From an uncultured Gammaproteobacteria bacterium (GTDB taxonomy: Bacteria > Patescibacteriota > Microgenomatia > Levybacterales > UBA12049), in the NCBI GenBank assembly GCA_964408485.1, contig CAYOZJ010000003.1, forward strand, positions 65,290 to 129,289: a DNA stretch of 64,000 nucleotides. The letters run 5' to 3'. Made by a program: the position numbers and the translations under genes. The notes beneath the pieces were generated by a model that worked only from the letters and a program-made list of their open reading frames with translations, did no database searches and was not told the DNA's origin. Of the stretch, positions 1 to 64,000 are shown piece after piece. Positions within the stretch are counted from its first letter, which is position 1; each line of letters starts with the position of its first letter.

Positions 1-64
1 AAAAGCAGTACTTATCCCACTTCTTTTTGGACAAAAGGACGAGCAGTGGAAAAATGCAAAATTA

Positions 65-262
65 ATGGAGTCAGAAAAACTTGCAACAGTCATTCTTCAA
101 AAATCCCTTTCACCCAAAACACTTTTTCAGGCAATCCAACAAGAGCTTGCTAGAAAAGCGACAGATACAGCAAAATGGCAAATCCCTCTTATTAAAAATG
201 GGGCAGAAAACGTGGCAAAGGTGGTACTAGCATGCGTATCAACATCCCAAGCAGAAAAGTAA
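65..262 (+). CDS. hypothetical protein; the reading frame is open back to the window edge, so this is probably the 3' part of a longer gene that starts upstream
   Basis: 65-aa ORF in the track; no in-frame stop between position 2 and the first Met at 65; no recognisable motif. Confidence 0.25.
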   Translation: MESEKLATVILQKSLSPKTLFQAIQQELARKATDTAKWQIPLIKNGAENVAKVVLACVSTSQAEK

Positions 263-654
263 AATCTACTCTCCGGGCGCTTTCGCTTATGATAGCGCTT
301 TTTTTGGCAACAATTGTCGCGTGTGCTGTCTGTTTTGTTTTTTTCACTTTTTCAACAATTCGCATTATTTCTCCTCTTATGAGACTCTCCGGGGTAGTAA
401 ATAGTGACAATGCCATTGCGACTGTAAAGAATATGTGTAAAGATACTCACCTTTCCTGTGTAACAGTCGTTGCCCTTCCTGATGGATCTTTACAGATAAC
501 CTTGGATAGTGGAGCAGTTGCTATTCTCTCGACACAAAAAGACCTCAAAAAGCAACTCGCCTCTTTACAACAAGTAGCTTCCCAACTTACAATAAAAGGA
601 AAGCAACTGAAACGAGTAGACTTTCGGTTTGCTCAAGTCGTTGTTAGTTTTTAA
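232..654 (+). CDS. putative cell division protein FtsQ/DivIB-like (short; N-terminal TM helix)
   Basis: Sits directly upstream of ftsA in the classical ftsQ-ftsA-ftsZ order; single hydrophobic TM segment (LMIALFLATIVACAVCFVFF) followed by a soluble domain; no strong motif. Confidence 0.35.
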   Translation: MRINIPSRKVKSTLRALSLMIALFLATIVACAVCFVFFTFSTIRIISPLMRLSGVVNSDNAIATVKNMCKDTHLSCVTVVALPDGSLQITLDSGAVAILSTQKDLKKQLASLQQVASQLTIKGKQLKRVDFRFAQVVVSF

Positions 655-657
655 GAT

Positions 658-1929
658 ATGGCTGATGCAAAAATACTAGTAGGTGTTGATATAGGAAGTT
701 CTAAAATAGTAACGCTTATTGCAAAAGTAGATGACGAATCTGTTAATGTTTTGGGCGTATCAGAAGTAAAATCCAGCGGAATTAAAAAAGGGCAAATTGT
801 TGCCATTGAAGAGGCTGTACAAAGCATTAATGCGTCTCTAGAGTCCTCAGAGCGTATGGCAGGGTACTCCGCAAGTAAAGTTGTTGTCTCCATTGGCGGA
901 TCCCATATAGAATCCCAAAATTCACGTGGCGTTGTTGCGGTTGCTCAACCTGAAGGAGAAATAGCCCAACAAGACGTAACGCGTGTTATTGATGCAGCAA
1001 AAGCAGTAAGTTTTCCAACAAGTAGGGAAATTATTCACATTCTGCCTCGAAGCTTTATTGTTGATGGACAAGAGGGTATTAAAGCGCCTATTGGTATGAC
1101 TGGGGTTAGGCTAGAGGTAGAGACACATTTAATTACCGCTGGGACAACGAGTCTTAAGAATTTAGAAAAAGCGCTCTCTGAAGTTGGAGTAGATGTTGCG
1201 GGTATGGTATTTAATGGATACGCATCAAGTTTGGCAGTGCTCTCTGATACAGAAAAAGAATTAGGAGTTGTGTTGGTAGATATTGGAGCAGGGACAACAG
1301 ATATTGCTATTTATGTTGATGGAGCCTTAGCTCATTCGAGTGTGTTGCCAATTGGCGCGAGACATATTACCAATGATTTAGCAATTGGACTTCGCATCTC
1401 TTTGGAATCTGCAGAAAAACTCAAATTATTTTTAAGTAAGCCCAGAAGAAGATTATCAGAGGAAGATGGGTCACGAATTAGTGATGAAATGGATTTATCG
1501 AGCTTACAGCTGCCAGAAGAATTGAAAAAGGTGAGTTACAAAACACTTGTTGAAGGAATTATGCGACCACGCTTAAATGAAATATTCACTATGGTAGGAC
1601 TAGAGTTAAAGAAGTCAGGATGGGGTGGTCAAACACCGGCTGGTCTTGTTATTACCGGTGGAGGAGCCAAGACAGTTGGTATAGTAGATGCAGCAAAGCG
1701 AAGCCTTGCCATGCCGGTGAGAGTTGGCATTCCATCAGGGCTTAAGGGAATAATAGATGAGGTACAAGATCCAGCATTTTCTACAGCAGTTGGTCTTATT
1801 TTGTACGGCGCAACAGAAAGCCTCGCAACAGGTCCAGGATTTCATTTACCAATTCCCGCACTCAAGGGATTATCGTTTGGAAAATATGGAAAAAAAGTAA
1901 TTGATCTAATAAAATCCTTTATACCCTAA
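658..1929 (+). CDS. ftsA: cell division protein FtsA (actin-like ATPase)
   Basis: N-terminal VGVDIGSSKI phosphate-1 motif, DIGAGTTDIAIY phosphate-2 motif, length 423 aa, position next to ftsZ. Confidence 0.9.
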   Translation: MADAKILVGVDIGSSKIVTLIAKVDDESVNVLGVSEVKSSGIKKGQIVAIEEAVQSINASLESSERMAGYSASKVVVSIGGSHIESQNSRGVVAVAQPEGEIAQQDVTRVIDAAKAVSFPTSREIIHILPRSFIVDGQEGIKAPIGMTGVRLEVETHLITAGTTSLKNLEKALSEVGVDVAGMVFNGYASSLAVLSDTEKELGVVLVDIGAGTTDIAIYVDGALAHSSVLPIGARHITNDLAIGLRISLESAEKLKLFLSKPRRRLSEEDGSRISDEMDLSSLQLPEELKKVSYKTLVEGIMRPRLNEIFTMVGLELKKSGWGGQTPAGLVITGGGAKTVGIVDAAKRSLAMPVRVGIPSGLKGIIDEVQDPAFSTAVGLILYGATESLATGPGFHLPIPALKGLSFGKYGKKVIDLIKSFIP

Positions 1930-2168
1930 TATGAAAAGATCATCACAATCTCACAGACATAGAAGAACTAATCCAACTATGTTAAAGCAATCAGAACCAC
2001 TGGGAGAAGCTAACCTGAAGTTGTAGAAGGAGCTGGGAGTTTTGTTTCGCCATTTGCTTCTCAACTAGGATGGAGTCTTATTGAAGAACATGTTCGAAAA
2101 GGCGGAACGACTAGGCTTCCTAGTGGATACGTCCTTACAAAAGAAAATCTTAGAAATAAGTAATCTTG

Positions 2169-4196
2169 TTAGGTTTTTTCTTGCTCAATTGATTCTCCAA
2201 TGTTAATTGTTTCTGTAGGTGGTTCTACTATAGCTTGATTTCGTTGCCTTCTTCTCTCAGTTTTTGCTGCCCTAATCCTTTCTGTAAGTATTTCTAATTC
2301 TTCAGGCCAACCATTTTCAGGGTTTGGAAACTCTTCCGGATGTGCTTTTACATATCGCCAATTATCACGAAGTGCACGGAACTCATGCGGTTGCGCATCG
2401 TATTCGGCTTGTGTAACTTCATCCGGATTAAGAGGCGCAGATGACGAATTACCATGTTGTATATAATCATCAATGTGATTTATTTCCTCCCTTCCTGCTA
2501 ATAGAGTGCGTGATTTTGGCGTTAGTACCCCATAAGGAACTCGATCTACACGGGATATGAAGTAATAGAGCAGATCAGGCTCCATGAGACAATAATTTTC
2601 AAGGGCTGCGGTGTTTATACTGATAATATTATATTCAGGTACGGCAGCAGCGAGAGAATATCCTAGATCCTGATAGTTAAGCGATGTAAAACTTATTTTG
2701 GGAAGGGTCAGCTCCAGATTCGTTATGTTCAAATCCTCATATCCGCTAATGACACCTTTCATTAAACCAGTTATGTAAAGACCTAACCTCTCCTTAATTA
2801 TTTGCGACAAAACTTCTCTATCCTGCAGCGCATCTTGTTGCTTCTGTGAAAGATCCTGAAACAGGTCGCTTTGATAGAGACGCTCCGGATTTCCAAAGTC
2901 CGGAAAATTATCTGTTATCCAATCTATCCAATTCTCCTGACTAAATTGATAAGGAGACTCGATGGGACTTGTTACATCAACTGCTTCATTTTCAAATATC
3001 AGGTTTGCTGTCTGTGCTGTCGCAGGAATCGTTTCCCCATCTGGGCCGATGCGCGAAGGTAGGTTTTGCCATGTAACAACAGGGACTCCGTTCTCGTCAT
3101 ATTCTATATCTGAGTTGAATTCTGCTTGCTTTTGTTTTCTTCTTTCTGCGATTGCAGCATGGATTCTTGCATTAAGCACTTGTAGTTCGGTAGGTATATC
3201 GCCTCCTGGTGAAGGAAATTCTTCTGGGTGCGTCATGACATATCTTCTTTGGTCACGAAGAGATCGCAATTCATGCAGCTGGGCATCATATTGCGCTAAA
3301 GTTGCTCCTTGTAAATTCAACTCAGCTGGTACTCCGTATTGCATGATGCAGTCAATATGATTCATTTCTTCCCGACCGAATAAGTACATAAGGTTATCCG
3401 GTGTTGTTGCATGTAGCCTTTGTCCATCATGACTAAAAAATGCCGGAATTGTGTCAACGTCTGCAAGACAAAATGCTTCAAACATTGGCGTATTAACAAC
3501 AACTATATTCGAACCAGCAATGTTAAAAACGCCCGCATAACTTGCCTTATCAAAATCCATTGGAGCAAAAACAATTTGTGCAGCAGGTAAGTTGGGGTTA
3601 GTTTTTTCTAAATCATCCCACATATCTGAAATTCCATCTGCAAGAAATGTCATATTCTGTCCCGCACGTTCTTGAAAATTAGTTTTAAGTATCAGATCAT
3701 GGATAACTGATTTTTGTTCATCTGACATACTTTGGTAAGTTTGATCTTTTTCTAAGCGCTCTTCAAGCTGGCCAAACTCTGGAATATTTTCTCCAATCCA
3801 TTGTTCCCATTGTTCAGATGACATATCATATGGTGACTCTTTTGGTACAAGTACATCAAAAGCGTGTTCTTGACCGTCTATGAGCATAATGACTCTTTCA
3901 GCAAAAGCAGTTGAAGGTACTGTTTCGCCATTTGAATCAATTTTAGAAGGCAACTCTCTCAAAACACCTATTGGTATTCCGTCTGCGTCATATCGAATTT
4001 CTGGTTGAGATGGTTGTTCTGGAGAAGTTGGTTGTTGATCATCTATTGGTAAAGATTGTTCCGGGATTTCTTTTTGAGCAAGTGGGGGAGTTTGTTTTGC
4101 AGGCTCATCAACCTTTTTAACCACACTTTGTGAGCCCTCTCCTTTTGTAGGATTTATTTCCTTTGGTATCCCTTCAGATGGTGTTCCTGGCCCCAT
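2169..4196 (-). CDS. hypothetical protein with two tandem ~290-aa homologous halves and a Pro/Gln/Glu-rich N-terminus
   Basis: Long ORF. The two halves share motifs: YD(A/E)(D/N)G(I/V)P, LPS(K/R)I..GET(V/I)P, ESPY..S.E.W..WI, GREE(M/I)NHID, YDAQ.HE.R.LRD..RYV..HPEEFP.P, and a C-terminal ERR(K/R)Q(K/R). No TM segment and no known catalytic motif. Confidence 0.6.
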   Translation of the reverse strand: MGPGTPSEGIPKEINPTKGEGSQSVVKKVDEPAKQTPPLAQKEIPEQSLPIDDQQPTSPEQPSQPEIRYDADGIPIGVLRELPSKIDSNGETVPSTAFAERVIMLIDGQEHAFDVLVPKESPYDMSSEQWEQWIGENIPEFGQLEERLEKDQTYQSMSDEQKSVIHDLILKTNFQERAGQNMTFLADGISDMWDDLEKTNPNLPAAQIVFAPMDFDKASYAGVFNIAGSNIVVVNTPMFEAFCLADVDTIPAFFSHDGQRLHATTPDNLMYLFGREEMNHIDCIMQYGVPAELNLQGATLAQYDAQLHELRSLRDQRRYVMTHPEEFPSPGGDIPTELQVLNARIHAAIAERRKQKQAEFNSDIEYDENGVPVVTWQNLPSRIGPDGETIPATAQTANLIFENEAVDVTSPIESPYQFSQENWIDWITDNFPDFGNPERLYQSDLFQDLSQKQQDALQDREVLSQIIKERLGLYITGLMKGVISGYEDLNITNLELTLPKISFTSLNYQDLGYSLAAAVPEYNIISINTAALENYCLMEPDLLYYFISRVDRVPYGVLTPKSRTLLAGREEINHIDDYIQHGNSSSAPLNPDEVTQAEYDAQPHEFRALRDNWRYVKAHPEEFPNPENGWPEELEILTERIRAAKTERRRQRNQAIVEPPTETINIGESIEQEKT

Positions 4197-4268
4197 ATAA
4201 AAAGTATAACAAATTATTGCCTAAACAACTTGCAAATCGTGTAACCATCTGCTAGGATCACAGGAGTT

Positions 4269-5426
4269 ATGCTTATCAAGCCTCAGACAAATAATTTTGC
4301 AAAAATCCGCGTTGTTGGAGTTGGTGGTGGCGGTACAAATGCCTTGGCATCAATGATTGCCTCCCAAACAATTCAAGGAGTTGATTTTATTGCTGTTAAT
4401 ACAGATGCACAGGCTCTTTTACTCAATCCTGCGGAAGCAAAAGTCCAAATTGGTGAAAAATTAACAAAGGGATTAGGAAGTGGAGGAGATCCAGAAGTTG
4501 GCAAACAAGCAGCAGAGGAGTCTATTGAAAAAATCAAAGATAGCCTTAGAGGATCTGATATGGTTTTCGTTGCTGCTGGTATGGGTGGAGGTACTGGGAC
4601 AGGCGCTGCAGCAATTATCGCAGGTGTTGCAAAAGAAATTGGTGCACTCACTATTGCTGTTGTTACTAAACCATTTGCATTCGAAGGCACACGACGCATG
4701 GTAAATGCAGAAGATGGGATCGAAGCACTAAAAGATAAAGTTGATACGCTTATTGTTATTCCAAATCAGAGAATATTGGATGTTGTAGATAAAAAGGTAA
4801 GCCTTATGGAGGCATTTCGCGTTGCCGATAGTGTGTTAACGCAGGGCGTGCAGGGAATCTCTGATTTAATTACTGTCCCTGGTCTTATTAATGTGGACTT
4901 TGCTGATGTAAGAAGTATCATGACGAATGCTGGGTCATCTCTTATGGGTATTGGTACTGGGACCGGAGAAAATAAAGCACAAGTTGCAGCACGGGCTGCA
5001 GTGAGTAGTCCATTGCTTGAAATAAATATGGAAGGTGCACGGGGAGTCTTATTTAATATTACCGGTGGACCGGATATGTCCATGACAGAAGTCGATGAAG
5101 CAGCACGAATTATTTCTGAGGCTGCAGATCCTGATGCGAATATTATTTTTGGAACAACAATTGATGAAGAATTGCGAGATACAATAAAAATTACGCTTGT
5201 TGCAACAGGATTTGATTCAACACAGCAAAAATTATCTCAATTTGTCCCTGAGTCGTCTCAGTTTGTTAAGCAGCAAGAACCTGTTGAAAAAAGCCCAGAT
5301 GAGCAAGTATTACCGATTGTTCCACAAAATATGCAAAATTCTACAGGGACAACAACTGCGTCAACAGATGACGAACCAAATGAAGATATGTGGGATATTC
5401 CCGCTTTCTTGAGACATAAGAATTAA
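4269..5426 (+). CDS. ftsZ: cell division GTPase FtsZ
   Basis: Tubulin signature [11 protein letters not shown]-terminal [16 protein letters not shown] ribosome-binding site 6 nt upstream of ATG. Confidence 0.95.
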
Positions 5427-7015
5427 TTTTCTAGTAATTTACAATTTTTTCCAACAATTTCCCTCGTTAATCTTTCTCGTTCTTGATTTGTAATATTTTT
5501 CAATTTTCCTGGTACAATTGCTTCCCAGGCATAAATATGAGAAATTGGAACGTGTTTGTATTCTGTGCCAATAGCATCTTTGGGATGGTCGTAGCACACT
5601 TGATTAAATAGTAAGTCTCCATCAAAGGTAAATTGGGGAATATTGTCTCCATTTGGGTCTTTTGTGAGGAGTAAAAAATGAGATCCTCCAAAAAAAGTAA
5701 TACTATTGCCAAGCCAATCATAATTTCCTCGAAAAAAGAAAACGTCATTTGCCTCTCCTCGTGGTACTTGAGAGACAATGGTTTGCAATGCCTGCTCAAC
5801 AAGTACTGTTGAGCGGTATGGTGCTTCCAGAGAGAGAATAGTATTCACTTTGTATATATTCAGCATGATAAAACAGATACATAAGAGTAATAAAATCCAC
5901 TTATTTTTAATTCTACTCAGAATATATGCAACAACAGCGATAAATCCGATTGCCGAAATATAGAGATAGTGGTGTTGTGGATCCATAGGACGTCTTGGCT
6001 CGGCAAGGAAATTGGGTAAATACAGTAAAAATGTCCACAAGATAAAAAATCCAATCACGGCAAAGGTCTGAGATTTTTTCTTAATTCCATATATAAAACT
6101 TGCTACTGCAAAAATAAATGATACTATTCCCCCAACGCCAAAAATCCTTTGATAATCAAGCGTTTCATAGATTGGCTTAGTTGCAGTCATACTGTACAGT
6201 GGATAGATAAACAAATCTGCTATTGTTGCAAAATAATTACCAATATCTTTTGTTTTGCTGAGCGCAAGCATTGGATTGATATGAAGAATTCTTAGAAAGA
6301 CGCTAACCTGTGTATCTCCAATAGGTAAAACAAAATACCATATGGTAAGAAGGGGAATACATATTGCGAGAAAGGCAAAAAGAATAATCGTGAGTTGTCT
6401 TGTTATTTTTGTTTTGTTTTTTGACTTTGGAAAGAGAAAAAGAAATAACGGAATAATAAAAAGGATTGATAGGCCTCGAGCTGGATCAAAAACAATACCA
6501 AGGACAAAAAAGATGATAAATAACCATATTCTTTTTTGCTGTCCTTTTATAGCATCTACTAAGCAAATAAGTGACAAAAGAGCAAAGATTGCAACGAAGG
6601 CAGGGACGTGGAAATTAAATGCATTTACAATATACATTCCAGCGTAGCACGTAGCGAAAAATACTCCTGCTAAAAATCCAGCTAATTTGGAATTTGTTAT
6701 TTTGTATAGTAAAACTCCGGTTAGGAATGCAGTGATTGTTTTGATAGTTATCCCTAGTAATTCCCAAAGTGTAGAATTAAGGCCAAAAAGTCGTACAAAA
6801 ACAAGTGCTTCTAGAGGAGCTGCAGGATGACGAAAATTAAAGAGTTGCGCAAAGGGGTGATACAGAGCATTCCACAAAAAAATATAATCATCTTGAAAAA
6901 AATCAAATGATAATGCTTTCCAAAATGTAAGTAAAGAAAGGAGAAAAAGAAATGAAAAAAATAACAATTGCCTTGCTAATGGATAGTTGTTGAGAAATTG
7001 ATTAAACTTTTTCAT
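5423..7015 (-). CDS. polytopic membrane protein, putative GT-C-type glycosyltransferase (ArnT/PMT-like)
   Basis: 530 aa with more than ten predicted TM helices and an N-terminal DDY motif in the first loop (FFQDDYIF); family assignment is tentative. Confidence 0.45.
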
Positions 7016-7658
7016 ACACTAAAAAACTTTGTTTGCCAAATATTCTCCAAAGAAAGGGAAGTGATAGGTATACTTTAACAAAAAAAGGAGATTTGGGAAA
7101 TTTACTCTTTGTAGTAAATGGTAAAAATCTTTCAATTTTTTTCTGTAACGCAAATCCATTCATACTGAATACTTCTGTGAGCGCTCTGTCATCAATTGGC
7201 GTAATATGGTCAAAAAACATCCAATAGTCCTTTGCACAGTAACGGATATTCGGTTGTAACACTAATACGTTTCCGCCTGGTTTTAGCAGTCTATGGAGTT
7301 CATGGATTGTTGAAAGTATTTCCTCACGAGTAATATGCTCAAAAAAATTACTAATAAATATTTTGTCGACTGAATTATTTTTGAGAGGTATTTTACTTGA
7401 AGAAGACTTTAAAAATTGTACGTTGTTATCTAAATATTTTTTAGAATCTGGATTTATATCGCACGCTAATTTTTTCTTGCAGGAAATATTGTTAATAAAT
7501 TCACCATACCCCGTTGCAACATCGAGAACTATATCCTGAGTATTAATATATTTCTGAAAAAAATTAGAGCAAAGTACTTTCCACAGTGCATTTCTTTGTG
7601 CGTGATCTCTGTCAAAGCGCTGTGCATATAATTTTTTTTCAATTGGTGGCTTGTTCAT
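7002..7658 (-). CDS. class I SAM-dependent methyltransferase
   Basis: Motif I VLDVATGYGEF and motif post-II LLKPGGNVLV. Confidence 0.7.
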   Translation of the reverse strand: MNKPPIEKKLYAQRFDRDHAQRNALWKVLCSNFFQKYINTQDIVLDVATGYGEFINNISCKKKLACDINPDSKKYLDNNVQFLKSSSSKIPLKNNSVDKIFISNFFEHITREEILSTIHELHRLLKPGGNVLVLQPNIRYCAKDYWMFFDHITPIDDRALTEVFSMNGFALQKKIERFLPFTTKSKFPKSPFFVKVYLSLPFLWRIFGKQSFLVYEKV

Positions 7659-7704
7659 GTAACTTTCTGATTGTAGCTATTGGGTAAAGAATTTACCAGA
7701 TGCT

Positions 7705-8280
7705 TTAGTGCATAAAGCTATGGAAAAAAAGAAGCAGATGATTATAATTTCTGTAGATAATATATCCTGTTAGTAAAATAAGTCCTGGAAATAAAACATA
7801 CTTCTCCAAAAACCCTCCTGTTTTTATCCGAAATGCAGTAATCGGCGGTAATCCAAATTTAAATGGAATGGGAAAAAGCCAGGGTACTCCTTCCCTAGTG
7901 AAGCTATCCATAATCAAATGAGAAATATACCCAATCATAAATGCCCACCAGACAATATTCATATTAGTAAGAAGAGATTTACTCATAAGTACCAGGATAA
8001 AGTGTGCGAGAAAGCCAAACAAAACAATGCCAATAATTGAATGCGAAATAAATCGATGCCCTCCCATAAGTGGAGTAAAAAGTCTACTGTAAAATGTTCC
8101 ACCAGGCAATTTATGCCACAGGTCTGCTGTTGGCTGGTCGATGTCTGGAGTAAGTCCGCCAATAAGATTGGCAGTAAAAGCGCAGAGTGCTGTTGCCAGA
8201 CTCATATGAATAATAGGAGATGCAGCAACAATATAGGTAAGTGCAGAAAATGCAGCTAAATCATGAGTACGTCCAGTCAT
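7705..8280 (-). CDS. membrane-bound metal-dependent hydrolase, YdjM/DUF457-like
   Basis: N-terminal MTGRTHD, several TM helices and His-rich loops typical of the YdjM family. Confidence 0.5.
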   Translation of the reverse strand: MTGRTHDLAAFSALTYIVAASPIIHMSLATALCAFTANLIGGLTPDIDQPTADLWHKLPGGTFYSRLFTPLMGGHRFISHSIIGIVLFGFLAHFILVLMSKSLLTNMNIVWWAFMIGYISHLIMDSFTREGVPWLFPIPFKFGLPPITAFRIKTGGFLEKYVLFPGLILLTGYIIYRNYNHLLLFFHSFMH

Positions 8281-8307
8281 GAAATAAGTGTAGCAAAAAT
8301 GAAGAAA

Positions 8308-8745
8308 TTATTCGCCTTGATTCGTGGGTTCTGTTGGTGTTGGAGGTTCTGGTTGTCTGTTGCGAGAATATGGACCAAGTTCCCAACGCGATAATAATCT
8401 ATCTCCTGTTCTGCGAGCTGTATCTTGAGCTGTTGTAGCCAATGCTTCTGCTCTTTGTGGAACTTCATCTAAAAATTCTTGTGCTCTTTGTGCGCCTTCT
8501 GTTAATGCTGCTTGACCAGTTTGAGCTAGTTGTTGAACCTTTTCGGTTGTCGCATCTTTAAGTCTTTCAGCTTGATCTGCTGTGTGTGCACCTAAATTGT
8601 GAGCAAGTTGTTGAGAACTGTTAACTTCAGGATGACGCTTTCTTGTTAGAAGACCTGCAGCAAAATGTATTCCATGTTCTACTACTTTCTGTACTACTAC
8701 CTCCCATGCTACTCCTTTTTCTCGTTGGGGTCCTCTTTGTGCCAT
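8308..8745 (-). CDS. hypothetical protein, Ala/Gln/Glu-rich helical
   Basis: ORF with apolipoprotein/phasin-like low-complexity helical repeats; no motif. Confidence 0.35.
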   Translation of the reverse strand: MAQRGPQREKGVAWEVVVQKVVEHGIHFAAGLLTRKRHPEVNSSQQLAHNLGAHTADQAERLKDATTEKVQQLAQTGQAALTEGAQRAQEFLDEVPQRAEALATTAQDTARRTGDRLLSRWELGPYSRNRQPEPPTPTEPTNQGE

Positions 8746-8789
8746 ATGCTCGCACTATAGTCCTAGCTGAATTTTTTGTCAATGAGAAA

Positions 8790-9437
8790 TTAAAATTCTG
8801 TAGAAAGAGGAATAACTGCTTTGCTTGGAATTTCTACCCAATAGGACTGTGTGTTACTGTTGGGTGTTTTGGAATTAACTATAAGTAATGTCTCGGACGC
8901 CCACCCTGTTGTTGTGTCGTAGGTATTTCCCGTTGTGCGGGCAGTAAAAATATCTTTGACATTAAAATATTGGGAATTATCGCCTACTTGCTGTCCATCT
9001 GCGCGAAATACAAGCGGTTCGGTGTTGTTACTGGATACATGATCAATAAAAAGATATTTATCATCTGGTGAAAAAGTATTAAAGGGGATGCTCATATTCT
9101 CATCTGTTGGTAAATTCACCGAATAAATTTGTACAGAATTTGATCCATCTTCATTAGTGGTTGTAAAAGTATATGTTTTGTCGCTTGCTCGAGTCGTGAC
9201 AGTCATTGTTACCTTTTTAAGACCATTTGGAGCAACTTGAGAAAAATTTGCAACTTTTGATACCGGCGTAGGAGTTGCTGTTGGTGTTGGACTAACAAAT
9301 GGCGCAACAACAGGTAAATTAAATACAGTCCTAACCTTCGGTCCGTTATGGAAATACGTTGCCGCAATAACACCAGCAACTGCGGCAAAGGCAAAAAGGA
9401 CTAATGATTCTAATTCAAATGTATGTGCTCGTGTCAT
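8790..9437 (-). CDS. hypothetical exported or membrane-anchored protein
   Basis: N-terminal hydrophobic anchor (LVLFAFAAVAGVIAATYF), Thr/Pro-rich linker, beta-rich C-terminal region. Confidence 0.4.
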   Translation of the reverse strand: MTRAHTFELESLVLFAFAAVAGVIAATYFHNGPKVRTVFNLPVVAPFVSPTPTATPTPVSKVANFSQVAPNGLKKVTMTVTTRASDKTYTFTTTNEDGSNSVQIYSVNLPTDENMSIPFNTFSPDDKYLFIDHVSSNNTEPLVFRADGQQVGDNSQYFNVKDIFTARTTGNTYDTTTGWASETLLIVNSKTPNSNTQSYWVEIPSKAVIPLSTEF

Positions 9438-9444
9438 AGGGTTG

Positions 9445-10200
9445 CTAATTAACCGGATTATTCTGTATACACTGGTTACTACTCGTTATTTGGTCACAAA
9501 TACTAACTGCTGTCCCTAATTTATTTCCCACAGGTCCGTCTGCCCAATCAAAGACTGTCTTTGCATCGACCTGTCGCATATTCACACATCCATGAGACAT
9601 GACATGTCCAAAATTGTCATGCCAATATGCACCGTGTAATCCAAAGTCATGATAAAAGTACATAACATACGGGACATTGGGTAAATCATACGCATCAGCT
9701 CCTTCTCCTCCAGCCATACGCGTTGAAACAAGCTTTTCCCAAATATGAAAATTACCAGTTGGGGTTTTGTTCCATTTTCCTGTTGATACAAGTGTTTTGA
9801 AAAAAAGCGTTGTGCCTTGGTAGGCATAAAGCGTTTGTGCTGCTAAATCAACATAAATATGCTTTTCTCCTGACGCTGCACCCAAGACCGGTTGGTAGGC
9901 AATTTGTTGTGTCTCATCTATTTTTGGTGGAATCACTTTTTTCCCCTGAAACATACCAATAGCATTATTTTCTATTTTTACAGACAAATCTGATGTACAG
10001 GATTTTGAGTTAGCACAGGTTGTATTTTGTGCTGCATTCAGGAAATACGAGGTACCAGCAAAGAAAAGAAGAGCAATGCTAAAAAATAAAAAATATCTTG
10101 TTATCAAAAAGAAAAATCCTCGCCTTTTATTACTTGGTGTCTTTATAGAACCTTTCCTTGACTTTTTTAGCATATATCCAGCGTATGAAGAATAGTGCAA
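9445..10200 (-). CDS. L,D-transpeptidase (YkuD domain)
   Basis: N-terminal TM anchor; catalytic region HGAYWHDNFGHVMSHGCVNM carrying the conserved His and Cys of the YkuD fold. Confidence 0.75.
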   Translation of the reverse strand: MHYSSYAGYMLKKSRKGSIKTPSNKRRGFFFLITRYFLFFSIALLFFAGTSYFLNAAQNTTCANSKSCTSDLSVKIENNAIGMFQGKKVIPPKIDETQQIAYQPVLGAASGEKHIYVDLAAQTLYAYQGTTLFFKTLVSTGKWNKTPTGNFHIWEKLVSTRMAGGEGADAYDLPNVPYVMYFYHDFGLHGAYWHDNFGHVMSHGCVNMRQVDAKTVFDWADGPVGNKLGTAVSICDQITSSNQCIQNNPVN

Positions 10201-10244
10201 ATTTGCAAGAGGGAGTTCCGGATCTGTACCATCAAGACAAGAAA

Positions 10245-10332
10245 CTTGTCATTCTGGCACTCGATTCAGTACTTGCTTCGCCGAAGCGGCGCTTTCCAGA
10301 ATCTGGATTCCTGCCTTCGCAGGAATGACACT
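10245..10332. repeat. MITE-like palindromic repeat, GTCATTC...GAATGAC family, copy R1
   Basis: Reads gtcattctggcac...ccagaatctggattcctgccttcgcaggaatgacac; nested hairpins; shares the cttcgccgaagcgg motif with copy R5. Confidence 0.6.
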
Positions 10333-10358
10333 TGTTTTTCAAGGGATAAGTTCCGGAG

Positions 10359-11555
10359 TTAGGTTTTCTGGATAATATATATTTTTCCAGCTTTATCATC
10401 TGAAACATATAAATTTCCTTTGCTGTCAAAAGTAACATCCGCTGGTCTTCCAAGTGCTGCGCCTGCAAGATTACTTTGTAAAAAGCCGGTAAGAAAATCC
10501 TCGGACCCTGTAATCGTATTTCCTTGTACAGTAAGTCGTACTACTTTAAATCCTATTGGCGTTGAGCGGTTCCAGTCTCCGTGATACGCAACAAATAAGC
10601 TTCCTTGCCAACTTTTGGGAAATTGCGAACTTTCGATAAAGGTTAATCCTAACGGTGCGGAATGAGCAGGAACTTGATAAATAGGAGCAAGAGTCTGCGA
10701 GCAGTCATAGTTGCTTTTATCAAAGTTAGTATCATGAACTTTATCTCCATAACAATTAGGCCAGCCGTAGTTTTTTCCAGATGAAAGTATATTTATCTCA
10801 TCGGGAGGAAGATTGTCTCCTAAATAATCCCGTCCCATTTCTGTGTCCCACACAGCGCCATTCGTTGGATTAAGAGCAAGAAATGCAGCATTGCGAAGTC
10901 CTGTTGCAAAAACTTTTGGACTGTCCCCGTTGGCATTGGAAATAAGAACCGATCCGCCTGTTGTTGCAGGTTCTCTACAAACATTGCAGGTAGAACCAAG
11001 AGAAACATAAAGGCTGCCATTTTTATCAAAAACAAGCGTACGGTTGTTGTGGTCATTATTTCCAGGGAGAGAAAAAAGATCCTTGTCTTTTGTTGCCAGT
11101 TGAGAATTTTCATCCCAATTGTACCTAACAACTTTTGTTGTGTCAGCGATAAAGAGTTGGCCATTGTAAAATACTAGTCCGTGAACATGTGGTTCGTTGC
11201 TAATGATTTGCTTTGCAATATCTGCGACACCATCATTATTTTTATCGGGTAGAGCATAGACATGATTTGTAGAAGGACTAGAGACAAGTAACGTACCATC
11301 TTTCGTAAATTCCATATCACGAGCATTAGGAACATCACCAAAAACATGAATGCTATACCCATCTGGTAATTTAAAGGGAATTGTTGGCAATGATCCTTTG
11401 GAAATAGTTGCAGATTGGTTAGGAGCAGGTGTTATTGTAGGGTAGGCGGGAAGTAATTGCGTGGGAATACCCGAATGAAAATAAAGGTTTGCCCCAAAAT
11501 AGATAAAAATAACTACAGCAACAAAAATTCCAAGAAATGCTGTTATGCGTTTCAC
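10359..11555 (-). CDS. PQQ-dependent soluble sugar (glucose/sorbosone) dehydrogenase-like beta-propeller protein
   Basis: N-terminal TM/signal segment, NYGWP motif, HGLVFYNGQLFIADT and other propeller-blade motifs of the GSDH family. Confidence 0.7.
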   Translation of the reverse strand: MKRITAFLGIFVAVVIFIYFGANLYFHSGIPTQLLPAYPTITPAPNQSATISKGSLPTIPFKLPDGYSIHVFGDVPNARDMEFTKDGTLLVSSPSTNHVYALPDKNNDGVADIAKQIISNEPHVHGLVFYNGQLFIADTTKVVRYNWDENSQLATKDKDLFSLPGNNDHNNRTLVFDKNGSLYVSLGSTCNVCREPATTGGSVLISNANGDSPKVFATGLRNAAFLALNPTNGAVWDTEMGRDYLGDNLPPDEINILSSGKNYGWPNCYGDKVHDTNFDKSNYDCSQTLAPIYQVPAHSAPLGLTFIESSQFPKSWQGSLFVAYHGDWNRSTPIGFKVVRLTVQGNTITGSEDFLTGFLQSNLAGAALGRPADVTFDSKGNLYVSDDKAGKIYIIQKT

Positions 11556-11587
11556 TTTCTTAGTATATCACTGGCATATAAGAAATT

Positions 11588-11596
11588 TGCTATAAT
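11588..11596 (+). promoter_or_regulatory. extended -10 element (TGcTATAAT) 6 nt upstream of the ATG; predicted leaderless transcript
   Basis: tttgctataatcgttgcATG. Confidence 0.4.
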
Positions 11597-11602
11597 CGTT
11601 GC

Positions 11603-11881
11603 ATGATTACTCTCATTGCAATTGTTGGTTTTTTGACCACAACGCTTTCCATACTGGTTAAATTAGTTGGATTCCCAGATCAAATCAGAAAGAATTTTCA
11701 AAGAAAATCCACAGAAGGAATTTCTACTGCTTTTTATATTCTCTCATTTACTGTTTATCTGCTTTGGACGTTGTATGGATTTTTACAACATGATTGGGTT
11801 GTAATGCTCGGACAAGGTTTAGGAATTATTACTACCGGAGCAATCGTTTATCAAATCTATTTGTATAAAGAAAAGAAATAA
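11603..11881 (+). CDS. SemiSWEET-like (PQ-loop / MtN3) small sugar transporter
   Basis: 92 aa, three TM helices, motif FPDQIRKNFQRKSTEGIS resembling the PQ-loop and K-S-T-E-G-I-S signature of SemiSWEETs. Confidence 0.55.
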   Translation: MITLIAIVGFLTTTLSILVKLVGFPDQIRKNFQRKSTEGISTAFYILSFTVYLLWTLYGFLQHDWVVMLGQGLGIITTGAIVYQIYLYKEKK

Positions 11882-11882
11882 T

Positions 11883-12503
11883 ATGATTCCACACAGAATT
11901 GTTGCCATTGGAGCAAGCACATTTTTTGGTCTGTATGATGAGGATCACTTAGGTGGCTATATTGGAAGACTCAAGATGTGGCATGAAAGCTAACCCATAG
12001 ACAATGAAGTGTATAACCTAGGCGTTAGTAGAGAAAGTGCTGGTGAGTCAACAACAGAATTGTTGAAAAGAATTATAGTGGAAGCAAAAGTTAGAGAACC
12101 AAATCTTATTCTCCTTACATCAGGCATTAATGACATTCGTCGCATTGGAGGAAAAGATAATCCACCGCGGACGTCCCGTGATGAATTTGAAAAAAATATT
12201 CATGACATGATTGCGCAGACGCGAAGCGTGGTGCAAGAGATTCTTTTTATTAGTCCATGCCAGATTACAGATAAAGAAAGTAGCAAGGGAGACTTTTTTC
12301 TTAATACCGATTTAAAAGCGTATTCAGATATTACTAAGCGTGTTTGCGAAGAAGAAAAAGTGCCTTACCTTGATATCTTTCAGGAATGGGAAAATAAAGA
12401 CTACACAAGTCTTCTATGTCCAGATGGGGTTCATCCCAATAGCAAGGGGTACGAAGCTGTTTTTGAAAATCTTAAGACATTTCTCCTTTCTCTTTACGCA
12501 TAA
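11883..12503 (+). pseudogene. SGNH/GDSL-family hydrolase interrupted by an in-frame TAA at 11991-11993
   Basis: Block I IVAIGASTFFG (11883-11990) and block II NLGVSRESAGESTT, block III GINDIR and block V DGVHPNSKG (12009-12503) lie in the same frame, separated by a single TAA. Confidence 0.55.
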
Positions 12504-12515
12504 TCTTGCGCTTGC

Positions 12516-13172
12516 TTGCTTGAGTTTTTAATACTTCCACTCTATACTGCGGCTGCTATGGAACGGTTGCCTACAACCATGATAAAAGTAGGCGAAACAA
12601 TTCGCCACGAAGCAGGTATTGTGGTAAGTGCTGTTAAAAGACTTCGCAGACGTATTGCTCCAGGGAGGACAGCGTTTCACGAAGCAGCACACATAGAAGC
12701 TTCTCAACTTGATGAAGGTATAGATAGAGCAACTATTGTTGGTACATCAGAATATAACGGTGCAACATGGCCTCGTCGTATGACAGCAACAAGCGCTATG
12801 GCTGCTGCTGCGCTGGATATGGACGGAACAGGATGGGACGAATTTCTTACCGCACATATTTTGCATGTTAATCCAGATGGTGCAAAAAGCACAGTGCTTT
12901 CTATTCTGGCTGGAAGACAAGATTACATGTGGGCAGTTGCTGAAATATTGGAAGAAAAAAAGACTATTGGACAAGAAGATGTTAATAGAGCCCATGAGCA
13001 GGTGGATAACGAAAGACGGGGGGTCTGGCAAGTGGATGTGATGGTAAAGAACAAAGACGGAACAACATTCATTCACTCAACAGAGTCAGAAAATAATAAC
13101 GTTATGGTGCCAGGAGAATGGGTTGTACTGCATATACCAGAATCAAGAAAAGAAGAACAACAGCTTGCATAA
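12516..13172 (+). CDS. putative zinc metallopeptidase, standalone FtsH-protease-domain-like (HExxH)
   Basis: TAFHEAAHI motif matches the FtsH M41 zinc site (aYHEaGHa); no AAA domain and no TM segment; higher GC than neighbours. Confidence 0.35.
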   Translation: MLEFLILPLYTAAAMERLPTTMIKVGETIRHEAGIVVSAVKRLRRRIAPGRTAFHEAAHIEASQLDEGIDRATIVGTSEYNGATWPRRMTATSAMAAAALDMDGTGWDEFLTAHILHVNPDGAKSTVLSILAGRQDYMWAVAEILEEKKTIGQEDVNRAHEQVDNERRGVWQVDVMVKNKDGTTFIHSTESENNNVMVPGEWVVLHIPESRKEEQQLA

Positions 13173-13200
13173 GAATCCTGTAGTATGATAAACTATAAAT

Positions 13201-13440
13201 ATGACAACTAAAAATAAAGAGCTGCCATGGTTATCGCGTTTTGTAAAAGATATCTTTACGAATGCATCTCGAAGACGGGCTGCGGAGGAGTTTCATGCGC
13301 TTTTACATGCAGATCCTCAAAATGATTTTGAAAGAGATTTAATAAGTAGGCAACGGCCTGCAACTGTCAGAAGATTAGGTTTGAGTACTGCACAACAAAT
13401 GGAAGATGATCATATAGCGCAAGGTTTACATAGCTATTAA
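13201..13440 (+). CDS. hypothetical small protein
   Basis: 79-aa ORF only. Confidence 0.2.
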   Translation: MTTKNKELPWLSRFVKDIFTNASRRRAAEEFHALLHADPQNDFERDLISRQRPATVRRLGLSTAQQMEDDHIAQGLHSY

Positions 13441-13447
13441 AGGAAAT

Positions 13448-14266
13448 TTATTCTACTACTTTTCGTAGGCTTTCCACTTCTTTTTTTGACAATTCTCTGT
13501 ATTCTCCTCGTTTTAAACTTCCTAATTTGAGTGGACCAAAGGCAATGCGTTGTAAATCAAGAAGTTGTATTCCCATTTCTTCACACATCCGTCGAATTTG
13601 TCTATTCCGTCCTTCGTGAAGGGTTATGTCTAGGGTTGTTTTTTCCTTGTCATTCCCGCGCAGGCGGGAATCCAGATGGTCTATTTTTGTTTTAGAACCT
13701 GGATCCCGCATCAAGTGCGGGATGACACGTTGTGAGTTCGGGATGACTGTTTTAACGACAGTCACTTCTGCAGGCATTGTTATTCCATCTTCTAAAATAA
13801 CACCTATGCGAAGTTGCTCAAGTTGTCCTTTTGTTGGTTGTCCTGCAACAAGAATTCGGTACAGTTTGGGTACATGGTAGCGAGGATGAATAAGCTGATG
13901 AGTTAACTCTCCATCATTTGTTAACAAAACAAGCCCATGAGAATCTTTATCCAGTCTTCCAACAGGATAAATTCTGTAGGGAGTATCAATAAGAGAAGTC
14001 ACTGTGTCACGCGCAAATTCGTCTGCAGTTGAGGAAATAATGCCAATTGGTTTATTTAATATATAGTAAACAAAGCCAGGCTTTTGTACTTTTTCACCAT
14101 TTATCAAAACAAGTTGCTTACTACCTACCCGGATTCCAGATTCTGTTACTCGTTTGCCGTCAATAGTAACGTCATTATTTTTCAAAAATGACTTTACCCC
14201 TCGCCGGGAAATTATCCCAGCATTAGCTAAAAATTTATCCAAGCGGATTTTTATATCTTGCTGCAC
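13448..14266 (-). CDS. RluB/RsuA-family pseudouridine synthase (S4 domain plus catalytic domain) carrying a 35-aa in-frame insertion
   Basis: S4 region RLDKFLANAGIISRR, catalytic PVGRLDKDSHGLVLLTNDG, C-terminal LHEGRNRQIRRMCE; GTG start; the insertion IPNSQRVIPHLMRDPGSKTKIDHLDSRLRGNDKEK is encoded by repeat copy R2. Confidence 0.8.
   Translation of the reverse strand: MQQDIKIRLDKFLANAGIISRRGVKSFLKNNDVTIDGKRVTESGIRVGSKQLVLINGEKVQKPGFVYYILNKPIGIISSTADEFARDTVTSLIDTPYRIYPVGRLDKDSHGLVLLTNDGELTHQLIHPRYHVPKLYRILVAGQPTKGQLEQLRIGVILEDGITMPAEVTVVKTVIPNSQRVIPHLMRDPGSKTKIDHLDSRLRGNDKEKTTLDITLHEGRNRQIRRMCEEMGIQLLDLQRIAFGPLKLGSLKRGEYRELSKKEVESLRKVVE
13649..13747. repeat. MITE-like palindromic repeat copy R2, lying in-frame inside the pseudouridine synthase gene
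   Basis: Reads gtcattcccgcgcaggcgggaatccagatgg...cctggatcccgcatcaagtgcgggatgacacgttgtgagttcgggatgac; three hairpins; the insertion spans codons 175-209. Confidence 0.65.
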
Positions 14267-14272
14267 TGCAAT

Positions 14273-14278
14273 ATTATA
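14273..14278 (-). promoter_or_regulatory. -10 box TATAAT 6 nt upstream of the GTG start of the pseudouridine synthase gene (leaderless layout)
   Basis: Minus-strand sequence ctgcTATAATattgcaGTG. Confidence 0.35.
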
Positions 14279-14326
14279 GCAGGTTAGCCTTGCTTAAGAA
14301 CTAATATTATCCTATAATAGGAAAAT

Positions 14327-14590
14327 ATGACAGACAGAAAAGCTGCTAAAAATCATATTGAAACTGGTTTGACAGATGTTTTGGGCAGATCGCCTTCTCA
14401 TGAAGAGCAAATAGCGGGAGAGGGATATCATCATTTCGTTCAGCATGGCGAAACACAAGCAAGAAGACACAGAAGAACAAGAGAGGTATATCGGATTGCA
14501 GCTCGAGAACACGCCAAAAGAGTTCTTCCTCAAGATGCAATAGACCATTTGGATAGTATACATAGTCCAGATCATTTTTTTGAGGATTAA
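14327..14590 (+). CDS. hypothetical small protein
   Basis: 87-aa ORF preceded by TATAATaggaaaat; no motif. Confidence 0.3.
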   Translation: MTDRKAAKNHIETGLTDVLGRSPSHEEQIAGEGYHHFVQHGETQARRHRRTREVYRIAAREHAKRVLPQDAIDHLDSIHSPDHFFED

Positions 14591-14629
14591 TAAGCGCTAT
14601 TTGGTTATTTTTGCTATACTAGCCATAAC

Positions 14630-15511
14630 ATGCCCCACAATAAAAAACCAGATCTTTGGGTAAGTCACTCCTCAATACATGATTACCTGACATGTCCTCG
14701 TGCATATTGGATTCGTCATTTGTATAGAAATCCTAAAACAAATAATAAAGTAAATATTATTAATCCCGCCTTGGCGCTAGGGTCTATTGTTCATCAAGTG
14801 TTGGAGGCTCTTTCTGTTGTAAAAGTAGAGGATAGACTTAAGCAGCCGCTTCTTGAGCAGTACGAAAAAGCATGGGAGCAAATACGTGGGGAAAAAGGAG
14901 GATTTGAAAGTCCCGAACAAGAGTTGGAGTATAAAAATCGTGGTGCGATTATGATCAATCGTGTGTTATTTCATCCGGGTCCAATAGAGCAAAAAGCAGT
15001 CAAATTAGCTTCTCCTGACAGCTTGCCTCCGCGATATTATTTATCTCCAGAAGAGGGGATTATTTTATGCGGAAAAATAGACTGGCTTGAGTATGCCCCA
15101 CAGGATGATAGTGTGCATATTATCGATTTTAAGACAGGCAAAAATGAAGAAGACGAGGATTCTTTGCAGTTACCAATTTATGCGCTTCTGGTAAAGAATT
15201 GTCAGAATAGGAAGGTAAGTAAAATTAGTTATTGGTATTTAGAATCAGATAACGAGCCTAAGGAAATGCCTTTTCCGAATTTAGATACTGCGCATGAAAA
15301 AATCTTAACAATTGCTAGGGAAATTCGTGCAGCACGGGAAAAAGGTCATATGGTATGTCCAAAGGGTGGTTGTTTTGCGTGTCGAGGACTTGAGCAAATT
15401 GTTGCAGGAAAAGCAAAATTTATTGCGACTGAAGGATATCAGGATATATTTACTATTCCAAAAGCCGAGACCACGGCAGATTATAAAAAAGAAGACATTA
15501 CCCCCTTTTAA
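14630..15511 (+). CDS. PD-(D/E)XK nuclease, RecB/Cas4-like with Fe-S cysteine cluster
   Basis: N-terminal Cys (DYLTCPRAYW), motif HIIDFKTGK (the D-x-K of the PD-(D/E)XK core), QLPIYALL (a Q-h-x-x-Y motif), C-terminal CPKGGCFAC three-Cys cluster. Confidence 0.65.
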   Translation: MPHNKKPDLWVSHSSIHDYLTCPRAYWIRHLYRNPKTNNKVNIINPALALGSIVHQVLEALSVVKVEDRLKQPLLEQYEKAWEQIRGEKGGFESPEQELEYKNRGAIMINRVLFHPGPIEQKAVKLASPDSLPPRYYLSPEEGIILCGKIDWLEYAPQDDSVHIIDFKTGKNEEDEDSLQLPIYALLVKNCQNRKVSKISYWYLESDNEPKEMPFPNLDTAHEKILTIAREIRAAREKGHMVCPKGGCFACRGLEQIVAGKAKFIATEGYQDIFTIPKAETTADYKKEDITPF

Positions 15512-15657
15512 AATCCCTCTTGCAAAGTAATTAAAATTATTACTATATTGTAAACATACGGTAAGAATACATAGCTTACTAGTTGTAGAACAAAATTTAT
15601 CCCCCTTTATTTTTTGCCCCCATTTTTCGACTTCTGTATGTATGTTTCTAGCTGTTT

Positions 15658-16005
15658 ATGATAACAGAAGAGAGGCGTGAAGGGGATTTTTCAAGGGGTC
15701 AGAAAAAAGCTGCGAGAAGACGCGCGGATCATCGTTGTGAAGCCTGTGGAAGTGCTCATGACGCATTGTATGTGCATCACGACCCACCAATTTCCATGGG
15801 CGGAGGGAAAAATTCAAGAGCGTGGGCCCTTGACTTACAATGTCATAAAGTTGCGGACAAACTCGCTTTAGAGCATGGTATTTCTTTAACTGAAGTAAGA
15901 GAAAGATGGGGAACAAGGCCCCTAGAGCCATATGCGCAAAGTCTTGATAAAGGGAAAGTAAGACACATTGTAAAACGGGTAAGGCAGCGGATAAGAGCAA
16001 CCTAG
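15658..16005 (+). CDS. HNH endonuclease
   Basis: HRCEACG...LYVHHDPPISMGGG...NSRAWALDLQCHKV is the canonical CxxC / HH / N / CH arrangement of the HNH fold. Confidence 0.7.
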   Translation: MITEERREGDFSRGQKKAARRRADHRCEACGSAHDALYVHHDPPISMGGGKNSRAWALDLQCHKVADKLALEHGISLTEVRERWGTRPLEPYAQSLDKGKVRHIVKRVRQRIRAT

Positions 16006-16030
16006 AAAAACTTATTCGGAGATGAAAATT

Positions 16031-17308
16031 TTATGCTGCAAGAGTAAATTCTTCTTGTCTTCTTTGTCGTCGTGGATACCTATTAATTTTACTAAGACGT
16101 TGATATTCGTGCTCAAATCCTGGACTCATAGACTTTGCCAACTCTCCCAGAGGTTGACGATTTTCAATTCTCTTAATTACCTCGACAATAAGCGGGTCGA
16201 TAGAAACAACCTGTATCTTTGGATGATTTAATACTGCATCTGACGGCTGAATACTATTTGTTATCATGACAAAATCAATTGCTGGATCATCTACAATATC
16301 CAATCCTGATACTTCTTTTTTTGGATCCTTAGAGAAAAGGCCATGTGTTGCAATAACTCGGACGCTTCGAGCGCCTTGGTCTTTAAATCTTCTTGCTGCT
16401 TGCAAGACACTTCCGCCTGTATCAATGATGTCATCAAACATAACAACATCTCTTCCTGCAACAAGGTTTGTTGTATCTTCTTGTTGGTCAGAAATTTTAA
16501 CGACATTATTTTGGTCCACGGGACGCTCTTTATGGATAATTGCTGGAGGTCTTCCATTACCAAACAATGTAAGATAGTCTTTATATTTCCCTTCTGCGCT
16601 GGCATCGGGAAACGCAATTGTTACATGTAACTTATTTTTATCAATCATCTCCTGCACTTTTGGTGCCATCACAAATGACGGGTCAAGATTAACCCATTGA
16701 ATATGATTACTCGTGGTTAAGGCATCAAGTGGCTTGCGTGAGTGAACATCGAAGAGAATAAGGGAGGCGGGTGCCCGTAATTTTGATTCATGCTGCCAAC
16801 GTCTTTTCTGAGGATCATGCGAACCTGCTCGCGCAATCTCTCGACCAAAAAGTCGAGCTGCCTCAGTTGCGCCATCTTGATCGCGTCTATCCTGTCTACT
16901 ATATGCTAAATGAGTAATAATAGGATAGACCCTGTTGGCTCCTTTGCCTTTTGCAGCTTCTTCTAGAAGGCGAAGTTGGGTAAGATCTGAATCCGGTTGT
17001 CCATTTACGGATTGGATAATATAGACATCCTTTGTTGCGATGGGGATTTCTTTTGGAATAACAACCTTTAGCTCATGGTTGGCAAAAGAGGGAAAGTTAT
17101 CTGGAATTTTTTGTCCAAATGCTGCGCCGACCTTGCGGGCCAAATACATTCCTGCATCGCCAGCAATAATAGTGAAGTTAGGAGAGCCGTATATTTTCTC
17201 TTTTACTTTTTGGGCAAGGTGGGATTGTTGAAATCTTTCAGAAATAGGTTGCAAAAAGCGTTGAGGGGAAAATTTTCTGTATCCTGGTGGTCTCAGCTTA
17301 TCGGCCAT
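16031..17308 (-). CDS. prs: ribose-phosphate pyrophosphokinase (PRPP synthetase), long form with a C-terminal extension
   Basis: PRPP-binding loop VVMFDDIIDTGGS; N-domain NFTIIAGDAGMYLARKVG; YSRQDRRD. Start chosen at MADKLRPPGY (17306-17308); the ORF in the track runs on to 17491. Confidence 0.75.
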   Translation of the reverse strand: MADKLRPPGYRKFSPQRFLQPISERFQQSHLAQKVKEKIYGSPNFTIIAGDAGMYLARKVGAAFGQKIPDNFPSFANHELKVVIPKEIPIATKDVYIIQSVNGQPDSDLTQLRLLEEAAKGKGANRVYPIITHLAYSRQDRRDQDGATEAARLFGREIARAGSHDPQKRRWQHESKLRAPASLILFDVHSRKPLDALTTSNHIQWVNLDPSFVMAPKVQEMIDKNKLHVTIAFPDASAEGKYKDYLTLFGNGRPPAIIHKERPVDQNNVVKISDQQEDTTNLVAGRDVVMFDDIIDTGGSVLQAARRFKDQGARSVRVIATHGLFSKDPKKEVSGLDIVDDPAIDFVMITNSIQPSDAVLNHPKIQVVSIDPLIVEVIKRIENRQPLGELAKSMSPGFEHEYQRLSKINRYPRRQRRQEEFTLAA

Positions 17309-17401
17309 CAGCAGAAATACTATAACATCCAAAAATGTTTTCTTGCAATGGATGTAACTGCATACAACTATCTCAGTGTTGAAAGTCATGGGTATTTGGA
17401 T

Positions 17402-17407
17402 TACAAT
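17402..17407 (+). promoter_or_regulatory. -10-like TACAAT 7 nt upstream of the second in-frame ATG of ileS (leaderless layout)
   Basis: tTACAATtgaagctATG. Confidence 0.3.
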
Positions 17408-17414
17408 TGAAGCT

Positions 17415-20231
17415 ATGTTTGCACCAGTACAACAAGTCAGTAATTTCTCCGAAATCGAGGAGCGACTCATTGCGTATTGGAAGAAAAACAAAACATTTGA
17501 AAAATCTATTTCCAGCAGAGATCCGCATAAAAAATGGACATTTTTAGATGGCCCTCCCTTTATTACGGGTCTTCCTCACTACGGTACGCTTCTTGCAAGT
17601 ATTCCTAAAGATCTCTTCCCTCGCTATTGGACAATGAAAGGATATCAGGTGCGACGTGTTTGGGGATGGGATGTGCACGGTCTTCCTGCGGAAAATAAAG
17701 TAGAAAATAAATTAGGACTTAAGCGCAAAAAAGATATAGAGGAAAAAGTAGGAGTTAAGCAATTTATTGAGGAGTGTAAAAAATATGTGTCAGAGTCGTC
17801 CAAAGAATGGGAGTGGTATGTAGATCATATTGCGCGTTGGGTTGATTTTGAGCACGCTTACAAAACTATGGATATGACCTACATGGAGACTGTTATGTGG
17901 GTCTTTAAGCAAATGTATGATAAAGGACATATTTATAAAGGTCTTCGGGTAAGCCTGTATTGTCCACATTGCTCAACACCAATCTCCAATTTTGAAGTTG
18001 CAATGGATCCAGATAATTATCAGGATTTTACAGAGGAAGCAACAACCTATAAATATCAATTGGTGGATCAACCAGAAACATACATCTTAGCATGGTCCAC
18101 AACGCCATGGAATAAAATTGCCACGCCAGTGTTGGCGGTTAATCCAAGTTTGGAATACGTAAAAGTAAAGCAAGGAAAAGAAAATTATATTTTAGCTAAC
18201 ACAACATTAAAAATGCTCACAAATGAGCCGTACGAAGTTTTGGAAAAGATGAAAGGAAAGGATTTGGTTGGAAAGAAATTTGTCCCGCATTATGACTATT
18301 ACAAAGAAAATGTGGAAAGTGGACAAAAGGTTTTTGAAATTATTCCAGGAGATTTTGTTACAGCAGATGAAGGTACAGGCGTTGTTACGATTGGCGCGTA
18401 TGGAGAAGAAGATTTAAAAGTAATGAAAGAACAAAATACGTATATAGAGCTTCATTTGGATGATGAAGGAATTGTTAAAAAACATATTCCACTTTTTGGA
18501 GGCCAGTATTATTTAAAGGCAAATAAATTAGTAAATGAAGATTTGGACAAAAGGGGACTTATCTATAAAAACGATCCAATTACTCACAGACTTCCAACCT
18601 GTTGGCGATGCCACACGCGGCTCTACTATGCGCCACAAGATGCATGGTTTGTGAATGTGCAAGCACTTAAGCCTGCAATGAAGAAAACAAATGAATCTAT
18701 TAATTGGTTTCCAAAGCATTTTAAGTACGGTAGATTTCTTAAGTCTATGGAACACGCGCCGGATTGGAATATCTCACGGTCCAGATACTGGGGAAGTCCT
18801 GTTCCTGTTTGGGAATGTGAATGCGGAGAGCGATTCGTCCCTGGGAGTATTGCAGAATTGGAAAAAGCATCAGAACAAAAAATTACAGAACTCCATAAGC
18901 CAGAAATAGACGAAGTTACTATAACCTGCGCAAAGTGTAGTAAACGGGCGCATAGAGTCCCTGAGGTATTAGATAGCTGGATTGAGGCTGGTAGTGCATC
19001 TTTTGCTGAAAGACATTTCCCTTTTAACCAAACAGAAAAATTAGAAGAATTTTTCCCGCCTGATTTTATTGTTGAGTATACTGGGCAAATTCGGGCATGG
19101 TTTTATGTACTCCATGTTATTGGCGCAGCGTTATACGACAGCCCATCATTTAAAAATGTTGTGACAACAGGAGTAATTCTTGGGACAGATGGGAGAAAGA
19201 TGAGTAAAAACTATGGTAATTACCCAGATCCTAAAGAAATGCTTACAAAATACGGCGGAGATGCCCTGCGACTGTATCTTATGGGAAGTCCAATTATGCA
19301 TGGAGAGGATATTCTTATTTCAGAGCTTGCGTACAGAAATCAGGTAAGAGGATTTCTTCTTATTTTATGGAATTCCTACAATTATTTTATTACGTATGCG
19401 AATGAGTACGGATGGACTGCAAAGAGCAAAGAGCTTAGAGCAAAGAGTTCGAACGTTTTGGATCGATGGATTATCTCACGTTTAAATACTTTGAATAGAG
19501 TAGTTTCTGCTGCTATCGAAAGATACGATACTGTTGCAGGAATTGAAGCAGCGCAGGGTTTTGTTACCGAACTTTCAACATGGTACATACGACGAAGTCG
19601 CGATAGGGTATCTTTTTTGTCCGAGGATAAAGAAGATAAAGAAGCATTTTTTGAAACAACTCATCATGTGCTAGCCATACTTTCTCAAATATTAGCTCCT
19701 CTTGTCCCCTTTATAACAGAAGAAATATATAGAAATCTTACCAATGAAGAGTCGGTACATTTGACGTATTGGCCTGATGTTGAAGAAAAGCTCATTGATG
19801 AAAAATTAGAAGAGGAAATGGTAATTGCTCGAAAAATTGTAGAAATAACGCATGGACAAAGAAAAGAGGCAAATATCAAGCTTCGTCAGCCTTTGGGAAG
19901 TATAACAGTCACTGTCCCAACTGGTTTATCAAAGGAAGTTGCAGATGTTATTGCAGCTGAAGTAAACGTAAAGACGGTTACTGTGGATCCAGGAGAACAA
20001 TTAAGCGTTGTCTTAAATACAGATCTTACTTCTGAGCTTAAAGCAGAGGGAGAGGCAAGGGATATTGCCAGGTCAATTCAGGAAGAGCGAAAAAAACTTG
20101 GCACATCACTTACCGAAAAAGTTGTTGTTACCCTTCCTTCTTGGCCAAAGGAATATGAGGAATACATTTTAAAAAAAGCGGTTGTGGCAAAATTGACAAA
20201 AGGCGAGAAATTTAGTGTACAAAAAGCATAA
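17415..20231 (+). CDS. ileS: isoleucyl-tRNA synthetase (type 2-like)
   Basis: N-terminal FSEIEERLIAYWKK...FLDGPPFITGLPHYGT (the HIGH-region variant), KMSKN (KMSKS), WRCHTRLYY and WECECGERF zinc knuckles, DWNISRSRYWGSPVP. The ORF begins at 17376; 17415 is preferred as the start. Confidence 0.85.
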   Translation: MFAPVQQVSNFSEIEERLIAYWKKNKTFEKSISSRDPHKKWTFLDGPPFITGLPHYGTLLASIPKDLFPRYWTMKGYQVRRVWGWDVHGLPAENKVENKLGLKRKKDIEEKVGVKQFIEECKKYVSESSKEWEWYVDHIARWVDFEHAYKTMDMTYMETVMWVFKQMYDKGHIYKGLRVSLYCPHCSTPISNFEVAMDPDNYQDFTEEATTYKYQLVDQPETYILAWSTTPWNKIATPVLAVNPSLEYVKVKQGKENYILANTTLKMLTNEPYEVLEKMKGKDLVGKKFVPHYDYYKENVESGQKVFEIIPGDFVTADEGTGVVTIGAYGEEDLKVMKEQNTYIELHLDDEGIVKKHIPLFGGQYYLKANKLVNEDLDKRGLIYKNDPITHRLPTCWRCHTRLYYAPQDAWFVNVQALKPAMKKTNESINWFPKHFKYGRFLKSMEHAPDWNISRSRYWGSPVPVWECECGERFVPGSIAELEKASEQKITELHKPEIDEVTITCAKCSKRAHRVPEVLDSWIEAGSASFAERHFPFNQTEKLEEFFPPDFIVEYTGQIRAWFYVLHVIGAALYDSPSFKNVVTTGVILGTDGRKMSKNYGNYPDPKEMLTKYGGDALRLYLMGSPIMHGEDILISELAYRNQVRGFLLILWNSYNYFITYANEYGWTAKSKELRAKSSNVLDRWIISRLNTLNRVVSAAIERYDTVAGIEAAQGFVTELSTWYIRRSRDRVSFLSEDKEDKEAFFETTHHVLAILSQILAPLVPFITEEIYRNLTNEESVHLTYWPDVEEKLIDEKLEEEMVIARKIVEITHGQRKEANIKLRQPLGSITVTVPTGLSKEVADVIAAEVNVKTVTVDPGEQLSVVLNTDLTSELKAEGEARDIARSIQEERKKLGTSLTEKVVVTLPSWPKEYEEYILKKAVVAKLTKGEKFSVQKA

Positions 20232-21307
20232 TGGGTGGATTTTTACGACGCATTGACCTTCAGTTAGTTATTCCTGTCGTTGTTTTGATACTCCTCAGTC
20301 TAACAACTCTTTTTTCCGTGAACCTCTCCTATTTTCGTAACCAGCTCCTCTTCTTTCTGTTATCGTTTGGTGTTTTTATTTTCTTTACTAATGTTGATTT
20401 CTCTTTTCTTAAAGAGTTGCAAAAGCCCATTTATATTATTTCCTTTTTAGGACTTTTATTTCTCCTTTTCTTGGGTTACGAGGCTCGGGGTGCTGCTCGG
20501 TGGTTGGATTTTTTTGGCCTCAGGCTTCAATTTTCTGAAGTCTTTAAGCCATTTCTGGCAATTGCATTAAGTGGATTTTTGGCAACACACAAAAAAAACA
20601 TGAGTAGTTTGGGAGTACTTCTTCTTTTCCTTCTTCCCATTGTTTTTCTTATTTATAAGCAGCCTGATTTGGGAAGTGCGCTTATGTATGCCTTTACAGC
20701 GTTTCTGACTCTTATGATTGTTGGTTTTCCTTTATGGTGGTTTGGCGCATTAGCAGCCGCTTCTGTTGCGCTTATTCCTCTTATTTTTCGCTTTCTTCAT
20801 GGATATCAACAGCAACGAATACTCACTTTTCTCCATCTTACCAATGATCCACTGGGTAGCTCATACAATAGTATTCAGGCAATTATTGCTGTAGGGTCGG
20901 GTATGCTTTTGGGAAAGGGACTTGGACAGGGGACACAGTCCAGCCTTCGCTTCCTGCCTGAGCAACATACAGATTTTATTTTTGCAACGCTTGCAGAGAG
21001 CTTAGGGTTTGTGGGTGCAGCTTTGGTAATCGTGGCTTTCGGATTCTTACTTTACCGGTTATACAAGATCGCTAAGCATACTGGGGACAAAACAGAGAAA
21101 ATCTTTGTGATTACTACATTTAGCCTGCTTTTCTTGCAATTTTTTATTAATGTAGGCATGAATATTGGTCTCTTGCCAATTGTTGGTGTCCCACTTCCTT
21201 TTGTTTCGTATGGAGGCAGCTCGCTTTTATCGAACGCTATTTTTCTGGGAATTGCCTCAAATATCGGCACCAACCGCCGTAATAACCTGACCCTGGAAAT
21301 AGGCTGA
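20231..21307 (+). CDS. SEDS-family peptidoglycan glycosyltransferase (RodA/FtsW)
   Basis: Polytopic protein; motif QHTDFIFATLAESLGFVGA is typical of SEDS proteins. Confidence 0.8.
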   Translation: MGGFLRRIDLQLVIPVVVLILLSLTTLFSVNLSYFRNQLLFFLLSFGVFIFFTNVDFSFLKELQKPIYIISFLGLLFLLFLGYEARGAARWLDFFGLRLQFSEVFKPFLAIALSGFLATHKKNMSSLGVLLLFLLPIVFLIYKQPDLGSALMYAFTAFLTLMIVGFPLWWFGALAAASVALIPLIFRFLHGYQQQRILTFLHLTNDPLGSSYNSIQAIIAVGSGMLLGKGLGQGTQSSLRFLPEQHTDFIFATLAESLGFVGAALVIVAFGFLLYRLYKIAKHTGDKTEKIFVITTFSLLFLQFFINVGMNIGLLPIVGVPLPFVSYGGSSLLSNAIFLGIASNIGTNRRNNLTLEIG

Positions 21308-21313
21308 AAGCTT

Positions 21314-21322
21314 TGCTATAAT
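21314..21322 (+). promoter_or_regulatory. extended -10 (TGcTATAAT) 7 nt upstream of the rplU ATG (leaderless layout)
   Basis: tttgctataataagacacATG. Confidence 0.4.
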
Positions 21323-21329
21323 AAGACAC

Positions 21330-21653
21330 ATGAAATACGCAGTCGTCTTAAGTGGAGGCAAGCAATATAAAGTTTCTGAAGGGGATACCCTCGCTGTCGA
21401 AAAATTGAGCGCAAAACCCAATGATTCCTACACATTTGAACAGGTTTTGCTTGTTGTGGATGGAGATAAAAAGCAAGTCGGTACACCAAACGTTGCAGGC
21501 GTTAGTGTTGTTGCAACTGTTATTGCAGACAAAAAAACACCAAAGGTGCGGGTTGCTAAATTTAAAGCAAAGGCAAAGTATAGACGTGTCACAGGACACA
21601 GACAAATTATGACTCATGTGAAGATAGAAAAAATTTCGTCCAAAGGACGATAG
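21330..21653 (+). CDS. rplU: 50S ribosomal protein L21
   Basis: MKYAVVLSGGKQYKVSEGDTL is the canonical L21 N-terminus. Confidence 0.9.
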   Translation: MKYAVVLSGGKQYKVSEGDTLAVEKLSAKPNDSYTFEQVLLVVDGDKKQVGTPNVAGVSVVATVIADKKTPKVRVAKFKAKAKYRRVTGHRQIMTHVKIEKISSKGR

Positions 21654-21729
21654 GCCTTTGGCCTAGGTGAAAGTAAAACTTGACAGGCTGTGAAAAATCC
21701 TGTAAAACTAAAATAGTTTTCACAAACAT

Positions 21730-21975
21730 ATGGCACATACAAAAGCAGGTGGATCAACAAATAATAATAGAGACTCAGTTGCAAAGCGCTTAGGCGTAAA
21801 GATTTATGGTGGACAACAGACAAAAGTTGGCAGTATTATTGTCCGCCAAAAAGGTACTAAATTTCACCCAGGGAAAAATGTAAAACTTGGAAAAGACTAC
21901 ACTATTTACGCAATGACAGAAGGAAAAGTGGCATTTCGAGCAGCAAAAGGTAAAGCAGTTGTTGATGTAGTATAA
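21730..21975 (+). CDS. rpmA: 50S ribosomal protein L27
   Basis: [24 protein letters not shown] is the canonical L27 N-terminus. Confidence 0.9.
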
Positions 21976-22808
21976 TGGACGAAGAAAGAATTTACGAATT
22001 AGAAGCAAGTGTTATTCAGTTTAACCCCCTTCAGCCACGAGGCGCTATTTCACCAGATTCTCTTAATGAGTTAGTTGATTCCATTCGTGAGCAAGGAATT
22101 CTTGAGCCCTTAGTTGTTGCTAAGACACCAGCTGGATATCAATTGATTGCAGGAGAGCGTCGTCTTCGAGCAGCGAAGGTATTGGGTCTTGAGAAAGTAC
22201 CTGTTGTTGTTAAGGTTACTACTCCTCAAGGCATACTCGAAATGTCTATTGTTGAAAACGTACAGCGTGAAGACCTTAATCCAATAGAAAAAGCTTTAGC
22301 ATACAAGAGGCTTATCGATGAATTTGGTCTTGGGACAAATGAAGTAGCGCGTCGTGTTGGTAAATCTGCGCCTGCAGTCAGCAATACAATTCGCCTTCTC
22401 TCATTGCCCGATGCAATTAAAGATGCGCTTGTTGCAGGAGTAATTACCGAAGGACACGTACGACCACTTATTTCTCTTGGAGATCCAACCCTTATGCTGG
22501 ATTTATTTAAGAAAATCCTCAGGGAAAATAGTACAGTGCGCCAAACAGAAGAAATGGCACGAAAAATTAAGGCAACAGTTGAGAAAAAAGATCCACATTC
22601 GGTAAAGACAAAAATCTATATTCCTGAGCTTTTAGAAATGGCAGAGCAACTTAAGAAGACATTAGAATTGGACGCTGTTGACCTCTTTCAGACTCAGAAA
22701 AAGGCTAGATTTGTTATAGAAATGAAAGGGACACCTGAGCTGACAACACCAAAAATAAAAGATTTAGTTGCAAAGTTAGGTGGAGAAGTTAAAGAAACTT
22801 CAGTATAA
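21975..22808 (+). CDS. parB: ParB/Spo0J-like partition protein
   Basis: ParB box LIAGERRLRAAK and an HTH region (NEVARRVGKSAPAVSNTIRLL); TAATG overlap with rpmA. Confidence 0.8.
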   Translation: MDEERIYELEASVIQFNPLQPRGAISPDSLNELVDSIREQGILEPLVVAKTPAGYQLIAGERRLRAAKVLGLEKVPVVVKVTTPQGILEMSIVENVQREDLNPIEKALAYKRLIDEFGLGTNEVARRVGKSAPAVSNTIRLLSLPDAIKDALVAGVITEGHVRPLISLGDPTLMLDLFKKILRENSTVRQTEEMARKIKATVEKKDPHSVKTKIYIPELLEMAEQLKKTLELDAVDLFQTQKKARFVIEMKGTPELTTPKIKDLVAKLGGEVKETSV

Positions 22809-23390
22809 CTATTTGTTTGCTGCCACAGGATTATTTACTCCTCGGATTTCATTAAGCGGCCAGTAGACAAGCATGGACTTGCCAATAATATTTGCTGTAG
22901 GGACAAATCCCCATTCACGCGAATCAGAGCTATATGGTCTATTGTCTCCCATAACAAAATATTCATTGTCTGGGACGGTTACTGTTTCACTGTCTTTTAA
23001 GAATGTGCCGCCATATGTCTTCACAGACTCGTCTAAATAACTGCTTTCATCGTATAAATTTCCATTTACATAGACGCTGCCATTATTTACCATAATCGTA
23101 TCGCCTGGTAGTCCTACAACGCGCTTAATAAAGTCTTTGTCAGGTTCTGGCGGTGCCTTAAAAACAATAACATCACCTTTTGCAACTGGGCCAAAGCGAA
23201 GGGTAATAAGATTGGTTAGGACGTATTCTTTATCATGAAAATTAGGAAACATGGATTGTCCACTTACTTCAAATGGTCTAAAAAGGAAGATATAAATAAC
23301 CAAAAAAACAGCAGCTGCAATAAGAATGCTTTGGAGTGTGTCAACAAGAAAAAACCACAGTTTTTTGAGCAAAAACATAGACTTATCCAT
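22809..23390 (-). CDS. lepB: signal peptidase I
   Basis: N-terminal TM helix, catalytic SGQSM box, GDNRPYSSDSREWGFV box E. Confidence 0.85.
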   Translation of the reverse strand: MDKSMFLLKKLWFFLVDTLQSILIAAAVFLVIYIFLFRPFEVSGQSMFPNFHDKEYVLTNLITLRFGPVAKGDVIVFKAPPEPDKDFIKRVVGLPGDTIMVNNGSVYVNGNLYDESSYLDESVKTYGGTFLKDSETVTVPDNEYFVMGDNRPYSSDSREWGFVPTANIIGKSMLVYWPLNEIRGVNNPVAANK

Positions 23391-23410
23391 TGTCGCAACT
23401 CATATTAGCT

Positions 23411-23439
23411 TTGTCAACGATGGTTATTTCTGGTAAAAT
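23411..23439 (+). promoter_or_regulatory. sigma70-like promoter for tRNA-Val: TTGTCA, 17-nt spacer, TAAAAT
   Basis: TTGTCAacgatggttatttctggTAAAAT ends 10 nt before the tRNA 5' end; its -35 box overlaps a face-to-face TTGACA on the minus strand. Confidence 0.5.
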
Positions 23440-23449
23440 CGAAGCTATT

Positions 23450-23523
23450 GGATCTGTAGTTCAGTTGGTTAGAACGTTCGATTCACATTCGAAAGGTCAG
23501 AGGTTCGAGTCCTCTCAGGTCCA
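23450..23523 (+). tRNA. tRNA-Val (anticodon CAC); CCA not encoded
   Basis: Hand-folded: acceptor GGATCTG/CAGGTCC, D-arm GTTC-AGTTGGTTA-GAAC, anticodon arm TTCGA-TTCACAT-TCGAA, T-arm AGAGG-TTCGAGT-CCTCT. Confidence 0.8.
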
Positions 23524-23529
23524 CTGAAA

Positions 23530-23563
23530 AAGTTTTTTGCCCTTGGGCAAGAAACTTTTTATT
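23530..23563 (+). terminator. rho-independent terminator-like hairpin after tRNA-Val
   Basis: agttttttgccc ttg ggcaagaaact forms a 12-bp stem with one mismatch, followed by TTTTTATT. Confidence 0.5.
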
Positions 23564-23645
23564 AGCACTTAGGACTCGAATGGCGGACTGAAGCGAAGCG
23601 TAAGGAGCCGGGGTCGCGAGGGTCGCCGCTGCGACAACTTGTGAC

Positions 23646-23665
23646 CGAGTCCTCTCAGGTCCACT
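23646..23665 (+). repeat. 20-bp perfect direct repeat of the tRNA-Val 3' end (CGAGTCCTCTCAGGTCCACT); att-like
   Basis: Identical to 23506-23525 within the tRNA; the copies are separated by the terminator hairpin and a GC-rich structured segment (23566-23640) containing a gaagcgaagcg motif. Confidence 0.65.
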
Positions 23666-23733
23666 TGTCTCAGGCTTTCCGCCGTAGTTTTAGCAAAGGA
23701 GGATTCGAGGCCTGATTGGTCCACAGAAAGCTA

Positions 23734-24231
23734 TTATGTTTTGGGATTAGGTTTCTTACCCCGTTTCCCTGGCAAGTCATAGTCCCTTCGTAGCCTATAC
23801 CTTGTTGTCGGAGGCATAGGCGTGGTGTTGACGAAGGCTGCTCTTTCATCCTGAGGAAGTGCGTCTAGTGCATTGTGCAATCTTTGGATTTCTCCTCTTT
23901 TGGGTAGTCCAGGCGGTTTGGGAGTAAATCCATATTCCCTAAGTAACCTTGTTCTTAGGGTGGAAGGAGCATGCGCACTATAAATATATGCCTCTTTTTC
24001 ATCTTGAGGAAGTGCATCTAGCGTTTCTCGCAATTCTTGGGTTTTCCCCCTTCTCGGGCTACCCCTTCTTGGCCTAACATCAATCTCATATTGTCTACTT
24101 AACCTTCTTCTGGTCTCATGATGCAATGGAAGTGTAGCAAGTATTTGTCTTCTTTCATCCTCTGATTTTCCAACAAGAAGTGCCTCAGCCTCGCTTTTAG
24201 ACATATATGGAGATTCAAGATTATCTGTCAT
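23734..24231 (-). CDS. hypothetical basic protein with two internal ~45-aa repeats
   Basis: Repeats ELRETLDALPQDEKEAY...LRTRLLREYGF and RLHNALDALPQDERAAF...RYRLRRDYDL; TATAAT 7 nt upstream of the ATG. Confidence 0.4.
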   Translation of the reverse strand: MTDNLESPYMSKSEAEALLVGKSEDERRQILATLPLHHETRRRLSRQYEIDVRPRRGSPRRGKTQELRETLDALPQDEKEAYIYSAHAPSTLRTRLLREYGFTPKPPGLPKRGEIQRLHNALDALPQDERAAFVNTTPMPPTTRYRLRRDYDLPGKRGKKPNPKT

Positions 24232-24303
24232 TTTGGGAATTATACTTCACCCATAATGTTGTTGCAACAAACGTTAAAGATAATTTACGATTGAATCCAA
24301 ATA

Positions 24304-24375
24304 TCCATAAGAGTTCAGTTGGTAGAGGCTTCATTCACATTGAAGAGGTCTCAGGTTCGAGTTCTGATGGGACCA
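24304..24375 (+). tRNA. tRNA-like sequence, Val-like (CAC anticodon loop); the 5' acceptor strand cannot be paired, so this may be a pseudo or partial tRNA
   Basis: D-loop GTTCAGTTGGTAGAGG, anticodon arm CTTCA-TTCACAT-TGAAG, T-arm TCAGG-TTCGAGT-TCTGA, 3' acceptor TGGGACC-A. The stems differ from the tRNA at 23450 by compensatory changes, but there is no complementary 5' strand. Confidence 0.3.
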
Positions 24376-24377
24376 CA

Positions 24378-26114
24378 CTAATGAGTAAGAAGGTATGTAA
24401 TATCACTAACAAGTGTTTGGTAGACTGTATCAGAAATTGTGTGATTACCATTCCAAATAATAAGCTTTATTAGTAGTTCTGCAAGTTCTATTTTCTCTTG
24501 AACAATGTGGTGTTTGTCATATTGATTTTTTGCATCATTAATTTGATCAAGCAGTTCATGACAAGTATTCTTCTTGATTTGATTTTGTTGGCAAAAAGTA
24601 TTTATGTCAGTATACATATTGTCAAAAACACTCTGTTTCTTAATTGAATCTTGTTTGTCATTGGTTTTGGTGTAGTTGATGGTGAAGTTGTCGGGATTAT
24701 TCTGATTGCCAGAACCTGCAAGATCAAAAACCTGGACATTTCCTGACGTGTCATAAACGTATGCCTGCGCATCGTACGGGGTGTTAGAAGCATTAGTAAT
24801 TGTTAGATTGTAGATATCGTTTCCAGGTTGAGTTAGATAAAAAAGCTTTATTGGTAAACCGCTTAAAAGTGACGGATTTGTTGGGTTACTTAGGGGTTGT
24901 TGTACGAATTCTTCACCAACTGCGCTTCCTGAGGAATTTTTCATACTAAAGTCTAATCCCAAAGGTCCAACAAGTAAAATATAAGAAAGATCTGTGTGAG
25001 AAGGAATAAAACGTCCTAAAGTTAAAAAGGTATTATTGTATCCATCATTGAGAGTATTCCTGGAGAAATATGGGTCATTAATTGTAAAGGTTGTTCCACT
25101 TGTGCCTGTTGCAACAACAAAATGCCCAGGTTGCTCGAGAATATCTGGATGATTATTCTGTAAGTCACTGAGCAAGGTAACTTTATCTGCATTTTTTACC
25201 CTTTTATATTCCAACGCATCAGCAGTAAATCCTGGGTTATTAAAAGCAAGTTTGACAAGTTGGGTAAAACGTTGGAGTGCAAGCCAGTTAACAAGTCCAT
25301 TGCCAACATATCCGTCTTTTTGTGACTTAAGCCATGTATTAAGTGTTCCGGGATTAAGAGGGCTATTGTCTGGCATCTTGGTAATGCCGTTATATTGTAA
25401 AACCATTGCAGCAGATGTAACAGCACATCCCCAGATATTAATACTTGAATTACCTGGAGACCACTTATTTGCGCTGTCATATAATTGTGATTGCCAGGGG
25501 TTAGATGTCTGCTTAAGAGAGGGAACAGAGAGATGAATGTCAGAGATTGGAAGCGTATCAATAACCAGCATATTAGTAATTATTGTTCCGGATTTTGCCT
25601 CAAAACCAAAATATCCTCCTGTATGACCTGAATAAACTTTAGTACCGATCAATGAAGAATCTAGATAGAATGAATATGTGTCAGTGTTTTTGCAAATCTT
25701 GTAATTATGAAAACTTCCCATGCCTGGAGTATTAACTCCGAGATCAATGTCGGTAGAATTTGATGCATATGCATGCAGATGTCCATCACTTACACCTAGA
25801 GTTCCTGATGCTGCAAAACCAACCCATGATGTATAGTTTCCATCTGCGAAAAATATACCATCCCTAATATTATGTATATCTATATTTGCCGAAATACACT
25901 TCATGGTTGGGAGAGTCGTAGTGTAGAAAGCGTCAGTTCCTGTACATGTTAAACCAGATGCGCTGGGTGAACATGTACCAAATGTTTCGCTGAAACCTGA
26001 ATAGTTTAATGTAAAATCATTGGAGTATAGGGTTGCAGCTAGTGACGTTGAAGGAAAAGTAAGAAACAGAACGAATAGTAAAAGTATCTTTGGTAGCAGA
26101 TAATTTTTTTTCAC
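24378..26114 (-). CDS. secreted protein with an N-terminal ConA/LamG-like lectin domain and a central papain-like (C39-like) cysteine peptidase domain
   Basis: Signal peptide MKKNYLLPKILLLFVLFLTFPSTSLA; Cys motif WGCAVTSAAMVL typical of the C39-like peptidase fold; beta-rich Asn/Thr-rich C-terminus. Domain calls are tentative. Confidence 0.45.
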   Translation of the reverse strand: MKKNYLLPKILLLFVLFLTFPSTSLAATLYSNDFTLNYSGFSETFGTCSPSASGLTCTGTDAFYTTTLPTMKCISANIDIHNIRDGIFFADGNYTSWVGFAASGTLGVSDGHLHAYASNSTDIDLGVNTPGMGSFHNYKICKNTDTYSFYLDSSLIGTKVYSGHTGGYFGFEAKSGTIITNMLVIDTLPISDIHLSVPSLKQTSNPWQSQLYDSANKWSPGNSSINIWGCAVTSAAMVLQYNGITKMPDNSPLNPGTLNTWLKSQKDGYVGNGLVNWLALQRFTQLVKLAFNNPGFTADALEYKRVKNADKVTLLSDLQNNHPDILEQPGHFVVATGTSGTTFTINDPYFSRNTLNDGYNNTFLTLGRFIPSHTDLSYILLVGPLGLDFSMKNSSGSAVGEEFVQQPLSNPTNPSLLSGLPIKLFYLTQPGNDIYNLTITNASNTPYDAQAYVYDTSGNVQVFDLAGSGNQNNPDNFTINYTKTNDKQDSIKKQSVFDNMYTDINTFCQQNQIKKNTCHELLDQINDAKNQYDKHHIVQEKIELAELLIKLIIWNGNHTISDTVYQTLVSDITYLLTH

Positions 26115-26902
26115 AATTAAACAACTTAGTTTATATTACCATCACTTTTGTGTTTAATGTCAAGTGGTATTCATTATTGTGTAGATACTATGGATACTGT
26201 ATTATTTCCTCTATGATTAAATACCAAGGTTTATCTACATTGGAAATTCTTGAAGTTGCAAAAAATTATAATAAGTGGATTGCGGAGCAGTGTCTACAAC
26301 ATATTAAATCACCGCTTTTAGAAGTTGGGTCTGGTACTGGAAATATTAGCAAATTCTTTTTGAGTAAGAAGGGAGTGACGCTAAGCGATATTGATGCAGG
26401 ACTTGTAAAAACGTTAAAAAAGAAGTTTTCTCAGAAATCTGTATCTATTCAAAAAATAGATATTTCAAAAAAATTAACAAAAAGAAATAAATATCAGACA
26501 ATAGTTGCCATTAATGTGTTAGAGCACATCCAAGATGACAAAAAAGCAATTAAAAATATGCATGCGCTTTTACAAAAAGGAGGAAAAATAATACTTCTCG
26601 TGCCAGCTAAAAAGTTTGCTTATACAGAATTTGATAGACTTCTTGGACATCATCGCAGATACGAAAAAGAAAAGTTAAAAAAGTTAACTGAAAAATCCGG
26701 ATTTATTACAGAAAAGATTTATTACTTTAACTTTGTTGGGCTGTGGAGTTGGATACTTCGTAGTAAGATGGAAAAATCACATAGTCTAAAACCATACCAA
26801 GTTGCTATATTCGATAAAATTGTTCCATATCTAAAAGTTATAGAAAAAGTAATACCGGTTCCGGTTGGTGTATCGCTTATTCTAGTTGGAGTTAAGAAGT
26901 AA
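26090..26902 (+). CDS. class I SAM-dependent methyltransferase (true start probably near 26212)
   Basis: Motif I LLEVGSGTGNIS, motif II IVAINVLEHI, motif post-II LLQKGGKIILLVP. Confidence 0.6.
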   Translation: MVADNFFSQLNNLVYITITFVFNVKWYSLLCRYYGYCIISSMIKYQGLSTLEILEVAKNYNKWIAEQCLQHIKSPLLEVGSGTGNISKFFLSKKGVTLSDIDAGLVKTLKKKFSQKSVSIQKIDISKKLTKRNKYQTIVAINVLEHIQDDKKAIKNMHALLQKGGKIILLVPAKKFAYTEFDRLLGHHRRYEKEKLKKLTEKSGFITEKIYYFNFVGLWSWILRSKMEKSHSLKPYQVAIFDKIVPYLKVIEKVIPVPVGVSLILVGVKK

Positions 26903-27214
26903 TTATTTTAGTTTTTTAAGGAGAAAAGGAATAAGAGCTATTTGTGTGACAGTAGCTATAATTAAAAGATTTCCCATTCCACTCTGAAGACTATTTGTAT
27001 CTGTAATTATTTGTTGAATTAATTGTGTTCCATTAATTCTTTCATGTCCTCTAAAACAATCAAAAAATTGTTTGGTATTTCCTAATTGGTAGCATCTGCT
27101 TGTGACACGTGTTGTACTAGTAGTATTTTGTTTTATCCCTTCTATAGGATATCCAATAAAAAGAAACAAAAGTGGAGAAATTAAAAATAAAACAAGAAAT
27201 ATTTTTTTATACAT
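26903..27214 (-). CDS. hypothetical small membrane protein
   Basis: 103-aa ORF with N- and C-terminal hydrophobic segments. Confidence 0.25.
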   Translation of the reverse strand: MYKKIFLVLFLISPLLFLFIGYPIEGIKQNTTSTTRVTSRCYQLGNTKQFFDCFRGHERINGTQLIQQIITDTNSLQSGMGNLLIIATVTQIALIPFLLKKLK

Positions 27215-28541
27215 AATATCTTGGAATTAACACAAAAATAAGAATAAAGTAGTAATACCAAATTGCAAAATAACCAAAATATATTGCTATTTGTTCTGTC
27301 TTCTTTTTCAAGACAACAGAAAATCCTTTAATCGTAAATAGAAGTAAAGGAAGATAAATTAGAAGTGCGTCACGCCCTCCTGTTTCCCATGCTTGATGAG
27401 AATGAATTTTTCGTCCAACGTCTAATATAAAGAATAAAAGGAATAAAAAAATTGTGCTTGTAATCATAAGTTTATTTTTGTTATTCCTCCATAAGTAAAA
27501 AATACCAATGCTTGAGAAGAGTATAAAAATAACAGTGTATGTAATAAAAATTGGCGGAAAAGGAAATGCCTCATTCCAACCCAAGAATCCCGAAAAGTGC
27601 ATATAGACATGTCGTAAGTTCCAGACTGTTAATAAGATAGCTTCTGGAAGTGATACATAAATCCCTTGAGAAATAGCTGCTCCAAATGCCGGGATAGCCA
27701 TAACGGGTGTGTGATACCGAATAAAATTCAGCAGAAACCAGGGAACTTGAATGAGAAGGAATATGCTTCCAAAGAGAAGTGCGTATTTGAGGAAAAGCTT
27801 TTTATCTTTTTCTTGAAAGAAAAGATAAACAATAAAACCAGGAATAAGAATAAGTCCTGTTGCTCGAGATAAGCATGCAAGTCCTGCCACGAGACCGAGT
27901 AATACCACACTCTTAAAAGAAAGTTCAAGTTTAGCCGTTAAGTAAAAAAATACTGCTGAGAAAAAAACAACGGCAATATCCGAACTAATTCCAATGCCAG
28001 ACTGCATAAGTAAAGGATTGAGTCCAAAAAGAAGCGTAAAGGAATTTGCCATTTTTTCCTTTTTAAACAAGAAAAGAAATGTCTTATAAACAACAAAAAT
28101 TGTCGCAAAGTAAAATAATCCGGACGTAAGCCTTGTAACATAAAATTGAGTGAGAATACTTGTGTGGAATAACCGTGCAACTTGAAGAAAAACTGAGCCT
28201 ATCATGTAATAGATAGGTGGATTGTATGATTGGATTGCAAAAGGAGTGAATTGTTGCTTTTCGCTTTTTGGGTAATCTACTAGCTTTTGCATTTTACTGT
28301 TCTTTATAGCTGTAAAATTTGGAATAATTCCCGTATGCTGTACGACTTCTGCAAAAGGTTCTTGAAGCGACTCGCCGGGTTGGATATGCGTTGTGGGTTC
28401 CATAGTTAGCTTAGGATACTGAAAATACGATGTCCAGTAGATAACTTCAAAATGTGCCTGTTCATCTGGCGTTTGAAACGGAGGCAACAAAAAGAAAAAA
28501 ATAAAATAAGACAGTGCGATAAAAGCGAATACTTTTTTCAT
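27207..28541 (-). CDS. GT-C-type membrane glycosyltransferase (GT39/GT83 ArnT/PMT-like)
   Basis: First periplasmic loop PDEQAHFEVIYW resembles the DE..H/Y catalytic motif of ArnT/PMT; 11 or more TM helices. Confidence 0.5.
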   Translation of the reverse strand: MKKVFAFIALSYFIFFFLLPPFQTPDEQAHFEVIYWTSYFQYPKLTMEPTTHIQPGESLQEPFAEVVQHTGIIPNFTAIKNSKMQKLVDYPKSEKQQFTPFAIQSYNPPIYYMIGSVFLQVARLFHTSILTQFYVTRLTSGLFYFATIFVVYKTFLFLFKKEKMANSFTLLFGLNPLLMQSGIGISSDIAVVFFSAVFFYLTAKLELSFKSVVLLGLVAGLACLSRATGLILIPGFIVYLFFQEKDKKLFLKYALLFGSIFLLIQVPWFLLNFIRYHTPVMAIPAFGAAISQGIYVSLPEAILLTVWNLRHVYMHFSGFLGWNEAFPFPPIFITYTVIFILFSSIGIFYLWRNNKNKLMITSTIFLFLLFFILDVGRKIHSHQAWETGGRDALLIYLPLLLFTIKGFSVVLKKKTEQIAIYFGYFAIWYYYFILIFVLIPRYYV

Positions 28542-28542
28542 A

Positions 28543-29568
28543 TTATGTTGAGTAGTCTATTCTTTTTTGTCTAAATGTATTTAATGGTCTATCAATGAAT
28601 TTATATAGTACGTAAGAAGTAGTAAGTATAGAGAATATTGAAATGATAATAAAGAGAGGATAATTGTAGTTATTTAACTTCATATACTCGAATAATTCGA
28701 GTATGAGCAAATGGGTAATATACATTGGATAGGATAGGTCGCCCAGTAACCTGTCAAAAGAAAACCGTTGGGTTATATTAAAAAGAGTTGGTATTACAGT
28801 AAAAATAGTTAAGAAAAATATAACTTCCCGAAGTGGTATTGAAAGAAAGAATATATTTGGCATAAATCCCCAGAAAACAATTTGAGAGAGCAGGAAAATA
28901 ATTAAAAATGAAAACAATTTCTTACTTTTAATAAATATTTTTTTATTAAAGAGTCTGTATGCAAGAATGCCCATGCAGAAGAATCCCATATTTGCTGGGA
29001 AAAATCCTAAGAGATATCCTGCATGTGTGTTGTTTTGCTGAATCAATAGGATATAGCGAATAATAAAGCTAGCTATTAGTATGCTGAGAATGACAAAGGT
29101 CTTCCTCCTTATAAAAAGTGGCGCCGTAATATAAAACATAACCTCAACAACTAAAGACCATGCTGGAGCAACAATAGGTTGGTGCATGGAATAAACTGTT
29201 AAATATCCACGAGGTATGATTAGAGTTAATTCCTTCAGGAGAAGAGTGGGTTCTGGATATTGAACAATGAAATAATGAATTAAATTGGATATATTAATTT
29301 GAGAAGAATAATGGCTATAGAATATAAAGACAAAAGTTGCTATGTACACAATCCAATACAAAGGGTAAATGCGAAGAAATCTATTTGAAATATATATCCA
29401 GTAACTTGAGTGAATGTATTTACTATCCAAAATAAGCGCTATATAAAACCCTGAAATAATAAAAAATGCATCGACTGCAATAAGCCCGTTAAGTGAAAAG
29501 TTATTTTGTACAGCAATAAAATGAAACCATAAGACAGCTAAGGCAAGAATAAATCTGAGTGTTCCCAT
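28543..29568 (-). CDS. acyltransferase family 3 (OafA-like O-acyltransferase) membrane protein
   Basis: LRFILALAVLWFH, GLIAVDAFFIISGFYI and NRFLRIYPLYW motifs of Acyltransferase_3. Confidence 0.65.
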   Translation of the reverse strand: MGTLRFILALAVLWFHFIAVQNNFSLNGLIAVDAFFIISGFYIALILDSKYIHSSYWIYISNRFLRIYPLYWIVYIATFVFIFYSHYSSQINISNLIHYFIVQYPEPTLLLKELTLIIPRGYLTVYSMHQPIVAPAWSLVVEVMFYITAPLFIRRKTFVILSILIASFIIRYILLIQQNNTHAGYLLGFFPANMGFFCMGILAYRLFNKKIFIKSKKLFSFLIIFLLSQIVFWGFMPNIFFLSIPLREVIFFLTIFTVIPTLFNITQRFSFDRLLGDLSYPMYITHLLILELFEYMKLNNYNYPLFIIISIFSILTTSYVLYKFIDRPLNTFRQKRIDYST

Positions 29569-29622
29569 AGAAGAAGTATAGTATATTTTAGCTTAAAAGT
29601 TGTATACTGCAGAAGCTAAAAC

Positions 29623-30441
29623 ATGGCAAATAAAAAGATTACAGTTATTGTTCCTGCATATAATGAAGAAAAGCATTTAGAAGAATGTCTTTTGTCTATA
29701 AAAAATCAAACATACCATCCCATTGAGCTTATTGTTGTTGATGATGGATCAACAGACAAAACAGCAGTAGTTTCTAAAAAATATGCCGATGTTTTTATAC
29801 AGCAGAAACATCAAGGTCCTGCAGTTGCAAGAAATAAGGCAGTGAAAGCTGCAAAAGGAAAGATATTGGTATTCATAGATGCTGATATGTATTTAGATAT
29901 AAACTACATTAAAAAAATTATTGCCCCAATTCTTGCAGAAAAGTCTCAAGTAACATTTACAAAAGAGGAATACGTTGCAAATAAAGACAATATTTGGTCT
30001 CAGTGCTTTCAAATAGATAATAATTTACCTATGAATAAAAGAATTAGACCATCTCAAGGCAATATAAGCAATCGTTTTCGCGCAATTACAAAAAAGAGGT
30101 TTTTAAGAACGAATGGATACTTAGTAAAGAGAGGTTATGGTGAAGATGAGGTGCTGCAGGCTTCGGAAGCTGTCGTTGCACCCGGGGCAATTTGTTACCA
30201 TTATAATCCAGATTCCCTCAAAGACGTATTCCTGTCTGCGAGATGGGTTGGAAGAAGTACGCTTATGACCCAAAACTTAAAAAATTTTCTAAGATATTCC
30301 ATACTTAATTCAATAGTAATTAGCCTCAAAAAAATATATAATGGATCTCCTGCCAGTTTTTTCATATATAAAATTGTTTTTGATTTAGGAGTGATGAATG
30401 GAATACTACTTAAAAAGTTAGGGAGTAATCATTCAAAATAA
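29623..30441 (+). CDS. glycosyltransferase family 2
   Basis: ITVIVPAYNEEKHL...ELIVVDDGSTDKT and a DAD (DxD) at FIDADMY. Confidence 0.8.
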   Translation: MANKKITVIVPAYNEEKHLEECLLSIKNQTYHPIELIVVDDGSTDKTAVVSKKYADVFIQQKHQGPAVARNKAVKAAKGKILVFIDADMYLDINYIKKIIAPILAEKSQVTFTKEEYVANKDNIWSQCFQIDNNLPMNKRIRPSQGNISNRFRAITKKRFLRTNGYLVKRGYGEDEVLQASEAVVAPGAICYHYNPDSLKDVFLSARWVGRSTLMTQNLKNFLRYSILNSIVISLKKIYNGSPASFFIYKIVFDLGVMNGILLKKLGSNHSK

Positions 30442-30460
30442 AAGAAAAGAATCTCAAAAT

Positions 30461-31270
30461 ATGAGAAAAAAAATTGCTACTATAATCATCACATATAAAT
30501 TTCCAAAAGAGAAATTAAGAAAGCTTCTGTCAAGTTTAGAAAGAATAGGATTGAGTAAAAAAACAATCTTTGTTAAAGATAACACGAACAACAATATTGG
30601 CTATGCTGGAGGGATAAACAAGATAATTAAATCAAAACTGAAAAATTTCGACTATTTTCTAATTTTAAACCCGGATATTCAAATAAAGAATAATTTTGTT
30701 AAGCCTTTAGTTAGTATTTTGGATAAAAATCAAGCTGATATAGTGGGCCCCATGATATTTACAGATAACGGAAAAGTATGGGGTACGGGAGGGATTATTG
30801 ATAAAAAGCGATACTCAGCATCAATGTCCATAAAGATATTAAAACATTTAACCTTTGTGGATTTTGTCTTGGGTACAGCATTTATGGTGAGAAAAGACGT
30901 GTTCGAAAAAATTGGCCTTCTTGATGAAGATTATTTTTTATATTACGACGAAGTTGACTTTTGTATGAGAGCAAGAAAAAGCGGTTTTAGATTAGCAATG
31001 AGTCCTGAATCATCCATTTACCATTATGGTTCTTTTAGTGTTGGTAAGGATTCTAATGCGATGCTATATTATATGGCCAGGAGCCATATGTATTTTCTTG
31101 AAAAGTATGCTCCACTCAGAATTAAGATTAGAGAGCTTATTAGGTTTCCTAGAACCATATGGCAGGCAAGGAAAAGTAAATATGAAGTTCTTGGTATTAT
31201 CGATTACTTTTTGAGAAAAAAGGGAAGAAATGACGGTATTTTTGTAAAAGCTGATAAGGATTACAAATAG
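30461..31270 (+). CDS. glycosyltransferase family 2 (rhamnosyltransferase-like)
   Basis: GT2-A fold motifs; C-terminal DEDYFLYYDEVDFCMRARKSGF is typical of WbbL-like GT2 enzymes. Confidence 0.7.
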   Translation: MRKKIATIIITYKFPKEKLRKLLSSLERIGLSKKTIFVKDNTNNNIGYAGGINKIIKSKLKNFDYFLILNPDIQIKNNFVKPLVSILDKNQADIVGPMIFTDNGKVWGTGGIIDKKRYSASMSIKILKHLTFVDFVLGTAFMVRKDVFEKIGLLDEDYFLYYDEVDFCMRARKSGFRLAMSPESSIYHYGSFSVGKDSNAMLYYMARSHMYFLEKYAPLRIKIRELIRFPRTIWQARKSKYEVLGIIDYFLRKKGRNDGIFVKADKDYK

Positions 31271-32136
31271 TTTTTGTCTTTTAAGTATTCTTTTAGGCTT
31301 ACTCGCCAGTTGGGCATTATATCTATTCCAAGACGTTTTAGATTTGAGTTTTCCAGTACAGAATACTTGGGTCTCATTGCGTTTGATGGAAAATAATTTG
31401 AATTAACTTTTCTACAATTAATATCCTTATCAAGTATTGAAAATATTTCTTTAGCAAATTGCCACCAGCTACATTTACCTTGAGATGTCATGTGATAAAT
31501 ACCATATTTGTCTGTCTTAAGGAGCATTATTAAGTTTTTAGCAACACTTTTTGTATGAGTAGGGGAACATACTTGATCATTGACTACGAAAACATCCTTC
31601 TTCTCTTTGCTCAGATCAATCATTTGTTCAATAAAATTTTTACCTTTTCCTGAAGGACCTTTCATTCCAAATAATCCGGACACTCTAACAATAAAATGTT
31701 TAGGTGAAATATATTGCGTAAAATTTTCTGCCGCTACTTTAGTTATCCCATAGATATTAATTGGAGCTGTTATATCCTTCTCTTTATAAGGCTTACTTCG
31801 TTTATCATCTAAGCCAAAAACATAATCTGTGCTAATGAATACATTGGTCCAATCGTTCATTGAAGATAAAAGTGACAAATTCCTTTGCCCAAATGTATTA
31901 ACATTAAATCCTTTCTGAATATCTTTTTCTACATCCTCGAGTTTATGAAATGAAGCAGTGTTGATAACAATGTTAGGTGAGATTTGTTTTAGAACTGCTT
32001 CTAGTTGCTCCATGTCAGTGACGTCTATTTCTCGATGGGTCAATCCAACAACATTAAAAAAAGAATCTTCTGAAAAGACTTTTACTATATCATTTCCCAA
32101 TTGTCCATTTGAACCTATAACAACAACATTTTTCAT
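31261..32136 (-). CDS. dTDP-4-dehydrorhamnose reductase-like (RmlD family) NAD(P)-dependent reductase
   Basis: N-terminal VVVIGSNGQLG Rossmann motif and YGITK (YxxxK); length 291 aa. Confidence 0.6.
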   Translation of the reverse strand: MKNVVVIGSNGQLGNDIVKVFSEDSFFNVVGLTHREIDVTDMEQLEAVLKQISPNIVINTASFHKLEDVEKDIQKGFNVNTFGQRNLSLLSSMNDWTNVFISTDYVFGLDDKRSKPYKEKDITAPINIYGITKVAAENFTQYISPKHFIVRVSGLFGMKGPSGKGKNFIEQMIDLSKEKKDVFVVNDQVCSPTHTKSVAKNLIMLLKTDKYGIYHMTSQGKCSWWQFAKEIFSILDKDINCRKVNSNYFPSNAMRPKYSVLENSNLKRLGIDIMPNWRVSLKEYLKDKNYL

Positions 32137-33152
32137 AAATTTTTAAGTATAGGTCGGAGCCATTCAATATTATAGTATTTTTTATTTTCAAAATCGCTAT
32201 TTATTCCTTTCTTTATTTTCTTAACTAGATTTATTACAGATTTTTCAATTGATGTGTGTGCTCTAAAGCCTAGAAGTTGTTTAGCTTTTAAATTTGTAAC
32301 TCTGTAAGTTCGATTCCCTACAACTTTCTTTTCTGATGAAATCTTTACATCGATATCAAAATTTTCCCGCAAGGTTTTCTGAATTATAAATGCAACATCT
32401 TTAACAAGAAAATTGTCTAGAGAAATGTTAATAACTTGTTTATTAATTTTTTTTGAGCTATTCCTGAATGTTAAAAGATATGCATTGGTAACATCGCTTA
32501 TGCTTACGAGTGGTCTCCATTGTAAGCCATCAGAAAATATTTTTATCTCACCACTGGAAAGCGCATCTCTAACCATAGAATTAATAACCAAATCGTATCT
32601 CATTCTATGAGAGAATCCAAAAACAGTTCCCATCCGAAGAATAGTTACCATAAAGTTTTCATCAGCTAATTTCAGTAATTCCTTTTCCGCTTGGTATTTT
32701 GATAGTGAATATGCTTTCGTTGGATTTACATAACTTTCTTCATTTTTAATGTCATCATCTTGACCGCCATCATAAATAGAGCAGCTAGAAGCAAATATAA
32801 ACTTTTTAACTCCCGCTTTTTTCGCTTTTGCAGCTATATTACTTGTTGCTTTGGTATTAATTGCGAAGTTGGCTTGAGGGTTGAAGTCTGCTGTTGGGTC
32901 GTTAGATAGTCCTGCAAGATGAATAATGGTGTGGACGTTTGTGAAAAGTTTATCAGGGAGTTCTCTTACGTCACCTTTAACGAGTTCAACATCTTTTAAT
33001 TTTTTAATAAAATTGCCAAAGTAAAATGTGTCAAAAACCCTAACGGAGAATCCTGTTTTTACAATTTTTTCAACAAGCTCAGTGCCAATATATCCCCCTC
33101 CACCGGTCACCAAAACAACGTTTTTCATTATTAATGTATTTTTACTTCCCAA
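32133..33152 (-). CDS. NAD-dependent sugar epimerase/dehydratase (extended SDR)
   Basis: VLVTGGGGYIG Rossmann motif and catalytic YSLSKYQAE (YxxxK). Confidence 0.8.
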   Translation of the reverse strand: MGSKNTLIMKNVVLVTGGGGYIGTELVEKIVKTGFSVRVFDTFYFGNFIKKLKDVELVKGDVRELPDKLFTNVHTIIHLAGLSNDPTADFNPQANFAINTKATSNIAAKAKKAGVKKFIFASSCSIYDGGQDDDIKNEESYVNPTKAYSLSKYQAEKELLKLADENFMVTILRMGTVFGFSHRMRYDLVINSMVRDALSSGEIKIFSDGLQWRPLVSISDVTNAYLLTFRNSSKKINKQVINISLDNFLVKDVAFIIQKTLRENFDIDVKISSEKKVVGNRTYRVTNLKAKQLLGFRAHTSIEKSVINLVKKIKKGINSDFENKKYYNIEWLRPILKNL

Positions 33153-33646
33153 TCTTCATCGAAAGAACCTATTTCAGCTCTCTCTTCATCTGGATTTGAT
33201 GAATCATACTTTTTGGTAATCCAATACATGAGTATACATTCTTCGCCTGAAATATTTTTCCAACCGTGCCATATTTTAGGTGGAATTCGTAGAGCTTTTC
33301 TTTCCCTGTCATGTAGATATACCCACATTAGCTTTTTCTGTTCCTCATCATATAGGCCAACTTTTAATGAGCCTTTTACAACAAACCAATAATCGAATTG
33401 TTTTTCGTGACGATGCCAAGCAACGGTTCTCCCAGGATAGATATAGCTTATATTTAGATCACCAAAATTTTCTGGGGTACTAAAAACATCATTAATAGAT
33501 CTTCGTCTGTCGTCGTCGTGTGTTCTCGGATAAATGGTGTTCTTTTTAAGAAATGCTTTTGCGTTTAACTCCTCTTTTTTTACTTTAAACTTTGTAGTGC
33601 TCATGGATAATCCACTGATTGTAAAAAAAACACATTGACATGTCAA
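33131..33646 (-). CDS. cupin-fold protein, dTDP-sugar 3,5-epimerase (RmlC)-related
   Basis: Cupin beta-barrel region VAWHRHEKQFDYWFVVKGSLKV...KIWHGWKNISGEECILMYW; sits among Rml-like genes. Confidence 0.45.
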   Translation of the reverse strand: MTCQCVFFTISGLSMSTTKFKVKKEELNAKAFLKKNTIYPRTHDDDRRRSINDVFSTPENFGDLNISYIYPGRTVAWHRHEKQFDYWFVVKGSLKVGLYDEEQKKLMWVYLHDRERKALRIPPKIWHGWKNISGEECILMYWITKKYDSSNPDEERAEIGSFDEDWEVKIH

Positions 33647-33713
33647 TGTTTCTAATTCAATTACAATTCATATTTAAGAATAAATCCAAGTGTATTTGCT
33701 ATAATTACAAATT

Positions 33714-34817
33714 ATGTATATAGCTGTTGATGCTGGGTGTTTGGGAGTAAAGGACAAAAGATTAAAGGTTGGAGTATATACCGTTGTTAAGAATTTCCTT
33801 ATAGAGTTAGGAAAGATAGACAAGAATAATAAATATCTTCTCTATAGCTTTCATCCAATAGAAAAAAGTCTTCTAAAAGAGTTTGGTTTGCAAATGCAAA
33901 ATATTGTATTACCTGCAATTGGGTGGTTGAAAGTTGGTTTACCAATTCGACTTCTTTTAGATAAGCCAGATATTTTTATTGCTGCAAATCAAGCAATTCC
34001 ATTTAAATTACCCCTTTCGTCATACAAAACCCTTGGAATATTCTATGACATAGCGTTTGAAAAATATCCAGAACTATATTCCTATGCTGCATCTGTTAGC
34101 AAGCATAGAATAAATAGTAGGTATTTAGCAGAAAATGCAGAATCGCTTATAGCGATCTCTGAAAGTACAAAAAAAGATTTAGTAGATCTCTATAAAATTC
34201 CTAAAGGAAGAATTACTGTTGCCTATCCTGGGATAAATCCAGAAGTAAGAAGTAAGAAGCAAGAAGCAAGAAGGGAAAATCCTTATTTCCTTTTTGTTGG
34301 TGCTTTTAAGAAGTCAAAAAATATTTCTACACTTTTACTCGGATTTAATATATTCTTGCAATCACAAGCCAAGAAGTATGACCTGCTTTTGGTTGGAGGA
34401 GATAAATGGCTTGATCCTGAAATAGAGCGTGTTATGAGCACTTTTTCTGCAGAGACGAAAAAGCATGTCAAAAATCTTGGATTTGTAGATAATAAAAAAC
34501 TTGCATCACTCTATAAAAGCGCTGTTGCTTTTGTGAGCCCAAGTCTTTATGAGGGATTTGGATTGCCTTTTATAGAAGCACAAAGCCTAGGATGCCCAAT
34601 TATTGGGTCACAGAGGGGATCACTGCCTGAAATTATTGGCAAGAGTGGTATTCTTATAGATCCAAAAAATTCTAACCAACTTGCACAAGCATTAAAAACT
34701 ATGACAAACTCTTCCAGTAGGAAGAGATATATACAGCAAGGAAAAATAAATGCTAAAAAATACTCTTGGAAATCATTTGCAAAACAAGTACAATCTGCTC
34801 TGCAAAGCTTGTCATGA
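33714..34817 (+). CDS. glycosyltransferase family 4 (GT-B)
   Basis: E-x7-E motif: VSPSLYEGFGLPFIEAQSLGCPIIGS. Confidence 0.8.
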   Translation: MYIAVDAGCLGVKDKRLKVGVYTVVKNFLIELGKIDKNNKYLLYSFHPIEKSLLKEFGLQMQNIVLPAIGWLKVGLPIRLLLDKPDIFIAANQAIPFKLPLSSYKTLGIFYDIAFEKYPELYSYAASVSKHRINSRYLAENAESLIAISESTKKDLVDLYKIPKGRITVAYPGINPEVRSKKQEARRENPYFLFVGAFKKSKNISTLLLGFNIFLQSQAKKYDLLLVGGDKWLDPEIERVMSTFSAETKKHVKNLGFVDNKKLASLYKSAVAFVSPSLYEGFGLPFIEAQSLGCPIIGSQRGSLPEIIGKSGILIDPKNSNQLAQALKTMTNSSSRKRYIQQGKINAKKYSWKSFAKQVQSALQSLS

Positions 34818-35638
34818 CACGCTCACAAATTCTTACTTATATCTCCAATCTCGATGGGTGGCTTTCTCTTCACGAAGGTTTTTTTCTGTATGAATCAGCG
34901 AGGAATGGAAAAGGGAAAGGGGAAATTGTTGAAATAGGCAGTTGGATGGGGAAGTCAACAATTTGTCTTGCAGGAGGTTCTGAATCCAAAAAAAGAGAAC
35001 GGGTTTTTGCTATAGATCCACACAAAGGTCAATATACAAGGAATAATGGTATTGGTAAAAAATCACCAACCTTTAAAAAATTTCTTAGCAACATTCAAGT
35101 AACTGGATTACTGTCATACATAAAGCCTTTAGTGACTACATCTAAAAATGCAGCTAAGAATTGGAAAAAGCCAATACGACTTCTTTTTATTGATGGGCTG
35201 CATGATTATAAAAATACCGTGCAAGATTTTACTCTCTGGTCACCCTTTGTTAGTACAAATGGCATTATTGCTTTCCATGATGCATTTTGTGGACATATAG
35301 GACCAGAAAGAGTAATTCTAGAAAATGTTTTACAGTCTGAATGGAGAGATATTGGCGTTGTTGGATCTATTATTTTTGTGCAGAAAGGTAAACCAAAAGA
35401 CATTATGCAGTACCTTAATCTTTTTCGACATAGAATACTTATTCCCCTTGCACTCAAACTGAATAAGAGCGACATGTCAAAGGGAATTAAATTTTTTCTC
35501 ATTCACCGAATTATTAAGCTACTCCTTCTCAATCCTTACACGCTTCTATTCCAAGAAAGCGATGCAATTCTGTTTTTTAACAGAATTGTGAGCAATATCA
35601 GTAATTTTTTCAGTGCGGAACGAAAACCGTGGCTTTAG
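34814..35638 (+). CDS. class I SAM-dependent methyltransferase (CmcI/O-methyltransferase-like)
   Basis: EIVEIGSWMGKSTICLAGG glycine-rich motif and LLFIDGLHDY; ATGA start/stop overlap with the upstream GT4 gene. The ORF in the track begins at 34766. Confidence 0.5.
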   Translation: MTRSQILTYISNLDGWLSLHEGFFLYESARNGKGKGEIVEIGSWMGKSTICLAGGSESKKRERVFAIDPHKGQYTRNNGIGKKSPTFKKFLSNIQVTGLLSYIKPLVTTSKNAAKNWKKPIRLLFIDGLHDYKNTVQDFTLWSPFVSTNGIIAFHDAFCGHIGPERVILENVLQSEWRDIGVVGSIIFVQKGKPKDIMQYLNLFRHRILIPLALKLNKSDMSKGIKFFLIHRIIKLLLLNPYTLLFQESDAILFFNRIVSNISNFFSAERKPWL

Positions 35639-37209
35639 GCCACGTGTTTTGTATTACAATTAGAAAGAGAATGAGAAAAATAATTCTTTTGTTGTTGGGA
35701 GGCGCGCTCCTTTTGTGTTTGCCTTTTTTCCTCAATGTCCAACACACGTTTCCTCGACTCGACTCAGATTATGATTCCGAAATGGGTATGTATCAATATA
35801 TAGGGTCGTATATACGTATGCGTCACGTGATTCCATCAACGATCCCATTTGTTGGTACAGGGATTCCTGTGGTTGGTGACCCACTAAATGCCGTACTCGA
35901 TCCATTTTTTTCGTTGCCTTTTGTTTTCTTTGGTGCAAATGTGGCAATTCGCGTTGCAATTTTTATTAATGCATTTCTATCGGGACTGGGAATGTTTTTT
36001 CTTCTAAAAAGCATAAAAGTATCAAAATTCTTGCAATTTGCAGGATCTTTTCTCTATATGTCTTCTGGCTCATTTGTTTCGTCTGTTGCAGCAGGGCATA
36101 TAACAGAAAAATTCTTAGTGTATCCCGTTATTCCAATATTCTTTATGATGATTTTGCGAAAGAAATTATCTGTTAAGACTATTTTTGGCGCAGGAGTTGC
36201 TCTTGGAGCAACGTTGTACTGTGGTGATATCTATGCAGCATGGTTTTTAACCCTTTTTCTTGTAGTTGTGCGAGCGTATTATTTTGTTGTTGCAAAAGGG
36301 AAATTGCGAGAAGTTTTTGTAACGTGTTGTATTGGATTTATTGCTCTTCTTGTTGCTTCTCCCAAGTTATTTTACTTTTTTAGCGATGTTGTGCCAATTC
36401 TTAAAAGAACAAACATCGTCAATCCATTTTTAGGATCTATTCAATTTTTTCTTTTCCCCTTTCAATTTCTCATGCCACTTCAAGTAAATTTTTACGATAG
36501 ACCGTTTTTTCAAAGACACTTAGGGTTTTACTACAATTGGTATGAATACTATGCATTTATTGGACTGTTGCCAGTAATTTTCTTGAGAAATATCAAGCCA
36601 CTTATTAAAAATGACCTTGTAAGAATATGTGTGCTTCTTCTTATTGTTGGCGCTTTGTATGTATCCAATGCGTATTGGTACTCACCATTCCATTATTTGT
36701 TTCTTTTTGTCAAACCACTTGATGTTTTTCGCGTGCCTCAGAGAATAGGCATACCCTTAAGCAGTATTGTCATTGTTCTTTTGTGTCTTTGTGCAAATAC
36801 ATGGAAAAATAAGAAAACGCTTTACTTACTCTGGTTGGGGGGTTTGGTATGGACGTATGCTGTTGCATGGTTTACCTTTTCTTATACGTTTGTCCCGATT
36901 CCAAAAGATCAATTACATCTTGCATCTTATGTGCAGCAGATAAATGCTAAAAAAGTACCGGTAATAAATATTGATGCAATTCCAGAATATCTACTTGCAA
37001 CAAGCAATATGCCTGTTATTAATTACTATTATGGTTGGGTACCCAAAAATACTCCGGATATTTTTGGAGATAACGCAGTTATTCGAATGAGTGAAATTGC
37101 CAAAACGCATGCTCTCTACATTCTTTCTTCCAATAAGTACGATTTTGAGCAATTAGGGTATAAAAAAATTCAAGTTAGCCCCAATAAAATAGTTTGGGAA
37201 AAACTATAG
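35629..37209 (+). CDS. polytopic membrane protein, putative GT-C/YfhO-like glycosyltransferase
   Basis: 526 aa, more than 12 TM helices, loop motif GIPVVGDPLNAVLDPFF; weak assignment. Confidence 0.45.
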   Translation: MALGHVFCITIRKRMRKIILLLLGGALLLCLPFFLNVQHTFPRLDSDYDSEMGMYQYIGSYIRMRHVIPSTIPFVGTGIPVVGDPLNAVLDPFFSLPFVFFGANVAIRVAIFINAFLSGLGMFFLLKSIKVSKFLQFAGSFLYMSSGSFVSSVAAGHITEKFLVYPVIPIFFMMILRKKLSVKTIFGAGVALGATLYCGDIYAAWFLTLFLVVVRAYYFVVAKGKLREVFVTCCIGFIALLVASPKLFYFFSDVVPILKRTNIVNPFLGSIQFFLFPFQFLMPLQVNFYDRPFFQRHLGFYYNWYEYYAFIGLLPVIFLRNIKPLIKNDLVRICVLLLIVGALYVSNAYWYSPFHYLFLFVKPLDVFRVPQRIGIPLSSIVIVLLCLCANTWKNKKTLYLLWLGGLVWTYAVAWFTFSYTFVPIPKDQLHLASYVQQINAKKVPVINIDAIPEYLLATSNMPVINYYYGWVPKNTPDIFGDNAVIRMSEIAKTHALYILSSNKYDFEQLGYKKIQVSPNKIVWEKL

Positions 37210-37256
37210 ATTCCTGCCTCGGATGTATGTATACTTCAACCTAGTTAACGCTCAGT

Positions 37257-37979
37257 ATGCAAAAGCAATTATCAATTATTATTCCTGTTTACCGGGAAGA
37301 AGAAAATATTCAAATAACCCTTGAAAGGATTGAAAAAAAGGTACGGACTCCACATGAGATTCTTCTTATTTATCATTATAAATCAGATCCGACTGTTGCT
37401 GTAATAAAAGCGTACATGAAACATCACAAAAATATTTCCATTCACCTTCTTCAGAATGCAGACAAAAGCAATAATCGCGTCATGAAGTCTATTAAAAAAG
37501 GATTTAGTCACGCAAAAGGAAAAGCAGTTGTTGTCCTTATGGCAGATTTATCTGATGATATATCTCAGATTGACAGAATGTTTCGACTCTTTACCAAAGG
37601 GTACGATATTGTGTGCGCATCTAGGTACATGAAAGGCGGTAAGAAAATCGGTGGACCATTTGTGAAGACGATTCTTTCCAAGGCTGCAGGATTATCTCTT
37701 CATTATTTTTTTCACATCCCAACACATGATGCAACAAATGCCTTTAAGTTATATAACAGAAAAATTTTTACCCAGATAACTATTGAAAGCGTTGGAGGAT
37801 TTGAGTATTCATTAGAAATTATCTTGAAAGCACATACGTTGGGCTTTTCTATTACAGAAATTCCAACGACTTGGAAAGACAGAATGAATGGGTCATCAAA
37901 TTTTAAAATTCTTGCATGGATTCCCGAGTATAGTAAGTGGTATATACGGTCGTTTAGATTATTTCTTGCAAAGAGATGA
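37257..37979 (+). CDS. glycosyltransferase family 2, polyprenyl-phosphate sugar synthase (DPM1/GtrB-like)
   Basis: LSIIIPVYREEENI, VVLMADLSDD (DxD) and the short single-domain architecture of Dpm1-like enzymes. Confidence 0.75.
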   Translation: MQKQLSIIIPVYREEENIQITLERIEKKVRTPHEILLIYHYKSDPTVAVIKAYMKHHKNISIHLLQNADKSNNRVMKSIKKGFSHAKGKAVVVLMADLSDDISQIDRMFRLFTKGYDIVCASRYMKGGKKIGGPFVKTILSKAAGLSLHYFFHIPTHDATNAFKLYNRKIFTQITIESVGGFEYSLEIILKAHTLGFSITEIPTTWKDRMNGSSNFKILAWIPEYSKWYIRSFRLFLAKR

Positions 37980-39115
37980 GTATGAAAAAATTAGCAATTG
38001 TTCGAGGAAAGTTTTTGAATGCATATGAAATGCAGATTTTTGAGCCACTGCATAAGAAATATGACATTACTGCCTTTGGCTCAAAGACCGCTTATCATAG
38101 TACGTTTGCTTTTCCAACCGTACAACTTGCAAGTCCCATGGATATTTCTGACTTCCCTTTTAAAATGCCTGTTTTAAATAGAGCATTTATTGACGCGCAC
38201 TACTTATATGGTCTGGAAGAGAAACTACGGGGATTCGATATTGTCCATAGTGCTGAGACATATTTTAATTACACCCAACAAGCGATTAATGCGAGAGAAA
38301 AAGGATATGTTAAACGTGTAGTTGCAACGATTTTGGAAAACATACCTTTTAATAATGAAGGGATTTGGGGAAGAACATATTTTAAGAAAAGAGCGCGAGA
38401 AAAATTAGATCACATGATTGCACTTACAAAAAGAACACGGGATACGCTTATCTTGGAAGGTGCAGATCCAGAAAAGATTACCGTTATTTCCCATGGAATT
38501 GATACAAAACGTTTTACGCCAGGAAAAAATTGGTTGCGAAACGAAGGAGGTAAAAGAAAATTTACCATCCTTTTCTCAGGAAGATTTGAAATATATAAGG
38601 GAGTCCAAGAAATTCTTTATGCAGCAAAACTTCTTTTAGAAGACAAAAGTCTTTCACAATTTGACTTGCGGTTTGTCTTGGTTGGTGAGGGGAGTGAAAG
38701 AGAGAATATGTATGACTTGGAGAAAAAATTGGAAATAAAGCGATTTGTTAGTCATAAAAGTGTTACCTATACGCAAATGCCAGATATATATAGGAGTGCA
38801 GATCTTTTTTGGGCACCCAGTAAGCCAACAGTAACGTATCAAGAACAATACTGCACAGCGCTTTTGGAGGCACAAGCAGCAGGACTCCCTATTGTCACAA
38901 CTTTCTCTGGGGGAATACCCGAAAACGTAGGAGATGTAGCACAAATTATTGGCCCTGGAGATTTTTACTCACTTAAGGAGGCAATGAAAAAGTTTATTCT
39001 TAGTCCAAAGCTTCGTATCGCATATGCCAAGCGTGCGCGGAAGCGGGCAGAGATGGTCCATGATACAAGAATTATTGCAAAGCAACTTGACAATTTATAC
39101 AAAAAACTATTATGA
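37976..39115 (+). CDS. glycosyltransferase family 4 (GT-B)
   Basis: C-terminal LLEAQAAGLPIVTTFSGGIPENV (E-x7-E). Confidence 0.75.
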   Translation: MSMKKLAIVRGKFLNAYEMQIFEPLHKKYDITAFGSKTAYHSTFAFPTVQLASPMDISDFPFKMPVLNRAFIDAHYLYGLEEKLRGFDIVHSAETYFNYTQQAINAREKGYVKRVVATILENIPFNNEGIWGRTYFKKRAREKLDHMIALTKRTRDTLILEGADPEKITVISHGIDTKRFTPGKNWLRNEGGKRKFTILFSGRFEIYKGVQEILYAAKLLLEDKSLSQFDLRFVLVGEGSERENMYDLEKKLEIKRFVSHKSVTYTQMPDIYRSADLFWAPSKPTVTYQEQYCTALLEAQAAGLPIVTTFSGGIPENVGDVAQIIGPGDFYSLKEAMKKFILSPKLRIAYAKRARKRAEMVHDTRIIAKQLDNLYKKLL

Positions 39116-41349
39116 AGTTTTTGAAAAATTATTATCCAATTATTTTTCTTGGGCTTATTACCTGCATCCTTTTTTATAAAATACTTTTCTTTGGGCAAAT
39201 AATGTACGGAGCATTTGATAATTTTGATTATGTTACTCCGCTAAAATATTTTCTTGTTAATGAAATTCACCACGGAAATTTTCCTCTTTGGAATCCGTAT
39301 ATAGATATCGGAGTACCCTATCTTGCCGACATGACCATTGGGACATTTAGTATTTTTAATGTATTTTATTTTCTTTTTCCTGTTCCCTATGCAGTAGGAG
39401 TTATTGCTGCCATAGGAATATTCTTGCTGTCATTTTTTCACTATCTCTATTTACGCGCTCTTACTATATCGAAAATAGGAAGTCTTTTTGGCGCGATGGT
39501 ACTGGCACTCAGTGGAACAATTTTCCAGATTACTGGTGCTGTTGATACGCTTCCTGTTGTTGTCTATATTCCACTTATTTTTTTAGCCCTTCATCTATTT
39601 GTTATGAAAAAACAACTAAAATATTTGTTGTTATTAATTCTTTTCCAGACACTACAGATCCTTGCCGGACATCCACGGCCAACGTATTACACTATTCTTT
39701 TTGTTGCGTCATTTCTTTTATTTTGGAGCTCTTTCCAACTCAAGAAAAGATTAGTAATAATTGTCACCTATATAGTTGGTTTTCTTTCTCTATCCGCAGT
39801 GCAGCTCATGCCACTTATTGAAGGAGTTTTTCATTCAACGCGTCCTCTGTCCAGCATAGCGTACGCAAGTTCAGGAAATTTAACACCTGCGCATCTTCTG
39901 ACGTTTCTTTTTCCCACATTTTTTGGGTCTCATATGTATGGAACATGGTGGGGTCCACAAATTGAATTATATGGGTATTTGAGTGTTCCGGGTTTAATCT
40001 TTTTAGTCTACGGGATAGTAAAAGGGAAAGTCATTCATAAATCATTTTATCTTGTTTCACTCTTTCTTGCATTTTTTCTCGCACTTGGGAAAATTTCTCC
40101 TCTCTATGTTTTGTTTTATTACATAATTCCTGGATGGAAACAATTTCGTGATCCAATAGACATTCTCATTTTATTTATGATTTTTGCGAGTATTCTTATT
40201 GCAGCAGGATTTGATTACGCTATTAAAAATTCACGCAAGAGTTTTGTCAGAGCAAAAAAAGTACTTCCTGTAGCACTTGGTAGCACTGTTTTACTACTTG
40301 GATGGTACGTAGTGTCTGCAAGATCAAATTTTTGGAGTAATTTTTTGAATGGGTTGTACAAGACGTATCACATACACGTGTTAGGAAAACTGCTTATTTA
40401 TGACAGCAATAAATTACAAGTGATTTTTTCGGGAATCACCCAAAATGTGTTACTTTTTTTCTTTTTTTGGGCTGTGACAGCGGGAATCTTTGTACTTTTT
40501 TCAAGAAGAAAGAGTCTATTAGCATGGAGCTTTCTTTTATTCACAACGGCAGTATTTATTTATTTTGATAGCAGTATTGTAATGGTATCGTCAGCAAATC
40601 TTTACAAAACAACAAATCCTACGCGTAGTCTTACAGATGTTGCGAGTGGAAGCTATAGAATTCTTTCATTGCCCATTGACCTTCATCAGAATAGAAGAAG
40701 TCTCGCTATACCTGATTTTTTCTATAAGGAGTCTCAAGCAAAGCTATCAACCCTTCAGGCAAATTTCAATAGTATGTCTGGTATGTATCAAATAAGAGGA
40801 TTTACCACACTTACTCCCGGATCATTTGCAAAATTTATTCAAGAAAATCCCAAAAATATTATTGACATTGATTTCTCACACGTGACGGAGGAGCAGCTCA
40901 ATGAAACAAGTGTTAAATATATAATTTCCTATGATAGATTGTCTTCATTTTCCAATCATTTTTCTCCTATTTTAGAGAAACCTCATGCATATTATGTGTA
41001 TGAAAATCCTTCTGCATATAAAAGAGCGTATCTTCTGCATAATCCTTTAAAAGATCTAACAATAACATCAATTGATACACAGAAAATAAAAGTTGACGTT
41101 ACCTCGCCTTCCTCAGATAATCTTATTGTTACCGATTGGTACTATCCTGGATGGAGGGCAACGGTAAATGGTAGTAGTGTGGTCATTAAAGAGTATCACG
41201 GGACATTCCAGATGGTTGCAATTCCAAAAGGAAAATCCGTTGTTGTCCTGACCTACCAGTCCATACCATTTACCATAGGTCTTTGGATAACGATATTGTC
41301 CTTAGGATTAGGATGTGTTCTCTTTCTAGTAAGGAACAAGCACATATGA
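39112..41349 (+). CDS. YfhO-family membrane protein (putative glycosyltransferase)
   Basis: YfhO N-terminal signature FPLWNPYIDIGVPYLAD, about 14 TM helices, large C-terminal extracytoplasmic domain. Confidence 0.7.
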   Translation: MKFLKNYYPIIFLGLITCILFYKILFFGQIMYGAFDNFDYVTPLKYFLVNEIHHGNFPLWNPYIDIGVPYLADMTIGTFSIFNVFYFLFPVPYAVGVIAAIGIFLLSFFHYLYLRALTISKIGSLFGAMVLALSGTIFQITGAVDTLPVVVYIPLIFLALHLFVMKKQLKYLLLLILFQTLQILAGHPRPTYYTILFVASFLLFWSSFQLKKRLVIIVTYIVGFLSLSAVQLMPLIEGVFHSTRPLSSIAYASSGNLTPAHLLTFLFPTFFGSHMYGTWWGPQIELYGYLSVPGLIFLVYGIVKGKVIHKSFYLVSLFLAFFLALGKISPLYVLFYYIIPGWKQFRDPIDILILFMIFASILIAAGFDYAIKNSRKSFVRAKKVLPVALGSTVLLLGWYVVSARSNFWSNFLNGLYKTYHIHVLGKLLIYDSNKLQVIFSGITQNVLLFFFFWAVTAGIFVLFSRRKSLLAWSFLLFTTAVFIYFDSSIVMVSSANLYKTTNPTRSLTDVASGSYRILSLPIDLHQNRRSLAIPDFFYKESQAKLSTLQANFNSMSGMYQIRGFTTLTPGSFAKFIQENPKNIIDIDFSHVTEEQLNETSVKYIISYDRLSSFSNHFSPILEKPHAYYVYENPSAYKRAYLLHNPLKDLTITSIDTQKIKVDVTSPSSDNLIVTDWYYPGWRATVNGSSVVIKEYHGTFQMVAIPKGKSVVVLTYQSIPFTIGLWITILSLGLGCVLFLVRNKHI

Positions 41350-43538
41350 ATACAAAAGTAATTAGAAACTTGTTTTACCATATTTGGCCATTTTTATTTT
41401 TGGGACTTCTGTTAGTTATTTTATTTTGGCAGGTATTTTTTAAGGGATACGTATTTATTGATGGCGATAATTTTCATCTCAATATTCCCCTTAAGTATTT
41501 TTTGGTCGATGCGCTCAGTCATGGCTATTTCCCTTTTTGGAATCCCTATGTACTTGGAGGTATGCCATATGCTGCAGTTATCAATCTTGCAGTCTTTAAC
41601 TGGTTGAATGTGTTGTATGTTTTCTTTCCCGTTCCAAGAGCACTAACGGTGCAAGTAATAGTTGATTTGTTTCTTATTGGTAGCTTTCACTTTCTTTTTC
41701 TGCGAAGTAAGCAGATGTCCAAAGTGGTTAGCCTTATTGGTGGAGTTATCTTTATGCTTTCAGGAACAGTATTTGCATTTGTAGATCATGTAGCAATTTT
41801 GGATACGATTGTGTACATACCAGTCCTTTTTTTGCTATTTGGCTTGTTTTTTAGGAAAAATAAATTGCGGTTTCTATTCCTGGGAATCCTAGCTCAATTT
41901 CTTCAAATTCTTTCAGGTCACCCTCAGATAACCTATTACACGATATTTTTTATTCTCTTGTATATACTATTTCAAAGACAATTGTCACTAGGGATGAGAC
42001 TGAAATATGGTTTGGTCTATATACTTTTTTCCATTGGACTCGCATCTTTTCAATTAGTTCCTTTTGTTGAATTGGTGCTTCGTGCAAATAGACCTGTGGG
42101 ATCTTTATCATATGCAACTTCTGGTAGTTTTGATTTTGCTCATCTCCTCACAATTTTCTTTCCAACCTTTTTTGGTACGAAATTGTTAGGTAATTGGTGG
42201 GGAAGTCAAACAATGTTGGTCGGATATATAGGTGTAGCTCCGTTACTATTTCTCTTTCTTGGAATCAGGTATGCAAAATTTAGAGAAAAGACGTATTTCC
42301 TTTTTGGTCTTATTCTTTCATTTGTATTATCACTGGGAAAAGTTGGTCTTATTTATTTTTTGTTTTATTTTTTTGTTCCAGGATGGTCGTCTTTCCGATC
42401 ACCCTTTGATCTTTTCATTTTTACGACATTTTTTGCCACACTATTTGTTGCCCAAGGATTAGAGATAGCTATCAAAAAGAATAATTCATTTAACTTTCTT
42501 GGTAAAAAAATAGGTATTGTTTCCTCGATCCTACTTGCTTTTTCAATACTTATTTTAGTGTTAACGAATACAGTTACTTCATGGACACGTATAGGTATAT
42601 TCCTGTCTGCGTATCAGGTACCAGTTGTTAGCAAAATACTTTTCTATGATCCCTCCAAAATTCAGGAGGTAGCAACATGGATAAATGGCAATGTGGGCTT
42701 TTTCCTTCTATTTACTTTTCTTACAGGTTGTATTATTTGGAAATTCCTAAAATACAAAATAGTTAGCTTTATATTCCTTGTATGTATTGCGATAAATTTA
42801 CTTATCATAAATTTTTCCTATCTTCAGTTTGCTCCTCTAAAGTTTTATAACAGAATTCTTCCCTCATCTCTATATGCTTCCAAAAGTGGTATGTATAGAG
42901 TCTTTGCAAAAGAAACGAGCGTAAAACAGGATAGAAAATTTCTCCCAGGACCTAACTTTTTTTATGATGAAGGAGAGCGTAACATGATTGGCATTACGGA
43001 TAATAGGGCAGTGCCACTAAAAATATATTCAATAACCGGATATTCATCTCTTATTCTCAAAAATTATGCAGCTTTTCTCTCAAGCGAAAATATTACCGGA
43101 ATCACTCAATCATCCATTACAAGTCAAATGCTAAATGAATTAGGAGCAAAATATATCCTTAATGTAAATCCAGATGCTTCACTTTCTGTTACAGAGAATT
43201 CGTCTGCACTGCCAAGAGTAAGACTTTTGGATACGAATGGTATGGTACGTATTTTGCAAATGAAACCAAATAGCATTACCCTTTCTGTACAATCAAAGAA
43301 AGAAAATACTGTTATTCTTGCAGACTCGTATTATCCTGGATGGAAAGCGTATGTAAATGGAAAAGAGATGATAATACAAACCTATCATCATATGTTTAGG
43401 TCTGTGTCAGTCCCGAGTGGTTTTTCGACAGTTATTTTTGTGTATGATCCACTGAGCTGGAAAGTAGGTTTGGCGCTTTTTTTCTTTTTTCTTGCTGTAC
43501 TTGGGATTAGTATATATCGATTTAAAAAATATGTATAA
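41346..43538 (+). CDS. YfhO-family membrane protein, tandem paralog
   Basis: FPFWNPYVLGGMPYAA; same architecture as the upstream gene; ATGA overlap. Confidence 0.7.
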   Translation: MNTKVIRNLFYHIWPFLFLGLLLVILFWQVFFKGYVFIDGDNFHLNIPLKYFLVDALSHGYFPFWNPYVLGGMPYAAVINLAVFNWLNVLYVFFPVPRALTVQVIVDLFLIGSFHFLFLRSKQMSKVVSLIGGVIFMLSGTVFAFVDHVAILDTIVYIPVLFLLFGLFFRKNKLRFLFLGILAQFLQILSGHPQITYYTIFFILLYILFQRQLSLGMRLKYGLVYILFSIGLASFQLVPFVELVLRANRPVGSLSYATSGSFDFAHLLTIFFPTFFGTKLLGNWWGSQTMLVGYIGVAPLLFLFLGIRYAKFREKTYFLFGLILSFVLSLGKVGLIYFLFYFFVPGWSSFRSPFDLFIFTTFFATLFVAQGLEIAIKKNNSFNFLGKKIGIVSSILLAFSILILVLTNTVTSWTRIGIFLSAYQVPVVSKILFYDPSKIQEVATWINGNVGFFLLFTFLTGCIIWKFLKYKIVSFIFLVCIAINLLIINFSYLQFAPLKFYNRILPSSLYASKSGMYRVFAKETSVKQDRKFLPGPNFFYDEGERNMIGITDNRAVPLKIYSITGYSSLILKNYAAFLSSENITGITQSSITSQMLNELGAKYILNVNPDASLSVTENSSALPRVRLLDTNGMVRILQMKPNSITLSVQSKKENTVILADSYYPGWKAYVNGKEMIIQTYHHMFRSVSVPSGFSTVIFVYDPLSWKVGLALFFFFLAVLGISIYRFKKYV

Positions 43539-45144
43539 GACGTTTAAAAACAATTTTTTTCTATTACTTTTTCTTATTATTTTTCTTGTTATTTCAGTAG
43601 CGAGTATTTTTAGACAATCATTAGGCTTCGATGAAATAGTTGACTTGCAAGAGGGGAGAAATGCAATTCTTTATCATACATTTAATATCGATCCATACAA
43701 CACACCGCTTACCCGTGAAATTGGTGTATTGCCATATGTTTTTACAAAGGATTTTTACAAAAGCGAGAGGTATGTTTTGGATAATCCACTTCCTGGAAGA
43801 TTGGGAATTACTATTTTAGGAGCTTTGCTCTTAGTGAGTACATATTTTTTTACTAAAAAGTTTTTTGGTAAATCTGTTGCAATCTTTGCTACATTTCTCC
43901 TTACTTTTGAGCCAACATTCCTGGCAAATAGTCATTTACTCACTATGGATACAAGTGCTACTTTATTTTTTCTTTTAAGTATTTGGATGGCCATTAATTT
44001 TTTAGAAAAACCAACGAAAAAAAATCTATTCTTTCTTGGCGTTGCTATTGGTCTAGGATGCGCAAGTAAAATATCATTCATTCCCTTTTTTGCTGTTTCG
44101 ATACTTGGTATCTTTGTGTATCGATATATAAAAACAAAAAAACATACTCCAATTAAATTTTGGAATACATTGTCTTTGGTAGTAATAATACTCATAACAA
44201 TTTGGTCAACATACTTTTTTAATTGGCATGTAGTAATAAAGGAAAGAACCGACTCAAATAGAGTGTCAGAAAAAATTCTTACCTATTCTAAGGAGCACAA
44301 TGTACCTGTCTTTGCGACCCTTGTTACATTTGGGAAAACGCAGCCTATTCCGCTCGGGGATTTTTTAGCAACAATTAAAAATAATGCGTTGCGAAGTAGT
44401 GCACCAAAGTGTTTTTTCTTGGGAACATACTATGCTTCGTGCAAATGGTATTTTATTCTTATTAATTTTCTTTTAAAGATTCCAATCATCTTTATTATTC
44501 TTATTATTAGTAGCATAGGTACATTACATGTATCAAAAAACAAAAATCTTTATATTATAGGTATTCCTATTATTGCTCTTTTTGTTATTGCTATGGCTAC
44601 TGATAAAGTGTATCCATTTGTCAGATACCTTCTCCCCATGTATCCTTTTCTTGCAATACTCAGTGCAATAACATGGCCGTTGTGGCAGAAAAAAATAGGG
44701 ACAAAAATACTTCTTGCTGGATTATGCTTGTGGTATGTTGTCTCAACATTTTTTACCTTCCCCAATTTCTTAGGGTATGCAAATGAGTTTGCCGGTAATC
44801 CAAACGCGCGGTACCTTATCCTTACAGACAATAATTTGGATTGGGGACAGAATTTACCAGCAGTTAAGAAATATATTGACGAAAATAGGCCTCATATGGT
44901 TAGATTTTCATACTTTGGTCGAGATAACGCAGATTTGTACGGGTTGCAAAGTACCATGCCATACGGAAGTTATAAAAATAATGAAATTTGTGAATTCCAC
45001 GCAATACTGACTTCTCATAATACGGGTAAAGACATTACTATCATAAGCTCTTCTAATTGGTGGTTTTGTGGATATTACAAACAAAAACAATTTGCAAAAA
45101 ATAACATTAAAGATGTGATTGCTCAGACAATACTCGTTTTTTAA
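43531..45144 (+). CDS. GT-C membrane glycosyltransferase (GT39/ArnT/PMT-like)
   Basis: PMT_2-like region FFTKKFFGKSVAIFATFLLTFEPTFLANSHLLTMDT; multiple TM helices; start at MYKTFKNNFF overlaps the upstream stop. Confidence 0.55.
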   Translation: MYKTFKNNFFLLLFLIIFLVISVASIFRQSLGFDEIVDLQEGRNAILYHTFNIDPYNTPLTREIGVLPYVFTKDFYKSERYVLDNPLPGRLGITILGALLLVSTYFFTKKFFGKSVAIFATFLLTFEPTFLANSHLLTMDTSATLFFLLSIWMAINFLEKPTKKNLFFLGVAIGLGCASKISFIPFFAVSILGIFVYRYIKTKKHTPIKFWNTLSLVVIILITIWSTYFFNWHVVIKERTDSNRVSEKILTYSKEHNVPVFATLVTFGKTQPIPLGDFLATIKNNALRSSAPKCFFLGTYYASCKWYFILINFLLKIPIIFIILIISSIGTLHVSKNKNLYIIGIPIIALFVIAMATDKVYPFVRYLLPMYPFLAILSAITWPLWQKKIGTKILLAGLCLWYVVSTFFTFPNFLGYANEFAGNPNARYLILTDNNLDWGQNLPAVKKYIDENRPHMVRFSYFGRDNADLYGLQSTMPYGSYKNNEICEFHAILTSHNTGKDITIISSSNWWFCGYYKQKQFAKNNIKDVIAQTILVF

Positions 45145-45145
45145 T

Positions 45146-45979
45146 ATGAAAGTTTTTATTATTATTCTCCATTTCGGTGATATACAAATTACTCAGGAGT
45201 GTGTTGCGAGTTTGTATAAAAATGAGAAATATCCATTCACCATAGTTATTGTGAATAATATGCCAGCTATCTATACGCCAAATACTTTTTCAAAAAGAAG
45301 CGTTGTAGTAATAAATAACAAAAAAAATCTTGGATTCTCTGGTGGAGTAAATGTTGGAATACGCTACGCATTAAAAAATAAAGCAGAAGCAATTTGTCTG
45401 TTGAATAATGATACTCATATTCAAAAACCTTTTCTACAAACGTTGCTTGTTGCATTGCAAGATAAATCAGTTGGAATTGTTGGCCCTGCAATTGAGTTTA
45501 AGAAAAATAAAAAAAGACTTTTTGACATTGGTGGGAAAATAAATAAATTGTTTTTCCGAACGTCGCATACTGAAGTATCAAAGATTACTACTAAAGTCGC
45601 GCATCAGGTCGAATACGTCTCAGGTTGCTGCATGCTTATTAAAAAAGATGTTTTTGCAAAGTCCGGATTATTTGATGAGAAATTCTTTCTTTATTATGAG
45701 GATACAGATTTTTGCTTGAGAGCAAAAAAGAATGGATTGTTTTCGGTTGTTGTTCCATCGGTTGTTATACAACATGAATTAAGTAAGTCTGCGGGAAAAA
45801 TGTCTCAATTGGCAATATTTCACTTGGTCAGAAGTAGTATTATTTTTGGAAAAAAGTATGCAAAGACGCCGTTTCAGAAATTGGCAAATAGAATCTTCAT
45901 TCTTTTCCAATGTGTGCTTTTTTTTAAGGCGAATCCTCATGCAGGAATTGGTATTGCGAAAGCGCTCTTGCATGCGTAG
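45146..45979 (+). CDS. glycosyltransferase family 2
   Basis: FIIILHFGD...YEDTDFCLRAKKNG pattern of WbbL-like GT2 enzymes. Confidence 0.7.
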   Translation: MKVFIIILHFGDIQITQECVASLYKNEKYPFTIVIVNNMPAIYTPNTFSKRSVVVINNKKNLGFSGGVNVGIRYALKNKAEAICLLNNDTHIQKPFLQTLLVALQDKSVGIVGPAIEFKKNKKRLFDIGGKINKLFFRTSHTEVSKITTKVAHQVEYVSGCCMLIKKDVFAKSGLFDEKFFLYYEDTDFCLRAKKNGLFSVVVPSVVIQHELSKSAGKMSQLAIFHLVRSSIIFGKKYAKTPFQKLANRIFILFQCVLFFKANPHAGIGIAKALLHA

Positions 45980-46006
45980 TTAAGTGCTTGTTAGAATAAA
46001 GAAGCA

Positions 46007-46750
46007 ATGAGCATTTCTGCTGTTATCCTTACCCACAACGAAGAGAATAATATTAGTGATTGTCTAAAAAGTCTTTCTTGGTGCGATGAACAGATTGTTG
46101 TTGATGACGATTCAACAGATAAAACAATTGAGATAGCTAAAAAACATGTCGCAACTGTTTACATGCGTGGGCTTGGGGATGATTTTGCAATGCAGCGCAA
46201 TTTTGGATTGGAAAAAGCAAAATATGATTGGATATTATTTGTTGATGCAGACGAGAGAGTGACCACAACGCTTAAAGGCGAGATCCTGAAACAGATTGAG
46301 AATGACAAGGTGAATGGGTACTATATAAAACGGGAAGACACAATGTGGGGGAAAGTCTTCAAACATGGTGAGCAGGGAGAGGTTCAATTACTGAGATTGG
46401 GAAGAAAAGGAAAAGGGAAGTGGACAGGAAAAGTTCATGAGACATGGAGTATAGAAGGTCCAAAAGATAGTCTTGAAAATCCCCTTTCGCACTTCCCTCA
46501 CCCGACTCTTAAAGAGTTTCTCATAAAAATTAATTTTTATTCAACACTTCGTGCGAATGAATTGCATAATCAGGGTGTTAGAGCAAATTGGTTGTCAATT
46601 ATTGCACATCCAAAAGTAAAATTTTTTCAAGACTACTTCGTAAAGTTAGGATTTTTAGATGGGATTGAGGGATTTATCGTTGCAATGCTCATGAGCATGC
46701 ACGCATTTTTGGTGCGAGGGAAATTATGGCAACTAGACAAAAAATCATAA
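46007..46750 (+). CDS. glycosyltransferase family 2 (LPS-core/KdtX-like)
   Basis: MSISAVILTHNEENNISDCLKSL...VVDDDSTDKT...VDADERV. Confidence 0.8.
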   Translation: MSISAVILTHNEENNISDCLKSLSWCDEQIVVDDDSTDKTIEIAKKHVATVYMRGLGDDFAMQRNFGLEKAKYDWILFVDADERVTTTLKGEILKQIENDKVNGYYIKREDTMWGKVFKHGEQGEVQLLRLGRKGKGKWTGKVHETWSIEGPKDSLENPLSHFPHPTLKEFLIKINFYSTLRANELHNQGVRANWLSIIAHPKVKFFQDYFVKLGFLDGIEGFIVAMLMSMHAFLVRGKLWQLDKKS

Positions 46751-46823
46751 GCTTGGCACTTCTTGTGTGGGTCATTTTTGTCCTTTGTAATTATGTGGCA
46801 TTTCTGCTTTGTAGAGGAGGGAT

Positions 46824-48416
46824 ATGTTGGAGATAGCATTTGCCATTGGTATTTTTTCCTATGTTATTTATTTTTTGGGACTTGTTGGACTTTTTTATAA
46901 TCCTATTCTTATTGCAACGACTCTTTTGTATTGGGGGGCATTTTTCTTTTGGAAGAGGCATAGAATCTGGGACATACTTAAGAGAGGTATATTTTTTGTA
47001 AAAAAGCCATTCGCATTTCTTGCTGTAGGGTATATTTTTCTTCAGGCCATTATTAATGTAATTGGACTTTTTGGTCCTGAAATTGGATTTGACGCGACAT
47101 GGTATCACTTAACGCTTCCTAAGTTATATCTAATGTGGCATAGCATTGTGCATATTCCAGGAGGCGTATTGTATTACTCAGATATGCCCAAGCTTACCGA
47201 AATGTTGTATGCAGTAGGACTTTCTTTTGGAAGTGATTTTTTTGCCCGGGGAATTCATTTTGTCTTTGGTCTTCTCACATGCATTGTTGTCTATAAACTA
47301 GGTCGTAAATTCTTTTCGTGGCAATGGGCTCTCCTTCTTCCAATTATTTTTTACAGTAATTTAGTTGTTGATTGGGAATCAGTGAGTGGATATATTGACT
47401 TGTCACGTACATTCTTCTTCGCAACGTCTCTTTTGGCTTTTTTTACATGGTTTGAGAGAAAAGAAAAGAAATATCTTATTTACTCAGGGATTTTAGTTGG
47501 GTTAACAATTTCAACCAAACTTCTTTCATTGCCTGATATTGCGCTCTATTGTGCAGCACTCCTTTTTATTGATTATAAAACACTCTCTCTTTCAAGAAGA
47601 CTCAAACGAATTGGCACATTTCTTCTGTATGTTTTTCTTTGTCTTTTGCCCTGGATGACTTTTTCTTTTATTCATACTGGCAATCCGATTTACCCAATGA
47701 TTACGTCGTATTATGTGGGTAACTATTGGGCAATTTTGAGTCCGCTCTTTCTCATTATGTCTGTGTGGAATACATTTGCAACGTCATCTGACCCAATAAA
47801 TCCGATCTTTCTTGCATTACTGCCATTTTTTATAATCTATGCAAAAAAGCTGTGGCATCAGGTGCCACTTGTTGTGCTCTTTGCCGTGGGAGGAATTATT
47901 ATTTGGTACATAACGCCCCAAACAGGCGGTGGAAGATATATTCTGCCATATCTTATTCCACTTTCTGTGGTAGGTGTATGGGTAATTCAGCAATTGTCCA
48001 AGAAGTGGCAGAGGGTGTTTATTTTCTTTTTAGCTCTTGTCGCCTGTGTTTCTGTGGGATATAGAGCAATGGCTGCAGAGAAATTTATCCCCCTTTTCTC
48101 AGGGAAGGAAAGCAAAGCAGAATTTATGGCGACTCACTTGCAATACAATTTAGGAGATTTTTATGATACAGATGGGTACTTTGCTCACCATATAAAACCA
48201 ACAGATAGAGTCCTTCTCTATAATTTCCATAATTTATATTATGTAGATTTTTCTTTTGTTGATAGCACGTGGGTTAAAAAAGGTGACACATTCAACTATA
48301 TTGCGGTTCAGGGGAATGGTATGCCAGAGCGATTTATGTATTGGCAACTTGTGTATACGAATCCACTTACGCAGGTGCGGCTATACAATTTTAAAGGACA
48401 AACATGGTATTACTAG
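46824..48416 (+). CDS. GT-C-type polytopic membrane glycosyltransferase (putative)
   Basis: 530 aa, more than 12 TM helices, Asp-containing first loop FGPEIGFDATWYH. Confidence 0.45.
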   Translation: MLEIAFAIGIFSYVIYFLGLVGLFYNPILIATTLLYWGAFFFWKRHRIWDILKRGIFFVKKPFAFLAVGYIFLQAIINVIGLFGPEIGFDATWYHLTLPKLYLMWHSIVHIPGGVLYYSDMPKLTEMLYAVGLSFGSDFFARGIHFVFGLLTCIVVYKLGRKFFSWQWALLLPIIFYSNLVVDWESVSGYIDLSRTFFFATSLLAFFTWFERKEKKYLIYSGILVGLTISTKLLSLPDIALYCAALLFIDYKTLSLSRRLKRIGTFLLYVFLCLLPWMTFSFIHTGNPIYPMITSYYVGNYWAILSPLFLIMSVWNTFATSSDPINPIFLALLPFFIIYAKKLWHQVPLVVLFAVGGIIIWYITPQTGGGRYILPYLIPLSVVGVWVIQQLSKKWQRVFIFFLALVACVSVGYRAMAAEKFIPLFSGKESKAEFMATHLQYNLGDFYDTDGYFAHHIKPTDRVLLYNFHNLYYVDFSFVDSTWVKKGDTFNYIAVQGNGMPERFMYWQLVYTNPLTQVRLYNFKGQTWYY

Positions 48417-49612
48417 TATTCTTCTTATTTTTATTTTGTATTGTTCTTCCTTTGGGTGAAGTATCGCGAATCACCCTTGGTCTTAATGTGTCTTTCACAT
48501 TTGTTGATATTACTGTTTTGGTAGGAAGCATGATTTGGCTCATCAGGCATTTGTTGCAAAAATACTCTTTATCGCTTCAAGCAAAAGGATTCGTGTTTAT
48601 AACAGGAGTATTTGTGTTGTCTCTCCTTTGCAACCTGACAACGTTATCAGAATCTCAATTTTTAATAGCAGGGCTGTATATTCTTCGATTTGTATCTCTT
48701 ACAACACTTTTTTTTCTAATCAAGAATAGCTCGAAAAATATAAAGCAAAGCGTTTCACGATTTCTTCTTATTGGGGGGAGTATTTTGGTTGCGAGTGGAT
48801 ATATTCAGTATTTCTTCTACCCATCACTTCGCAATTTAATTTACTTTGGATGGGATGAGCATTTTTATCGTATGTTTGGGACCTTTTTTGATCCGAATTT
48901 TTTTGGACTTTTCTTGGTGCTCTTTTTCCTTTTTGTTTTGTCAAAATTATTTACTATTTCACCAGAGAAGAAAAAGTATCTGTTTGTTTTCTTTCTTGCA
49001 TTAAGCGTTGCAACATTTATTGGAATTTTTCTTTCCTACTCACGTACTGCACTTATTGCACTTTCTGTAGGTGTAATTATTCTTTTTTGGAATAAAAAAA
49101 TCTGGAAACTCTTTGCTATTTTATTTACTATTGCTGCGTTAAGTGGAATATTATTTTTTATATCTCGAAGCACCCGTTTGGGTATGAATACCTTAGAAAT
49201 GAATAGCCTTTTTCGGGCAACTTCAACAAGTGCAAGACTTGGTAGTGCAAGAGATGCGTTAATAATCTTTCAGGATAATCCACTTATTGGCGTAGGATTT
49301 AATGCGTATCGATATGCCATGTATCGACATCATTTTCAGCCTGGGACCAGTATTCAGGAAGATCACGGTGCATCAGGTGCAGACAGTAGCGTACTATTAG
49401 TACTGGCAACAAGTGGTATCGTTGGACTTGCTGCTTACGTACTTTTCCTAGGAGGTTTTTATTTTCCTTTACTCAGGAAAAGAAATAAGCTAGGGTTAGC
49501 AACACTCAGTGCGCTTTTTGTCGGAAGTTTTTTTGTAAATGGCCTTTTTTATCCATTCCTTCTTGTGTGGGTGTGGGGAGTATTAGGGACTACGACTGGT
49601 GATGAACAGTAA
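48404..49612 (+). CDS. O-antigen ligase/polymerase-like (Wzy_C) membrane protein
   Basis: Polytopic; large periplasmic loop YFGWDEHFYRMFGTFFDPNFFG and NAYRYAMYRHH resemble O-antigen ligase family loops. Confidence 0.55.
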   Translation: MVLLVFFLFLFCIVLPLGEVSRITLGLNVSFTFVDITVLVGSMIWLIRHLLQKYSLSLQAKGFVFITGVFVLSLLCNLTTLSESQFLIAGLYILRFVSLTTLFFLIKNSSKNIKQSVSRFLLIGGSILVASGYIQYFFYPSLRNLIYFGWDEHFYRMFGTFFDPNFFGLFLVLFFLFVLSKLFTISPEKKKYLFVFFLALSVATFIGIFLSYSRTALIALSVGVIILFWNKKIWKLFAILFTIAALSGILFFISRSTRLGMNTLEMNSLFRATSTSARLGSARDALIIFQDNPLIGVGFNAYRYAMYRHHFQPGTSIQEDHGASGADSSVLLVLATSGIVGLAAYVLFLGGFYFPLLRKRNKLGLATLSALFVGSFFVNGLFYPFLLVWVWGVLGTTTGDEQ

Positions 49613-50288
49613 GCTCTTGCTTAGTGGTATTACCAGCTGCGTCTGTTGCAACAACAGTTATATGCGTATCTCCATTCTGAAGGCTTAATGAGTAAGAGTA
49701 ATTACCATTAGAGTCGACTATTGCCCAGAAGTCATTCACTGTCACTCGTACATCTGGATCTGTTTTACCTTTTACGACAACACTTCCACCCAATGTATCG
49801 CCGTCGTGGGGATTATCAACAGTTAAGGACGGTGCTTTTTGAATATACACAATATTCCATGAGTCAGAATAATCACTAACCTTGTCTGTTGTCTTAGCTT
49901 TTGTTTGGATAGTGTTTTGTTGTTGGGTTAGATGGACGCCACTAAATGAAAATGTTCCATCTGATTTAGTGTCTTGAGAATCAACAAGGCTGCTATTTAC
50001 AAAAAGTTGAATTGTTTGCTTTACTCCTGCAGTGCCACTAACAGTAATTGTTGCGCTATTGGTTGCATTAAAGCTCTCATTCATTACCGGTGGGACAAGG
50101 ACAGATTTGGAATTTGCAACTTCATCTGCTGTCACGCCATTTTTGCTAGAAAGGAAAAGACTTAAATTGGTGAGTGCTGGGATACCAAATTTGAAGAGCA
50201 CAAAAATAATAGCAATAATGCCAACAATATATAAAATGAGCTGGCGTTTTGTTTTTCTTTCTGATGATCGTGAAAGTCGTGATTGCAT
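49590..50288 (-). CDS. membrane-anchored protein with Ig-like (Big) beta-sandwich repeats
   Basis: N-terminal TM anchor; Thr/Ser/Val-rich beta repeats (TITVSGTAGVKQTIQLFVNSSLVDS; VVVKGKTDPDVRVTVND). Confidence 0.4.
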   Translation of the reverse strand: MQSRLSRSSERKTKRQLILYIVGIIAIIFVLFKFGIPALTNLSLFLSSKNGVTADEVANSKSVLVPPVMNESFNATNSATITVSGTAGVKQTIQLFVNSSLVDSQDTKSDGTFSFSGVHLTQQQNTIQTKAKTTDKVSDYSDSWNIVYIQKAPSLTVDNPHDGDTLGGSVVVKGKTDPDVRVTVNDFWAIVDSNGNYSYSLSLQNGDTHITVVATDAAGNTTKQELTVHHQS

Positions 50289-50325
50289 AGTTTTATTGCA
50301 TAACCAGGCGCAGGATTGTGTCTAG

Positions 50326-50398
50326 AGCCGATGGTGAGGATCGAACTCACTACCTACGCTTTACGAAAGCGCCGCTCTGCCAATTGAGCTACATCGGC
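50326..50398 (-). tRNA. tRNA-Thr (anticodon CGT); CCA not encoded
   Basis: Minus-strand fold: acceptor GCCGATG/CATCGGC, D-arm GCTC-AATTGGCA-GAGC, anticodon arm GCGCT-TTCGTAA-AGCGT, T-arm GTGAG-TTCGATC-CTCAC. Confidence 0.85.
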
Positions 50399-50456
50399 AC
50401 TTTCTTATTATATAGTATTCTACTTTTAAGATCATGTCTAGATTTTTATCTTACTC

Positions 50457-51211
50457 CCGATATGCATACCTATTCCATCTCCGAAGTGGATTAGGTTGAC
50501 ACATCGGGAATTTGATGTTTAGCTAAAGTCATGCCATATAGACAAACGGTTTTGGCAACTGGAGAGTTTTACCATATTTTTAATAGAGGTGTAGCAAGGA
50601 TGCCAACTTTTGTTACCTCTCGGGATTATAGTAGGTTTACTCAAGCACTCCAGTATTATATGAATGCGAATGCCAAACCAAAGTTCTCTGCTGCACACGA
50701 ACTATCTATTTTACATTCAGCAACAAAAAATTTAATTGATATTATTGCGTATTGTCTGATGCCAAATCATTTTCATCTATTGTTAAAACAAAAGACTGAG
50801 AATGGAATCTCTCAATATATGAAAAATATTAGCATAAGTTATACAAAATATTTCAACATTAAAAATGATAGAGTAGGTCCATTGTTTCAAGGTGCATTTA
50901 AGGCTGTTCGTATTGAAACAACTGAGCAGTTACTTCATGTGCATAGGTATATTCACATAAATCCAACAGTTGGTTTTGTAACGAAATCCTTAGAGGATTA
51001 TCCATGGTCGTCATTCCATGAGTATGCAAAGAGGAAAATTGGTTTTTGTGAGAAAGAGCTAATTCTAAGTAATTTTTCAAATCCTAAACAATATCGACAG
51101 TTTCTTTTGGATCAGGAAGATTATGGAAAACAACTTAAAGGTATACAGCATCTTCTCCTTGATCTAGAGAAATAATTCCGATGTGCGAAGCTGTTCCATC
51201 TCCGAAGTGGA
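50457..51211 (+). mobile_element. IS200/IS605-family-like minimal element: Y1 (HUH) transposase flanked by 34-bp imperfect direct repeats, each with a TTCCA-TCTCCGAAG-TGGAA hairpin
   Basis: Left repeat 50457-50490 ccgatatgcatacctattccatctccgaagtgga; right repeat 51178-51211 ccgatgtgcgaagctgttccatctccgaagtgga; both in the same orientation, as expected for IS200 left and right ends. Confidence 0.6.
50531..51175 (+). CDS. tnpA: IS200-like / REP-associated tyrosine (Y1, HUH) transposase
   Basis: HUH motif CLMPNHFHLLL, catalytic-Tyr region HVHRYIHINP, and the YPWSS motif typical of the RAYT/COG1943 group. Confidence 0.75.
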   Translation: MPYRQTVLATGEFYHIFNRGVARMPTFVTSRDYSRFTQALQYYMNANAKPKFSAAHELSILHSATKNLIDIIAYCLMPNHFHLLLKQKTENGISQYMKNISISYTKYFNIKNDRVGPLFQGAFKAVRIETTEQLLHVHRYIHINPTVGFVTKSLEDYPWSSFHEYAKRKIGFCEKELILSNFSNPKQYRQFLLDQEDYGKQLKGIQHLLLDLEK

Positions 51212-51288
51212 AGAAAGCATAGTAAGTATCCAGAATCTTAATATTTAATTATTTCACTCACAATTTTCAGGATTATATAAGTTCCCCA

Positions 51289-53823
51289 TTGACAACATTT
51301 CATAAATATTTATATGCTGGATATATGAGTGTAGGAGGACCAGGAAGAGGAGCAGGACCAGAGGCAGCAGGAGCTCCAGTACATGAAATACAAAAAAAAC
51401 CAAAGAGGACTTTTGGTGAAAATGTAGCACAAGGTATTGCAAGATTTGCAAAGCTTCATACTGTTCACAGAATAGGGGAAGTTGCTGGTAGGAATCTTCG
51501 TGGTGTAGCATCCAATGGACAAGAAAGAAACATAGAGGATGCATTACTTGTCTCTCCGAGACTTAATACGATGTGGAGAAATTTTCAAGAAAGATTTGGA
51601 GTTGGAGCAGCAAGACTCGGTGGTGTAGATATTGTTTATAAAGGACAAGGCCAGGAAGCATTTAAAGTTGATTATACGACCCCTGATGTGTTGCCTAAAA
51701 ATGCAACACCAGAGCAACAGCAAGATCATAGAATGCGTTCTGTCTTTAGGGATGTTGCTATGGCTGCAGATAGAGTAGGTGCAGCGGAGATAGCAGCAAT
51801 GATGCCAGACGAAGAACAGAGAACAAGAGGGCACGAGAGGCAGGAACATAGGATAGAAAGAGAGCATCCTGATCTTTGGGTTGGTCAGGATAGAAATGGG
51901 TACGTAATGGAAGTTTTGCGCTATGATTCTGATAAAGCAAGCGATCATGTAAGGCTTAACCCCAACACTGGGCAACCTGAATTTTTTGTTAGCGGTCAGG
52001 TTGAAGATAAGGTTGATCCTACGGTAACACGTGTTTCTATAGCAAAGTATAGATATGTTCCAGGTGTTTATGATGCAACGACTGGCCGTTGGACAGATAG
52101 ACTTGTTAGGTTTGGAGATGAAAATACTCCTGAAAATGATTTATTAAATAGAGATGCCTCTCGTGGGCAATTAAATGTTTCTTCAGAGCAGCATATGCGA
52201 TTTGTAAACTCCATGGCTTCTCGGCTTGCATCTGATTCTACAGACATAGCAGCTCTTCAGGCAGCGTATGGAATTTCGGGAAATGTAGCGACGTATATAG
52301 AGGCAGTACAAGGTGGGGGTGACGCAACGCTTCGAGGTCAATCTGATGAGCAAGTAAGACAAAGGATGCAGCAGCGAATTTCTAATGAAAGAGCAGAGAA
52401 TCTTAATGATTTTGATGAATCAGGTCATAAAGTTGTACTTTTAAGAGGATTAGGATCTGTAGAGTCGGGTAGAATGCAGGAACAAGATGCATTACGAATT
52501 AATGGTATTGACTTGCCTAGAAATACAATGACAACGCATAGAGAAACGATTGAAGGTAGAGAATATGCTGTTGCTCAAGAAGATAAGCAGCTTAGTCCGC
52601 GAACAGCCCAATTACTCAGAGAACTTCCAACAGAATATGCGAGGCAAAAGTATATGGCAGAATTTGGAGAAGAACTCGATCCAGAATCCGGTGAACAGCT
52701 AACAAGAGTAAGAATAGTAGAGACAAGATTTCCAGATGGATCCGCAGAAGCAGAACAAGATGGTAATTTGCATGCACGGCTGAATACAGAAAATGAATTA
52801 AATAGAGAGCACGAGCGTGCAATTATTAGAGGAAGTTTTGATGAAGTACCATCGAGTGCTCTAAAAGATCCTGCAGTGAACTTACTTTTCCTTGCTCCTC
52901 ATAATGCAGATGGTCGAATTCCTGGTACACTTAATAGTCTAAGACAAGCAGACGCGGCAATTAGGGGAATTGAAGAAAGAATTGCAAATAGGCCAACAGG
53001 TCAAAATAGTCCAACAGAATTCGCGTATGCGATGCAGTTATATGAATCAATTCTTTTGGATGGCGCAGAAGGAACAAGTGTTAACAGGAGTGCATTAGAA
53101 GGTTTTGTTATGCGTCAGGGTCATATGAGAGATGCTGGAGAAGTTTTGGCATATGTTAGAGAAAGACAATTAGATCAAGATGGAGAAGAAAGACTATCTG
53201 ATGTAGCAACGGACTTGATACAACAATTGAGTGGTGTTAGGAGCATTAGACCGGAGGATGTACAAATTGATGTAGCAAGAAGACTTGTTGATATTGTTGC
53301 AGAGAGCGGCGATTTGGATTTAAAAGCTCAATTAGATCAATTATACAGTACAGCGGATTTAAATGGCATTGATAGAGATTTGGTAAGAAGACTGAATGAA
53401 GCTTTTCCTCCAGTTATTAATAATCCTTTGGAATTTGCCCCTAGGTATGCTGCAGCTCTTGGGAATCCAGAGTTGGCGAGTCAACTGCTTAATGAATTTG
53501 GACCTGGTCTTCCGGAACAAATGAGAGCAGCTTTGCAGGAAGCAACACGTGCTAATCCAACAACAGATGAGATTGCAGCAGTAAGAACAGTTCAGGATGC
53601 AGCTAATTTACATGCACGTTATGAGCATATGACTGAGTCAGCAGCAATGTTGGTTGATTCTCGTCCTGCTACGGTTACACCGGCCGAGAGTTTCCAGAGA
53701 GCAGTTGAACCTTTACAGTCTATATTACCATCATTAACTCAAATGGCAGCAATGATAACAGCATTAACCAGTCAGCAAGCGAATAATGGGAATAATGGAA
53801 ATGGCTCAACAAACACTCCTTAG
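51289..53823 (+). CDS. large (844 aa) hypothetical soluble protein, highly charged, with no recognisable domain
   Basis: Long ORF with higher GC than its neighbours; TTG at 51289 and the first ATG at 51322; no TM or signal peptide; ends in an Asn/Gly-rich tail. Confidence 0.55.
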   Translation: MTTFHKYLYAGYMSVGGPGRGAGPEAAGAPVHEIQKKPKRTFGENVAQGIARFAKLHTVHRIGEVAGRNLRGVASNGQERNIEDALLVSPRLNTMWRNFQERFGVGAARLGGVDIVYKGQGQEAFKVDYTTPDVLPKNATPEQQQDHRMRSVFRDVAMAADRVGAAEIAAMMPDEEQRTRGHERQEHRIEREHPDLWVGQDRNGYVMEVLRYDSDKASDHVRLNPNTGQPEFFVSGQVEDKVDPTVTRVSIAKYRYVPGVYDATTGRWTDRLVRFGDENTPENDLLNRDASRGQLNVSSEQHMRFVNSMASRLASDSTDIAALQAAYGISGNVATYIEAVQGGGDATLRGQSDEQVRQRMQQRISNERAENLNDFDESGHKVVLLRGLGSVESGRMQEQDALRINGIDLPRNTMTTHRETIEGREYAVAQEDKQLSPRTAQLLRELPTEYARQKYMAEFGEELDPESGEQLTRVRIVETRFPDGSAEAEQDGNLHARLNTENELNREHERAIIRGSFDEVPSSALKDPAVNLLFLAPHNADGRIPGTLNSLRQADAAIRGIEERIANRPTGQNSPTEFAYAMQLYESILLDGAEGTSVNRSALEGFVMRQGHMRDAGEVLAYVRERQLDQDGEERLSDVATDLIQQLSGVRSIRPEDVQIDVARRLVDIVAESGDLDLKAQLDQLYSTADLNGIDRDLVRRLNEAFPPVINNPLEFAPRYAAALGNPELASQLLNEFGPGLPEQMRAALQEATRANPTTDEIAAVRTVQDAANLHARYEHMTESAAMLVDSRPATVTPAESFQRAVEPLQSILPSLTQMAAMITALTSQQANNGNNGNGSTNTP

Positions 53824-53856
53824 GAAATAGCCTTATCTTCATTTAAGGCAATTTAG

Positions 53857-53862
53857 TATAAT
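53857..53862 (+). promoter_or_regulatory. -10 TATAAT 6 nt upstream of the dus ATG (leaderless layout)
   Basis: tagTATAATtgtacaATG. Confidence 0.35.
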
Positions 53863-53868
53863 TGTACA

Positions 53869-54987
53869 ATGCAAAATCTTTGGCAGACACTTCCTAAGCC
53901 TATTTTTTCTTTGGCTCCGATGGAGGATGTAACAGATACTGTCCTTCGCCAAATCTTTTGTATTACTGGTAAGCCAGATGTTTTCTTTACAGAGTTTACT
54001 AATGTCGATGGAATACAGTCTCAGGGTCACGACGTTGTTGCAAGGCGCCTTCAATTTACTAATACCGAACATCCAATCGTTGCACAGATTTGGGGTATGA
54101 TTCCGGAGAATTTTTATAAGACAGCAAAAGACTTAGTAGAAAGAGGATTTGATGGAATAGATATAAATATGGGGTGTCCCCAGCATGATGTAACAAGTCA
54201 TGGTGCATGTAGTGCGCTTATTAAAAATCCTTCCCTTGCTCAGGAAATAATCCAGGCCACAAAAGAGGGAGCCCATTCGACAAGTTCAGAACAAACACAA
54301 AACTTACCCGTTAGTGTTAAGACAAGAATTGGATTTAAAACAATTGCAACAGATGAATGGATAGGATTTTTACTCGGGCAAAAATTGAGTCTTATTACTG
54401 TTCATGGTCGTACAGCGGCAGAAATGTCTAAAGTTCCGGCTCATTGGGATGAAATTGGCAATGCTGTAAGGTTGAGAGATGAATTTGAAAAGAAAAACGC
54501 CCTCACCCTTGACCCTCCCGCGCTTGTCAAGCAAGCAGCCTCCCTCACTTCGTTCAGTCCGGCCCCAGAGGGCGAGGGAAAACATGGTAGTGCTTTGCAC
54601 ACACTAATAATGGGCAATGGAGATGTGCAAAGCTTAGAGGAAGCAAAAGAAAAAATTGCCACATATCATGTTGATGGCGTTATGATAGGTCGTGGAATAT
54701 TCCATAACCCATGGATTTTTGCAGGAATTGATCCCAAGACCAAATCGCTTCAGGAAAGACTTGAATTACTTAAGACTCATGTTGCGCTGTATCAAAAAAC
54801 ATGGGGAGCACAAAAATCATTCCAGATCTTAAAGAAATATTTTAAAGTGTACCTATCAGACTTTGATGGAGCAAATGAAATGAGGCAGCAATTTATGAAT
54901 ACTAACTCTTATGAGGAAGCTCTTTCCCTTGCTGACAAGTTCCTTTTGTCATCCCGGACTGCGCTGCTTCGGGGAAGCAAGTACTGA
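53869..54987 (+). CDS. dus: tRNA-dihydrouridine synthase (Dus) carrying an in-frame insertion of about 39 aa
   Basis: LAPMEDVTDTVLRQI, GIDINMGCPQ, GNGDV and GVMIGRG motifs; the inserted segment FEKKNALTLDPPALVKQAASLTSFSPAPEGEGKHGSALH is encoded by repeat copy R4. Confidence 0.85.
   Translation: MQNLWQTLPKPIFSLAPMEDVTDTVLRQIFCITGKPDVFFTEFTNVDGIQSQGHDVVARRLQFTNTEHPIVAQIWGMIPENFYKTAKDLVERGFDGIDINMGCPQHDVTSHGACSALIKNPSLAQEIIQATKEGAHSTSSEQTQNLPVSVKTRIGFKTIATDEWIGFLLGQKLSLITVHGRTAAEMSKVPAHWDEIGNAVRLRDEFEKKNALTLDPPALVKQAASLTSFSPAPEGEGKHGSALHTLIMGNGDVQSLEEAKEKIATYHVDGVMIGRGIFHNPWIFAGIDPKTKSLQERLELLKTHVALYQKTWGAQKSFQILKKYFKVYLSDFDGANEMRQQFMNTNSYEEALSLADKFLLSSRTALLRGSKY
54497..54580. repeat. palindromic repeat copy R4, in-frame inside dus
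   Basis: gccctcacccttgaccctcccgcgcttgtcaagcaagcagcctccctcacttcgttcagtccggccccagagggcgaggg has outer inverted arms CCCTCACCC/GGGCGAGGG and shares cttcacttcgtt(c/t)ag with copies R5 and R6. Confidence 0.55.
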
Positions 54988-55014
54988 GTCGAGTGATCCG
55001 GGATCAAGGAATTA

Positions 55015-55107
55015 GATTCTTCACTTCGTTCAGAATGACGAGAAGACTGGATTTCCCCCAAGGGGATTAGCTTCGCCGAAGCGGTCCCGCCCTGCGCGGG
55101 AATGACT
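55015..55107. repeat. MITE-like repeat copy R5 (composite)
   Basis: cttcacttcgttcagaatgac...gcttcgccgaagcgg...cccgccctgcgcgggaatgac combines the motifs seen in R1, R2, R4 and R6. Confidence 0.55.
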
Positions 55108-55156
55108 GTTTGTTTTTATTCTGTTACTCTAGCACTCAGATGAATGCTGTGCCAAT

Positions 55157-55185
55157 TTGGACGTTCGTGTTTTATTTGATATACT
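55157..55185 (+). promoter_or_regulatory. sigma70-like promoter TTGGAC, 17-nt spacer, TATACT, 6 nt before the nudix ATG (leaderless layout)
   Basis: TTGGACgttcgtgttttatttgaTATACTaattgtATG. Confidence 0.45.
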
Positions 55186-55191
55186 AATTGT

Positions 55192-55608
55192 ATGAAACAA
55201 GGTGTTGCTGTTGGTGCATTTATTCAAAATAGTAAAAAAGAATTTTTAGTTGTTAAGCGGTCTGACTCAGATGAGTACATGGCAGGTAAATGGGAATTAC
55301 CGGGAGGCGGTATCGAAGACGAAGAGCCTCAGGAGGGACTGACGAGAGAAGTAAAAGAAGAAACAGGTCTTGATATTCTGGCTCTGAAGCCACTTTCGGT
55401 TGATGCGTATATCTATGACAAAGGACTCGAGCCAATTCAAAGAATTGAAATTACCTTTTTATGTTCAATCAAGGCTACAGAGAAAATACATTTAAGTCCC
55501 GAACACTCTGCGTACCAGTGGATTACGCCTGATGGAGTGAATGAATTTGATTTTTCTGACTATATGCTAAATGTCATTAAAAAGTCTTTAGAAGCTCTTG
55601 AGCAATAA
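55192..55608 (+). CDS. NUDIX hydrolase
   Basis: Nudix box GKWELPGGGIEDEEPQEGLTREVKEETGL. Confidence 0.85.
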   Translation: MKQGVAVGAFIQNSKKEFLVVKRSDSDEYMAGKWELPGGGIEDEEPQEGLTREVKEETGLDILALKPLSVDAYIYDKGLEPIQRIEITFLCSIKATEKIHLSPEHSAYQWITPDGVNEFDFSDYMLNVIKKSLEALEQ

Positions 55609-55654
55609 ATTTGTTCAGAGAAATAGTCTAGCAATCGCAGTCCATGAAATTACC

Positions 55655-55730
55655 GTCCTGGCCTGTCGGCACTAAAGTGCGCAGGCAAGCTCCTTCACTT
55701 CGTTTGTCCGCTCCTTTCTCCCGCCAAGGT
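55655..55730. repeat. repeat copy R6 (ctccttcacttcgtttgtcc motif)
   Basis: Shares the cttcacttcgtt core with R4 and R5; intergenic between nudix and lexA. Confidence 0.4.
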
Positions 55731-55900
55731 GCATTTTCAAAAATAGTTGTCTTATCCAGTCAAAAGTAATGCGAAATTCTGGTTCGGTGCTTTTACTGCG
55801 CTCTAATTTAGGCAAAAGAGAAGTCTCCCATCCGTTTCCTGAAAAAGAGGGAGTAAAGCTAACAACTGTGTTTTTTAAATTTATTTCTTCCATATATTTT

Positions 55901-55957
55901 GTCATTCTGGCTTGTCCAGAATCTAGATCCTGGATGCGCTACGCTTACCAGGATGAC
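55901..55957. repeat. MITE-like repeat copy R7, immediately 3' of lexA
   Basis: gtcattctggcttgtccagaatctagatcctggatgcgctacgcttaccaggatgac: two hairpins (attctgg/ccagaat and atcctgg/ccaggat) and GTCAT/ATGAC termini; the first 37 nt are identical to R8. Confidence 0.7.
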
Positions 55958-55964
55958 GGTTAAA

Positions 55965-56531
55965 TTAATGATACTTTCTTATGACACTTACGACTACTCC
56001 ACCAATTTCCAAGGACTCACGGGGCTTGATAACAGGGTAATTTTTATTGGCAGGGACAAGCGTTACGTCGCCATATTTTTCTTGAAAGTATTTTACTGTC
56101 CACTCGCCATCTACTTGCGCTGCAACAACGTCTCCATTTCTTGGCTCACGCTCTCTTTCTATAATAACAATATCCCCTTCATGAATCCCCTCATCTATCA
56201 TAGAATCCCCCTTAACCGTTAAGGAGAAAACTGTGCCTGTTCTATTTAATAGATAGTCATAGACGTCTATTGCGTCTCGCTGCATATCTGCGACTGTTGG
56301 ATAGCCTGCTTTAATAATGCCTAAGTTGGGTATAGTAAAAAGGTTTTTAGGTACTAATTTACCATTTTCATCTTTATCCAAAACACCTATCTCGCAAAGC
56401 TTTTTTACCAAATGTTGGCTAGATGCTTTTGTTGAATAGTGAAACAAAAAAGCTATTTCCTGATAGCTCGGCATCCTTTTGTGTTGGACGAAGAATTTTC
56501 TAATTGTTTCTATAGCCTTTGTGAGATCCAT
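55965..56531 (-). CDS. lexA: LexA repressor (S24 peptidase plus winged HTH)
   Basis: GDSMIDEGIHEGDIVIIE Ser-Lys dyad region, AG cleavage-site context (IIKAGYPT), N-terminal HTH. Confidence 0.85.
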   Translation of the reverse strand: MDLTKAIETIRKFFVQHKRMPSYQEIAFLFHYSTKASSQHLVKKLCEIGVLDKDENGKLVPKNLFTIPNLGIIKAGYPTVADMQRDAIDVYDYLLNRTGTVFSLTVKGDSMIDEGIHEGDIVIIEREREPRNGDVVAAQVDGEWTVKYFQEKYGDVTLVPANKNYPVIKPRESLEIGGVVVSVIRKYH

Positions 56532-56545
56532 ACTATGTATTACAA

Positions 56546-56561
56546 TAGTACGATCGTACTA
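56546..56561. promoter_or_regulatory. perfect 16-bp palindrome TAGTACGATCGTACTA, 15-30 nt upstream of the lexA start codon; candidate LexA operator (SOS box)
   Basis: Seen directly; an AGTAC-N4-GTACT architecture similar to the GTAC-type LexA boxes known in some phyla. Confidence 0.45.
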
Positions 56562-56574
56562 ACCAGTCAAGAGA

Positions 56575-56937
56575 TCAGAAGGTATCAAAACGTCGTCTAC
56601 GAGGACGAAGAGTTCGCTCAGGTTGTTTTTGGCCTCTGTCATAATGTTGTCTCAGTGTTTTAGAATCATTTGAATTGCCTATCATTTCTCCAACATGATG
56701 TTGAGTTAATTCGTCTGCACCCCTAAGGACAACAGAATCAAGTAAGGGAAATGGTCTTGACAAGACAGACTCTTTTGTTGCTTCATCGGGTCGTTGTATG
56801 TTCTCTGCAATAGAAGCACCTGGCATGCCTCGGGGTGAGGGTTCTAGGATGAGCGCGGTTTCATCTGGGGAAAAATCGTCAAGTGTTTTTCTCTGAACCA
56901 CTTTCCCAGCGCGCAATGTTACTTCTTCTTCAACCAT
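56575..56937 (-). CDS. hypothetical protein upstream of and co-oriented with lexA
   Basis: 120-aa ORF; TATAAT 7 nt upstream of its ATG (minus-strand -10 at 56945-56950); basic C-terminus RPRRRRFDTF. Confidence 0.35.
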   Translation of the reverse strand: MVEEEVTLRAGKVVQRKTLDDFSPDETALILEPSPRGMPGASIAENIQRPDEATKESVLSRPFPLLDSVVLRGADELTQHHVGEMIGNSNDSKTLRQHYDRGQKQPERTLRPRRRRFDTF

Positions 56938-57337
56938 GGGATCAATTATATCCCATAGAAATGTATTTTAAAATATGGTAAAATTTTCCTATGGCAGGAA
57001 GAGCAGATAGATCCCAGTGGTGCGGCAATGCAGTATGCCCATTTCCCGATAGAGGACCATGTGCACTTCGTAATGTAATGCAGCACCCAACACAAGGAGG
57101 ACCGGATGAAAGGCAAAGTTTGAGGCGTATGTTGGGTCCTAAATGTAAAATAATTGATGAGGTGGACAGAGATTTTCCACAGTTTAAACCAACTCAATAA
57201 TTGGACTCTTTTCATATATTTTTTATTACAGTGCAAGCACTTCCTGAATAGTATCTGCGGAGCAGATTCAAAAAGTAAAAGTCTGCCCTGGCGCTTTGCG
57301 ATTGGCAAAGCCAGACTTATTTTAGTATCATTGTTAC

Positions 57338-58039
57338 ATGTTAAAAGACAGACCAGTAACAACACTTTTTCTTCTCCAATCTGTTGATGGGAAGATATCT
57401 ACAGGAGATGTAGACGAGCGTGATGTAGATAAAGACTTCTCCAAAATCCCTGTTGTGAAAGATGGATTGTATCAATACTACGAGATAGAGAGTCATACAG
57501 ACAGGGTTTCGCTTAACACAGGGCGAGTTATGGCAAAAGTAGGGGTGAATACCCGAATAACAGAACCTAAGAAAATGAGTGTGGATTTTGTGATAATCGA
57601 TAGTAAGCCACATCTCACAGAAAAAGGTGTTGAATATCTGGCAAAGTGGGTAAAGACATTGTATTTAGTGACGACGAATAAAAATCATCCAGCATTTACC
57701 GTTCAAAATAAGTACAAAAACCTTACTTCTATCCTTTTTGATAAAGAGATTAACCTGTTTAGTTTACTTGTTGAGTTAAAACAAAAGCACGGTGTAAAAC
57801 GCATTACTATCCAATCTGGTGGAACACTTAATGCCTCTTGGATACGAGAAGGTCTTATTGATAGAGTAAAAATTGTTGTTGCGCCGTGTCTAATTGGAGG
57901 AGGTAATACCCAAAGTCTTATTGGTGGAGAATCGCTCAGGACAGAGGAGGATTTGAAAAAGATAAAATCACTTGAGCTGCTCACTATTAGAAAATTAAAA
58001 CATTCATACCTTGAGGTAATCTATAAGATAGTAAATTAG
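57338..58039 (+). CDS. dihydrofolate reductase-family protein (RibD C-terminal reductase domain)
   Basis: LFLLQSVDGKIS...ITIQSGGTLNASWIREGLIDRVKIVVAPCLIGGG matches the RibD_C pattern. Confidence 0.65.
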   Translation: MLKDRPVTTLFLLQSVDGKISTGDVDERDVDKDFSKIPVVKDGLYQYYEIESHTDRVSLNTGRVMAKVGVNTRITEPKKMSVDFVIIDSKPHLTEKGVEYLAKWVKTLYLVTTNKNHPAFTVQNKYKNLTSILFDKEINLFSLLVELKQKHGVKRITIQSGGTLNASWIREGLIDRVKIVVAPCLIGGGNTQSLIGGESLRTEEDLKKIKSLELLTIRKLKHSYLEVIYKIVN

Positions 58040-58113
58040 ATTGTTCTTTTGCTATCCCCAATATCATAATATACTCTTTGACAATTAGGCTTGTAGTATG
58101 ATACTATTCTCAA

Positions 58114-58536
58114 ATGCCTCATTTTGATGGACCATGTAATTGTGTTGCAGAGAAAGTAAATTCACAGGGTGGTCCTCGTGTCCGAATACGATGTGCAAAG
58201 GGATTGAGTGTTAGTGAGGATGTACTCCCTTTTCTGGCTATCCTTAGTGATGAACCTGATATAAAGCCAGAAGAGCTTGCTCAAAGAACAGGTTTTTCTA
58301 CACTGAAGATAAGTTCTTTGCTTTCTGCTGCCAAAAAGGCAAGTAGTGTGCCCCCAGGAGACAGAAAAGGATATGATCCTACTCAAAGCTTTGGAAAAGC
58401 AAGTATTTCTCTTGCAAGAAGATTAGAGCGATGTGGAATAGTGGAGAATGGACAAATTGCGCAACCTGTAAGAACAGCGATTGAATCTGCACGAAATGGG
58501 CCTAATAAAACACCTCAAGGGGAAAGAAGAAAATAA
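58114..58536 (+). CDS. hypothetical protein (possible HTH)
   Basis: 140-aa ORF; EELAQRTGFSTLKISSLLSAAKK is helix-turn-helix-like; no other motif. Confidence 0.3.
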   Translation: MPHFDGPCNCVAEKVNSQGGPRVRIRCAKGLSVSEDVLPFLAILSDEPDIKPEELAQRTGFSTLKISSLLSAAKKASSVPPGDRKGYDPTQSFGKASISLARRLERCGIVENGQIAQPVRTAIESARNGPNKTPQGERRK

Positions 58537-58538
58537 TC

Positions 58539-58949
58539 CTAGATTGTCCCTTTTTGTCTTTTGGCAACTTTTAATTCAAGAATAGCTCTTCTAAATTCTG
58601 CTTCAGCTGTAGCAAAATCAACATCAGACTTTTTCTCCTTCATTGCTTTTTCTGCCCTATCTTTTGCCTGTTGAGCTTGTGCTTCGGAAATATCTTTTCC
58701 ATGGACTGCATAATCTGCCAAAATAGAGACAATATTATTTCCTACCTCCATAAAACCACCCACAACAACCAAATGCTCGGTTTTATTTCCTTTTTTAATA
58801 ATTAATTCTCCTGGAGTGAGTTGTACTAAAAGCGCTGCGTGTTGGGGAAGAATAGACAATTCTCCAGAGGTTGTGGGAGCTGTTATTTCGTCTACCTCCT
58901 CGGATAATAATTCTTTTTCAGGGGTAACAACAGTAAGGTGTAATGGCAT
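58539..58949 (-). CDS. atpC: F1 ATP synthase epsilon subunit
   Basis: LTVVTPEKELLSEEVDEITAPTTSGELSILPQHAALL is the canonical epsilon N-terminal beta-sandwich. Confidence 0.85.
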   Translation of the reverse strand: MPLHLTVVTPEKELLSEEVDEITAPTTSGELSILPQHAALLVQLTPGELIIKKGNKTEHLVVVGGFMEVGNNIVSILADYAVHGKDISEAQAQQAKDRAEKAMKEKKSDVDFATAEAEFRRAILELKVAKRQKGTI

Positions 58950-59029
58950 AAATATGTATTATGTATTAAGTAGTATGTATTATGTAGGAAATCGAGATGT
59001 TTAGAAATATACGTAATACTTACTACATG

Positions 59030-60469
<1,440 letters not shown>

Positions 60470-60571
60470 TCATTTGTTGCCAACCATGAATTAAGAAGTA
60501 AGAATAATGAATTATGGTTTCAAGGTACTTTATTTATAGTTTCCTTGATTCTTAACTCCTGATTCTTGATT

Positions 60572-61429
60572 CTACCCGTTACTCAGCGCTACTGCTGCCG
60601 ATGAGATATCAAGAATTTCGTTTGTAATTTTTTCCTGACGTACCTTATTGTATAACAAAGTCAGATCAGCCACAATATCCTTTGCATTATTTGTCGCATT
60701 TTGCATAGCAATCATTTGCGCTGCTTGGAATGATGCATAATTTTCTAAAAGCTGCTGAAAAATAGTCATGTCAACGTAGCGCTTGAGTACTGCGGGTAGC
60801 AATTCATCTGTTGATGGCTCAATAAGTCTGTCTCCTGAGATTTGCTTACTCTCTTCAGGTAAAATAATAGGGAGAAGTTGCGTAACGTGTGGGGTTTGGG
60901 AAAAAACACTGGCAAATTGTGTTGAAATAAGAAAAACCTTATCTACTTTACCTGCAACAAAATATTCATCAATAATTCCAGAGATAGGTGCAATCATCTC
61001 GTAATTGGGAAGGGTAGTTCCGGCATGAAAACTTGCAATAAGGTTTTTTGTTGTGGATCCTGCAATAGTCTCTATCTTTTTGCCTATCGCAACAAAATAA
61101 TTCTTATCGTCCTTATTAAATTTTAAATACTCACGGAAAATATTGGTATTTAGTCCTCCACAAAGACCTTTATCTGGTGAAATAACAATATATAAATTCT
61201 TTCCAGAGATTTGCTTTGTCCTAAGAAGTGGATGCATATCATCACTTTCTTCCTTAGGCGTTAGATTTTGAGAAAGTGTTGTTAACTTTTCAACGTATGG
61301 ACGGGAAGATAATGCTGCATGTTGGGCCCGTTTTAGCTTACTTGCTGCAATCATCTGCATGGCACGAGTTGTTTTGGAAATATTTTGCGCTGTCTTGATG
61401 CGTCGTCGTAAAGCTAGTGTACTTGGCAT
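60572..61429 (-). CDS. atpG: F1 ATP synthase gamma subunit
   Basis: LRRRIKTAQNISKTTRAMQMIAASKLKRAQ N-terminus and C-terminal helix. Confidence 0.9.
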   Translation of the reverse strand: MPSTLALRRRIKTAQNISKTTRAMQMIAASKLKRAQHAALSSRPYVEKLTTLSQNLTPKEESDDMHPLLRTKQISGKNLYIVISPDKGLCGGLNTNIFREYLKFNKDDKNYFVAIGKKIETIAGSTTKNLIASFHAGTTLPNYEMIAPISGIIDEYFVAGKVDKVFLISTQFASVFSQTPHVTQLLPIILPEESKQISGDRLIEPSTDELLPAVLKRYVDMTIFQQLLENYASFQAAQMIAMQNATNNAKDIVADLTLLYNKVRQEKITNEILDISSAAVALSNG

Positions 61430-61444
61430 AGTGTTAATAAAAAT

Positions 61445-61528
61445 GTCATTGTGAAGAGCTTGCGACGTGGCAATCTTACTTATATGAGATCCTCACGTCG
61501 GTCGCCTAGGCGACCTCCTCAGGATGAC
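61445..61528. repeat. MITE-like repeat copy R9, in the atpA-atpG intergenic region
   Basis: gtcattgtgaagagcttgcgacgtgg...cctcacgtcggtcgcctaggcgacctcctcaggatgac has GTCATT/AGGATGAC termini and an internal ggtcgcctaggcgacc palindrome. Confidence 0.6.
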
Positions 61529-61540
61529 AGACCATATTCA

Positions 61541-63061
61541 TCAATTAGAAAAAACTTTCTTAAAAGCAGCAGTTACTTTTTTTAAGTCTTCAGTTAGCTC
61601 GTCTGTCACTTTTTTACCAGATGAAAGGCGTTCTATGAGTTTTTTATCGTGGGTTTTTACGTATGCATGATATTCTTTTTCAAATTGTAAGATATTTTCT
61701 ACTTTTACATCGTCTGTAAATCCATTAGTAACAACCCAAATAGACAGTACCTCCTGTGCTTCTGTAAGAGGCTGATATTGTGACTGCTTGAGCATTTCTG
61801 TTAGCCTTTTCCCTCTTTCAAGCTGCTGCAGTGTTGCTGCGTCTAATTCTGAGCCAAATTGGGCAAAAACAGCTAATTCTCGATATTGTGCAAGTTCTAG
61901 CTTAATTCGACCAGACACAGATTTCATTGCTCCAGTTTGTGCAGCGCCGCCTACTCTGGATACTGAATTTCCAACATCAACTGCTGGTCTAATGCCAGAG
62001 TTGAAAAGATCAGACACTAAGAAAATTTGACCATCGGTAATAGAAATAACATTTGTTGGAATGTATGCGGAAATGTCATTTGCCTGGGTTTCAATAACAG
62101 GGAGAGCGGTAATAGAACCGCCACCAAGCTTATCAGAAAGTCTTACTGCTCGTTCCAAAAGTCGTGAATGAAGATAGAAAACATCTCCCGGGTATGCTTC
62201 TCGTCCTGCAGGGCGTTTTAAAACAAGGGACAAATTTCTCCATGCCCATGCATGTTTGGTGAGATCGTCATAGACAATAAGGACATCTTCACCCTTTTCC
62301 ATAAAGTATTCAGCAATAGCAACACCCGCATATGGAGCCAAGTATTGAAGGGATGCAGGATCTGCTGCTCCTGCATTAACAATAATTGTGTAATCAAGAG
62401 CTCCTGTTTCTTTAAGTTTTTCAACAACTTGTGCAACGGTTGATTGTTTTTGTCCAATTGCAACATAGACACAGAGTACTCTTTTGCCGCCTTCTTTTTC
62501 TGCATTTTTTTGATTAATGATCGTATCAATTGCAACGGCAGTTTTTCCAAGACCGCGGTCTCCAATAATAAGCTCTCTTTGGCCTCGTCCAACTGGAATA
62601 AGTGAGTCAATTGCTTTAATACCGGTCTTTAAAGGCTTATCAACAGGTTGTCTATCAATAACACCGGCAGCAATTCTTTCAAGTGCCATATCTTTCCCTT
62701 TTTTAACCTCTCCCTTACCATCGAGTGCTTTTCCAACTGGGTTAATAACACGGCCTAGTAAGTCTTCGTGCGCTTTAATAGTAAGAAGTTGACCTGTTGT
62801 TTTGACTTGATGTCCTTCGGTCAAGTTGTCTGATCTGTCCAAAAGGACAATAGAAACACTGTCTTCGTCTAAGTTAAGAATAAGTCCAGGAGTACCATCT
62901 TGAAAAACAACTTGTTCTCCCATTTGTGCTTTGGAAAGACCGGATGCAACGACGACATTATCGCCAATGGATTCAACAATGCCAACATTTTGTGCTTTAC
63001 CACTTGTTTGGAAAGAGTCCAGTTTATTTTCTAAGTTTTTTAAAATATCTTCACTTTTCAT
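61541..63061 (-). CDS. atpA: F1 ATP synthase alpha subunit
   Basis: Walker A GDRGLGKTA, length 506 aa. Confidence 0.95.
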   Translation of the reverse strand: MKSEDILKNLENKLDSFQTSGKAQNVGIVESIGDNVVVASGLSKAQMGEQVVFQDGTPGLILNLDEDSVSIVLLDRSDNLTEGHQVKTTGQLLTIKAHEDLLGRVINPVGKALDGKGEVKKGKDMALERIAAGVIDRQPVDKPLKTGIKAIDSLIPVGRGQRELIIGDRGLGKTAVAIDTIINQKNAEKEGGKRVLCVYVAIGQKQSTVAQVVEKLKETGALDYTIIVNAGAADPASLQYLAPYAGVAIAEYFMEKGEDVLIVYDDLTKHAWAWRNLSLVLKRPAGREAYPGDVFYLHSRLLERAVRLSDKLGGGSITALPVIETQANDISAYIPTNVISITDGQIFLVSDLFNSGIRPAVDVGNSVSRVGGAAQTGAMKSVSGRIKLELAQYRELAVFAQFGSELDAATLQQLERGKRLTEMLKQSQYQPLTEAQEVLSIWVVTNGFTDDVKVENILQFEKEYHAYVKTHDKKLIERLSSGKKVTDELTEDLKKVTAAFKKVFSN

Positions 63062-63390
63062 AGGCTTTGAATAAATTCATCCAAACTATTTTTAAGACTT
63101 ATGTCATATATCATGTCATTATCAATAATTTTTGCTCCCAGAAGAAGAGATGTATCTTCAACAACGACAACACTTTTTTTTGTTTTGCCTAACAATGCTT
63201 TATTATAAAGCCTACCATCTGGTAACACAAGAGAAATCGTGCGGGATTTCTCGGCAAGCTTAAGACCTCGTACATACAACTTCAAATCTGCACGTGATAG
63301 AAGAGTTGCAATTTTACTTACCCGTTTATCATCGAGTTTGTCTTTTGTGTAGCTTACCTGTACCAACTGACTAATTTGTTTTTTGTTCAT
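63058..63390 (-). CDS. atpH: F1 ATP synthase delta (OSCP) subunit, short form
   Basis: Position between atpF and atpA; 110 aa with a C-terminal LLLGAKIIDNDMIYDISL pattern; shorter than the canonical ~180 aa. Confidence 0.55.
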   Translation of the reverse strand: MNKKQISQLVQVSYTKDKLDDKRVSKIATLLSRADLKLYVRGLKLAEKSRTISLVLPDGRLYNKALLGKTKKSVVVVEDTSLLLGAKIIDNDMIYDISLKNSLDEFIQSL

Positions 63391-63399
63391 ACTTAAAGT

Positions 63400-63468
63400 G
63401 TCATTCTGGCTTGTCCAGAATCTAGATCCTGGATGCCTCCACGCTTCGCTCTGAGTTACCAGGATGAC
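63400..63468. repeat. MITE-like repeat copy R8, in the atpF-atpH intergenic region
   Basis: gtcattctggcttgtccagaatctagatcctggatgcctccacgcttcgctctgagttaccaggatgac is near-identical to R7, with an extra cacgcttcgctctgag segment. Confidence 0.7.
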
Positions 63469-63475
63469 GAAAAAA

Positions 63476-63973
63476 TTATGCTTTTAGTTTTTTCGTCACT
63501 TTACCTACAATTTCTTTCTCTGCCTTTTTATCTACCATACCTGAAAGTGATTTTTTCAAAAGCTCCACAGCAAGAAGGGCTGTATGCTTGGAAAGCTGGT
63601 GTTGTGCTTCTACTGTTTGCTCTTCTATTTCTTTTTTTGCATCCTCAAGCATCTTTGCAACTCTATCTTTTGTTTGCTCTTCCGCTGTTGTCAAAATCTC
63701 TTGGGCTTGTTTTTGTGAGTCAGCGAGGACTTCTTGGGAAGCGACTTGAGCCTTTTTAAGGATTTCTTTTTCTTTTTCTTCGGCCTTCGCAAGTGCTTCC
63801 TCTGCCTTTTGTGAATTTGTTACTGTTTCAACGACCATTTTGCGACGCTTTTCAAGCATTGCCAAGATTGGTTTGTACGCAAAACGCTTTAGCAGCCAAA
63901 AGATAATCAAAAAATTAACTATTTGCGCTGCAAGAAGTATCCAATTTACTCCAAAACTATGTAAAATTTCCAT
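63476..63973 (-). CDS. atpF: Fo ATP synthase b subunit
   Basis: N-terminal TM helix NWILLAAQIVNFLIIFWLL followed by a long charged coiled coil (AEEA..KAEE..). Confidence 0.75.
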   Translation of the reverse strand: MEILHSFGVNWILLAAQIVNFLIIFWLLKRFAYKPILAMLEKRRKMVVETVTNSQKAEEALAKAEEKEKEILKKAQVASQEVLADSQKQAQEILTTAEEQTKDRVAKMLEDAKKEIEEQTVEAQHQLSKHTALLAVELLKKSLSGMVDKKAEKEIVGKVTKKLKA

Positions 63974-64000
63974 ATCTTAAATATAAGAATAACAAGTCCT

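Follow-up and report, generated by a model that had tools for sequence, protein, structure and literature searches.

The adjacency of ftsA and ftsZ is near-universal. Among described proteins, the ImmA/IrrE metallopeptidases (peptidase M78) usually have as their partner an adjacent HTH repressor of the ImmR/DdrO type, and catalytic zinc is not usually held by one imidazole and two carboxylates. Gluzincins (MEROPS clan MA(E)) are defined by the order of their elements, an HExxH active-site helix and then an ExxA glutamate helix (PMC6414381). A Glu in place of the first His is an over-represented change among zincins, many families of which carry altered motifs and have no known activity (PMC3650047). 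The minimal zincins and minigluzincins solved so far consist of a three-stranded sheet with few helices and have no detectable activity (PMC3890501).

Here we analyse a window of 64,000 nucleotides (the whole stretch of DNA examined) in which a minus-strand gene, hereafter the orphan gene, separates ftsA from ftsZ. In our best reading it is a genuine, lineage-specific accessory gene of one Levybacteria-like lineage of the Patescibacteria (CPR), with a soluble, cytoplasmic product. Taking the evidence together we lean, with somewhat better than even confidence, towards a sporadic insertion at a permissive site that encodes a cytoplasmic, pseudo-dimeric, gluzincin-like metallohydrolase, which is lineage-specific and not a division gene.

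The insertion between ftsA and ftsZ

The interval and its flanks are composed as follows.

658..1929, plus strand: ftsA, the left flank; Pfam PF14450 and PF02491 (SHS2_FTSA, FtsA); product 88% identical to that of the closest relative, L001
1930..2168, no strand: non-coding spacer of 239 nt where ftsA and the orphan gene converge at their 3' ends; belongs to the inserted DNA, without counterpart in relatives
2169..4196, minus strand: orphan gene, a 675-aa ORF with an ATG start; product acidic (76 kDa, pI 4.45), with a probably disordered N-terminal region and two homologous domains
4203..4211, minus strand: extended -10-like element TGTTATACT, 6 nt upstream of the orphan ATG, as read from the sequence
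4230..4258, plus strand: ftsZ-proximal promoter-like element, TTGCAA-17-TAGGAT with a TG extended -10; right-hand limit of the insertion
4269..5426, plus strand: ftsZ, the right flank; Pfam PF00091 and PF12327 (Tubulin, FtsZ_C); product 88.6% identical to that of L001

An earlier, sequence-only reading had described a 2-kb minus-strand gene interrupting the ftsA-ftsZ pair, and we confirmed both the ORF at 2169..4196 and, by Pfam, the identity of its flanks. Blastn homology with L001, whose FtsA is 88% identical and whose ftsA-ftsZ gap of 59 nt lacks the orphan gene, breaks at position 1932, i.e. at the ftsA stop codon. Homology with relatives resumes between 4247 and 4269, and in L002-L004 it does so from 4247, at the ftsZ promoter. 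No repeats, be they terminal inverted or direct (target-site duplication), bracket 1930-4229, and the insert contains no transposase, integrase or recombinase, the orphan gene being its sole ORF over 41 aa. The spacer at 1930..2168 holds no ORFs beyond 20-41 aa, and neither a terminator-like hairpin nor a structured RNA was found in it (fold z-scores of -0.7 and -1.8, empty terminator scan).

Conservation of the gene at this position had been proposed as a check, and we recovered 80 relatives (FtsA 57-88% identical), covering in each the ftsA-ftsZ interval and 10 kb on either side of ftsA where the contig allowed. The orphan gene is present in none of the 80, neither in the interval nor in the surroundings of ftsA. 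Since the relatives were sampled around ftsA only, copies elsewhere in their genomes are excluded only by the global protein searches described below. Of the 74 loci in which ftsZ is still present, 70 have an ftsA-ftsZ gap of 15-264 nt. L004, L005, L034, L045, L050, L056 and L078 carry unrelated inserts in this interval, among them restriction-modification genes in L050 and a transposase-like ORF in L078. An antisense ORF in the L005 interval, which gave a BLASTP alignment to the motif region of the orphan protein (E=0.19), was rejected as an orthologue: it receives no family HMM score, hhalign puts it at a probability of 0.1 and shuffles did equally well in 47 of 500 cases, as expected of a chance alignment.

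Ahead of ftsZ, the arrangement TTGCAA-17-TAnnAT recurs at the same place in 55 of the 56 relatives whose FtsA is at least 60% identical and whose locus still includes ftsZ. In this clade ftsZ would be driven by its own predicted promoter, located 10-15 nt upstream of the start codon, and the insertion would be tolerated because ftsZ appears to be driven in this manner; with an autonomous promoter, separation from ftsA should not silence ftsZ. The conserved promoter-like element probably explains the tolerance of insertions at this site, and the orphan gene may have entered, already duplicated, into the stretch of some 20 nt that separates the predicted ftsZ promoter from the stop codon of ftsA.

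The orphan gene and ftsZ are divergent, with start codons 72 nt apart. No Shine-Dalgarno sequence precedes the orphan ATG, and this together with the -10-like element at 4203..4211 suggests that the transcript is leaderless; a generic promoter scan returned no minus-strand promoter at the 5' end of the gene. A survey of start codons offers GTG at codon 25 (nt 4124) as an alternative, with AAGGAGAGGG ahead of it.

A tandem protein of a rare family

The orphan ORF is intact over 675 codons, and its product is organised as follows.

aa 1-65, 4002..4196, minus strand: low-complexity N-terminal region, probably disordered by its composition (52% P+Q+E+S)
aa 66-356, 3129..4001, minus strand: repeat 1, from self-alignment and an AF2 model of aa 62-360
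aa 274-282, 3351..3377, minus strand: GREEMNHID, variant zincin motif E276-E277-x-x-H280, midway along the long helix of repeat 1 (family alignment and model)
aa 303-315, 3252..3290, minus strand: YDAQLHELRSLRD, Glu helix with ExxA-type motif of repeat 1; E309 putative third metal ligand, S312 small Ser/Gly-turn residue
aa 363-652, 2241..3110, minus strand: repeat 2, from self-alignment; same architecture as repeat 1
aa 568-576, 2469..2495, minus strand: GREEINHID, EExxH motif of repeat 2 (family alignment)
aa 599-611, 2364..2402, minus strand: YDAQPHEFRALRD, Glu helix with ExxA motif of repeat 2 (family alignment)

Several features noted in the sequence-only reading held up on measurement. 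The N-terminus that it called Pro/Gln/Glu-rich has the composition given above, and no transmembrane segment was detected (the Kyte-Doolittle 19-residue mean peaks at 1.32); a signal peptide is likewise lacking, because the N-terminus is hydrophilic. The two homologous halves of about 290 aa, which had been placed at 3132-4001 and 2253-3131, lie near the bounds measured here (3129-4001 and 2241-3110), and residues 66-356 align to residues 363-652 with 39-40% protein identity (39% over 295 columns, E=3e-67). The four motifs said to be common to the halves each occur once per half: GREEMNHID at residue 274 is matched by GREEINHID at 568, YDAQLHELRSLRD at 303 by YDAQPHEFRALRD at 599, RYVMTHPEEFPSP at 318 by RYVKAHPEEFPNP at 614, and ERRKQK at 351 by ERRRQR at 647. 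Repeat 1 is composed, in order, of an N-terminal beta-hairpin subdomain, a helical region with a W..W motif, a small beta-sheet, an active-site-like helix, a Glu helix and a C-terminal basic helix. A resemblance of 2027-2056 to 3905-3934 was considered as the relic of a third repeat and dropped, the translated similarity being insignificant (E about 0.9).

The pairwise alignment of the halves, suggested earlier as a means of dating the duplication, indicates that it predates the divergence from L001. Between the repeats, four-fold synonymous sites have reached saturation (23% identical versus 31% expected at random), whereas the synonymous sites of ftsA and ftsZ compared with L001 have not (46-49% identical versus 33% expected). 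Because the ORF is intact, the repeats are 40% identical despite saturated synonymous sites and the family-invariant residues are kept, we conclude that the orphan gene is under purifying selection.

The orphan protein was found once among 5.8 billion proteins (P0001, NCBI, on one contig of 145 kb), and that search returned no close relatives. An exhaustive profile search of 1.84 billion representatives gave 14 weak matches (E from 3e-8 to 1e-3), which are 18-26% identical to repeat 1 and all single-domain; the tandem architecture is unique to the orphan protein. Family units span about 220-290 aa around a conserved core of about 150 aa, the ten members checked are all single-sequence clusters, and the family appears, from these sequences, to diverge fast. 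A word-index search with the family alignment returned solely P0015, the index evidently missing the family, and degenerate DNA motif scans found a single locus in metagenomes (L082) and none of viral origin. Pfam and NCBIfam searches with the whole orphan protein yielded noise only and no known division-protein family; Pfam searches with all 16 family sequences yielded no peptidase family, Peptidase_M78 (PF06114) included. PDB sequence searches with single sequences and with profiles gave no significant match, and one profile match to the mitochondrial ribosomal protein mS27 ('REEIDHAEY...YDAQD', E=0.75) was treated as chance. The family, comprising about 15 clusters among the 1.84 billion representatives, is absent from Pfam, NCBIfam, PHROGs, PADLOC and the PDB.

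A probable gluzincin-like architecture with a substituted ligand

In an alignment of 16 sequences that includes both orphan repeats, the family signature reads G-x-[E/H]-E-x-x-H ... E-x-x-[A/S/G]-L. G213, E216, H219, E248 and L252 (model numbering) are invariant in 16 of 16, and every one of these residues is present in both repeats of the orphan protein. Position 215, the slot of the putative first ligand, is Glu in 15 sequences and His in one (P0007), whose HETDH is a canonical HExxH. Position 251, three after E248, is Ala in 11, Ser in 3 and Gly in 2 sequences. The spacing from the His to the downstream Glu ranges from 28 to 39 residues and is 28-31 in most members, close to the roughly 27 residues between HExxH and the Glu ligand in IrrE. 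The sequence-only reading had seen no known catalytic signature: the canonical HExxH is indeed absent from the orphan protein, but a variant of the gluzincin signature, GxEExxH...ExxA, can be recognised. A HEPN Rx4-6H interpretation of G-R-E-E-M-N-H was rejected, the Arg being Val or Ile in 12 of the 14 other members, and no mention of 'EExxH' was found in the papers searched.

Structure prediction of one half, also proposed earlier, yielded from the 16-sequence alignment an AF2 model of aa 62-360 (m09f11d18f5e3) with a pLDDT of 92.2 and a pTM of 0.89; prediction from the two orphan halves alone gave a pLDDT of 44. In the model helix 205-226 carries the EExxH motif at its middle and comes after five short beta-strands and the long helix 113-136; the long helix that follows, 246-261, holds E248. 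Foldseek found no match at E <= 0.001 in the PDB or BFVD. Its best matches of large coverage are zincins (IrrE N-terminal-like, SprT-like and ACE2), all of them short of significance, including the IrrE N-terminal-like match from Bacillus phage PBS1 (probability 0.87, TM 0.34/0.46, 190 columns, E = 0.19).

Each repeat most likely adopts a gluzincin-like metallohydrolase architecture, in which a backing helix and a small beta-sheet would be followed by a G-x-E-E-x-x-H active-site helix and then by an E-x-x-[A/S]-L 'glutamate helix'. The first Glu would take the place of the His that normally serves as first ligand, with the second Glu as general base and the His as second ligand. On this reading the single-domain relatives would be monomeric or homodimeric, and covalent linkage of two domains would make the tandem protein a pseudo-dimer with two intact sites. 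We infer metal binding, hydrolase activity and pseudo-dimer formation by the orphan protein.

With gluzincins the family shares, as far as the model predicts it, the order of the elements, and also the invariant putative third-ligand Glu with a small ExxA-type residue three positions on in the downstream helix, and, in P0007, the canonical HExxH. It differs from them in that Glu replaces the first His in all but one of the 16 members, both orphan repeats included, so that HExxH itself is lacking in these; in that no sequence or profile link to any MA-clan family and no significant fold match was found; and in the extra N-terminal beta-hairpin subdomain, helical insertion and tandem architecture of the orphan repeats. 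Compared by hhalign with YgjP/DUF45, a true zincin family encoded in the loci of the relatives, the family reached a probability of 0.1. ImmA/IrrE proteins resemble the family as small, cytoplasmic, single-domain proteins and as the best sizeable (non-significant) Foldseek match, but there is no PF06114 match in the 16 members and no adjacent HTH gene in the window or in loci L081-L086. The minimal zincins (Acel_2062/DUF1025; proabylysin/projannalysin, provisionally 'M95') are likewise small soluble zincin-like scaffolds (PMC3890501), but they keep HExxH and comprise about 110 aa, and PDB profile searches and Foldseek revealed no similarity between them and the orphan family.

Could the orphan protein instead be a non-catalytic scaffold or binding protein, with a new fold or a degenerate zincin-like one whose Glu and His residues are structural or bind a ligand without hydrolysis? 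The lack of a significant match to any enzyme at the level of fold or profile and the replaced first ligand would suit such a protein, as would the substituted-motif families and inactive minimal gluzincins mentioned at the outset. However, Glu can serve as a metal ligand, and sequences with an overall identity of only about 20% all keep the general-base Glu, the second His, the third-ligand Glu and a small turn residue, which is the pattern expected of an active site. We regard the non-catalytic explanation as rather unlikely, and retain a gluzincin-like metallohydrolase as the preferred reading.

Mobility, genomic position and function

The sequence-only reading had also raised a selfish insertion. 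That the DNA was inserted is borne out by homology that ends with the stop codon of ftsA and picks up again at the promoter of ftsZ; that it is selfish is not. On such a reading the orphan gene would be a toxin, effector or defence gene that a selfish or conflict-related element carries from one genome to another, inserting where the opportunity arises. The extremely patchy, singleton distribution and apparent fast divergence of the family speak for it, as do the Mrr and type IIG restriction-modification island that adjoins P0005, the serine recombinase and excisionase-like gene 2 kb from P0015, and the contents of the L050 and L078 intervals. Yet the insert lacks flanking repeats and a recombinase, the orphan protein matches no PADLOC family (anti-phage defence systems) and gives only sub-threshold noise against PHROGs (E >= 0.0046, no stretch passing the limit alone), and no match was found in 50,697 phage records, 72,556 plasmids and 2.9 million viral contigs, the phage and plasmid collections having been searched by tblastn. 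Moreover, no antitoxin, immunity or other partner gene is conserved beside the family members in the contexts examined, which include L081-L086, and the gene is indistinguishable from its host in GC3 (0.277 versus a host mean of 0.281) and in codon usage, its codon-usage distance falling inside the host range. Selfish cargo is, on this evidence, an unlikely explanation.

We consider it very unlikely that the orphan gene is a lineage-specific division or cytoskeletal accessory factor, as the sequence-only reading had proposed as one of two alternatives, for instance a protease or adaptor recruited to the cluster with FtsZ or FtsA as its target: its place between ftsA and ftsZ, the 72-nt divergent control region that it would share with ftsZ through back-to-back starts, its intact, selected ORF and its host-like codon usage (hence no recent foreign import) are compatible with such a role, but it is missing from all 80 relatives, the 88%-identical L001 included, no known division-protein family was matched, and the contexts of the family members elsewhere are chromosomal, mutually unrelated and never beside ftsA or ftsZ. 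Other relatives carry unrelated insertions in this interval, so location says little about function here. SepF, ZapA, FtsQ and other cluster-encoded accessory proteins of FtsZ and FtsA have in common with the orphan protein a location next to ftsZ and nothing else; there is no homology, the position of the orphan gene is unconserved in relatives and its orientation is opposite. Among the papers searched on division clusters, none was relevant to CPR. The sequence-only reading had held that the division proposal would fall if the gene were absent from the interval in all relatives and mapped to a well-known family unrelated to division; the absence is what we observed in the relatives examined, and the second part holds weakly, in that the protein resembles gluzincin metallopeptidases but its family is not a well-known one.

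There is a bare outside chance that the gene represents a founding, CPR-restricted metallohydrolase family with an E-E-x-x-H/E-x-x-A site, possibly for a metal other than zinc, whose tandem version was captured divergently from ftsZ as a dedicated regulator (e.g. by trimming or sequestering FtsZ or FtsA as a protease or adaptor). If true, ultra-small episymbiotic bacteria would have a new way of controlling division. In our preferred reading of a sporadic insertion encoding a gluzincin-like metallohydrolase, the locus instead cautions against annotation through guilt by association, a position in the division cluster being here no evidence for a division role. The adjacency of ftsA and ftsZ is repeatedly broken in Levybacteria-type Patescibacteria, for which an autonomous ftsZ-proximal promoter is a simple candidate explanation, and a strictly conserved Glu-for-His gluzincin variant with a confident model makes the family tractable for structural and enzymological study of alternative metal sites in zincin-like scaffolds.

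The orphan gene and its two units

The orphan gene is flanked as follows:
232..654, plus strand: FtsQ/DivIB-like gene upstream of ftsA, 140 aa (PF03799, E=0.003, below the Pfam curated cut-off)
658..1929, plus strand: ftsA (Pfam FtsA and SHS2_FTSA)
2169..4196, minus strand: orphan ORF, 675 codons (ORF listing)
4269..5426, plus strand: ftsZ (Pfam Tubulin and FtsZ_C)

The FtsQ-like protein (232-654) is very short and 25-51% identical among relatives, its evolution thus being much faster than that of ftsA and ftsZ.

Self-alignment of the orphan protein (76 kDa, acidic with a pI of 4.45) revealed two units, aa 66-356 and aa 363-652, with 39% identity over 295 columns (E=3e-67), preceded by a 65-residue N-terminus in which Pro, Gln, Glu and Ser account for 52% of residues and followed by a short acidic tail. 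The gene and its tandem halves, as described in the sequence-only reading, are real, the half coordinates being right to within ~12 nt, and each of the four motifs quoted there occurs once per unit. The protein is cytoplasmic and soluble with a disordered N-terminal tail, and no hydrophobic segment was found (Kyte-Doolittle 19-residue mean, maximum 1.32).

The GC3 of the gene is 0.277 versus a host mean of 0.281, and its codon-usage distance from pooled host genes (0.52) falls within the spread of the host genes (mean 0.78). Between the halves, saturation has been reached at four-fold degenerate sites (23% identical versus 31% random expectation) and the proteins are still 40% identical, indicating that non-synonymous change is strongly constrained; both halves also keep all family-invariant residues. 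Judged from its sequence, the ORF is a real gene under selection. Its expression may be leaderless, with an extended -10-like TGTTATACT 6 nt before the ATG and no Shine-Dalgarno; alternatively, translation might start at the GTG codon 25, with AAGGAGAGGG upstream. Past the stop codon, 30 nt at 2027-2056 are 77% identical to 3905-3934 (14-nt exact core) and read 'NGET' in the frame of the orphan ORF, resembling the start of each repeat unit. This repeat might represent the remnant of a third unit, but its translated similarity is non-significant (E about 0.9).

A rare family and its putative gluzincin-like site

A word-indexed search of 5.8 billion proteins with the orphan protein matched only itself, a cluster look-up returned a one-member cluster on a single 145-kb NCBI contig, and a peptide-pattern scan of species genomes gave no match. 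Exhaustive HMMER of 1.84 billion cluster representatives with a profile built from the two halves uncovered 14 further proteins (E = 3e-8 to 1e-3), each with a single domain and a length of 167-334 aa; all 10 that were looked up are single-sequence clusters, nine on one contig each and one (P0009) on three. A degenerate-motif DNA scan added another copy (locus L082), the only one in JGI metagenomes, split into two reading frames (1325-1774 and 1753-2124, plus strand) reflecting either frameshifting in a pseudogene or a sequencing error.

AlphaFold2 modeling of unit 1 with the 16-sequence family alignment (both halves and the 14 relatives) reached a pLDDT of 92.2 and a pTM of 0.89, versus a pLDDT of just 44 with the two halves alone. 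The model comprises (unit numbering; add 61 for the full protein):
5-57: four N-terminal strands
66-136: helices, including the conserved W..W helix; long helix at 113-136
146-202: five short strands
205-226: long helix
246-261: helix
275-298: C-terminal basic helix

The conserved family residues are placed on two central helices. G213, E216, H219, E248 and L252 are shared by all members; at position 215, 15/16 sequences have Glu and P0007 has His (yielding the canonical HETDH), position 251 is occupied by Ala (11), Ser (3) or Gly (2), and H219 and E248 are spaced by 28-39 residues across the family. By definition, gluzincins combine a backing helix and a three-stranded sheet with an HExxH active-site helix and a glutamate helix, the latter carrying in its ExxA the third-ligand Glu 3 residues before a small residue at the Ser/Gly-turn (PMC6414381). 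The family pattern G-x-[E/H]-E-x-x-H...E-x-x-[A/S/G]-L matches this signature, except that the first His of HExxH is replaced by Glu, a substitution over-represented in zincin families (PMC3650047). Two putative sites are intact in the one polypeptide (E276/E277/H280/E309 and E570/E571/H574/E605).

Structure prediction on one half, as the earlier reading had advised, thus gave a confident model, and Foldseek returned no significant match for it in PDB or BFVD. The best matches of substantial coverage, all non-significant, are zincins: IrrE N-terminal-like (probability 0.87, TM 0.34/0.46, E 0.19), SprT-like and ACE2. No profile relationship of the family to Pfam, NCBIfam or PDB was found, and hhalign against a genuine YgjP/DUF45 zincin alignment from the relatives' loci gave a probability of 0.1. 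On balance, we lean towards an orphan protein that works like a gluzincin-type metal-dependent hydrolase, and we assign it to no MEROPS family. Each unit would bind one metal via Glu, His and Glu, with the second Glu of EExxH as general base and an extended substrate bound at the edge of the small sheet. The tandem protein would be a covalent pseudo-dimer of proteins that are single-domain elsewhere, and its disordered tail might serve as a tether to a partner. The missing canonical first His and the lack of detectable enzyme homology would suit a non-catalytic scaffold or pseudo-enzyme, but we consider this unlikely given that the remaining catalytic-type residues are strictly conserved.

Elsewhere in the window (12516-13172, plus strand), a 218-aa protein without a Pfam match contains 'AFHEAAHIE...', which recalls the protease-domain motif of FtsH (M41), and may be a stand-alone divergent zincin.

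Genomic contexts of family members elsewhere

Other members of the family reside in the following contexts:
P0015: after dnaG-rpoD
P0008: antisense, between rpsP-khpA-trmD and rnc-acpP-nusB-rpmF
P0005: between cysS/PIG-L and a restriction-modification island
P0009: upstream of DUF1905 and baeRF genes
L082 copy: between a glycosyltransferase and a sugar epimerase/decarboxylase
P0003: near a 2'-5' RNA ligase-like gene

No conserved partner gene was found across these six contexts. At 5882-7759 and downstream in locus L081, 2 kb from P0015, a large serine recombinase and an HTH_17 excisionase-like gene are followed by a run of unannotated genes; together they probably form an element integrated next to the dnaG-rpoD operon.

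The patchy singleton distribution of the family and a few defence-like neighbourhoods might point to conflict or mobile cargo. However, this is quite improbable, as mobile-element hallmarks, a compositional signal and defence, phage or plasmid matches are all missing; the family was found neither in viral contigs (two motif scans) nor in phage and plasmid collections (tblastn).

Insertion between ftsA and ftsZ

The host belongs to the Patescibacteria (CPR) and is close to Levybacteria. Searching 185,579 species genomes for FtsA recovered Levybacteria, Gottesmanbacteria and 'Patescibacteria group' MAGs, the nearest relative (L001) at 88% identity. Among the 80 loci (L001-L080), many MAG contigs whose FtsA shares 66-79% identity with this Levybacteria-like protein carry the title 'uncultured Gammaproteobacteria bacterium', and L001 that of 'Candidatus Eisenbacteria'; such public taxonomic labels are probably mistaken.

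Conservation at this position, which the sequence-only reading had proposed to check, is lacking: tblastn and the family HMM detected a family member in 0/80 relatives' loci (10 kb either side of ftsA, or as far as the contig extends). Of the 74 loci in which ftsZ is still present, 70 have 15-264 nt between ftsA and ftsZ, and in L001 the gap measures 59 nt. Nucleotide homology on the left ends at 1932, at the ftsA stop codon, versus L001, and earlier, inside ftsA, versus L002-L004; on the right it resumes at 4247 versus L002-L004 and at 4269 (ftsZ start) versus L001. The following element lies just outside the insert, directly upstream of ftsZ:
4230-4258, plus strand: promoter-like TTGCAA-17-TAGGAT with a TG extended -10

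From the homology breaks and the position of this element, the extra DNA amounts to ~2.3 kb, comprising the orphan gene and a 239-nt spacer. Neither flanking repeats nor a recombinase were found for this insert.

The interval is a recurrent insertion point within this clade:
L005, 1475-2515, minus strand: 346-aa antisense ORFan
L004, 3413-3802: ORF without Pfam match (118-131 aa range)
L034, 11286-11642: ORF without Pfam match (same range)
L045, 11564-11959: ORF without Pfam match (same range)
L078, 11233-12375, minus strand: transposase-like ORF
L050, 10144-14629: restriction-modification genes
L023 and L056, downstream of ftsA: several genes separating ftsZ from ftsA

The antisense ORF of L005 was rejected as a family member (no family-HMM score, hhalign probability 0.1, its Smith-Waterman score matched by 47/500 shuffles).

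The ftsA-ftsZ interval is thus demonstrably a permissive site, and since it is repeatedly broken, location within the division cluster says little about function here, as the unrelated contexts of family members confirm. A division accessory factor, as had been suggested from this placement, is therefore highly improbable for a gene that is absent from the relatives' ftsA loci.

The promoter-like element occurs at the same place in 55/56 relatives that retain ftsZ and whose FtsA is at least 60% identical (consensus across L001-L057, TTGCAA-17-TA(G/C)nAT with a TG extended -10), ends merely 10-15 nt before the ftsZ ATG and is largely missing from more distant Gottesmanbacteria-type loci. The element is a match to a consensus rather than a mapped promoter, but such conservation in non-coding DNA argues for autonomous transcription of ftsZ in this clade and would imply a nearly leaderless transcript. 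That ftsZ has its own promoter is a plausible explanation for the repeated disruption.

The halves are 39-40% identical to each other versus 18-26% to any other member, and only they have the N-terminal beta-hairpin region and the helical insertion, placing the duplication within the orphan protein's own lineage. Synonymous sites of ftsA and ftsZ are not saturated between the window and L001 (46-49% identical versus 33% expected), whereas those between the halves are; aligning the halves, the dating proposed earlier, therefore shows that the duplication predates the split from L001, which lacks the gene. A single insertion of the already duplicated gene is the most parsimonious history, because the alternative needs many independent clean losses.

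We conclude that this is an ORFan-like yet genuine gene encoding tandem domains whose uncharacterised family is very rare and bears a variant gluzincin signature. As CPR genomes are rich in hypothetical proteins, the orphan gene would not greatly surprise a specialist; the points of interest are the clean EExxH/ExxA family, the confident yet unmatched model and the recurrent disruption of the ftsA-ftsZ linkage.

Follow-up and report, generated by a model that had tools for sequence, protein, structure and literature searches.

Survival of palindromic repeats in frame within proteins has mostly been viewed as a curiosity of Rickettsia. The Rickettsia palindromic elements (RPEs) are palindromic repeats of about 100-150 bp that lie in frame within open reading frames (ORFs) (Ogata et al. 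2000, via PMC10969869). A second family of hairpin-forming repeats, the 28-nt Neisseria Transformation Sequence (NTS; CGTCATTCCCGCGMAVGCGGGAATCYRG) and the degenerate Ssn-related motif (SRM), was defined in 2025 (Nat Commun; PMC11893778) as repeats that lie around genes and flank ssnA. SsnA (cd10448) is a small GIY-YIG nuclease that cleaves single-stranded DNA beside NTS/SRM hairpins, the repeats and ssn genes are found together across phyla, and in Neisseria the NTS repeats modulate how transforming DNA becomes integrated (PMC11893778). The main text of that paper mentions neither in-frame insertion nor Patescibacteria, and the literature searched, which included the Ssn paper in its main text, contained no report tying SRM or NTS repeats to either.

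The locus described here unites behaviour of the RPE type with sequence of the SRM type in a predicted surface loop of a conserved RNA-modification enzyme, an rRNA pseudouridine synthase encoded by a probable Patescibacteria genome. It is a new case, outside Rickettsia, of a known phenomenon, the RPE-like survival of a repeat in frame, and what is new is that eight other relatives of the enzyme carry GTCAT-type inserts at the same loop. The insert is very probably a small, non-autonomous palindromic repeat of the NTS/SRM type that entered the codons of a beta-hairpin turn in frame and is carried there as a tolerated passenger.

The gene lies within a 64-kb stretch of DNA that was analysed as a whole (hereafter, the window; features are collected in Table 1). 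Its ORF reads through the repeat without a stop and encodes ...PAEVTVV-KTVIPNSQRVIPHLMRDPGSKTKIDHLDSRLRGNDKEK-TTLDITLHEGRNRQIRRM, a peptide that the initial annotation had quoted correctly together with its flanking blocks. These blocks had been said to be contiguous in RsuA and RluB, and they do adjoin: in the solved structures of RsuA, RluF and RluB they are joined by a turn of 2-6 residues, as in VLEVITP/TQVRLTISEGRYHQ of RsuA in the family profile alignment. The RsuA turn is also written VLEVITP/TQVRLTI in that alignment. Comparison with homologues, which had been proposed as a check, confirms the indel: among the 70 closest homologues, the segment between the blocks ...PAxVxVV and TxLxxTLHEGRNRQ is exactly 6 residues long in 61 and 5 in one more, against 38 in the window protein, a net gain of 32 residues over the family loop. 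The insert is missing from about 110 of 119 homologues, in which the usual state is the 6-residue turn, and this turn is fixed in homologues down to about 47% identity. The insertion thus stands as first described, but its proposed dimensions (105 nt, 35 aa, start at 13640) are slightly too large, because KEK is still part of the host loop and the element already includes the first V; the correct extent is 99 nt and 33 codons. The codons for V-T-V-V were considered as a mimic of the element junction (GTGAC-T-GTCGT) and rejected, since the empty sites of relatives lack that DNA.

An ancestral, lineage-specific loop or an error of assembly is an extremely improbable source of this segment. The source genome is a metagenome assembly, which leaves some room for an artefact; however, both flanks come from one gene and are in frame with each other, and comparable inserts occur at the same point in independent NCBI, JGI and Logan assemblies. 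As for an ancestral loop, no relative carries the same 35-aa segment, whose presence in relatives had been named as the finding that would count against an insertion. The fixed length of the family loop, the match of the DNA to a dispersed repeat family, and a GC content of 53% in the element versus 37% in the window all argue for insertion of an element.

The element consists of two complete, mutually inverted hairpin units and one truncated unit. In gene orientation the whole stretch reads GTCATCCCGAACTCACAACGT, then GTCATCCCGCACTTGATGCGGGATCCAG, GTTCTAAAACAAAAATAGACCAT and CTGGATTCCCGCCTGCGCGGGAATGAC. Its single-stranded DNA forms a far more stable fold than shuffled sequences do (z of -4.4 to -4.6). 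Each complete unit has the build of an NTS/SRM hairpin, in which an oriented, non-palindromic GTCAT flank on the 5' side is followed by a semi-palindromic 8-bp stem. At 13648-13675 the window reads TGTCATTCCCGCGCAGGCGGGAATCCAG, which equals the NTS consensus save for the first base, the one before GTCAT, and unit 1 also contains the 20-bp Neisseria dRS3 sequence ATTCCC-N8-GGGAAT (ATTCCCGCGCAGGCGGGAAT, at 13652-13671). The SRM pattern as published, HGTCWYN(0-2)YYVSBRHN(0-5)WNVSBRGN(0-2)RNCYNB (PMC11893778), matches three times in the 64-kb window, where first-order Markov simulations predict 0.08 matches, and two of the three are the complete units of the insert, 13648-13675(+) and 13699-13727(-). 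Unit 1 recurs at 10303-10328 with three mismatches, a recurrence for which shuffled sequences predict 0 occurrences. The repeat is therefore real and not a product of chance. By its sequence, the element is best assigned as an SRM-type inverted pair with an additional truncated unit. The label "RPE-like" holds for the behaviour of a palindromic repeat that sits in frame as a surface loop, and can be sharpened for the sequence to an NTS/SRM-type repeat with a dRS3 core. Rfam models at gathering thresholds detected two tRNAs in the whole window and nothing at the repeat.

Table 1. Host gene, repeat elements and overlapping ORF in the window (positions of the window, strand where assigned), and inserts at the corresponding loop in relatives
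Feature	Position	Strand	Description
RsuA/RluB-family rRNA pseudouridine synthase	13448..14266	-	272 aa, intact ORF (ORF list)
Composite repeat element	13649..13747	-	99 nt, GTCAT...ATGAC; 33 codons V174-D206 = VIPNSQRVIPHLMRDPGSKTKIDHLDSRLRGND
Unit 1, NTS-type SRM hairpin GTCATTCCCGCGCAGGCGGGAATCCAG	13649..13675	+	8-bp stem, 4-nt loop; LDSRLRGND in the gene
AT-rich spacer between the two inverted units	13676..13698	.	from the sequence; same layout in other phyla
Unit 2, SRM hairpin GTCATCCCGCACTTGATGCGGGATCCAG, in inverted orientation to unit 1	13699..13726	-	8-bp stem, 5-nt loop; VIPHLMRDP in the gene
Unit 3, truncated GTCATCCCGAACTCACAACGT, without 3' arm	13727..13747	-	VIPNSQR in the gene; unpaired in the fold
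Antisense ORF, judged spurious	13626..13880	+	84 aa; wholly within the synthase gene; uses stop-free frame +1 of the element
Element A, intergenic, two inverted GTCAT units	10248..10331	.	sequence of the same repeat family
Element C, longer mosaic copy	54941..55108	.	contributes the stop codon and the ~15 codons before it to the Dus-like ORF 53869..54987
Element D, intergenic, two abutting inverted units	55901..55959	.	repeat comparison
Element E, intergenic	63400..63470	.	between two ATP synthase genes: the delta-position ORF and the ORF upstream of it
Insert of P0014 (L008)			one unit GTCATCCCGCACTCGATGCGGGATTCAG, 26/28 (93%) identical to window unit 2; intact
Insert of P0023 (L159)			unit of the P0014 type; decayed, 23/28
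Insert of P0030 (L160)			unit of the P0014 type; decayed, 23/28
Insert of P0004 (L007)			GTCCTGCCGG...CCGGGATTCA; degenerate relic
Insert of P0009 (L003)			57-nt near-perfect palindrome GTCATCTCGA...TCGAAATGAC; intact, z -2.6
Insert of P0007 (L005)			insert of the P0009 type; decayed
Insert of P0002 (L001)			insert of the P0009 type; decayed

The family is represented by five composite elements within the 64 kb, all of which start with GTCAT, end with ATGAC and have inverted hairpin units at their ends; elements D and E have an identical 38-nt stretch in common. A GC-rich extra segment in the Dus-like gene was considered as a further member and rejected, being neither palindromic nor repeated in the window. 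The unit extends well beyond this genome. A cross-species scan for GTCATTCCCGC-N3-6-GCGGGAATCCAG, with one genome per species, found the exact unit in at least 120 loci, and the matches listed include Proteobacteria (among them Neisseria and a Rickettsia endosymbiont), Chloroflexi, Planctomycetes, Nitrospirae and Bacteroidetes, as well as several Patescibacteria and one Nanoarchaeota metagenome-assembled genome. The loci inspected have the same arrangement as the insert, a unit, a spacer and an inverted unit with an ATGAC end. Oriented hairpins with a GTCAT 5' flank, in many copies and across phyla, are thus common to the element and to the NTS/SRM repeats; the published repeats, however, cluster around genes and flank ssnA (PMC11893778, main text), whereas the copy described here lies in coding sequence, and no homologue of Ssn (cd10448 GIY-YIG) turned up in the 64-kb window when two Ssn-like proteins of loci L029 and L105 served as tblastn queries.

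Other described repeats resemble the element in part. With the Neisseria dRS3 repeats and intergenic mosaic elements (NIMEs) it shares the ATTCCC-N8-GGGAAT core of unit 1 and the organization as a mosaic of hairpin units and spacers, but NIMEs are intergenic arrays of Neisseria and the element here is found within a gene, in a genome that is AT-rich and unrelated. MITEs and REP/BIME elements are likewise short, non-coding and multi-copy, with hairpin terminal inverted repeats and no transposase of their own. Both kinds are mobilised in trans, REPs by RAYT transposases. The five elements of the window have the terminal inverted repeats of a MITE but no target-site duplication, as no consistent direct repeat flanks the five copies and no other footprint of transposition is visible; in addition, the surroundings of the copies in the partly annotated window showed neither a cognate IS nor a RAYT, and REPs are species-specific whereas the units here are conserved across phyla.

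The host gene encodes a member of the RsuA/RluB family. Pfam assigns an S4 domain (4e-10) and a PseudoU_synth_2 domain (4e-24), the sequence matches PDB entries for RluF, RsuA, RluB and RluE, and Foldseek aligns the model of the protein to the RNA complexes of RluF and RluB with TM scores of 0.73-0.74. In the homologue alignment all family-invariant residues are retained. They include the HEGRNRQIRRM motif and D106 of GRLDKD; the GRLD sequence contains the catalytic Asp. Some homologues are named "23S rRNA pseudouridine2605 synthase" in their source records, and 23S psi2605 is the target position of RluB. The source names of homologues are also the basis for placing the organism, with probability, in the Patescibacteria.

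An AlphaFold (AF2) model built from 119 sequences reached a pLDDT of 88.7 and a pTM of 0.79 and was used in preference to one built from 32 sequences (pLDDT 65). In it the insert forms a coil of low confidence (about residues 175-208) that links the strands 167-174 and 209-216, and it aligns to the turn of 2-6 residues in the solved relatives. The model therefore places the insert as a flexible surface loop at the tip of a beta-hairpin, a surface position that fits the fold, and the structural check that had been proposed for the insertion comes out in its favour. The strand that follows leads into the conserved HEGRNRQIRRM motif, which begins about eight residues after the insert; because this 8-residue strand separates the tip from the motif, the tip is probably distant from the active site.

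This position bears on whether the insertion inactivated the enzyme and left a young pseudogene that has so far acquired no stops, a history that is improbable. A disordered insert of 32 residues about eight residues ahead of a conserved active-site motif could be harmful, but the ORF is full-length with every family-invariant residue kept, the model is confident outside the insert, and the solved relatives put the point of insertion at a hairpin turn. Relatives with decayed inserts also keep conserved and intact ORFs, which implies that insert-bearing alleles persist under selection and speaks against a pseudogene. The insert-bearing enzyme is presumably still active, and the inserted peptide is probably neutral.

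According to the favoured explanation, that of a tolerated passenger, an SRM-type element of two inverted units around a spacer plus a truncated unit would have inserted in the codons of the hairpin turn, possibly moved by an Ssn-type nuclease, which is a candidate, or by recombination between copies. The orientation and frame of this copy are the stop-free ones and its length is a multiple of three, so that the gene is read through. The enzyme is thereby extended by about 32 residues, which form a flexible loop at that end of the strand leading to HEGRNRQIRRM which is farther from the motif. Selection would let such an insert through at a permissive loop as a passenger and not as a functional module. 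Two of the six frames of the element are free of stops, one in the sense direction, which the synthase uses, and one antisense. As only one sense frame is open, the statement that the insert is a multiple of three without a stop is true of this copy and points to selection on it, and it does not hold as a general property of the element; the open frame is what a selective filter would leave and is not built into the repeat.

Inserts at the loop are found in 9 of the 119 aligned homologues, which reach down to about 52% identity to the window protein in that alignment, and internal insertions of at least 4 aa elsewhere in the protein occur in none of the 119. Apart from the window protein, the eight homologues with extra loop residues comprise P0002, P0004, P0007, P0009, P0014, P0023, P0030 and relics, and their inserts are different GTCAT-type sequences, some of which have decayed. 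The insert types vary by lineage (VIPH-type and VISN-type), and intact palindromes are present in the window, L008 and L003. A scan of metagenomes for close relatives yielded distant homologues for the most part and brought no further filled sites. The recurrence of inserts at one loop in several lineages is not obviously predicted by random insertion and tolerance alone.

It is tentatively suggested, though the suggestion is rather unlikely to hold, that GTCAT-type (SRM-like) hairpin repeats land recurrently, and perhaps preferentially, at the turn-coding site in one clade of Patescibacteria. The stricter form, in which the loop-coding stretch is targeted by independent, site-preferring integration, is unlikely. 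The restriction of insertions to the loop argues for it, as do the differences in insert type between lineages, the survival of some intact palindromes, and the distribution of the carriers, which are scattered on a neighbour-joining (NJ) protein tree (loop masked, one alignment of 231 columns, no support values), each adjoining an empty-site relative; such filled and empty pairs include P0009/P0008 with 94% amino acid identity and P0007/P0005 with 91%. All inserts furthermore have one orientation and one frame, in which GTC-AT gives a start of V-I. A filter against stop codons, however, also predicts a common orientation and frame. The empty sites have no conserved DNA motif in common, and the position of the inserts shifts by one codon. 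The apparent sister pairs are just 82-83% identical in DNA, which leaves time for both gain and loss. Among 150 diverse representatives of the family, the same loop is expanded by 35-75 aa of unrelated sequence in P0128, P0138 and P0208, and to a smaller extent in P0144; with such non-SRM expansions, tolerance alone can concentrate the survivors, and the general permissiveness of the loop is a simpler contributing factor to the clustering of inserts.

The same distribution could have arisen from one old insertion in an ancestor of the clade, followed by swapping or trimming of modules in situ by recombination with other copies in the genome and by many losses, for example through replacement with empty alleles; this history is possible though doubtful. 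P0007 and P0009 have an insert type and the 3' flank N-T-T in common and yet belong to different subclades, the relic ...PHS(M/I)RDLK is common to P0023 and P0030, and the inserts of the window protein, P0004 and P0023 all start with K-T-(V/A)-(I/L)-P. Such features, common across subclades, favour shared descent or the exchange of alleles. The flanking loop residues are wholly different between filled and empty relatives, as the swapping of a patch would produce, and the inserts form a graded series from intact to decayed. A single origin, on the other hand, requires many independent losses, each of which restored exactly 6 residues, and this requirement favours repeated gain; because SRM units are conserved across phyla, similar inserts need no common descent, and the tree that separates the carriers comes from the single alignment described above and has no support values. 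Repeated independent insertion and one old insertion with turnover and losses are thus both possible histories. The empty loop of P0008 shows an apparent alignment with the 3'-terminal part of the P0009 insert, which is too weak to support an excision footprint. Filled, decayed and empty alleles at a single loop are useful material for studying the gain and loss of repeats, and if the site is such a landing site they would form a natural allele series showing how Ssn-associated repeats insert and vanish. Of the whole case, only this repeated filling of a single loop might lead to something new.

The repeated occupation of the loop in several lineages could also mean that the insert has been exapted, either as a loop of the protein or as a DNA or RNA hairpin, for instance an Ssn cut site that limits recombination, which is highly improbable. 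The role of NTS repeats in the integration of transforming DNA in Neisseria (PMC11893778) would be in keeping with such a function, as would the 26/28 identity between window unit 2 and the insert of L008, whose host gene is 68% identical in DNA to that of the window. The conservation of the unit, however, is explained by that of SRM repeats across phyla; most relatives are free of the insert, and where inserts occur, they are unlike in sequence and several are decayed. The model predicts disorder for the peptide, and a scan of both strands found no terminator-like site.

For the preferred reading, in which the repeat is a tolerated passenger, RPEs are the closest precedent in behaviour. As RPEs are summarized in PMC10969869, both cases show a palindrome lying in frame in a housekeeping gene, with the ORF kept and the peptide at a site compatible with the fold, and a Rickettsia endosymbiont (locus L123) has an exact NTS-type unit, again arranged as an inverted pair. 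RPEs comprise ten families, and the likeness drawn here is one of behaviour. By taxon the element is no Rickettsia RPE; the host here is probably a member of the Patescibacteria, the element has one open sense frame, and the same loop is filled in several related lineages.

In small, AT-rich genomes, GC-rich hairpin units can give rise to antisense ORFs that are spurious, to changed C-termini and to "loops" confined to one lineage, all of which pipelines for annotation and structure will misread. The antisense ORF opposite the insert had been called an artefact of the repeat, a reasonable judgement: Pfam finds no match in it, and it reads the element in the one stop-free frame besides that of the synthase.

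The loop of the RsuA/RluB-type pseudouridine synthase that carries the 99-nt SRM-type repeat is also enlarged elsewhere in the family. At this beta-hairpin turn, four distant RluB-like proteins (P0128, P0138, P0208, and P0144) are longer by 12-75 aa of unrelated sequence, with an Asn-rich low-complexity stretch in P0128, and this loop is therefore tolerant of insertions family-wide. A second insert type occupies the same position in the homologue P0009, where 57 nt, bounded by GTCAT and ATGAC, form a near-perfect palindrome. This palindrome does not match the strict SRM pattern, and its locus, L003, showed no further copy over 6.8 kb.

In the window, the synthase gene and a PDDEXK_1 nuclease gene form a divergent pair. 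This pairing recurs in every relative whose flanking sequence is long enough (L001, L003, L005, L006, and L007), with or without the loop insert. The closest named homologue, P0004 (locus L007), is labelled 'Candidatus Eisenbacteria'. Because its gene neighbourhood matches the one found in the other relatives, several of them assigned to Patescibacteria by label, the Eisenbacteria label may reflect a binning error.

NTS/SRM units are hairpin repeats associated with Ssn GIY-YIG single-stranded DNA nucleases (PMC11893778). In a scan of genome contigs, at least 120 species-representative loci (L010-L129) from widely differing phyla contained an exact match to the 27-nt NTS-type unit. Among the matches listed are a Nanoarchaeota MAG (L051) and a locus of a Rickettsia endosymbiont (L123) with six copies of the unit in 8 kb. 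Across all the matches listed, with 8 kb covered per locus, an Ssn-like GIY-YIG ORF was found in only two loci (L029 and L105).

A further coding sequence in the window, that of a Dus-like tRNA-dihydrouridine synthase, runs into a repeat copy, element C. The native C-terminus of this protein has probably been replaced or extended by the element, since it contains the final ~15 codons (…LLSSRTALLRGSKY) together with the stop (window 54941-54987). Relative to solved Dus structures, the protein also has ~40 additional residues (query 195 aligns with chain 176, and query 250 with chain 189). The DNA encoding this extra segment shows no palindromic structure (z -0.28) and has no second copy in the window.

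Coordinates of the genes and the extra coding segment
Feature	Location	Strand	Details
PD-(D/E)XK (PDDEXK_1, Cas4-like) nuclease gene	window 14630..15511		divergent partner of the synthase gene
Dus-like tRNA-dihydrouridine synthase ORF	window 53869..54987	+	3' end inside repeat element C
Extra segment of the Dus-like ORF	window 54497-54582		residues ~198-243; 61% GC coding stretch
P0009 synthase gene with insert	L003 3001-3789		insert GTCATCTCGAAC...GCTCGAAATGAC

Two other repeat copies in the window, elements D and E, have in common a 38-nt stretch of 100% identity (55900-55937 and 63399-63436), which suggests that copying was recent. Element E is placed between two ATP synthase genes, ORF 63476..63973 and ORF 63058..63390, the latter in the delta position, upstream of the ATP synthase alpha subunit.

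Follow-up and report, generated by a model that had tools for sequence, protein, structure and literature searches.

Does the tRNA-Val gene of this locus, with copies of its 3′ end lying downstream, mark the edge of a genomic island? The window, the whole stretch of 64 kb that was analyzed, comes from a genome of the Levybacteria, in the candidate phyla radiation (CPR). The initial annotation had read the locus as consistent with a decayed island integrated at tRNA-Val and had placed the start of the glycosylation region directly downstream. Part of this reading stands, in that foreign DNA has been inserted and the tRNA-like repeats are its footprint, but an integrase island with glycosylation cargo is not what the data favor. 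With a confidence only a little above even, we consider the locus to be layered debris from one replacement of the tRNA-Val(CAC) gene after another.

Locus layout and ancestral arrangement

A comparison of about 60 Levybacteria loci gave the ancestral order LepB, tRNA-Val, and a C39-like peptidase gene. The empty site that the initial annotation expected in related genomes was observed in five of them (L009, L018, L019, L020, and L033), where only 11–23 nt separate tRNA-Val from the C39-like gene. The intact tRNA-Val of the window keeps the ancestral spacing to LepB. The ancestral tRNA position is taken by fragment C, a near-full-length dead copy that stops 1 nt short of the peptidase gene. 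Therefore, about 0.85 kb, the distance between the working tRNA and this dead copy, was inserted in the window. The features are listed below, in window coordinates.

23411–23439, plus strand: promoter-like site of the tRNA-Val gene (TTGTCA, 17-nt spacer, TAAAAT, with a TG extension)
23450–23524, plus strand: intact tRNA-Val(CAC), W-type allele (ARAGORN; Rfam tRNA model, 72.2 bits)
23527–23560, both strands: terminator-like hairpin of 16 bp, 94% complementary
23561–23645, plus strand: GC-rich non-coding filler, about 53–60% GC
23646–23665, plus strand: fragment A, perfect copy (20/20) of tRNA-Val positions 56–73 plus 2 nt
23666–23700, plus strand: spacer with CAGGCTTTCCGCC (weak, post hoc)
23701–23725, plus strand: fragment B (GGATTCGAGGCCTGATTGGTCCACA), diverged tRNA-Val 3′ end, T-loop to discriminator
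23734–24231, minus strand: orphan gene for a 165-aa basic protein with three repeats of about 50 aa, each a predicted three-helix unit
24239–24267, minus strand: promoter-like site of the orphan gene (TTGCAA, 17-nt spacer, TATAAT; near-consensus)
24312–24376, plus strand: fragment C, decaying C-type tRNA-Val(CAC), positions 9–73 (family profile)
24378–26114, minus strand: C39-like secreted peptidase gene, ancestral downstream neighbor of tRNA-Val

The peptidase gene is the right edge of the inserted DNA and lies outside the insert. Downstream of tRNA-Val(CAC) there are three 3′-terminal tRNA-Val fragments (A, B, and C). All three are in direct orientation and stop exactly at the tRNA 3′ terminus, and the gaps between successive repeats are 120, 40, and 580 bp. 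A search of phage and plasmid databases with the 778-bp insert gave no match. The insert also has no homologue in the relatives, which are metagenome assemblies throughout, a kind of assembly that often loses or collapses repeats and islands. The nearest relatives found (L204 and L200) have LepB sequences that are 84–86% identical.

The working tRNA-Val gene

ARAGORN and the Rfam tRNA model both confirm the tRNA-Val(CAC) gene annotated at 23450. It does not encode CCA, and its allele (W-type) is also present in L005, L007, L013, and L204. The TTTGTCAA box of the promoter-like site belongs to an upstream block that is conserved across relatives. The terminator hairpin previously placed between the 20-bp copies was found as well. 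It qualifies as an intrinsic terminator: the scan called it on the minus strand, and both strands have T runs inside the stem and next to it. A similar sequence (TGAAAAAGTT...) persists upstream of the C-type tRNA in L200.

Fragment C and the second allele

The second tRNA-like sequence of the initial annotation is real but partial. A profile built on 44 Levybacteria tRNA-Val genes matches it with E=1.3e-12 (24312–24376), and its Rfam score is 20.4 bits (model positions 9–63), below the gathering score of 29. ARAGORN calls no tRNA there. Neither of the two findings named beforehand as refuting the initial annotation, a canonical tRNA of a different isotype at this site and dispersal of the 20-mer over unrelated loci, was observed. 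The D-stem has a 1-nt deletion, and the 5′ acceptor strand is lost or scrambled. With tRNA similarity, a sub-threshold score, and an incomplete cloverleaf, fragment C is a tRNA pseudogene or fragment, and its annotation as a tRNA is unwarranted.

Fragment C is not a duplicate of the present tRNA, as had been supposed. It is 81% identical to the tRNA-Val of the window (52/64, 4 gaps), versus 88–91% to an allele of relatives (58/64, or 91%, for L203; 56/64 for L006, L200, and L202). This C-type allele is the working tRNA-Val at the same locus in L006, L200/L201, L202, and L203. Fragment C and its downstream flank align to the tRNA and flank of L006, in which the tRNA is followed by what is left of the peptidase C-terminus. 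Both alleles occur among the nearest relatives.

In L200 and L006, a short, collapsed remnant occupies the place that the working W-type gene and its terminator take in the window. The two remnants are homologous, lie between the promoter and the C-type tRNA, and include TGAAAAAGTT, which matches the terminator of the window (p ~0.02). The extra 44 nt of L006 were also considered as a relic of the window insert. This was rejected, as they show no significant similarity to it and are homologous to the L200 remnant instead.

Fragments A and B and the GC-rich filler

The 20-mer CGAGTCCTCTCAGGTCCACT is present at 23506–23525 and 23646–23665 and spans from T-loop position C56 to 2 nt beyond the discriminator base. 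The perfect copy of the tRNA-Val 3′ end described in the initial annotation is thus verified, and the pair is unique in the 64 kb, where no further copy was found even with 3 mismatches. None of 100 shuffles matched it. It is no dispersed repeat, as all its other occurrences are tRNA 3′ ends. Its proposed role as the attL/attR pair of an island does not fit, as only 120 bp are enclosed. A phage attP origin was rejected because all four IMG/VR viral contigs with the 20-mer carry it as a phage tRNA 3′ end. The carriers are tRNA-Ala(GGC) genes in tRNA arrays and, in L001, a tRNA-like sequence with a CTA anticodon that is not called by ARAGORN.

Fragment B did not appear in the initial account of the locus. 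It matches profile positions 51–73 with E=0.055 within the 786-nt insert, which on its own is of marginal significance. The T-stem 3′ strand of its source allele is CCTGA. In the preceding spacer, CAGGCTTTCCGCC shows a weak, post hoc resemblance to CAGGCTTTGCGGGCAGG, the right flank of nested tRNA cassettes in L089 and L090.

The filler contains GGACTCG (23572–23578), ATGGCGGAC (23580–23588), and GCGAAGC (23593–23599). It had been called a GC-rich structured segment. It is GC-rich (53%) but not structured by the measure of fold energy (z=−1.0 against shuffles; no significant fold), and no homologue was found. The heptamer GCGAAGC recurs 60–90 nt after tRNA-Val in L023 and L027. The three occurrences near the tRNA, including that of the window, compare with about 0.2 expected. 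This enrichment may simply reflect GC-rich filler.

The orphan gene

The minus-strand 165-aa reading frame exists as annotated, except that it holds three internal repeats and not two (r2–r3, z=16; r1–r3, z=7.6). Its third-codon-position GC is 0.31, compared with 0.27–0.33 for host genes, and its raised GC is due to the Arg, Pro, Gly, and Ala content. Only 7 nt separate the promoter-like site from the ATG, which makes a leaderless mRNA probable. Apart from the protein itself, a word-indexed search of 5.8 billion protein clusters and a full HMMER scan of 1.84 billion representatives yielded one other match, a 1604-aa repeat protein that was judged spurious, its score being summed over 15 weak repeat matches. 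The contig index has no record of the exact sequence. PHROGs gave weak matches only, to families of unknown function, and the helix-turn-helix family Sigma70_r4_2 scored 23.2 bits (cut-off 25.7). AlphaFold2 predicted three three-helix units (mean pLDDT 74). Foldseek searches of the PDB with the whole model and with one repeat gave no match at E<1. The gene is probably a passenger or cargo gene for a putative DNA-binding protein.

Integrase search and the glycosylation region

No integrase was found in the window from the locus downstream to the next tRNA. Pfam detected no recombinase or integrase in the reading frames scanned between 23734 and 50288, and a six-frame regular-expression search of the whole window gave no tyrosine-recombinase HxLRH box. 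Integrase remnants, which the initial annotation had proposed to look for downstream, were not recovered by Pfam (24378–50288) or by the six-frame scan. The relatives scanned have no recombinase motif beside tRNA-Val, and Pfam found none in ten neighboring reading frames. A recombinase, a transposase, or an intact donor element was found nowhere. In relatives, the AT-rich region (secreted proteins and glycosylation) is conserved next to the locus, and thus it is not island cargo. On present evidence, annotation of the glycosylation cluster as horizontally acquired is unwarranted.

Nested tRNA cassettes in related CPR genomes

Extra tRNA-Val fragments or nested copies are present at about a quarter of the Levybacteria loci examined (L012, L014, L021, L022, L023, L035, L055, L060, L089, L090, L093, and L202). 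Nested tRNA cassettes with GC-rich inverted-repeat flanks were observed in L060, L035, L014, L022, L089, L090, L093, and L071. Such a cassette contains a complete inner tRNA, has complementary ends (CC(Y)GCC... and ...GGCAGG), and interrupts a loop of a second, outer copy of that tRNA, the 5′ piece of which lies upstream. Like its variants, the 20-nt palindrome CCTGCCTGCCGGCAGGCAGG exists in multiple copies, is rich in GC, and can form a hairpin; GTAG precedes some of the copies (L185).

The window is not itself such a nest. A 5′ piece is missing upstream of its intact tRNA, the end motifs searched for (GGCGGGC and GCCCGCC) are absent, and there is no copy of CCTGCCTGCCGGCAGGCAGG. Only an 8-bp inverted repeat (ATGGCGGA/TCCGCCGT) and a match to CAGGCTTT were found; the motifs that link the filler to nested cassettes (ATGGCGG and CAGGCTTT) were picked post hoc.

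The palindrome is unlikely to be a sequencing or adapter artefact, as two related contigs (L166 and L189) have it, further diverged, at an identical place in the tRNA, and as whole tRNAs are contained in variant cassettes. Archaeal bulge-helix-bulge introns were also considered for the nested cassettes and rejected as the main reading. No exon–intron pairing was seen by inspection, and the outer copies look dead.

It is conceivable, though we think it improbable, that CPR bacteria and some phages harbor a new, tiny, GC-rich palindromic mobile element that targets the loops of tRNA genes, with the tRNA-Val remnants and GC-rich filler of the window as a decayed product of the same process. Such an element would have the ends CC(Y)GCC... 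and ...GGCAGG, and its minimal form would be the 20-nt CCTGCCTGCCGGCAGGCAGG. In single-copy essential tRNAs, it would survive only if it carried a complete replacement with the same anticodon, which would produce nested dead copies. If this is true, tRNA alleles in reduced genomes turn over by selfish 'replace-what-you-break' insertion and not by integrase islands. Confirmed mobility of the palindrome-flanked cassettes would make them a new way into essential genes without host death.

Proposed history of the locus

In a history of serial replacement, a second tRNA-Val would have been brought by DNA inserted at the resident gene, leaving a tandem of both alleles. The common ancestor may then have had the order W-type tRNA, terminator, C-type tRNA, and peptidase gene. 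The window lineage would have retained the W-type allele while the C-type decayed, and the lineage of L200 and L006 the reverse. In the window lineage, a further ~740 bp would have entered between the terminator and the C-type copy, which lost its first ~8 nt. This DNA would comprise the GC-rich filler, fragments A and B, and the promoter-bearing orphan gene. Fragments A and B may be the 3′ ends of yet other tRNA-Val copies. The working tRNA-Val was always kept on the promoter side, so the insertions would be harmless and displaced copies would simply decay. The locus does not encode the enzyme, which could be an integrase acting in trans or the agent behind the nested tRNA cassettes of related CPR.

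Against the tandem ancestor stand the shortness and weak significance of the similarity behind it, namely the terminator match, and the short internal branches of the neighbor-joining tree of ParB and LepB. Independent replacement in each lineage would leave similar patterns.

Alternative explanations

We compared serial replacement with four other accounts. The first is that tyrosine-integrase islands entered the 3′ part of tRNA-Val and later lost their integrase and cargo, leaving A, B, and C as att scars. Each element would rebuild the tRNA from its attP and displace the old 3′ end, and one passenger gene would remain. We regard this as unlikely, although the textbook signature is there (an intact tRNA with direct repeats of its 3′ part behind it), and the relatives have empty sites. 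Fragments A and B start in the T-loop (positions 55 and 51); Williams is said to have described the T-loop in 2002 as a crossover sublocation. Arrays of tandem att sites are known, and the integration of elements has been documented to leave tRNA-gene fragments (PMC9897764). Against it, neither the window (Pfam, 24378–50288; six-frame motif scan) nor the tRNA-Val neighborhood of the relatives scanned shows a recombinase, and no pair of repeats with one attP/attB core bounds the whole insert, the perfect repeat spanning 120 bp. The intervals between repeats measure 120, 40, and 580 bp, and fragment C is not a core repeat but a near-complete, self-consistent other allele that works in sister lineages. 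The viral contigs carry the 20-mer solely as ordinary tRNA 3′ ends. Furthermore, the nests of relatives (5′ piece, complete tRNA, 3′ piece) are impossible products of attP x attB integration.

The import of the whole tRNA-Val locus of a relative by natural transformation appears still more doubtful. Donor tRNA and downstream DNA would have been placed ahead of the resident copy, by homologous pairing at LepB or the promoter on one side and by a microhomology (illegitimate) join inside the resident tRNA on the other. The W-type allele and its upstream region do resemble those of L005, L007, L013, and L204, the left junction is seamless, the right junction falls inside the resident tRNA, in its first ~8 nt, and mobile-element genes are unnecessary. 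However, no donor of the filler or orphan gene was found in the 5.8 billion protein clusters or 1.84 billion representatives, and no similarity break along LepB was demonstrated. Fragments A and B and the inverted-repeat-flanked cassettes of relatives are left unexplained.

Local tandem duplication of tRNA-Val, with divergence and later unrelated insertions, would account for two same-anticodon copies in direct orientation 855 bp apart, but it was already disfavored and is very improbable, as fragment C is nearer to the alleles of other genomes than to its neighbor, differs from that neighbor by fully compensated stems, and belongs to a type whose distribution, like that of the W-type, is wide and separate.

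A functional structured RNA formed by the GC-rich segment and the tRNA 3′-end copy, such as a tRNA-like or processing element from the trailer, can draw on the pairing of GGACTCG with CGAGTCC (23646–23652; 67 nt enclosed) and on the recurrence of GCGAAGC, but is just as remote and was rejected. On neither strand does the fold energy beat that of shuffles (z=−1.0 and +0.4), Rfam gave nothing at E values up to 10, the relatives contain no homologue, and a terminator hairpin stands between tRNA and segment.

Significance and comparison with known systems

The locus is a small decayed insertion scar and not a large island, and its value is mainly corrective. More broadly, the Levybacteria show repeated replacement of tRNA-Val(CAC) at one conserved locus, with two alleles, reciprocal loss, nested copies, and pseudogenes. 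Such turnover is unexpected with minimal, single-copy tRNA sets and bears on how CPR maintain and exchange essential RNA genes.

The CCTGCCTGCCGGCAGGCAGG palindromes resemble REP/REPIN or MITE-like repeats in copy number, GC content, and hairpin formation. Carriage of a whole tRNA between the arms and insertion into tRNA loops are, in contrast, not described for such repeats.

Mobile tRNA introns and split and tri-split tRNAs are described in Archaea (Fujishima et al. 2009, 2010, as cited in PMC10714607). In related CPR loci, but not in the window, inserts interrupt the D arm, the T-loop, and position 37/38, and these are closed by GC-rich complementary ends like archaeal intron or leader helices. 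Unlike the archaeal introns, the inserts are in Bacteria, and no bulge-helix-bulge can be drawn. Mutated anticodons or decayed stems mark the outer copies, and an intact copy of the tRNA lies inside or beside the insert, which argues for DNA insertion rather than splicing.

The window shares with P4-type integrase islands and their tandem att scars an intact tRNA with downstream direct repeats of its 3′ part, two of which start in the T-loop, an empty site in relatives, and compositionally odd, orphan cargo. It differs in having no integrase, in the window or at the locus in any relative examined, in the size of the 'elements' between repeats (40–580 bp), and in its outermost repeat, which is a near-whole tRNA of another allele.

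For Thermococcaceae and other prokaryotes, van der Gulik et al. (2023, PMC9897764) catalogued partial and non-canonical tRNA genes that element integration had left behind. Fragment C is of this kind, being sub-threshold, without one acceptor strand, and beside a canonical gene with the same anticodon. In contrast to them, the window retains three layers at one site, and what the comparison shows is not one integration but a turnover of alleles, with reciprocal loss between lineages.

The intact tRNA-Val gene and its partial copies

Both ARAGORN and Rfam (72.2 bits) call an intact tRNA-Val(CAC) in the window. It is accompanied by several partial copies.

Features of the window
23450-23524, intact tRNA-Val(CAC)
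23527-23560, 16-bp hairpin after tRNA-Val
23646-23665, fragment A, perfect second copy of the 20-mer CGAGTCCTCTCAGGTCCACT
23701-23725, fragment B, third, diverged copy of the tRNA 3' end
23734-24231, minus strand, orphan 165-aa ORF
24312-24376, fragment C, partial tRNA-Val copy
24378-26114, C39-like peptidase gene, ancestral downstream neighbour of tRNA-Val
50325-50398, minus strand, tRNA-Thr(CGT), the sole other tRNA

The 20-mer consists of the final 18 nt of tRNA-Val and 2 trailing nt. It has no further site in the 64 kb with up to 3 mismatches allowed, and 0 of 100 shuffles matched. Fragment B was detected by a repeat finder and extends the initial annotation, whose tRNA-Val, repeat and second tRNA-like copy were all observed. 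A profile was built from 44 Levybacteria tRNA-Val genes. When the insert alone was searched, fragment A corresponded to profile positions 55-73 (E=0.02) and fragment B to positions 51-73 (E=0.055); in a search of all loci, fragment C matched positions 9-73 (E=1.3e-12). All three lie in direct orientation and terminate exactly at the tRNA 3' terminus. Fragment C scores 20.4 bits in Rfam (model positions 9-63) against a gathering score of 29 and is not called by ARAGORN; it represents a partial gene rather than a second tRNA.

The 85 nt beyond the hairpin are GC-rich; on neither strand is their folding better than that of shuffles, and no Rfam family matches them.

Ancestral order of the locus

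ParB (21975-22808) has relatives with 70-93% identity in Levybacteria/Microgenomates metagenome-assembled genomes. The order ParB, LepB (opposite strand), tRNA-Val(CAC) is found in most of about 45 Levybacteria/Microgenomates loci. In five comparison loci (L009, L018, L019, L020 and L033), 11-23 nt separate the tRNA from the 3' end of a C39-like peptidase homologue. The stop codon of the window's peptidase gene starts 1 nt beyond fragment C, and the intact tRNA retains the conserved promoter block and the spacing to LepB. From the spacing in relatives, the position of fragment C and the retained LepB spacing, we infer that the working tRNA has been separated from the ancestral tRNA position by an insertion of approximately 0.85 kb. 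The proposed footprint of an integrative element therefore holds as an insertion at tRNA-Val, but not as a large island.

The AT-rich region downstream encodes glycosyltransferases, methyltransferases, sugar epimerases, YfhO/PMT-type membrane proteins and an O-antigen-ligase-like protein. Equivalent genes also follow tRNA-Val in relatives, and the region is a native, though variable, neighbour rather than cargo of a tRNA-Val island. A SAM-dependent methyltransferase gene (26090-26902) lies between the C39-like gene and a DUF2142/PMT-like gene. The relative L005 does not have it at this position, and the flanking genes are otherwise syntenic. This difference adds another small indel to the glycosylation cluster.

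Fragment C and allele turnover

Distinct alleles of tRNA-Val(CAC), their stems fully compensated, occur at this locus. The W-type, the allele of the window, is similar to the genes of L005, L007 and L013 and to an incomplete tRNA on L204, where the contig stops at tRNA position 54. Fragment C is identical at 58 of 64 positions to the L203 allele and at 56 of 64 to the allele common to L006, L200, L201 and L202 (C-type), but only 52 of 64 positions agree with the intact tRNA of the window, in an alignment with four gaps. The second copy is thus tRNA-like and partial, but it is not the same allele as the intact gene. The C-type genomes (L006, L200-L203) are close relatives of the window, with LepB identities of 80-84%; the nearest match, L204, reaches ~86%. 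The L006 tRNA and its flank align to fragment C and the following ~28 nt, and a remnant of the peptidase C-terminus persists next to the L006 tRNA (IYQVFIEDITHIVTY; VYQTLVSDITYLLTH in the window). Allele identity, shared flank and peptidase remnant therefore mark fragment C as orthologous to a gene still functioning in sister lineages. Fragment C itself has decayed: 1 nt is deleted from its D stem, and its 5' acceptor strand is missing or scrambled.

Extra nucleotides separate the conserved promoter from the C-type tRNA in L200/L201 (75 nt) and L006 (44 nt), and these segments are mutually homologous. The L200 segment starts with a GTTCAGT-containing stretch at the expected tRNA start site. 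Its end, ...CACTTTGAAAAAGTTAGTCCCCTTGTGGGAAAGGA, resembles ...CCACTGAAAAAGTTTTTTGCCCTTGGGCAAGAAAC of the window, a stretch made up of the 3' end of the tRNA and the terminator. An exact 10-mer shared by the L200 segment and the window was equalled in 21 of 1000 shuffles. These similarities suggest, without proving, a tandem ancestor with the order W-type tRNA, terminator, C-type tRNA, peptidase gene. From it, the window lineage would have retained the W-type and the L200/L006 lineage the C-type. In L202 and L203 the C-type lies directly at the promoter, and L202 carries two additional 3' fragments downstream.

In L006, a 763-aa N6-DNA-methylase/HSDR_N protein (12277-14568) resembling a restriction-modification enzyme replaces the peptidase gene, of which only the short C-terminal remnant is left beside the tRNA. 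The tRNA-Val flank is therefore a hot spot of gene turnover. Two further loci carry this tRNA-Val(CAC) as a pseudogene, 3'-truncated at L030:10565-10631 and without its anticodon arm at L037:11520-11582. ARAGORN found no intact tRNA-Val(CAC) in the 12-16 kb covered per locus. This isoacceptor may be dispensable or encoded elsewhere in such Levybacteria.

The insert and its orphan gene

From the terminator to fragment C, the rest of the insert consists of GC-rich filler, fragment A, a 35-nt spacer, fragment B and, under its own promoter, the 165-aa ORF. Relatives, phages and plasmids gave no match to the 778-bp insert. No relative of the ORF was found among 5.8 billion protein clusters or, by a full HMMER scan, among 1.84 billion representatives; the single additional hit, a 1604-aa repeat protein, was judged spurious, as its score is the sum of 15 weak repeat matches. 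Even so, the ORF has the look of a genuine gene. It contains three internal repeats (z=16 and 7.6), and its GC content at codon positions 1/2/3 is 0.53/0.48/0.31, position 3 being like that of host genes. The predicted promoter (TTGCAA, 17-nt spacer, TATAAT) ends 7 nt upstream of the ATG, which implies a leaderless mRNA. AlphaFold2 models three three-helix units (mean pLDDT 74). Fold searches gave no match, and the sole Pfam match, to sigma-70 region 4, is below threshold. The most reasonable guess is a basic, tandem helix-turn-helix-like, putative DNA-binding protein.

A different insert of ~740 bp lies between tRNA-Val and the peptidase gene in L005 (11560-12298; the same in L085). Two small orphan ORFs (70 and 80 aa), neither with a Pfam match, lie in it, and no tRNA fragment is detectable; this insertion into the same site is independent of the one in the window. 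In three unrelated loci (window 23593-23599; L027:11023; L023:11610, minus strand), the heptamer GCGAAGC, a very stable DNA mini-hairpin, occurs 60-90 nt past the 3' end of tRNA-Val. Its background in these loci is ~1 per 23 kb.

Nested tRNA genes and a palindrome

In L060, L035, L014, L012 and L093, the D arm of an older tRNA-Val contains a complete tRNA-Val bordered by 12-20-nt flanks; the 5' piece of the older copy is upstream and its 3' remainder downstream. A similar insert is at position 37/38 in L022, L089 and L090.

Nested tRNA-Val(CAC) genes
L060:11479-11654
L035:11472-11646
L014:11529-11749
L022:1791-1970
L012:11480-11640
L089, L090 and L093, upstream of LepB, minus strand of each locus as stored

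The flanks are GC-rich and mutually complementary, start with CC(Y)GCC... and mostly end with ...GGCAGG. Complementarity exceeds that of shuffles modestly in each case and very strongly in L071; combining the per-case fractions by hand with Fisher's method, we obtained ~2e-4. Without the insert, the outer copies fold into cloverleaves; their anticodons are changed (CGT in L060, CGC in L035) or their stems decayed. L014 has an additional hairpin-only insert (41 nt, position 37/38).

The pattern recurs for other tRNAs and in further CPR lineages. In L071 (Paceibacterota; 19300-19620, minus strand), a tRNA-Ile(TAT) with perfect 8-bp inverted flanks lies within the T-loop of an older tRNA-Ile. In L064, the D arm of a tRNA-Leu(CAA) 5' fragment, ~280 nt upstream of an intact tRNA-Leu, is broken by the perfect 20-nt palindrome CCTGCCTGCCGGCAGGCAGG. 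A 16-nt tRNA-Ile 5' piece adjoins a complete tRNA-Ile in the same locus. Our search of the literature on CPR tRNA introns and disrupted or nested tRNA genes found no description of such nesting, and no paper was found for the palindrome.

tRNA-Leu/tRNA-Ile features of L064
8380-8560
18520-18800 (minus strand)

Further palindrome sites
L027:6588
L032:3664
L067:8994
L077:3606
L062:~690

The palindrome occurs 43 times in 35 stretches (L165-L199) of the public viral contig set IMG/VR, from contigs of 38-68% GC, where by our own estimate well under 1 is expected by chance. Up to 4 copies lie in one 12-kb stretch (L185), with more across three stretches of its 29.5-kb contig. One copy occupies the variable loop of a tRNA-Met that is otherwise intact (L189:2284), another lies in a decayed form of that gene (L166:8616), and a third is in the D loop of a sequence resembling a tRNA (L196:515). 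GTAG stands upstream of some copies, as it does in REP elements.

The palindrome is absent from the window, which shows only weak echoes of the nested cassettes (ATGGCGGAC at 23580, CAGGCTTTCCGCC at 23671 and an 8-bp inverted repeat). We therefore keep the window outside this class, and an origin of its remnants from such cassettes is unlikely.

Origin of the remnants

We somewhat favor layered remnants of successive replacement or insertion at tRNA-Val, in which copies decayed reciprocally in different lineages and the orphan DNA-binding-like gene is cargo. A serious rival, although a doubtful one, is serial integrase-mediated integration at tRNA-Val, later shrunk by deletion. It accounts for the T-loop starts of fragments A and B, but it does not fit the tiny repeat-to-repeat intervals, the near-complete foreign allele in fragment C or the nested arrangements in relatives. 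Pfam found no integrase among the ORFs scanned between 24378 and 50288, and a six-frame scan of the window gave no tyrosine-recombinase box motif. No recombinase motif was seen beside tRNA-Val in the relatives scanned, nor did Pfam detect a recombinase in ten ORFs nearby. The reading of the 20-mer as an attL/attR pair was not borne out. Viral contigs carrying the 20-mer were rejected as an att source, since it forms ordinary tRNA 3' ends there. One such contig has a tRNA-like gene (L001:1163-1232) whose 3' 20 nt are identical to those of the window's tRNA-Val; ARAGORN makes no call there, and the anticodon region, in an irregular loop, has the amber-suppressor-like triplet CTA.

As layered remnants of replacement or insertion, the locus belongs with tRNA-gene fragment scars, which are of an already known kind. 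The pattern of allele turnover and the lead to nested cassettes set it above the routine.

Follow-up and report, generated by a model that had tools for sequence, protein, structure and literature searches.

The largest group of RAYT-like enzymes, RAYT group 1 (Bertels et al. 2017, PMC5581495), was described as TnpAY1 subclass 2.1 by Quentin et al. (2018, PMC6006769), takes in most of the TIRYTs, and has no known substrate or function. Its members are recognised by the motifs NH[YF]H, FQ and Y[IV]HLNP and by an 'SS' motif in the proximal C-terminal region (PMC6006769, Table 1), have a median length of 238 aa and carry an HTH-like distal domain (Bac_DnaA_C, HTH_23 or HTH_28). They occur in low copy number with diverged paralogues and have no canonical REP population; no REP-like structure was reported near the genes of subclass 2.1 (PMC6006769), and the main survey found no hairpins beside them. 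The TIRYTs, or TIR-associated tyrosine transposases, and their TIRtrons were defined by Di Nocera et al. (2013, PMC3733652). Some TIRtron repeats were described there as self-complementary, in part or in whole, or as 'double palindromic', and TIRtron repeats have few or no further copies in the genome. The E. coli TnpAREP (RayT/YafM; 4ER8) is also single-copy and vertically kept, and is flanked by hairpins that it is presumed to recognise. Its REPtron has a 5' GT[AG]G at the hairpin foot and is accompanied by a high-copy dispersed population of REP/BIME sequences. The IS200-group TnpA proteins of subclass 1.1 are about 150 aa long and are marked by the motifs DH[VI]H and Y[IV]ENQ (PMC6006769, Table 1).

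In the window, by which we mean the whole 64-kb stretch of DNA analysed, one copy of a Y1/HUH gene was found (Table 1). The 214-aa reading frame had been picked out by the initial annotation, and NHFHLLL, RYIHINP and YPWSS are all present in its translation. The protein passes the Pfam Y1_Tnp model (37 bits, cut-off 23) and has no other Pfam match at E up to 0.1, nor was an HTH-like distal C-terminal domain detected. Its top NCBIfam match is REP_Tyr_transpos, at 53.8 bits and thus under the cut-off of 80, and with transpos_IS200 it reaches 13.4 bits, where the cut-off is 55. The motifs are NHFH, PLFQG, YIHINP (YIHLNP in the family consensus) and WSS, and the tyrosine motif is of the RAYT-type Y...NP form instead of Y...Q. 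In the alignment of homologues H80 and H82 of the HUH motif and Y140 are invariant, and the catalytic residues are intact. An AlphaFold model (pLDDT 87, pTM 0.85) was matched best by Foldseek to 4ER8 (E = 3e-8, TM 0.72), which also headed a profile search of PDB sequences, so that TnpAREP is the closest solved fold as well as the closest sequence profile; the IS608 and ISDra2 TnpA structures matched at E of about 1e-4 and TM 0.40. The protein shares Y...NP and W/F-SS-type motifs with TnpAREP, and differs from it in about 50 additional C-terminal residues and in its score below the NCBIfam equivalog cut-off. Judged on motifs alone, the protein would fit subclass 2.1, although it is shorter than the median of that subclass and ends in a short helical tail, modelled as three short helices at residues 176-212, in place of the HTH-like domain. 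Among 5.8 billion proteins searched, the next best was 71% identical. PADLOC returned nothing for the locus, and PHROGs gave a weak match only.

Table 1. Features of the Y1 gene cassette and of the adjoining tRNA-Thr site, in window coordinates; both promoters are predicted.
Feature	Position	Strand	Description
tRNA-Thr(CGT)	50325-50398	-	Landmark of the site, outside the cassette
Putative tRNA-Thr promoter	50440-50435; 50417-50412	-	TAGACA; TACTAT
Direct repeat D1	50452-50490; 51173-51211		39 nt, 82% identity
Upstream long imperfect hairpin	50455-50509	+	CCCGAT...ATCGGG; inverted repeat I2; order E5 (CCCGATATGCATACCTA), inner hairpin H, E3 (TAGGTTGACACATCGGG); DNA folding -14.1 kcal/mol (+ strand, z = -4.5) and -16.4 kcal/mol (- strand, z = -5.9)
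Inner hairpin H, upstream copy	50473-50491	+	TTCCA-TCTCCGAAG-TGGAt; contains the 18-mer found in two copies
Inverted repeat I1	50473-50507; 51178-51212		35 nt, 71% complementary
Putative Y1 promoter	50496-50525	+	-35 TTGACA (50496-50501) inside E3; weak -10 TTAGCT/TAGCTA (50519-50525)
Y1/HUH nuclease gene, RAYT-like	50531-51175	+	214 aa; motif signature of TnpAY1 subclass 2.1
Downstream repeat unit	51176-51212	+	E5 (CCGATGTGCGAAGCTG, 51178-51193), then H (TTCCA-TCTCCGAAG-TGGAA, 51194-51212)

The 34-bp imperfect direct repeats that had been noticed around the gene are real (29 of 34 bases match) and extend to 39 nt in full. The hairpin of TTCCA and TGGAA proposed for each of them is found as such in the downstream copy, where it is the only stem and of ordinary stability (z about -1.2), and is reduced upstream to TCCA/TGGA, a stem of 4 bp and not 5. 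The upstream copy forms the 5' two-thirds of a long imperfect hairpin, kept in the two closest homologous loci (L090 and L092) and at the P0010 locus, which lies between the divergent promoters of tRNA-Thr and of the Y1 gene. The downstream unit begins 1-3 nt past the stop codon, its E5 is complementary to the upstream E3, and the similarity among relatives stops directly after H. The 18-mer TTCCATCTCCGAAGTGGA occurs exactly twice in the 64 kb (expected 0.01; two or more copies in 0 of 100 shuffles), CCGATRTGC is confined within the window to the two flank repeats, and no further copy of the hairpin or of its 5' extension was found elsewhere in the window. The feet of the hairpins read ACCTA|TTCCA and AGCTG|TTCCA, without the GT[AG]G of the TnpAREP REPtron, which is likewise not conserved at the feet across the homologous loci. 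A search of Rfam over 50200-51400 returned the tRNA only. Exact matches to the 18-mer in metagenome contigs amounted to 63 single occurrences in unrelated, mostly high-GC contexts without a Y1 gene, a scan that is uninformative on dispersal of the hairpin in the source organism.

A -35 box lies inside the E3 arm of the upstream hairpin. As the weak -10 box ends 5-6 nt ahead of the ATG, a leaderless or near-leaderless Y1 mRNA is implied, and its weakness is the reason why the promoter was omitted by a consensus promoter scan of the window. The same arrangement recurs in the family. A perfect TTGACA was found at -45 to -25 from the ATG in 34 of 74 homologous loci, in most cases separated by a spacer of 17-18 nt from a TAnnnT -10 box that itself stands 5-9 nt ahead of the ATG, and in many loci it adjoins or lies within the hairpin at -34 to -38.

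Paired hairpins were found to be a general property of distant homologues in Patescibacteria genomes, about 60 of 74 of which have their own hairpin at the flanks, common to both sides within one genome and different between genomes. Among upstream flanks 68%, and among downstream flanks 69%, contain a perfect stem of at least 6 bp, compared with 11-15% in controls, and in most of the 74 loci the upstream/downstream repeat score is far above that of shuffles. Downstream hairpins start 0-45 nt past the stop codon. In their inner parts the flanks form inverted repeats resembling TIRs; the complementarity score of upstream E3 against downstream E5 is at least 8 in 50% of 38 loci as opposed to 0.9% of shuffles. 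In 28 loci the two loops point the same way and in 18 they are inverted, and tandem duplicates of half-hairpins are seen on the outer sides. The cognate hairpins vary on a CACC/GGTG theme, with an inner extension similar to GGTGTSAA (complement TTSACACC), for which the window has GATGTGCGAAG and GATATGCATAC. Extra copies of the hairpins are rare, 11 having been counted in 375 kb around 50 homologues, and neither there nor in the window was a dispersed population of the REP/BIME kind detected. Within single genomes the two flanks appear to change together: the loop of H is the same in both flanks of the window and unlike those of L090 and L092, the flanks of L090 have identical loops, and the near-identical copies of L092 share changes absent from the other two genomes, while E5 retains copy-specific differences.

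The initial annotation had placed a RAYT-like Y1/HUH gene between cognate hairpins, a proposal which is borne out by the Y...NP motif, the TnpAREP-like fold and the paired flanks. The window and its family agree with TIRtrons in having a low- or single-copy RAYT-like Y1 gene whose flanking inverted repeats keep a roughly constant spacing to the coding sequence. The motif GGGGWSAS published for TIRtrons (PMC3733652) agrees at 6 of 8 positions with the family extension, the window itself having only GATGTGCGAAG. The outer hairpin of the present family differs from TIRtrons in being often in direct orientation, and that paper describes neither a -35 box inside the repeat, nor concerted evolution of the flanks, nor Patescibacteria hosts. 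The clear flanking hairpins also set this clade apart from what was reported for subclass 2.1.

The position of the gene has been stable. As had been pointed out, tRNA-Thr(CGT) lies about 60 bp away (58 nt from the start of the 34-bp repeat), and the position of the putative tRNA promoter places the left boundary of the cassette within 50441-50455. Both closest homologues, L090 (70% identity) and L092 (59%), adjoin the same tRNA-Thr(CGT), and L092 also has the Wzy_C and Ig-like neighbours in common with the window; between L092 and the window the Y1 protein (59%) has diverged in the manner of its neighbours (Ig 62%, Ig and Wzy together 52%). Synteny on both sides was seen in two other clades, with identities of 61-77% for Y1 and 47-88% for the neighbours, making three clades in all with synteny across species. 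A recent insertion or a multicopy element was rejected on the grounds of the single copy in the window and of relatives at the same site that have diverged like the host neighbours. We conclude that the cassette is old and long-resident, with a locus that has stayed fixed across species-level divergence.

The same tRNA-Thr site is empty in seven related genomes (L156, L157, L158, L159/L160, L162, L163 and L164); in L161 the contig ends at the tRNA and is uninformative for occupancy. No remnants of the hairpin units were found in these empty sites, where the alignable sequence is limited to the tRNA promoter and the downstream promoter, and matches to CTCCGAT and TCCAGAATCTT were not significant. 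The cassette is thus present or absent as one block, and it is supported that gene and hairpins behave as a discrete unit. When the three occupied and seven empty sites are placed on the host tree, either at least four losses or two gains are needed, and since fewer gains than losses suffice, real site-specific mobility is possible. Adjacency to a tRNA was considered as a target of the whole family and ruled out: some tRNA lies within about 130 nt at about 8 of 80 homologous loci, a frequency near that expected of intergenic sites, and the tRNAs differ.

We consider it reasonably probable that the locus is a TIRtron/REPtron-like cassette, in which a single-copy gene for a RAYT-like Y1/HUH single-strand DNA nuclease is held between two cognate hairpin units. 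At each flank the enzyme would bind the hairpin, extruded or single-stranded, together with the extension next to it, in the way that TnpAREP binds REP, and by binding the upstream unit it would repress the promoter of its own gene. The two copies could be held alike by occasional events at the hairpins, either nick-and-rejoin or copying, and the same events might sometimes flip, duplicate or delete hairpins, or even remove the whole cassette, without a proliferation of the insertion-sequence or REPIN-population kind. That the cassette is still enzymatically active on itself, nicking and rejoining or re-copying its own terminal hairpins, is an unlikely extension of this proposal; it might proceed by a 'flip/flop' similar to hairpin resolution, or the cassette might be excised and re-enter the same site near tRNA-Thr. 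The concerted hairpins, the loops found either way round, the outer half-hairpin duplications and the clean loss from sister genomes would all be explained by activity of this kind.

An autonomous minimal element of the IS200/IS605 type, moving by a peel-and-paste single-strand circle with a preference for the flank of tRNA-Thr(CGT), seems by comparison with the cassette reading a somewhat unlikely account of the same locus. It would explain why the window hairpins, with their identical asymmetric 9-nt loop, stand in direct orientation on the + strand as in IS200 and IS608, and it agrees with the HUH/Y1 core and its intact catalytic residues, with a one-gene unit of about 760 bp that falls within the 0.7-0.8 kb of IS200, IS608 and ISDra2 elements with their subterminal hairpins, with the block-wise occupancy of one site for which two gains are more parsimonious than at least four losses, and with the occurrence of sub-clades of the Y1 family at different loci. 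The IS200/IS608 assignment made initially agrees with the hairpins of the window itself, both of which are on the same strand. It fails for the protein, which is longer at 214 aa with its C-terminal extension, scores 13 bits with the IS200 model, and has Y...NP and NHFH where those elements have Y..NQ and DH[VI]H. The unit has no tnpB, and within the 64 kb it occurs once, without near-identical copies; no identical protein was found in two contexts, and P0010, present on 8 contigs, is always in a single one. The divergence of the nearest relatives, 59-70% identical, tracks that of their hosts, and is joined by synteny across species in three clades. The inverted loops of 18 loci and the inverted inner extensions also fit poorly with ends required on the same strand, and no conserved target motif was seen at the left junction.

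We regard it as quite unlikely that the gene encodes a host-recruited nuclease with its substrate elsewhere, and that the hairpins are expression signals only, serving as promoter operator and as 3' mRNA stabiliser or terminator. In many loci the upstream hairpin does abut or overlap the -35 box, with a constant spacing to the ATG, the downstream one lies close enough to the stop codon to be within the 3' UTR, and the long vertical residency of the gene would suit a host function. If the promoter has been placed correctly, however, the upstream hairpin lies outside the transcript of the gene, yet it is identical to the downstream one. The half-hairpin tandem duplications, loop flips and block-wise presence or absence point instead to events at the DNA level, and neither copy has a T-run terminator, which makes a terminator role unlikely.

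It was also speculated that the enzyme mobilises a family of GTCATTC...GAATGAC repeats in trans. The family exists, in the form of at least five GC-rich elements in the 64 kb that are 60-160 nt long and have TGTCATYC...GRATGAC ends, but no match to GTCATTC N3-30 GAATGAC was found in the window. That a classical RAYT acts on these miniature elements is highly improbable, even with at least five structured elements in 64 kb and with the action in trans on REPINs that is ascribed to RAYTs (PMC6006769). A REPtron carries beside its gene the same repeat that is dispersed through the genome, whereas here the flank hairpins differ in sequence from the TGTCATTC elements and have no copies elsewhere in the window, leaving trans-mobilisation unsupported; neither the 18-mer nor CCGATRTGC occurs within the TGTCATYC elements, and the hairpins of the family keep to their CACC/GGTG theme throughout and not to TGTCATTC.

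RAYT-like cassettes of this kind are common in Patescibacteria (CPR), and the present one does not look like an actively jumping insertion sequence; 'transposase' annotations of this Y1 family in CPR genomes should not be taken as a sign of active insertion sequences. The Patescibacteria clade has thousands of members, each with an obvious genome-specific hairpin pair of which one copy is fused to the promoter, and these supply naturally matched proteins and DNA sites for assays of binding and cleavage. The occupied and empty tRNA-Thr sites of sister genomes offer a comparative system in which DNA movement can be set against self-regulation. If self-activity were true, the cassette would be a resident transposon that maintains itself without proliferating, is widespread in Patescibacteria, and is possibly an intermediate between IS200-type elements and domesticated RAYTs. 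A 'flip/flop' heterogeneity was considered at P0010, where five of seven Logan contigs begin at the hairpin, 61 nt ahead of the ATG; as the sequence does not vary between samples, this looks like an assembly effect caused by the repeat.

The initial annotation of this region, in which a Y1 gene is bracketed by repeats beside tRNA-Thr(CGT), was borne out by the ORF, the tRNA and a 39-nt direct repeat whose 18-mer core, TTCCATCTCCGAAGTGGA, is limited to two sites in the 64 kb, both in the direct repeat (expectation 0.01). The motif CCGATRTGC, in the 5' portion of the repeat, was found at the same two sites only, and no further hairpin copies outside the two flanks were found in the 64-kb window. 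The upstream copy of the repeat is only part of an imperfect hairpin, composed of a 5' extension (E5), an inner hairpin (H) and a 3' extension (E3), with a stability well beyond that of shuffled sequence, while in the downstream copy (E5 and H) a small stem is the only fold formed. The upstream E3 has its complement in the downstream E5, seen as an inverted repeat (I1) of 35 nt that is 71% complementary. The features of the cassette, that is the Y1 gene with its two hairpin units, are listed in the table.

Features of the cassette and of the window around it, in window coordinates
Feature	Position	Strand	Remarks
tRNA-Thr(CGT)	50325-50398	-	
Left end of cassette	within 50441-50455		
Direct repeat around Y1 gene	50452-50490 and 51173-51211		39 nt, 82% identity
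Upstream imperfect hairpin (E5 + H + E3)	50455-50509		55 nt; z = -4.5 on one strand, -5.9 on the other
Inverted repeat I1	50473-50507 and 51178-51212		
Perfect TTGACA inside upstream E3	50496-50501		35 nt 5' of ATG
Y1 ORF	50531-51175	+	214 aa; Pfam Y1_Tnp 37 bits (gathering score 23)
Right end of cassette	within 51212-51288		
TGTCATYC...GRATGAC elements	10247-10331, 13648-13728, about 54947-55107, 55900-55958, 63399-63466		

The gene had been read as a minimal IS200/IS605-like, RAYT-like element, of which the RAYT-like part with flanking hairpins stands and the IS200 part does not. The nearest NCBIfam model for the Y1 protein is REP_Tyr_transpos (53.8 bits, under the cut-off of 80), while the IS200 equivalog is far off, at 13 bits against a cut-off of 55. 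The top match in a profile search of PDB sequences was 4ER8, the E. coli TnpAREP, which is also the structure closest to the AlphaFold model (pLDDT 87, pTM 0.85) with E = 3e-8 and a TM of 0.72 normalised to target; IS608 and ISDra2 TnpA were clearly more distant (E about 1e-4, TM about 0.40). In an alignment of 24 homologues H80 and H82 of the HUH motif and Y140 were invariant and the C-terminal extension was conserved. TnpAY1 subclass 2.1 has the signature NH[YF]H, FQ, Y[IV]HLNP and SS (Quentin et al. 2018, PMC6006769), corresponds to RAYT group 1 of Bertels et al. 2017 (PMC5581495) and includes most TIRYTs of Di Nocera et al. 2013 (PMC3733652). With NHFH, PLFQG, YIHINP and WSS the window protein fits this subclass as far as motifs can tell, but it is shorter and has no detectable HTH-like distal domain. 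The layout is the same as that of a TIRtron (Di Nocera 2013, PMC3733652) and similar to that of a REPtron, but without the REP population; judged by its protein model, end architecture and copy number it is no IS200/IS608 element, even though the window's own two hairpins are on one strand. For the feature as a whole, a single-copy RAYT-like cassette of the TIRYT type is a better description than a minimal IS200 element. A full-text literature search found no description of a Patescibacteria clade of Y1 cassettes, and this clade is new relative to the Quentin, Bertels and Di Nocera papers, as are clear flanking hairpins in a group (subclass 2.1) reported without any, the position of the promoter inside the repeat, flanks that evolve in concert, and the occupied and empty tRNA-Thr sites.

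Relatives of the protein number more than 4,000 at the 90% cluster level, and those that bear a name belong to Levy-, Davies- and Curtissbacteria and further Microgenomates. Apart from the protein itself, the best match is 71% identical to it and the bulk about 50-55%. The flank analysis covered 80 loci, all from species-representative genomes, whose proteins are 35-52% identical to that of the window. Most loci carry the same short hairpin-centred sequence ~30-75 nt 5' of the ATG and 0-45 nt past the stop, with match scores between the two flanks that greatly exceed those of shuffles. A perfect stem of at least 6 bp was present in 68% of the flanks upstream and 69% of those downstream, whereas shuffled sequence and other parts of these loci gave 11-15%. 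The palindrome is kept while the hairpin sequence is genome-specific (for example TTCCACCTCTAAGGTGGAA, GATTACACCCCAAGGGTGTAATC and CGGGGTTTCGAAACCCCG), and diverged paralogues within one genome bear different hairpins (L004 and L036, L010 and L065). The upstream E3 and downstream E5 are complementary in half of 38 loci tested (0.9% in shuffles) and directly repeated in 11%, so that on their inner sides the flanks consist of terminal inverted repeats. In the outer hairpin, loop orientation is the same in 28 loci and inverted in 18. Extra hairpin copies are uncommon, with 11 across 375 kb of DNA around the genes, clustered in few loci. At the locus of one homologue, P0010 (L083-L089), five of seven independent Logan assemblies stop exactly at the upstream hairpin, 61 nt 5' of the ATG; assembly there is apparently upset by the repeat pair, and contig ends around the Y1 family may be biased by such breaks.

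A perfect TTGACA was found at -45 to -25 from the ATG in 34 of 74 homologue loci, in most cases with a spacer of 17-18 nt and a TAnnnT box that is no more than 5-9 nt away from the ATG, and the family hairpin sits just upstream of this -35 box or contains it. We infer that the Y1 gene has a promoter giving a leaderless or near-leaderless mRNA. This layout recurs at a neighbouring 844-aa gene without a Pfam domain (TTGACA 51289, 18 nt, TATGCT 51313, then 6 nt to an in-frame ATG at 51325), and is therefore a habit of the genome rather than specific to the cassette. Leaderless-type starts may be common in this genome, and the mechanical start of the 844-aa ORF (TTG at 51289) is probably wrong. 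Occupancy of the upstream unit should repress the Y1 gene, as this unit overlaps the -35 box and has the Y1 promoter on one side and the divergent promoter of the tRNA on the other. By analogy with TnpAREP and REP, the enzyme would recognise the hairpin and adjacent extension in single-stranded or extruded DNA.

H and its loop are identical between the two flanks in the window and in L090, one of the closest homologue loci, and near-identical in L092, another, but differ between the three genomes (TCTCCGAAG, TCCCCGATG and A/CACCAGGGG, respectively). E5 keeps copy-specific differences common across genomes, GATATGC..CCTA upstream and GATGTGCGAAGCT downstream. A syntenic Daviesbacteria-type group behaves alike, with GTACACCC..GGGTGT on both flanks of L014 and GTCCACCC..GGGTGGA on both flanks of L010. 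Flanks that are alike within a genome and unlike between genomes imply that the hairpin was copied between flanks or regenerated. Tandem duplications of a half-hairpin and tail, in 2-4 copies, were found downstream in L017, L032, L033, L057, L073 and L074 and upstream in L020 and L058, always on the outer side of the flank hairpin as seen from the Y1 gene, and might be traces of nicking, copying or slippage that took place locally at the hairpins. If both units were on rare occasions cleaved, rejoined or copied, they would stay alike, and the same events could occasionally flip, duplicate or delete units, or delete the whole cassette.

The two closest homologues in a protein search, L090/L091 (70%) and L092 (59%), both adjoin a minus-strand tRNA-Thr(CGT), and L092 has Wzy_C and Ig-like genes upstream in common with the window. 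Between the window and L092 the Y1 protein is 59% identical, and its host neighbours 62% (Ig-like) and 52% (Ig and Wzy). Two other sub-clades show synteny on both sides across several species, with Y1 proteins 61-77% and neighbours 47-88% identical, and no identical Y1 protein was found in two different contexts. The shared site of the closest homologues, the host-matched divergence and the two-sided synteny elsewhere show the cassette to be a probable long-term resident. Seven related genomes (L156, L157, L158, L159/L160, L162, L163 and L164), reached through orthologues of the Ig-like neighbour, lack the Y1 gene at this site: tRNA-Thr(CGT) and the next gene are immediate neighbours there, no more than ~50-200 nt apart; the cassette is a discrete block, and none of the seven empty sites has a recognisable repeat remnant. 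L156 is the window's sister in a neighbour-joining tree of host proteins. To produce the pattern of occupied and empty sites, at least four losses are needed, or else two gains at one and the same intergenic site. The equal divergence of Y1 and host genes favours old residency with repeated loss; event parsimony favours gains. Nothing indicates that the cassette has proliferated.

It was also speculated that the Y1 enzyme mobilises the GTCATTC...GAATGAC repeats in trans. These TGTCATTC elements, of which the window has at least five, are GC-rich, strongly folding and 60-160 nt long with TGTCATYC...GRATGAC inverted ends, and look like MITEs; the copies at 55900 and 63399 are 100% identical over their first 38 nt. 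The cassette repeat (18-mer and CCGATRTGC) is absent from the elements in the window, which have nothing specific in common with it, and such mobilisation is thus unsupported.

Several observations concern tRNA genes. The tRNA-Thr(CGT) genes of L090 (208-280) and L092 (3557-3629) at the same site share 96% identity, and the one in the window (50325-50398) reaches only 77% with them; a replacement of this tRNA gene may have occurred in the lineage of the window. In the empty-site relative L158 (~2830-2990, GCA_035457005.1) a ~110-nt insert with TTGCCCGCC/GGCGGGC inverted ends appears to split the standard tRNA-Thr gene in the anticodon region, and bears another tRNA-Thr(CGT), the one called by ARAGORN. 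L157 has an 81-aa GIY-YIG ORF (2733-2978) between tRNA-Thr and the Ig-like gene. The Y1 cassette, the L158 insert and this ORF suggest that the surroundings of tRNA-Thr are a hot spot for insertions in the clade. On L016, a Patescibacteria-type contig, ARAGORN called a tRNA with a CTA anticodon (5222-5296, labelled Pyl) ~570 nt downstream of a Y1 homologue, a possible amber suppressor.
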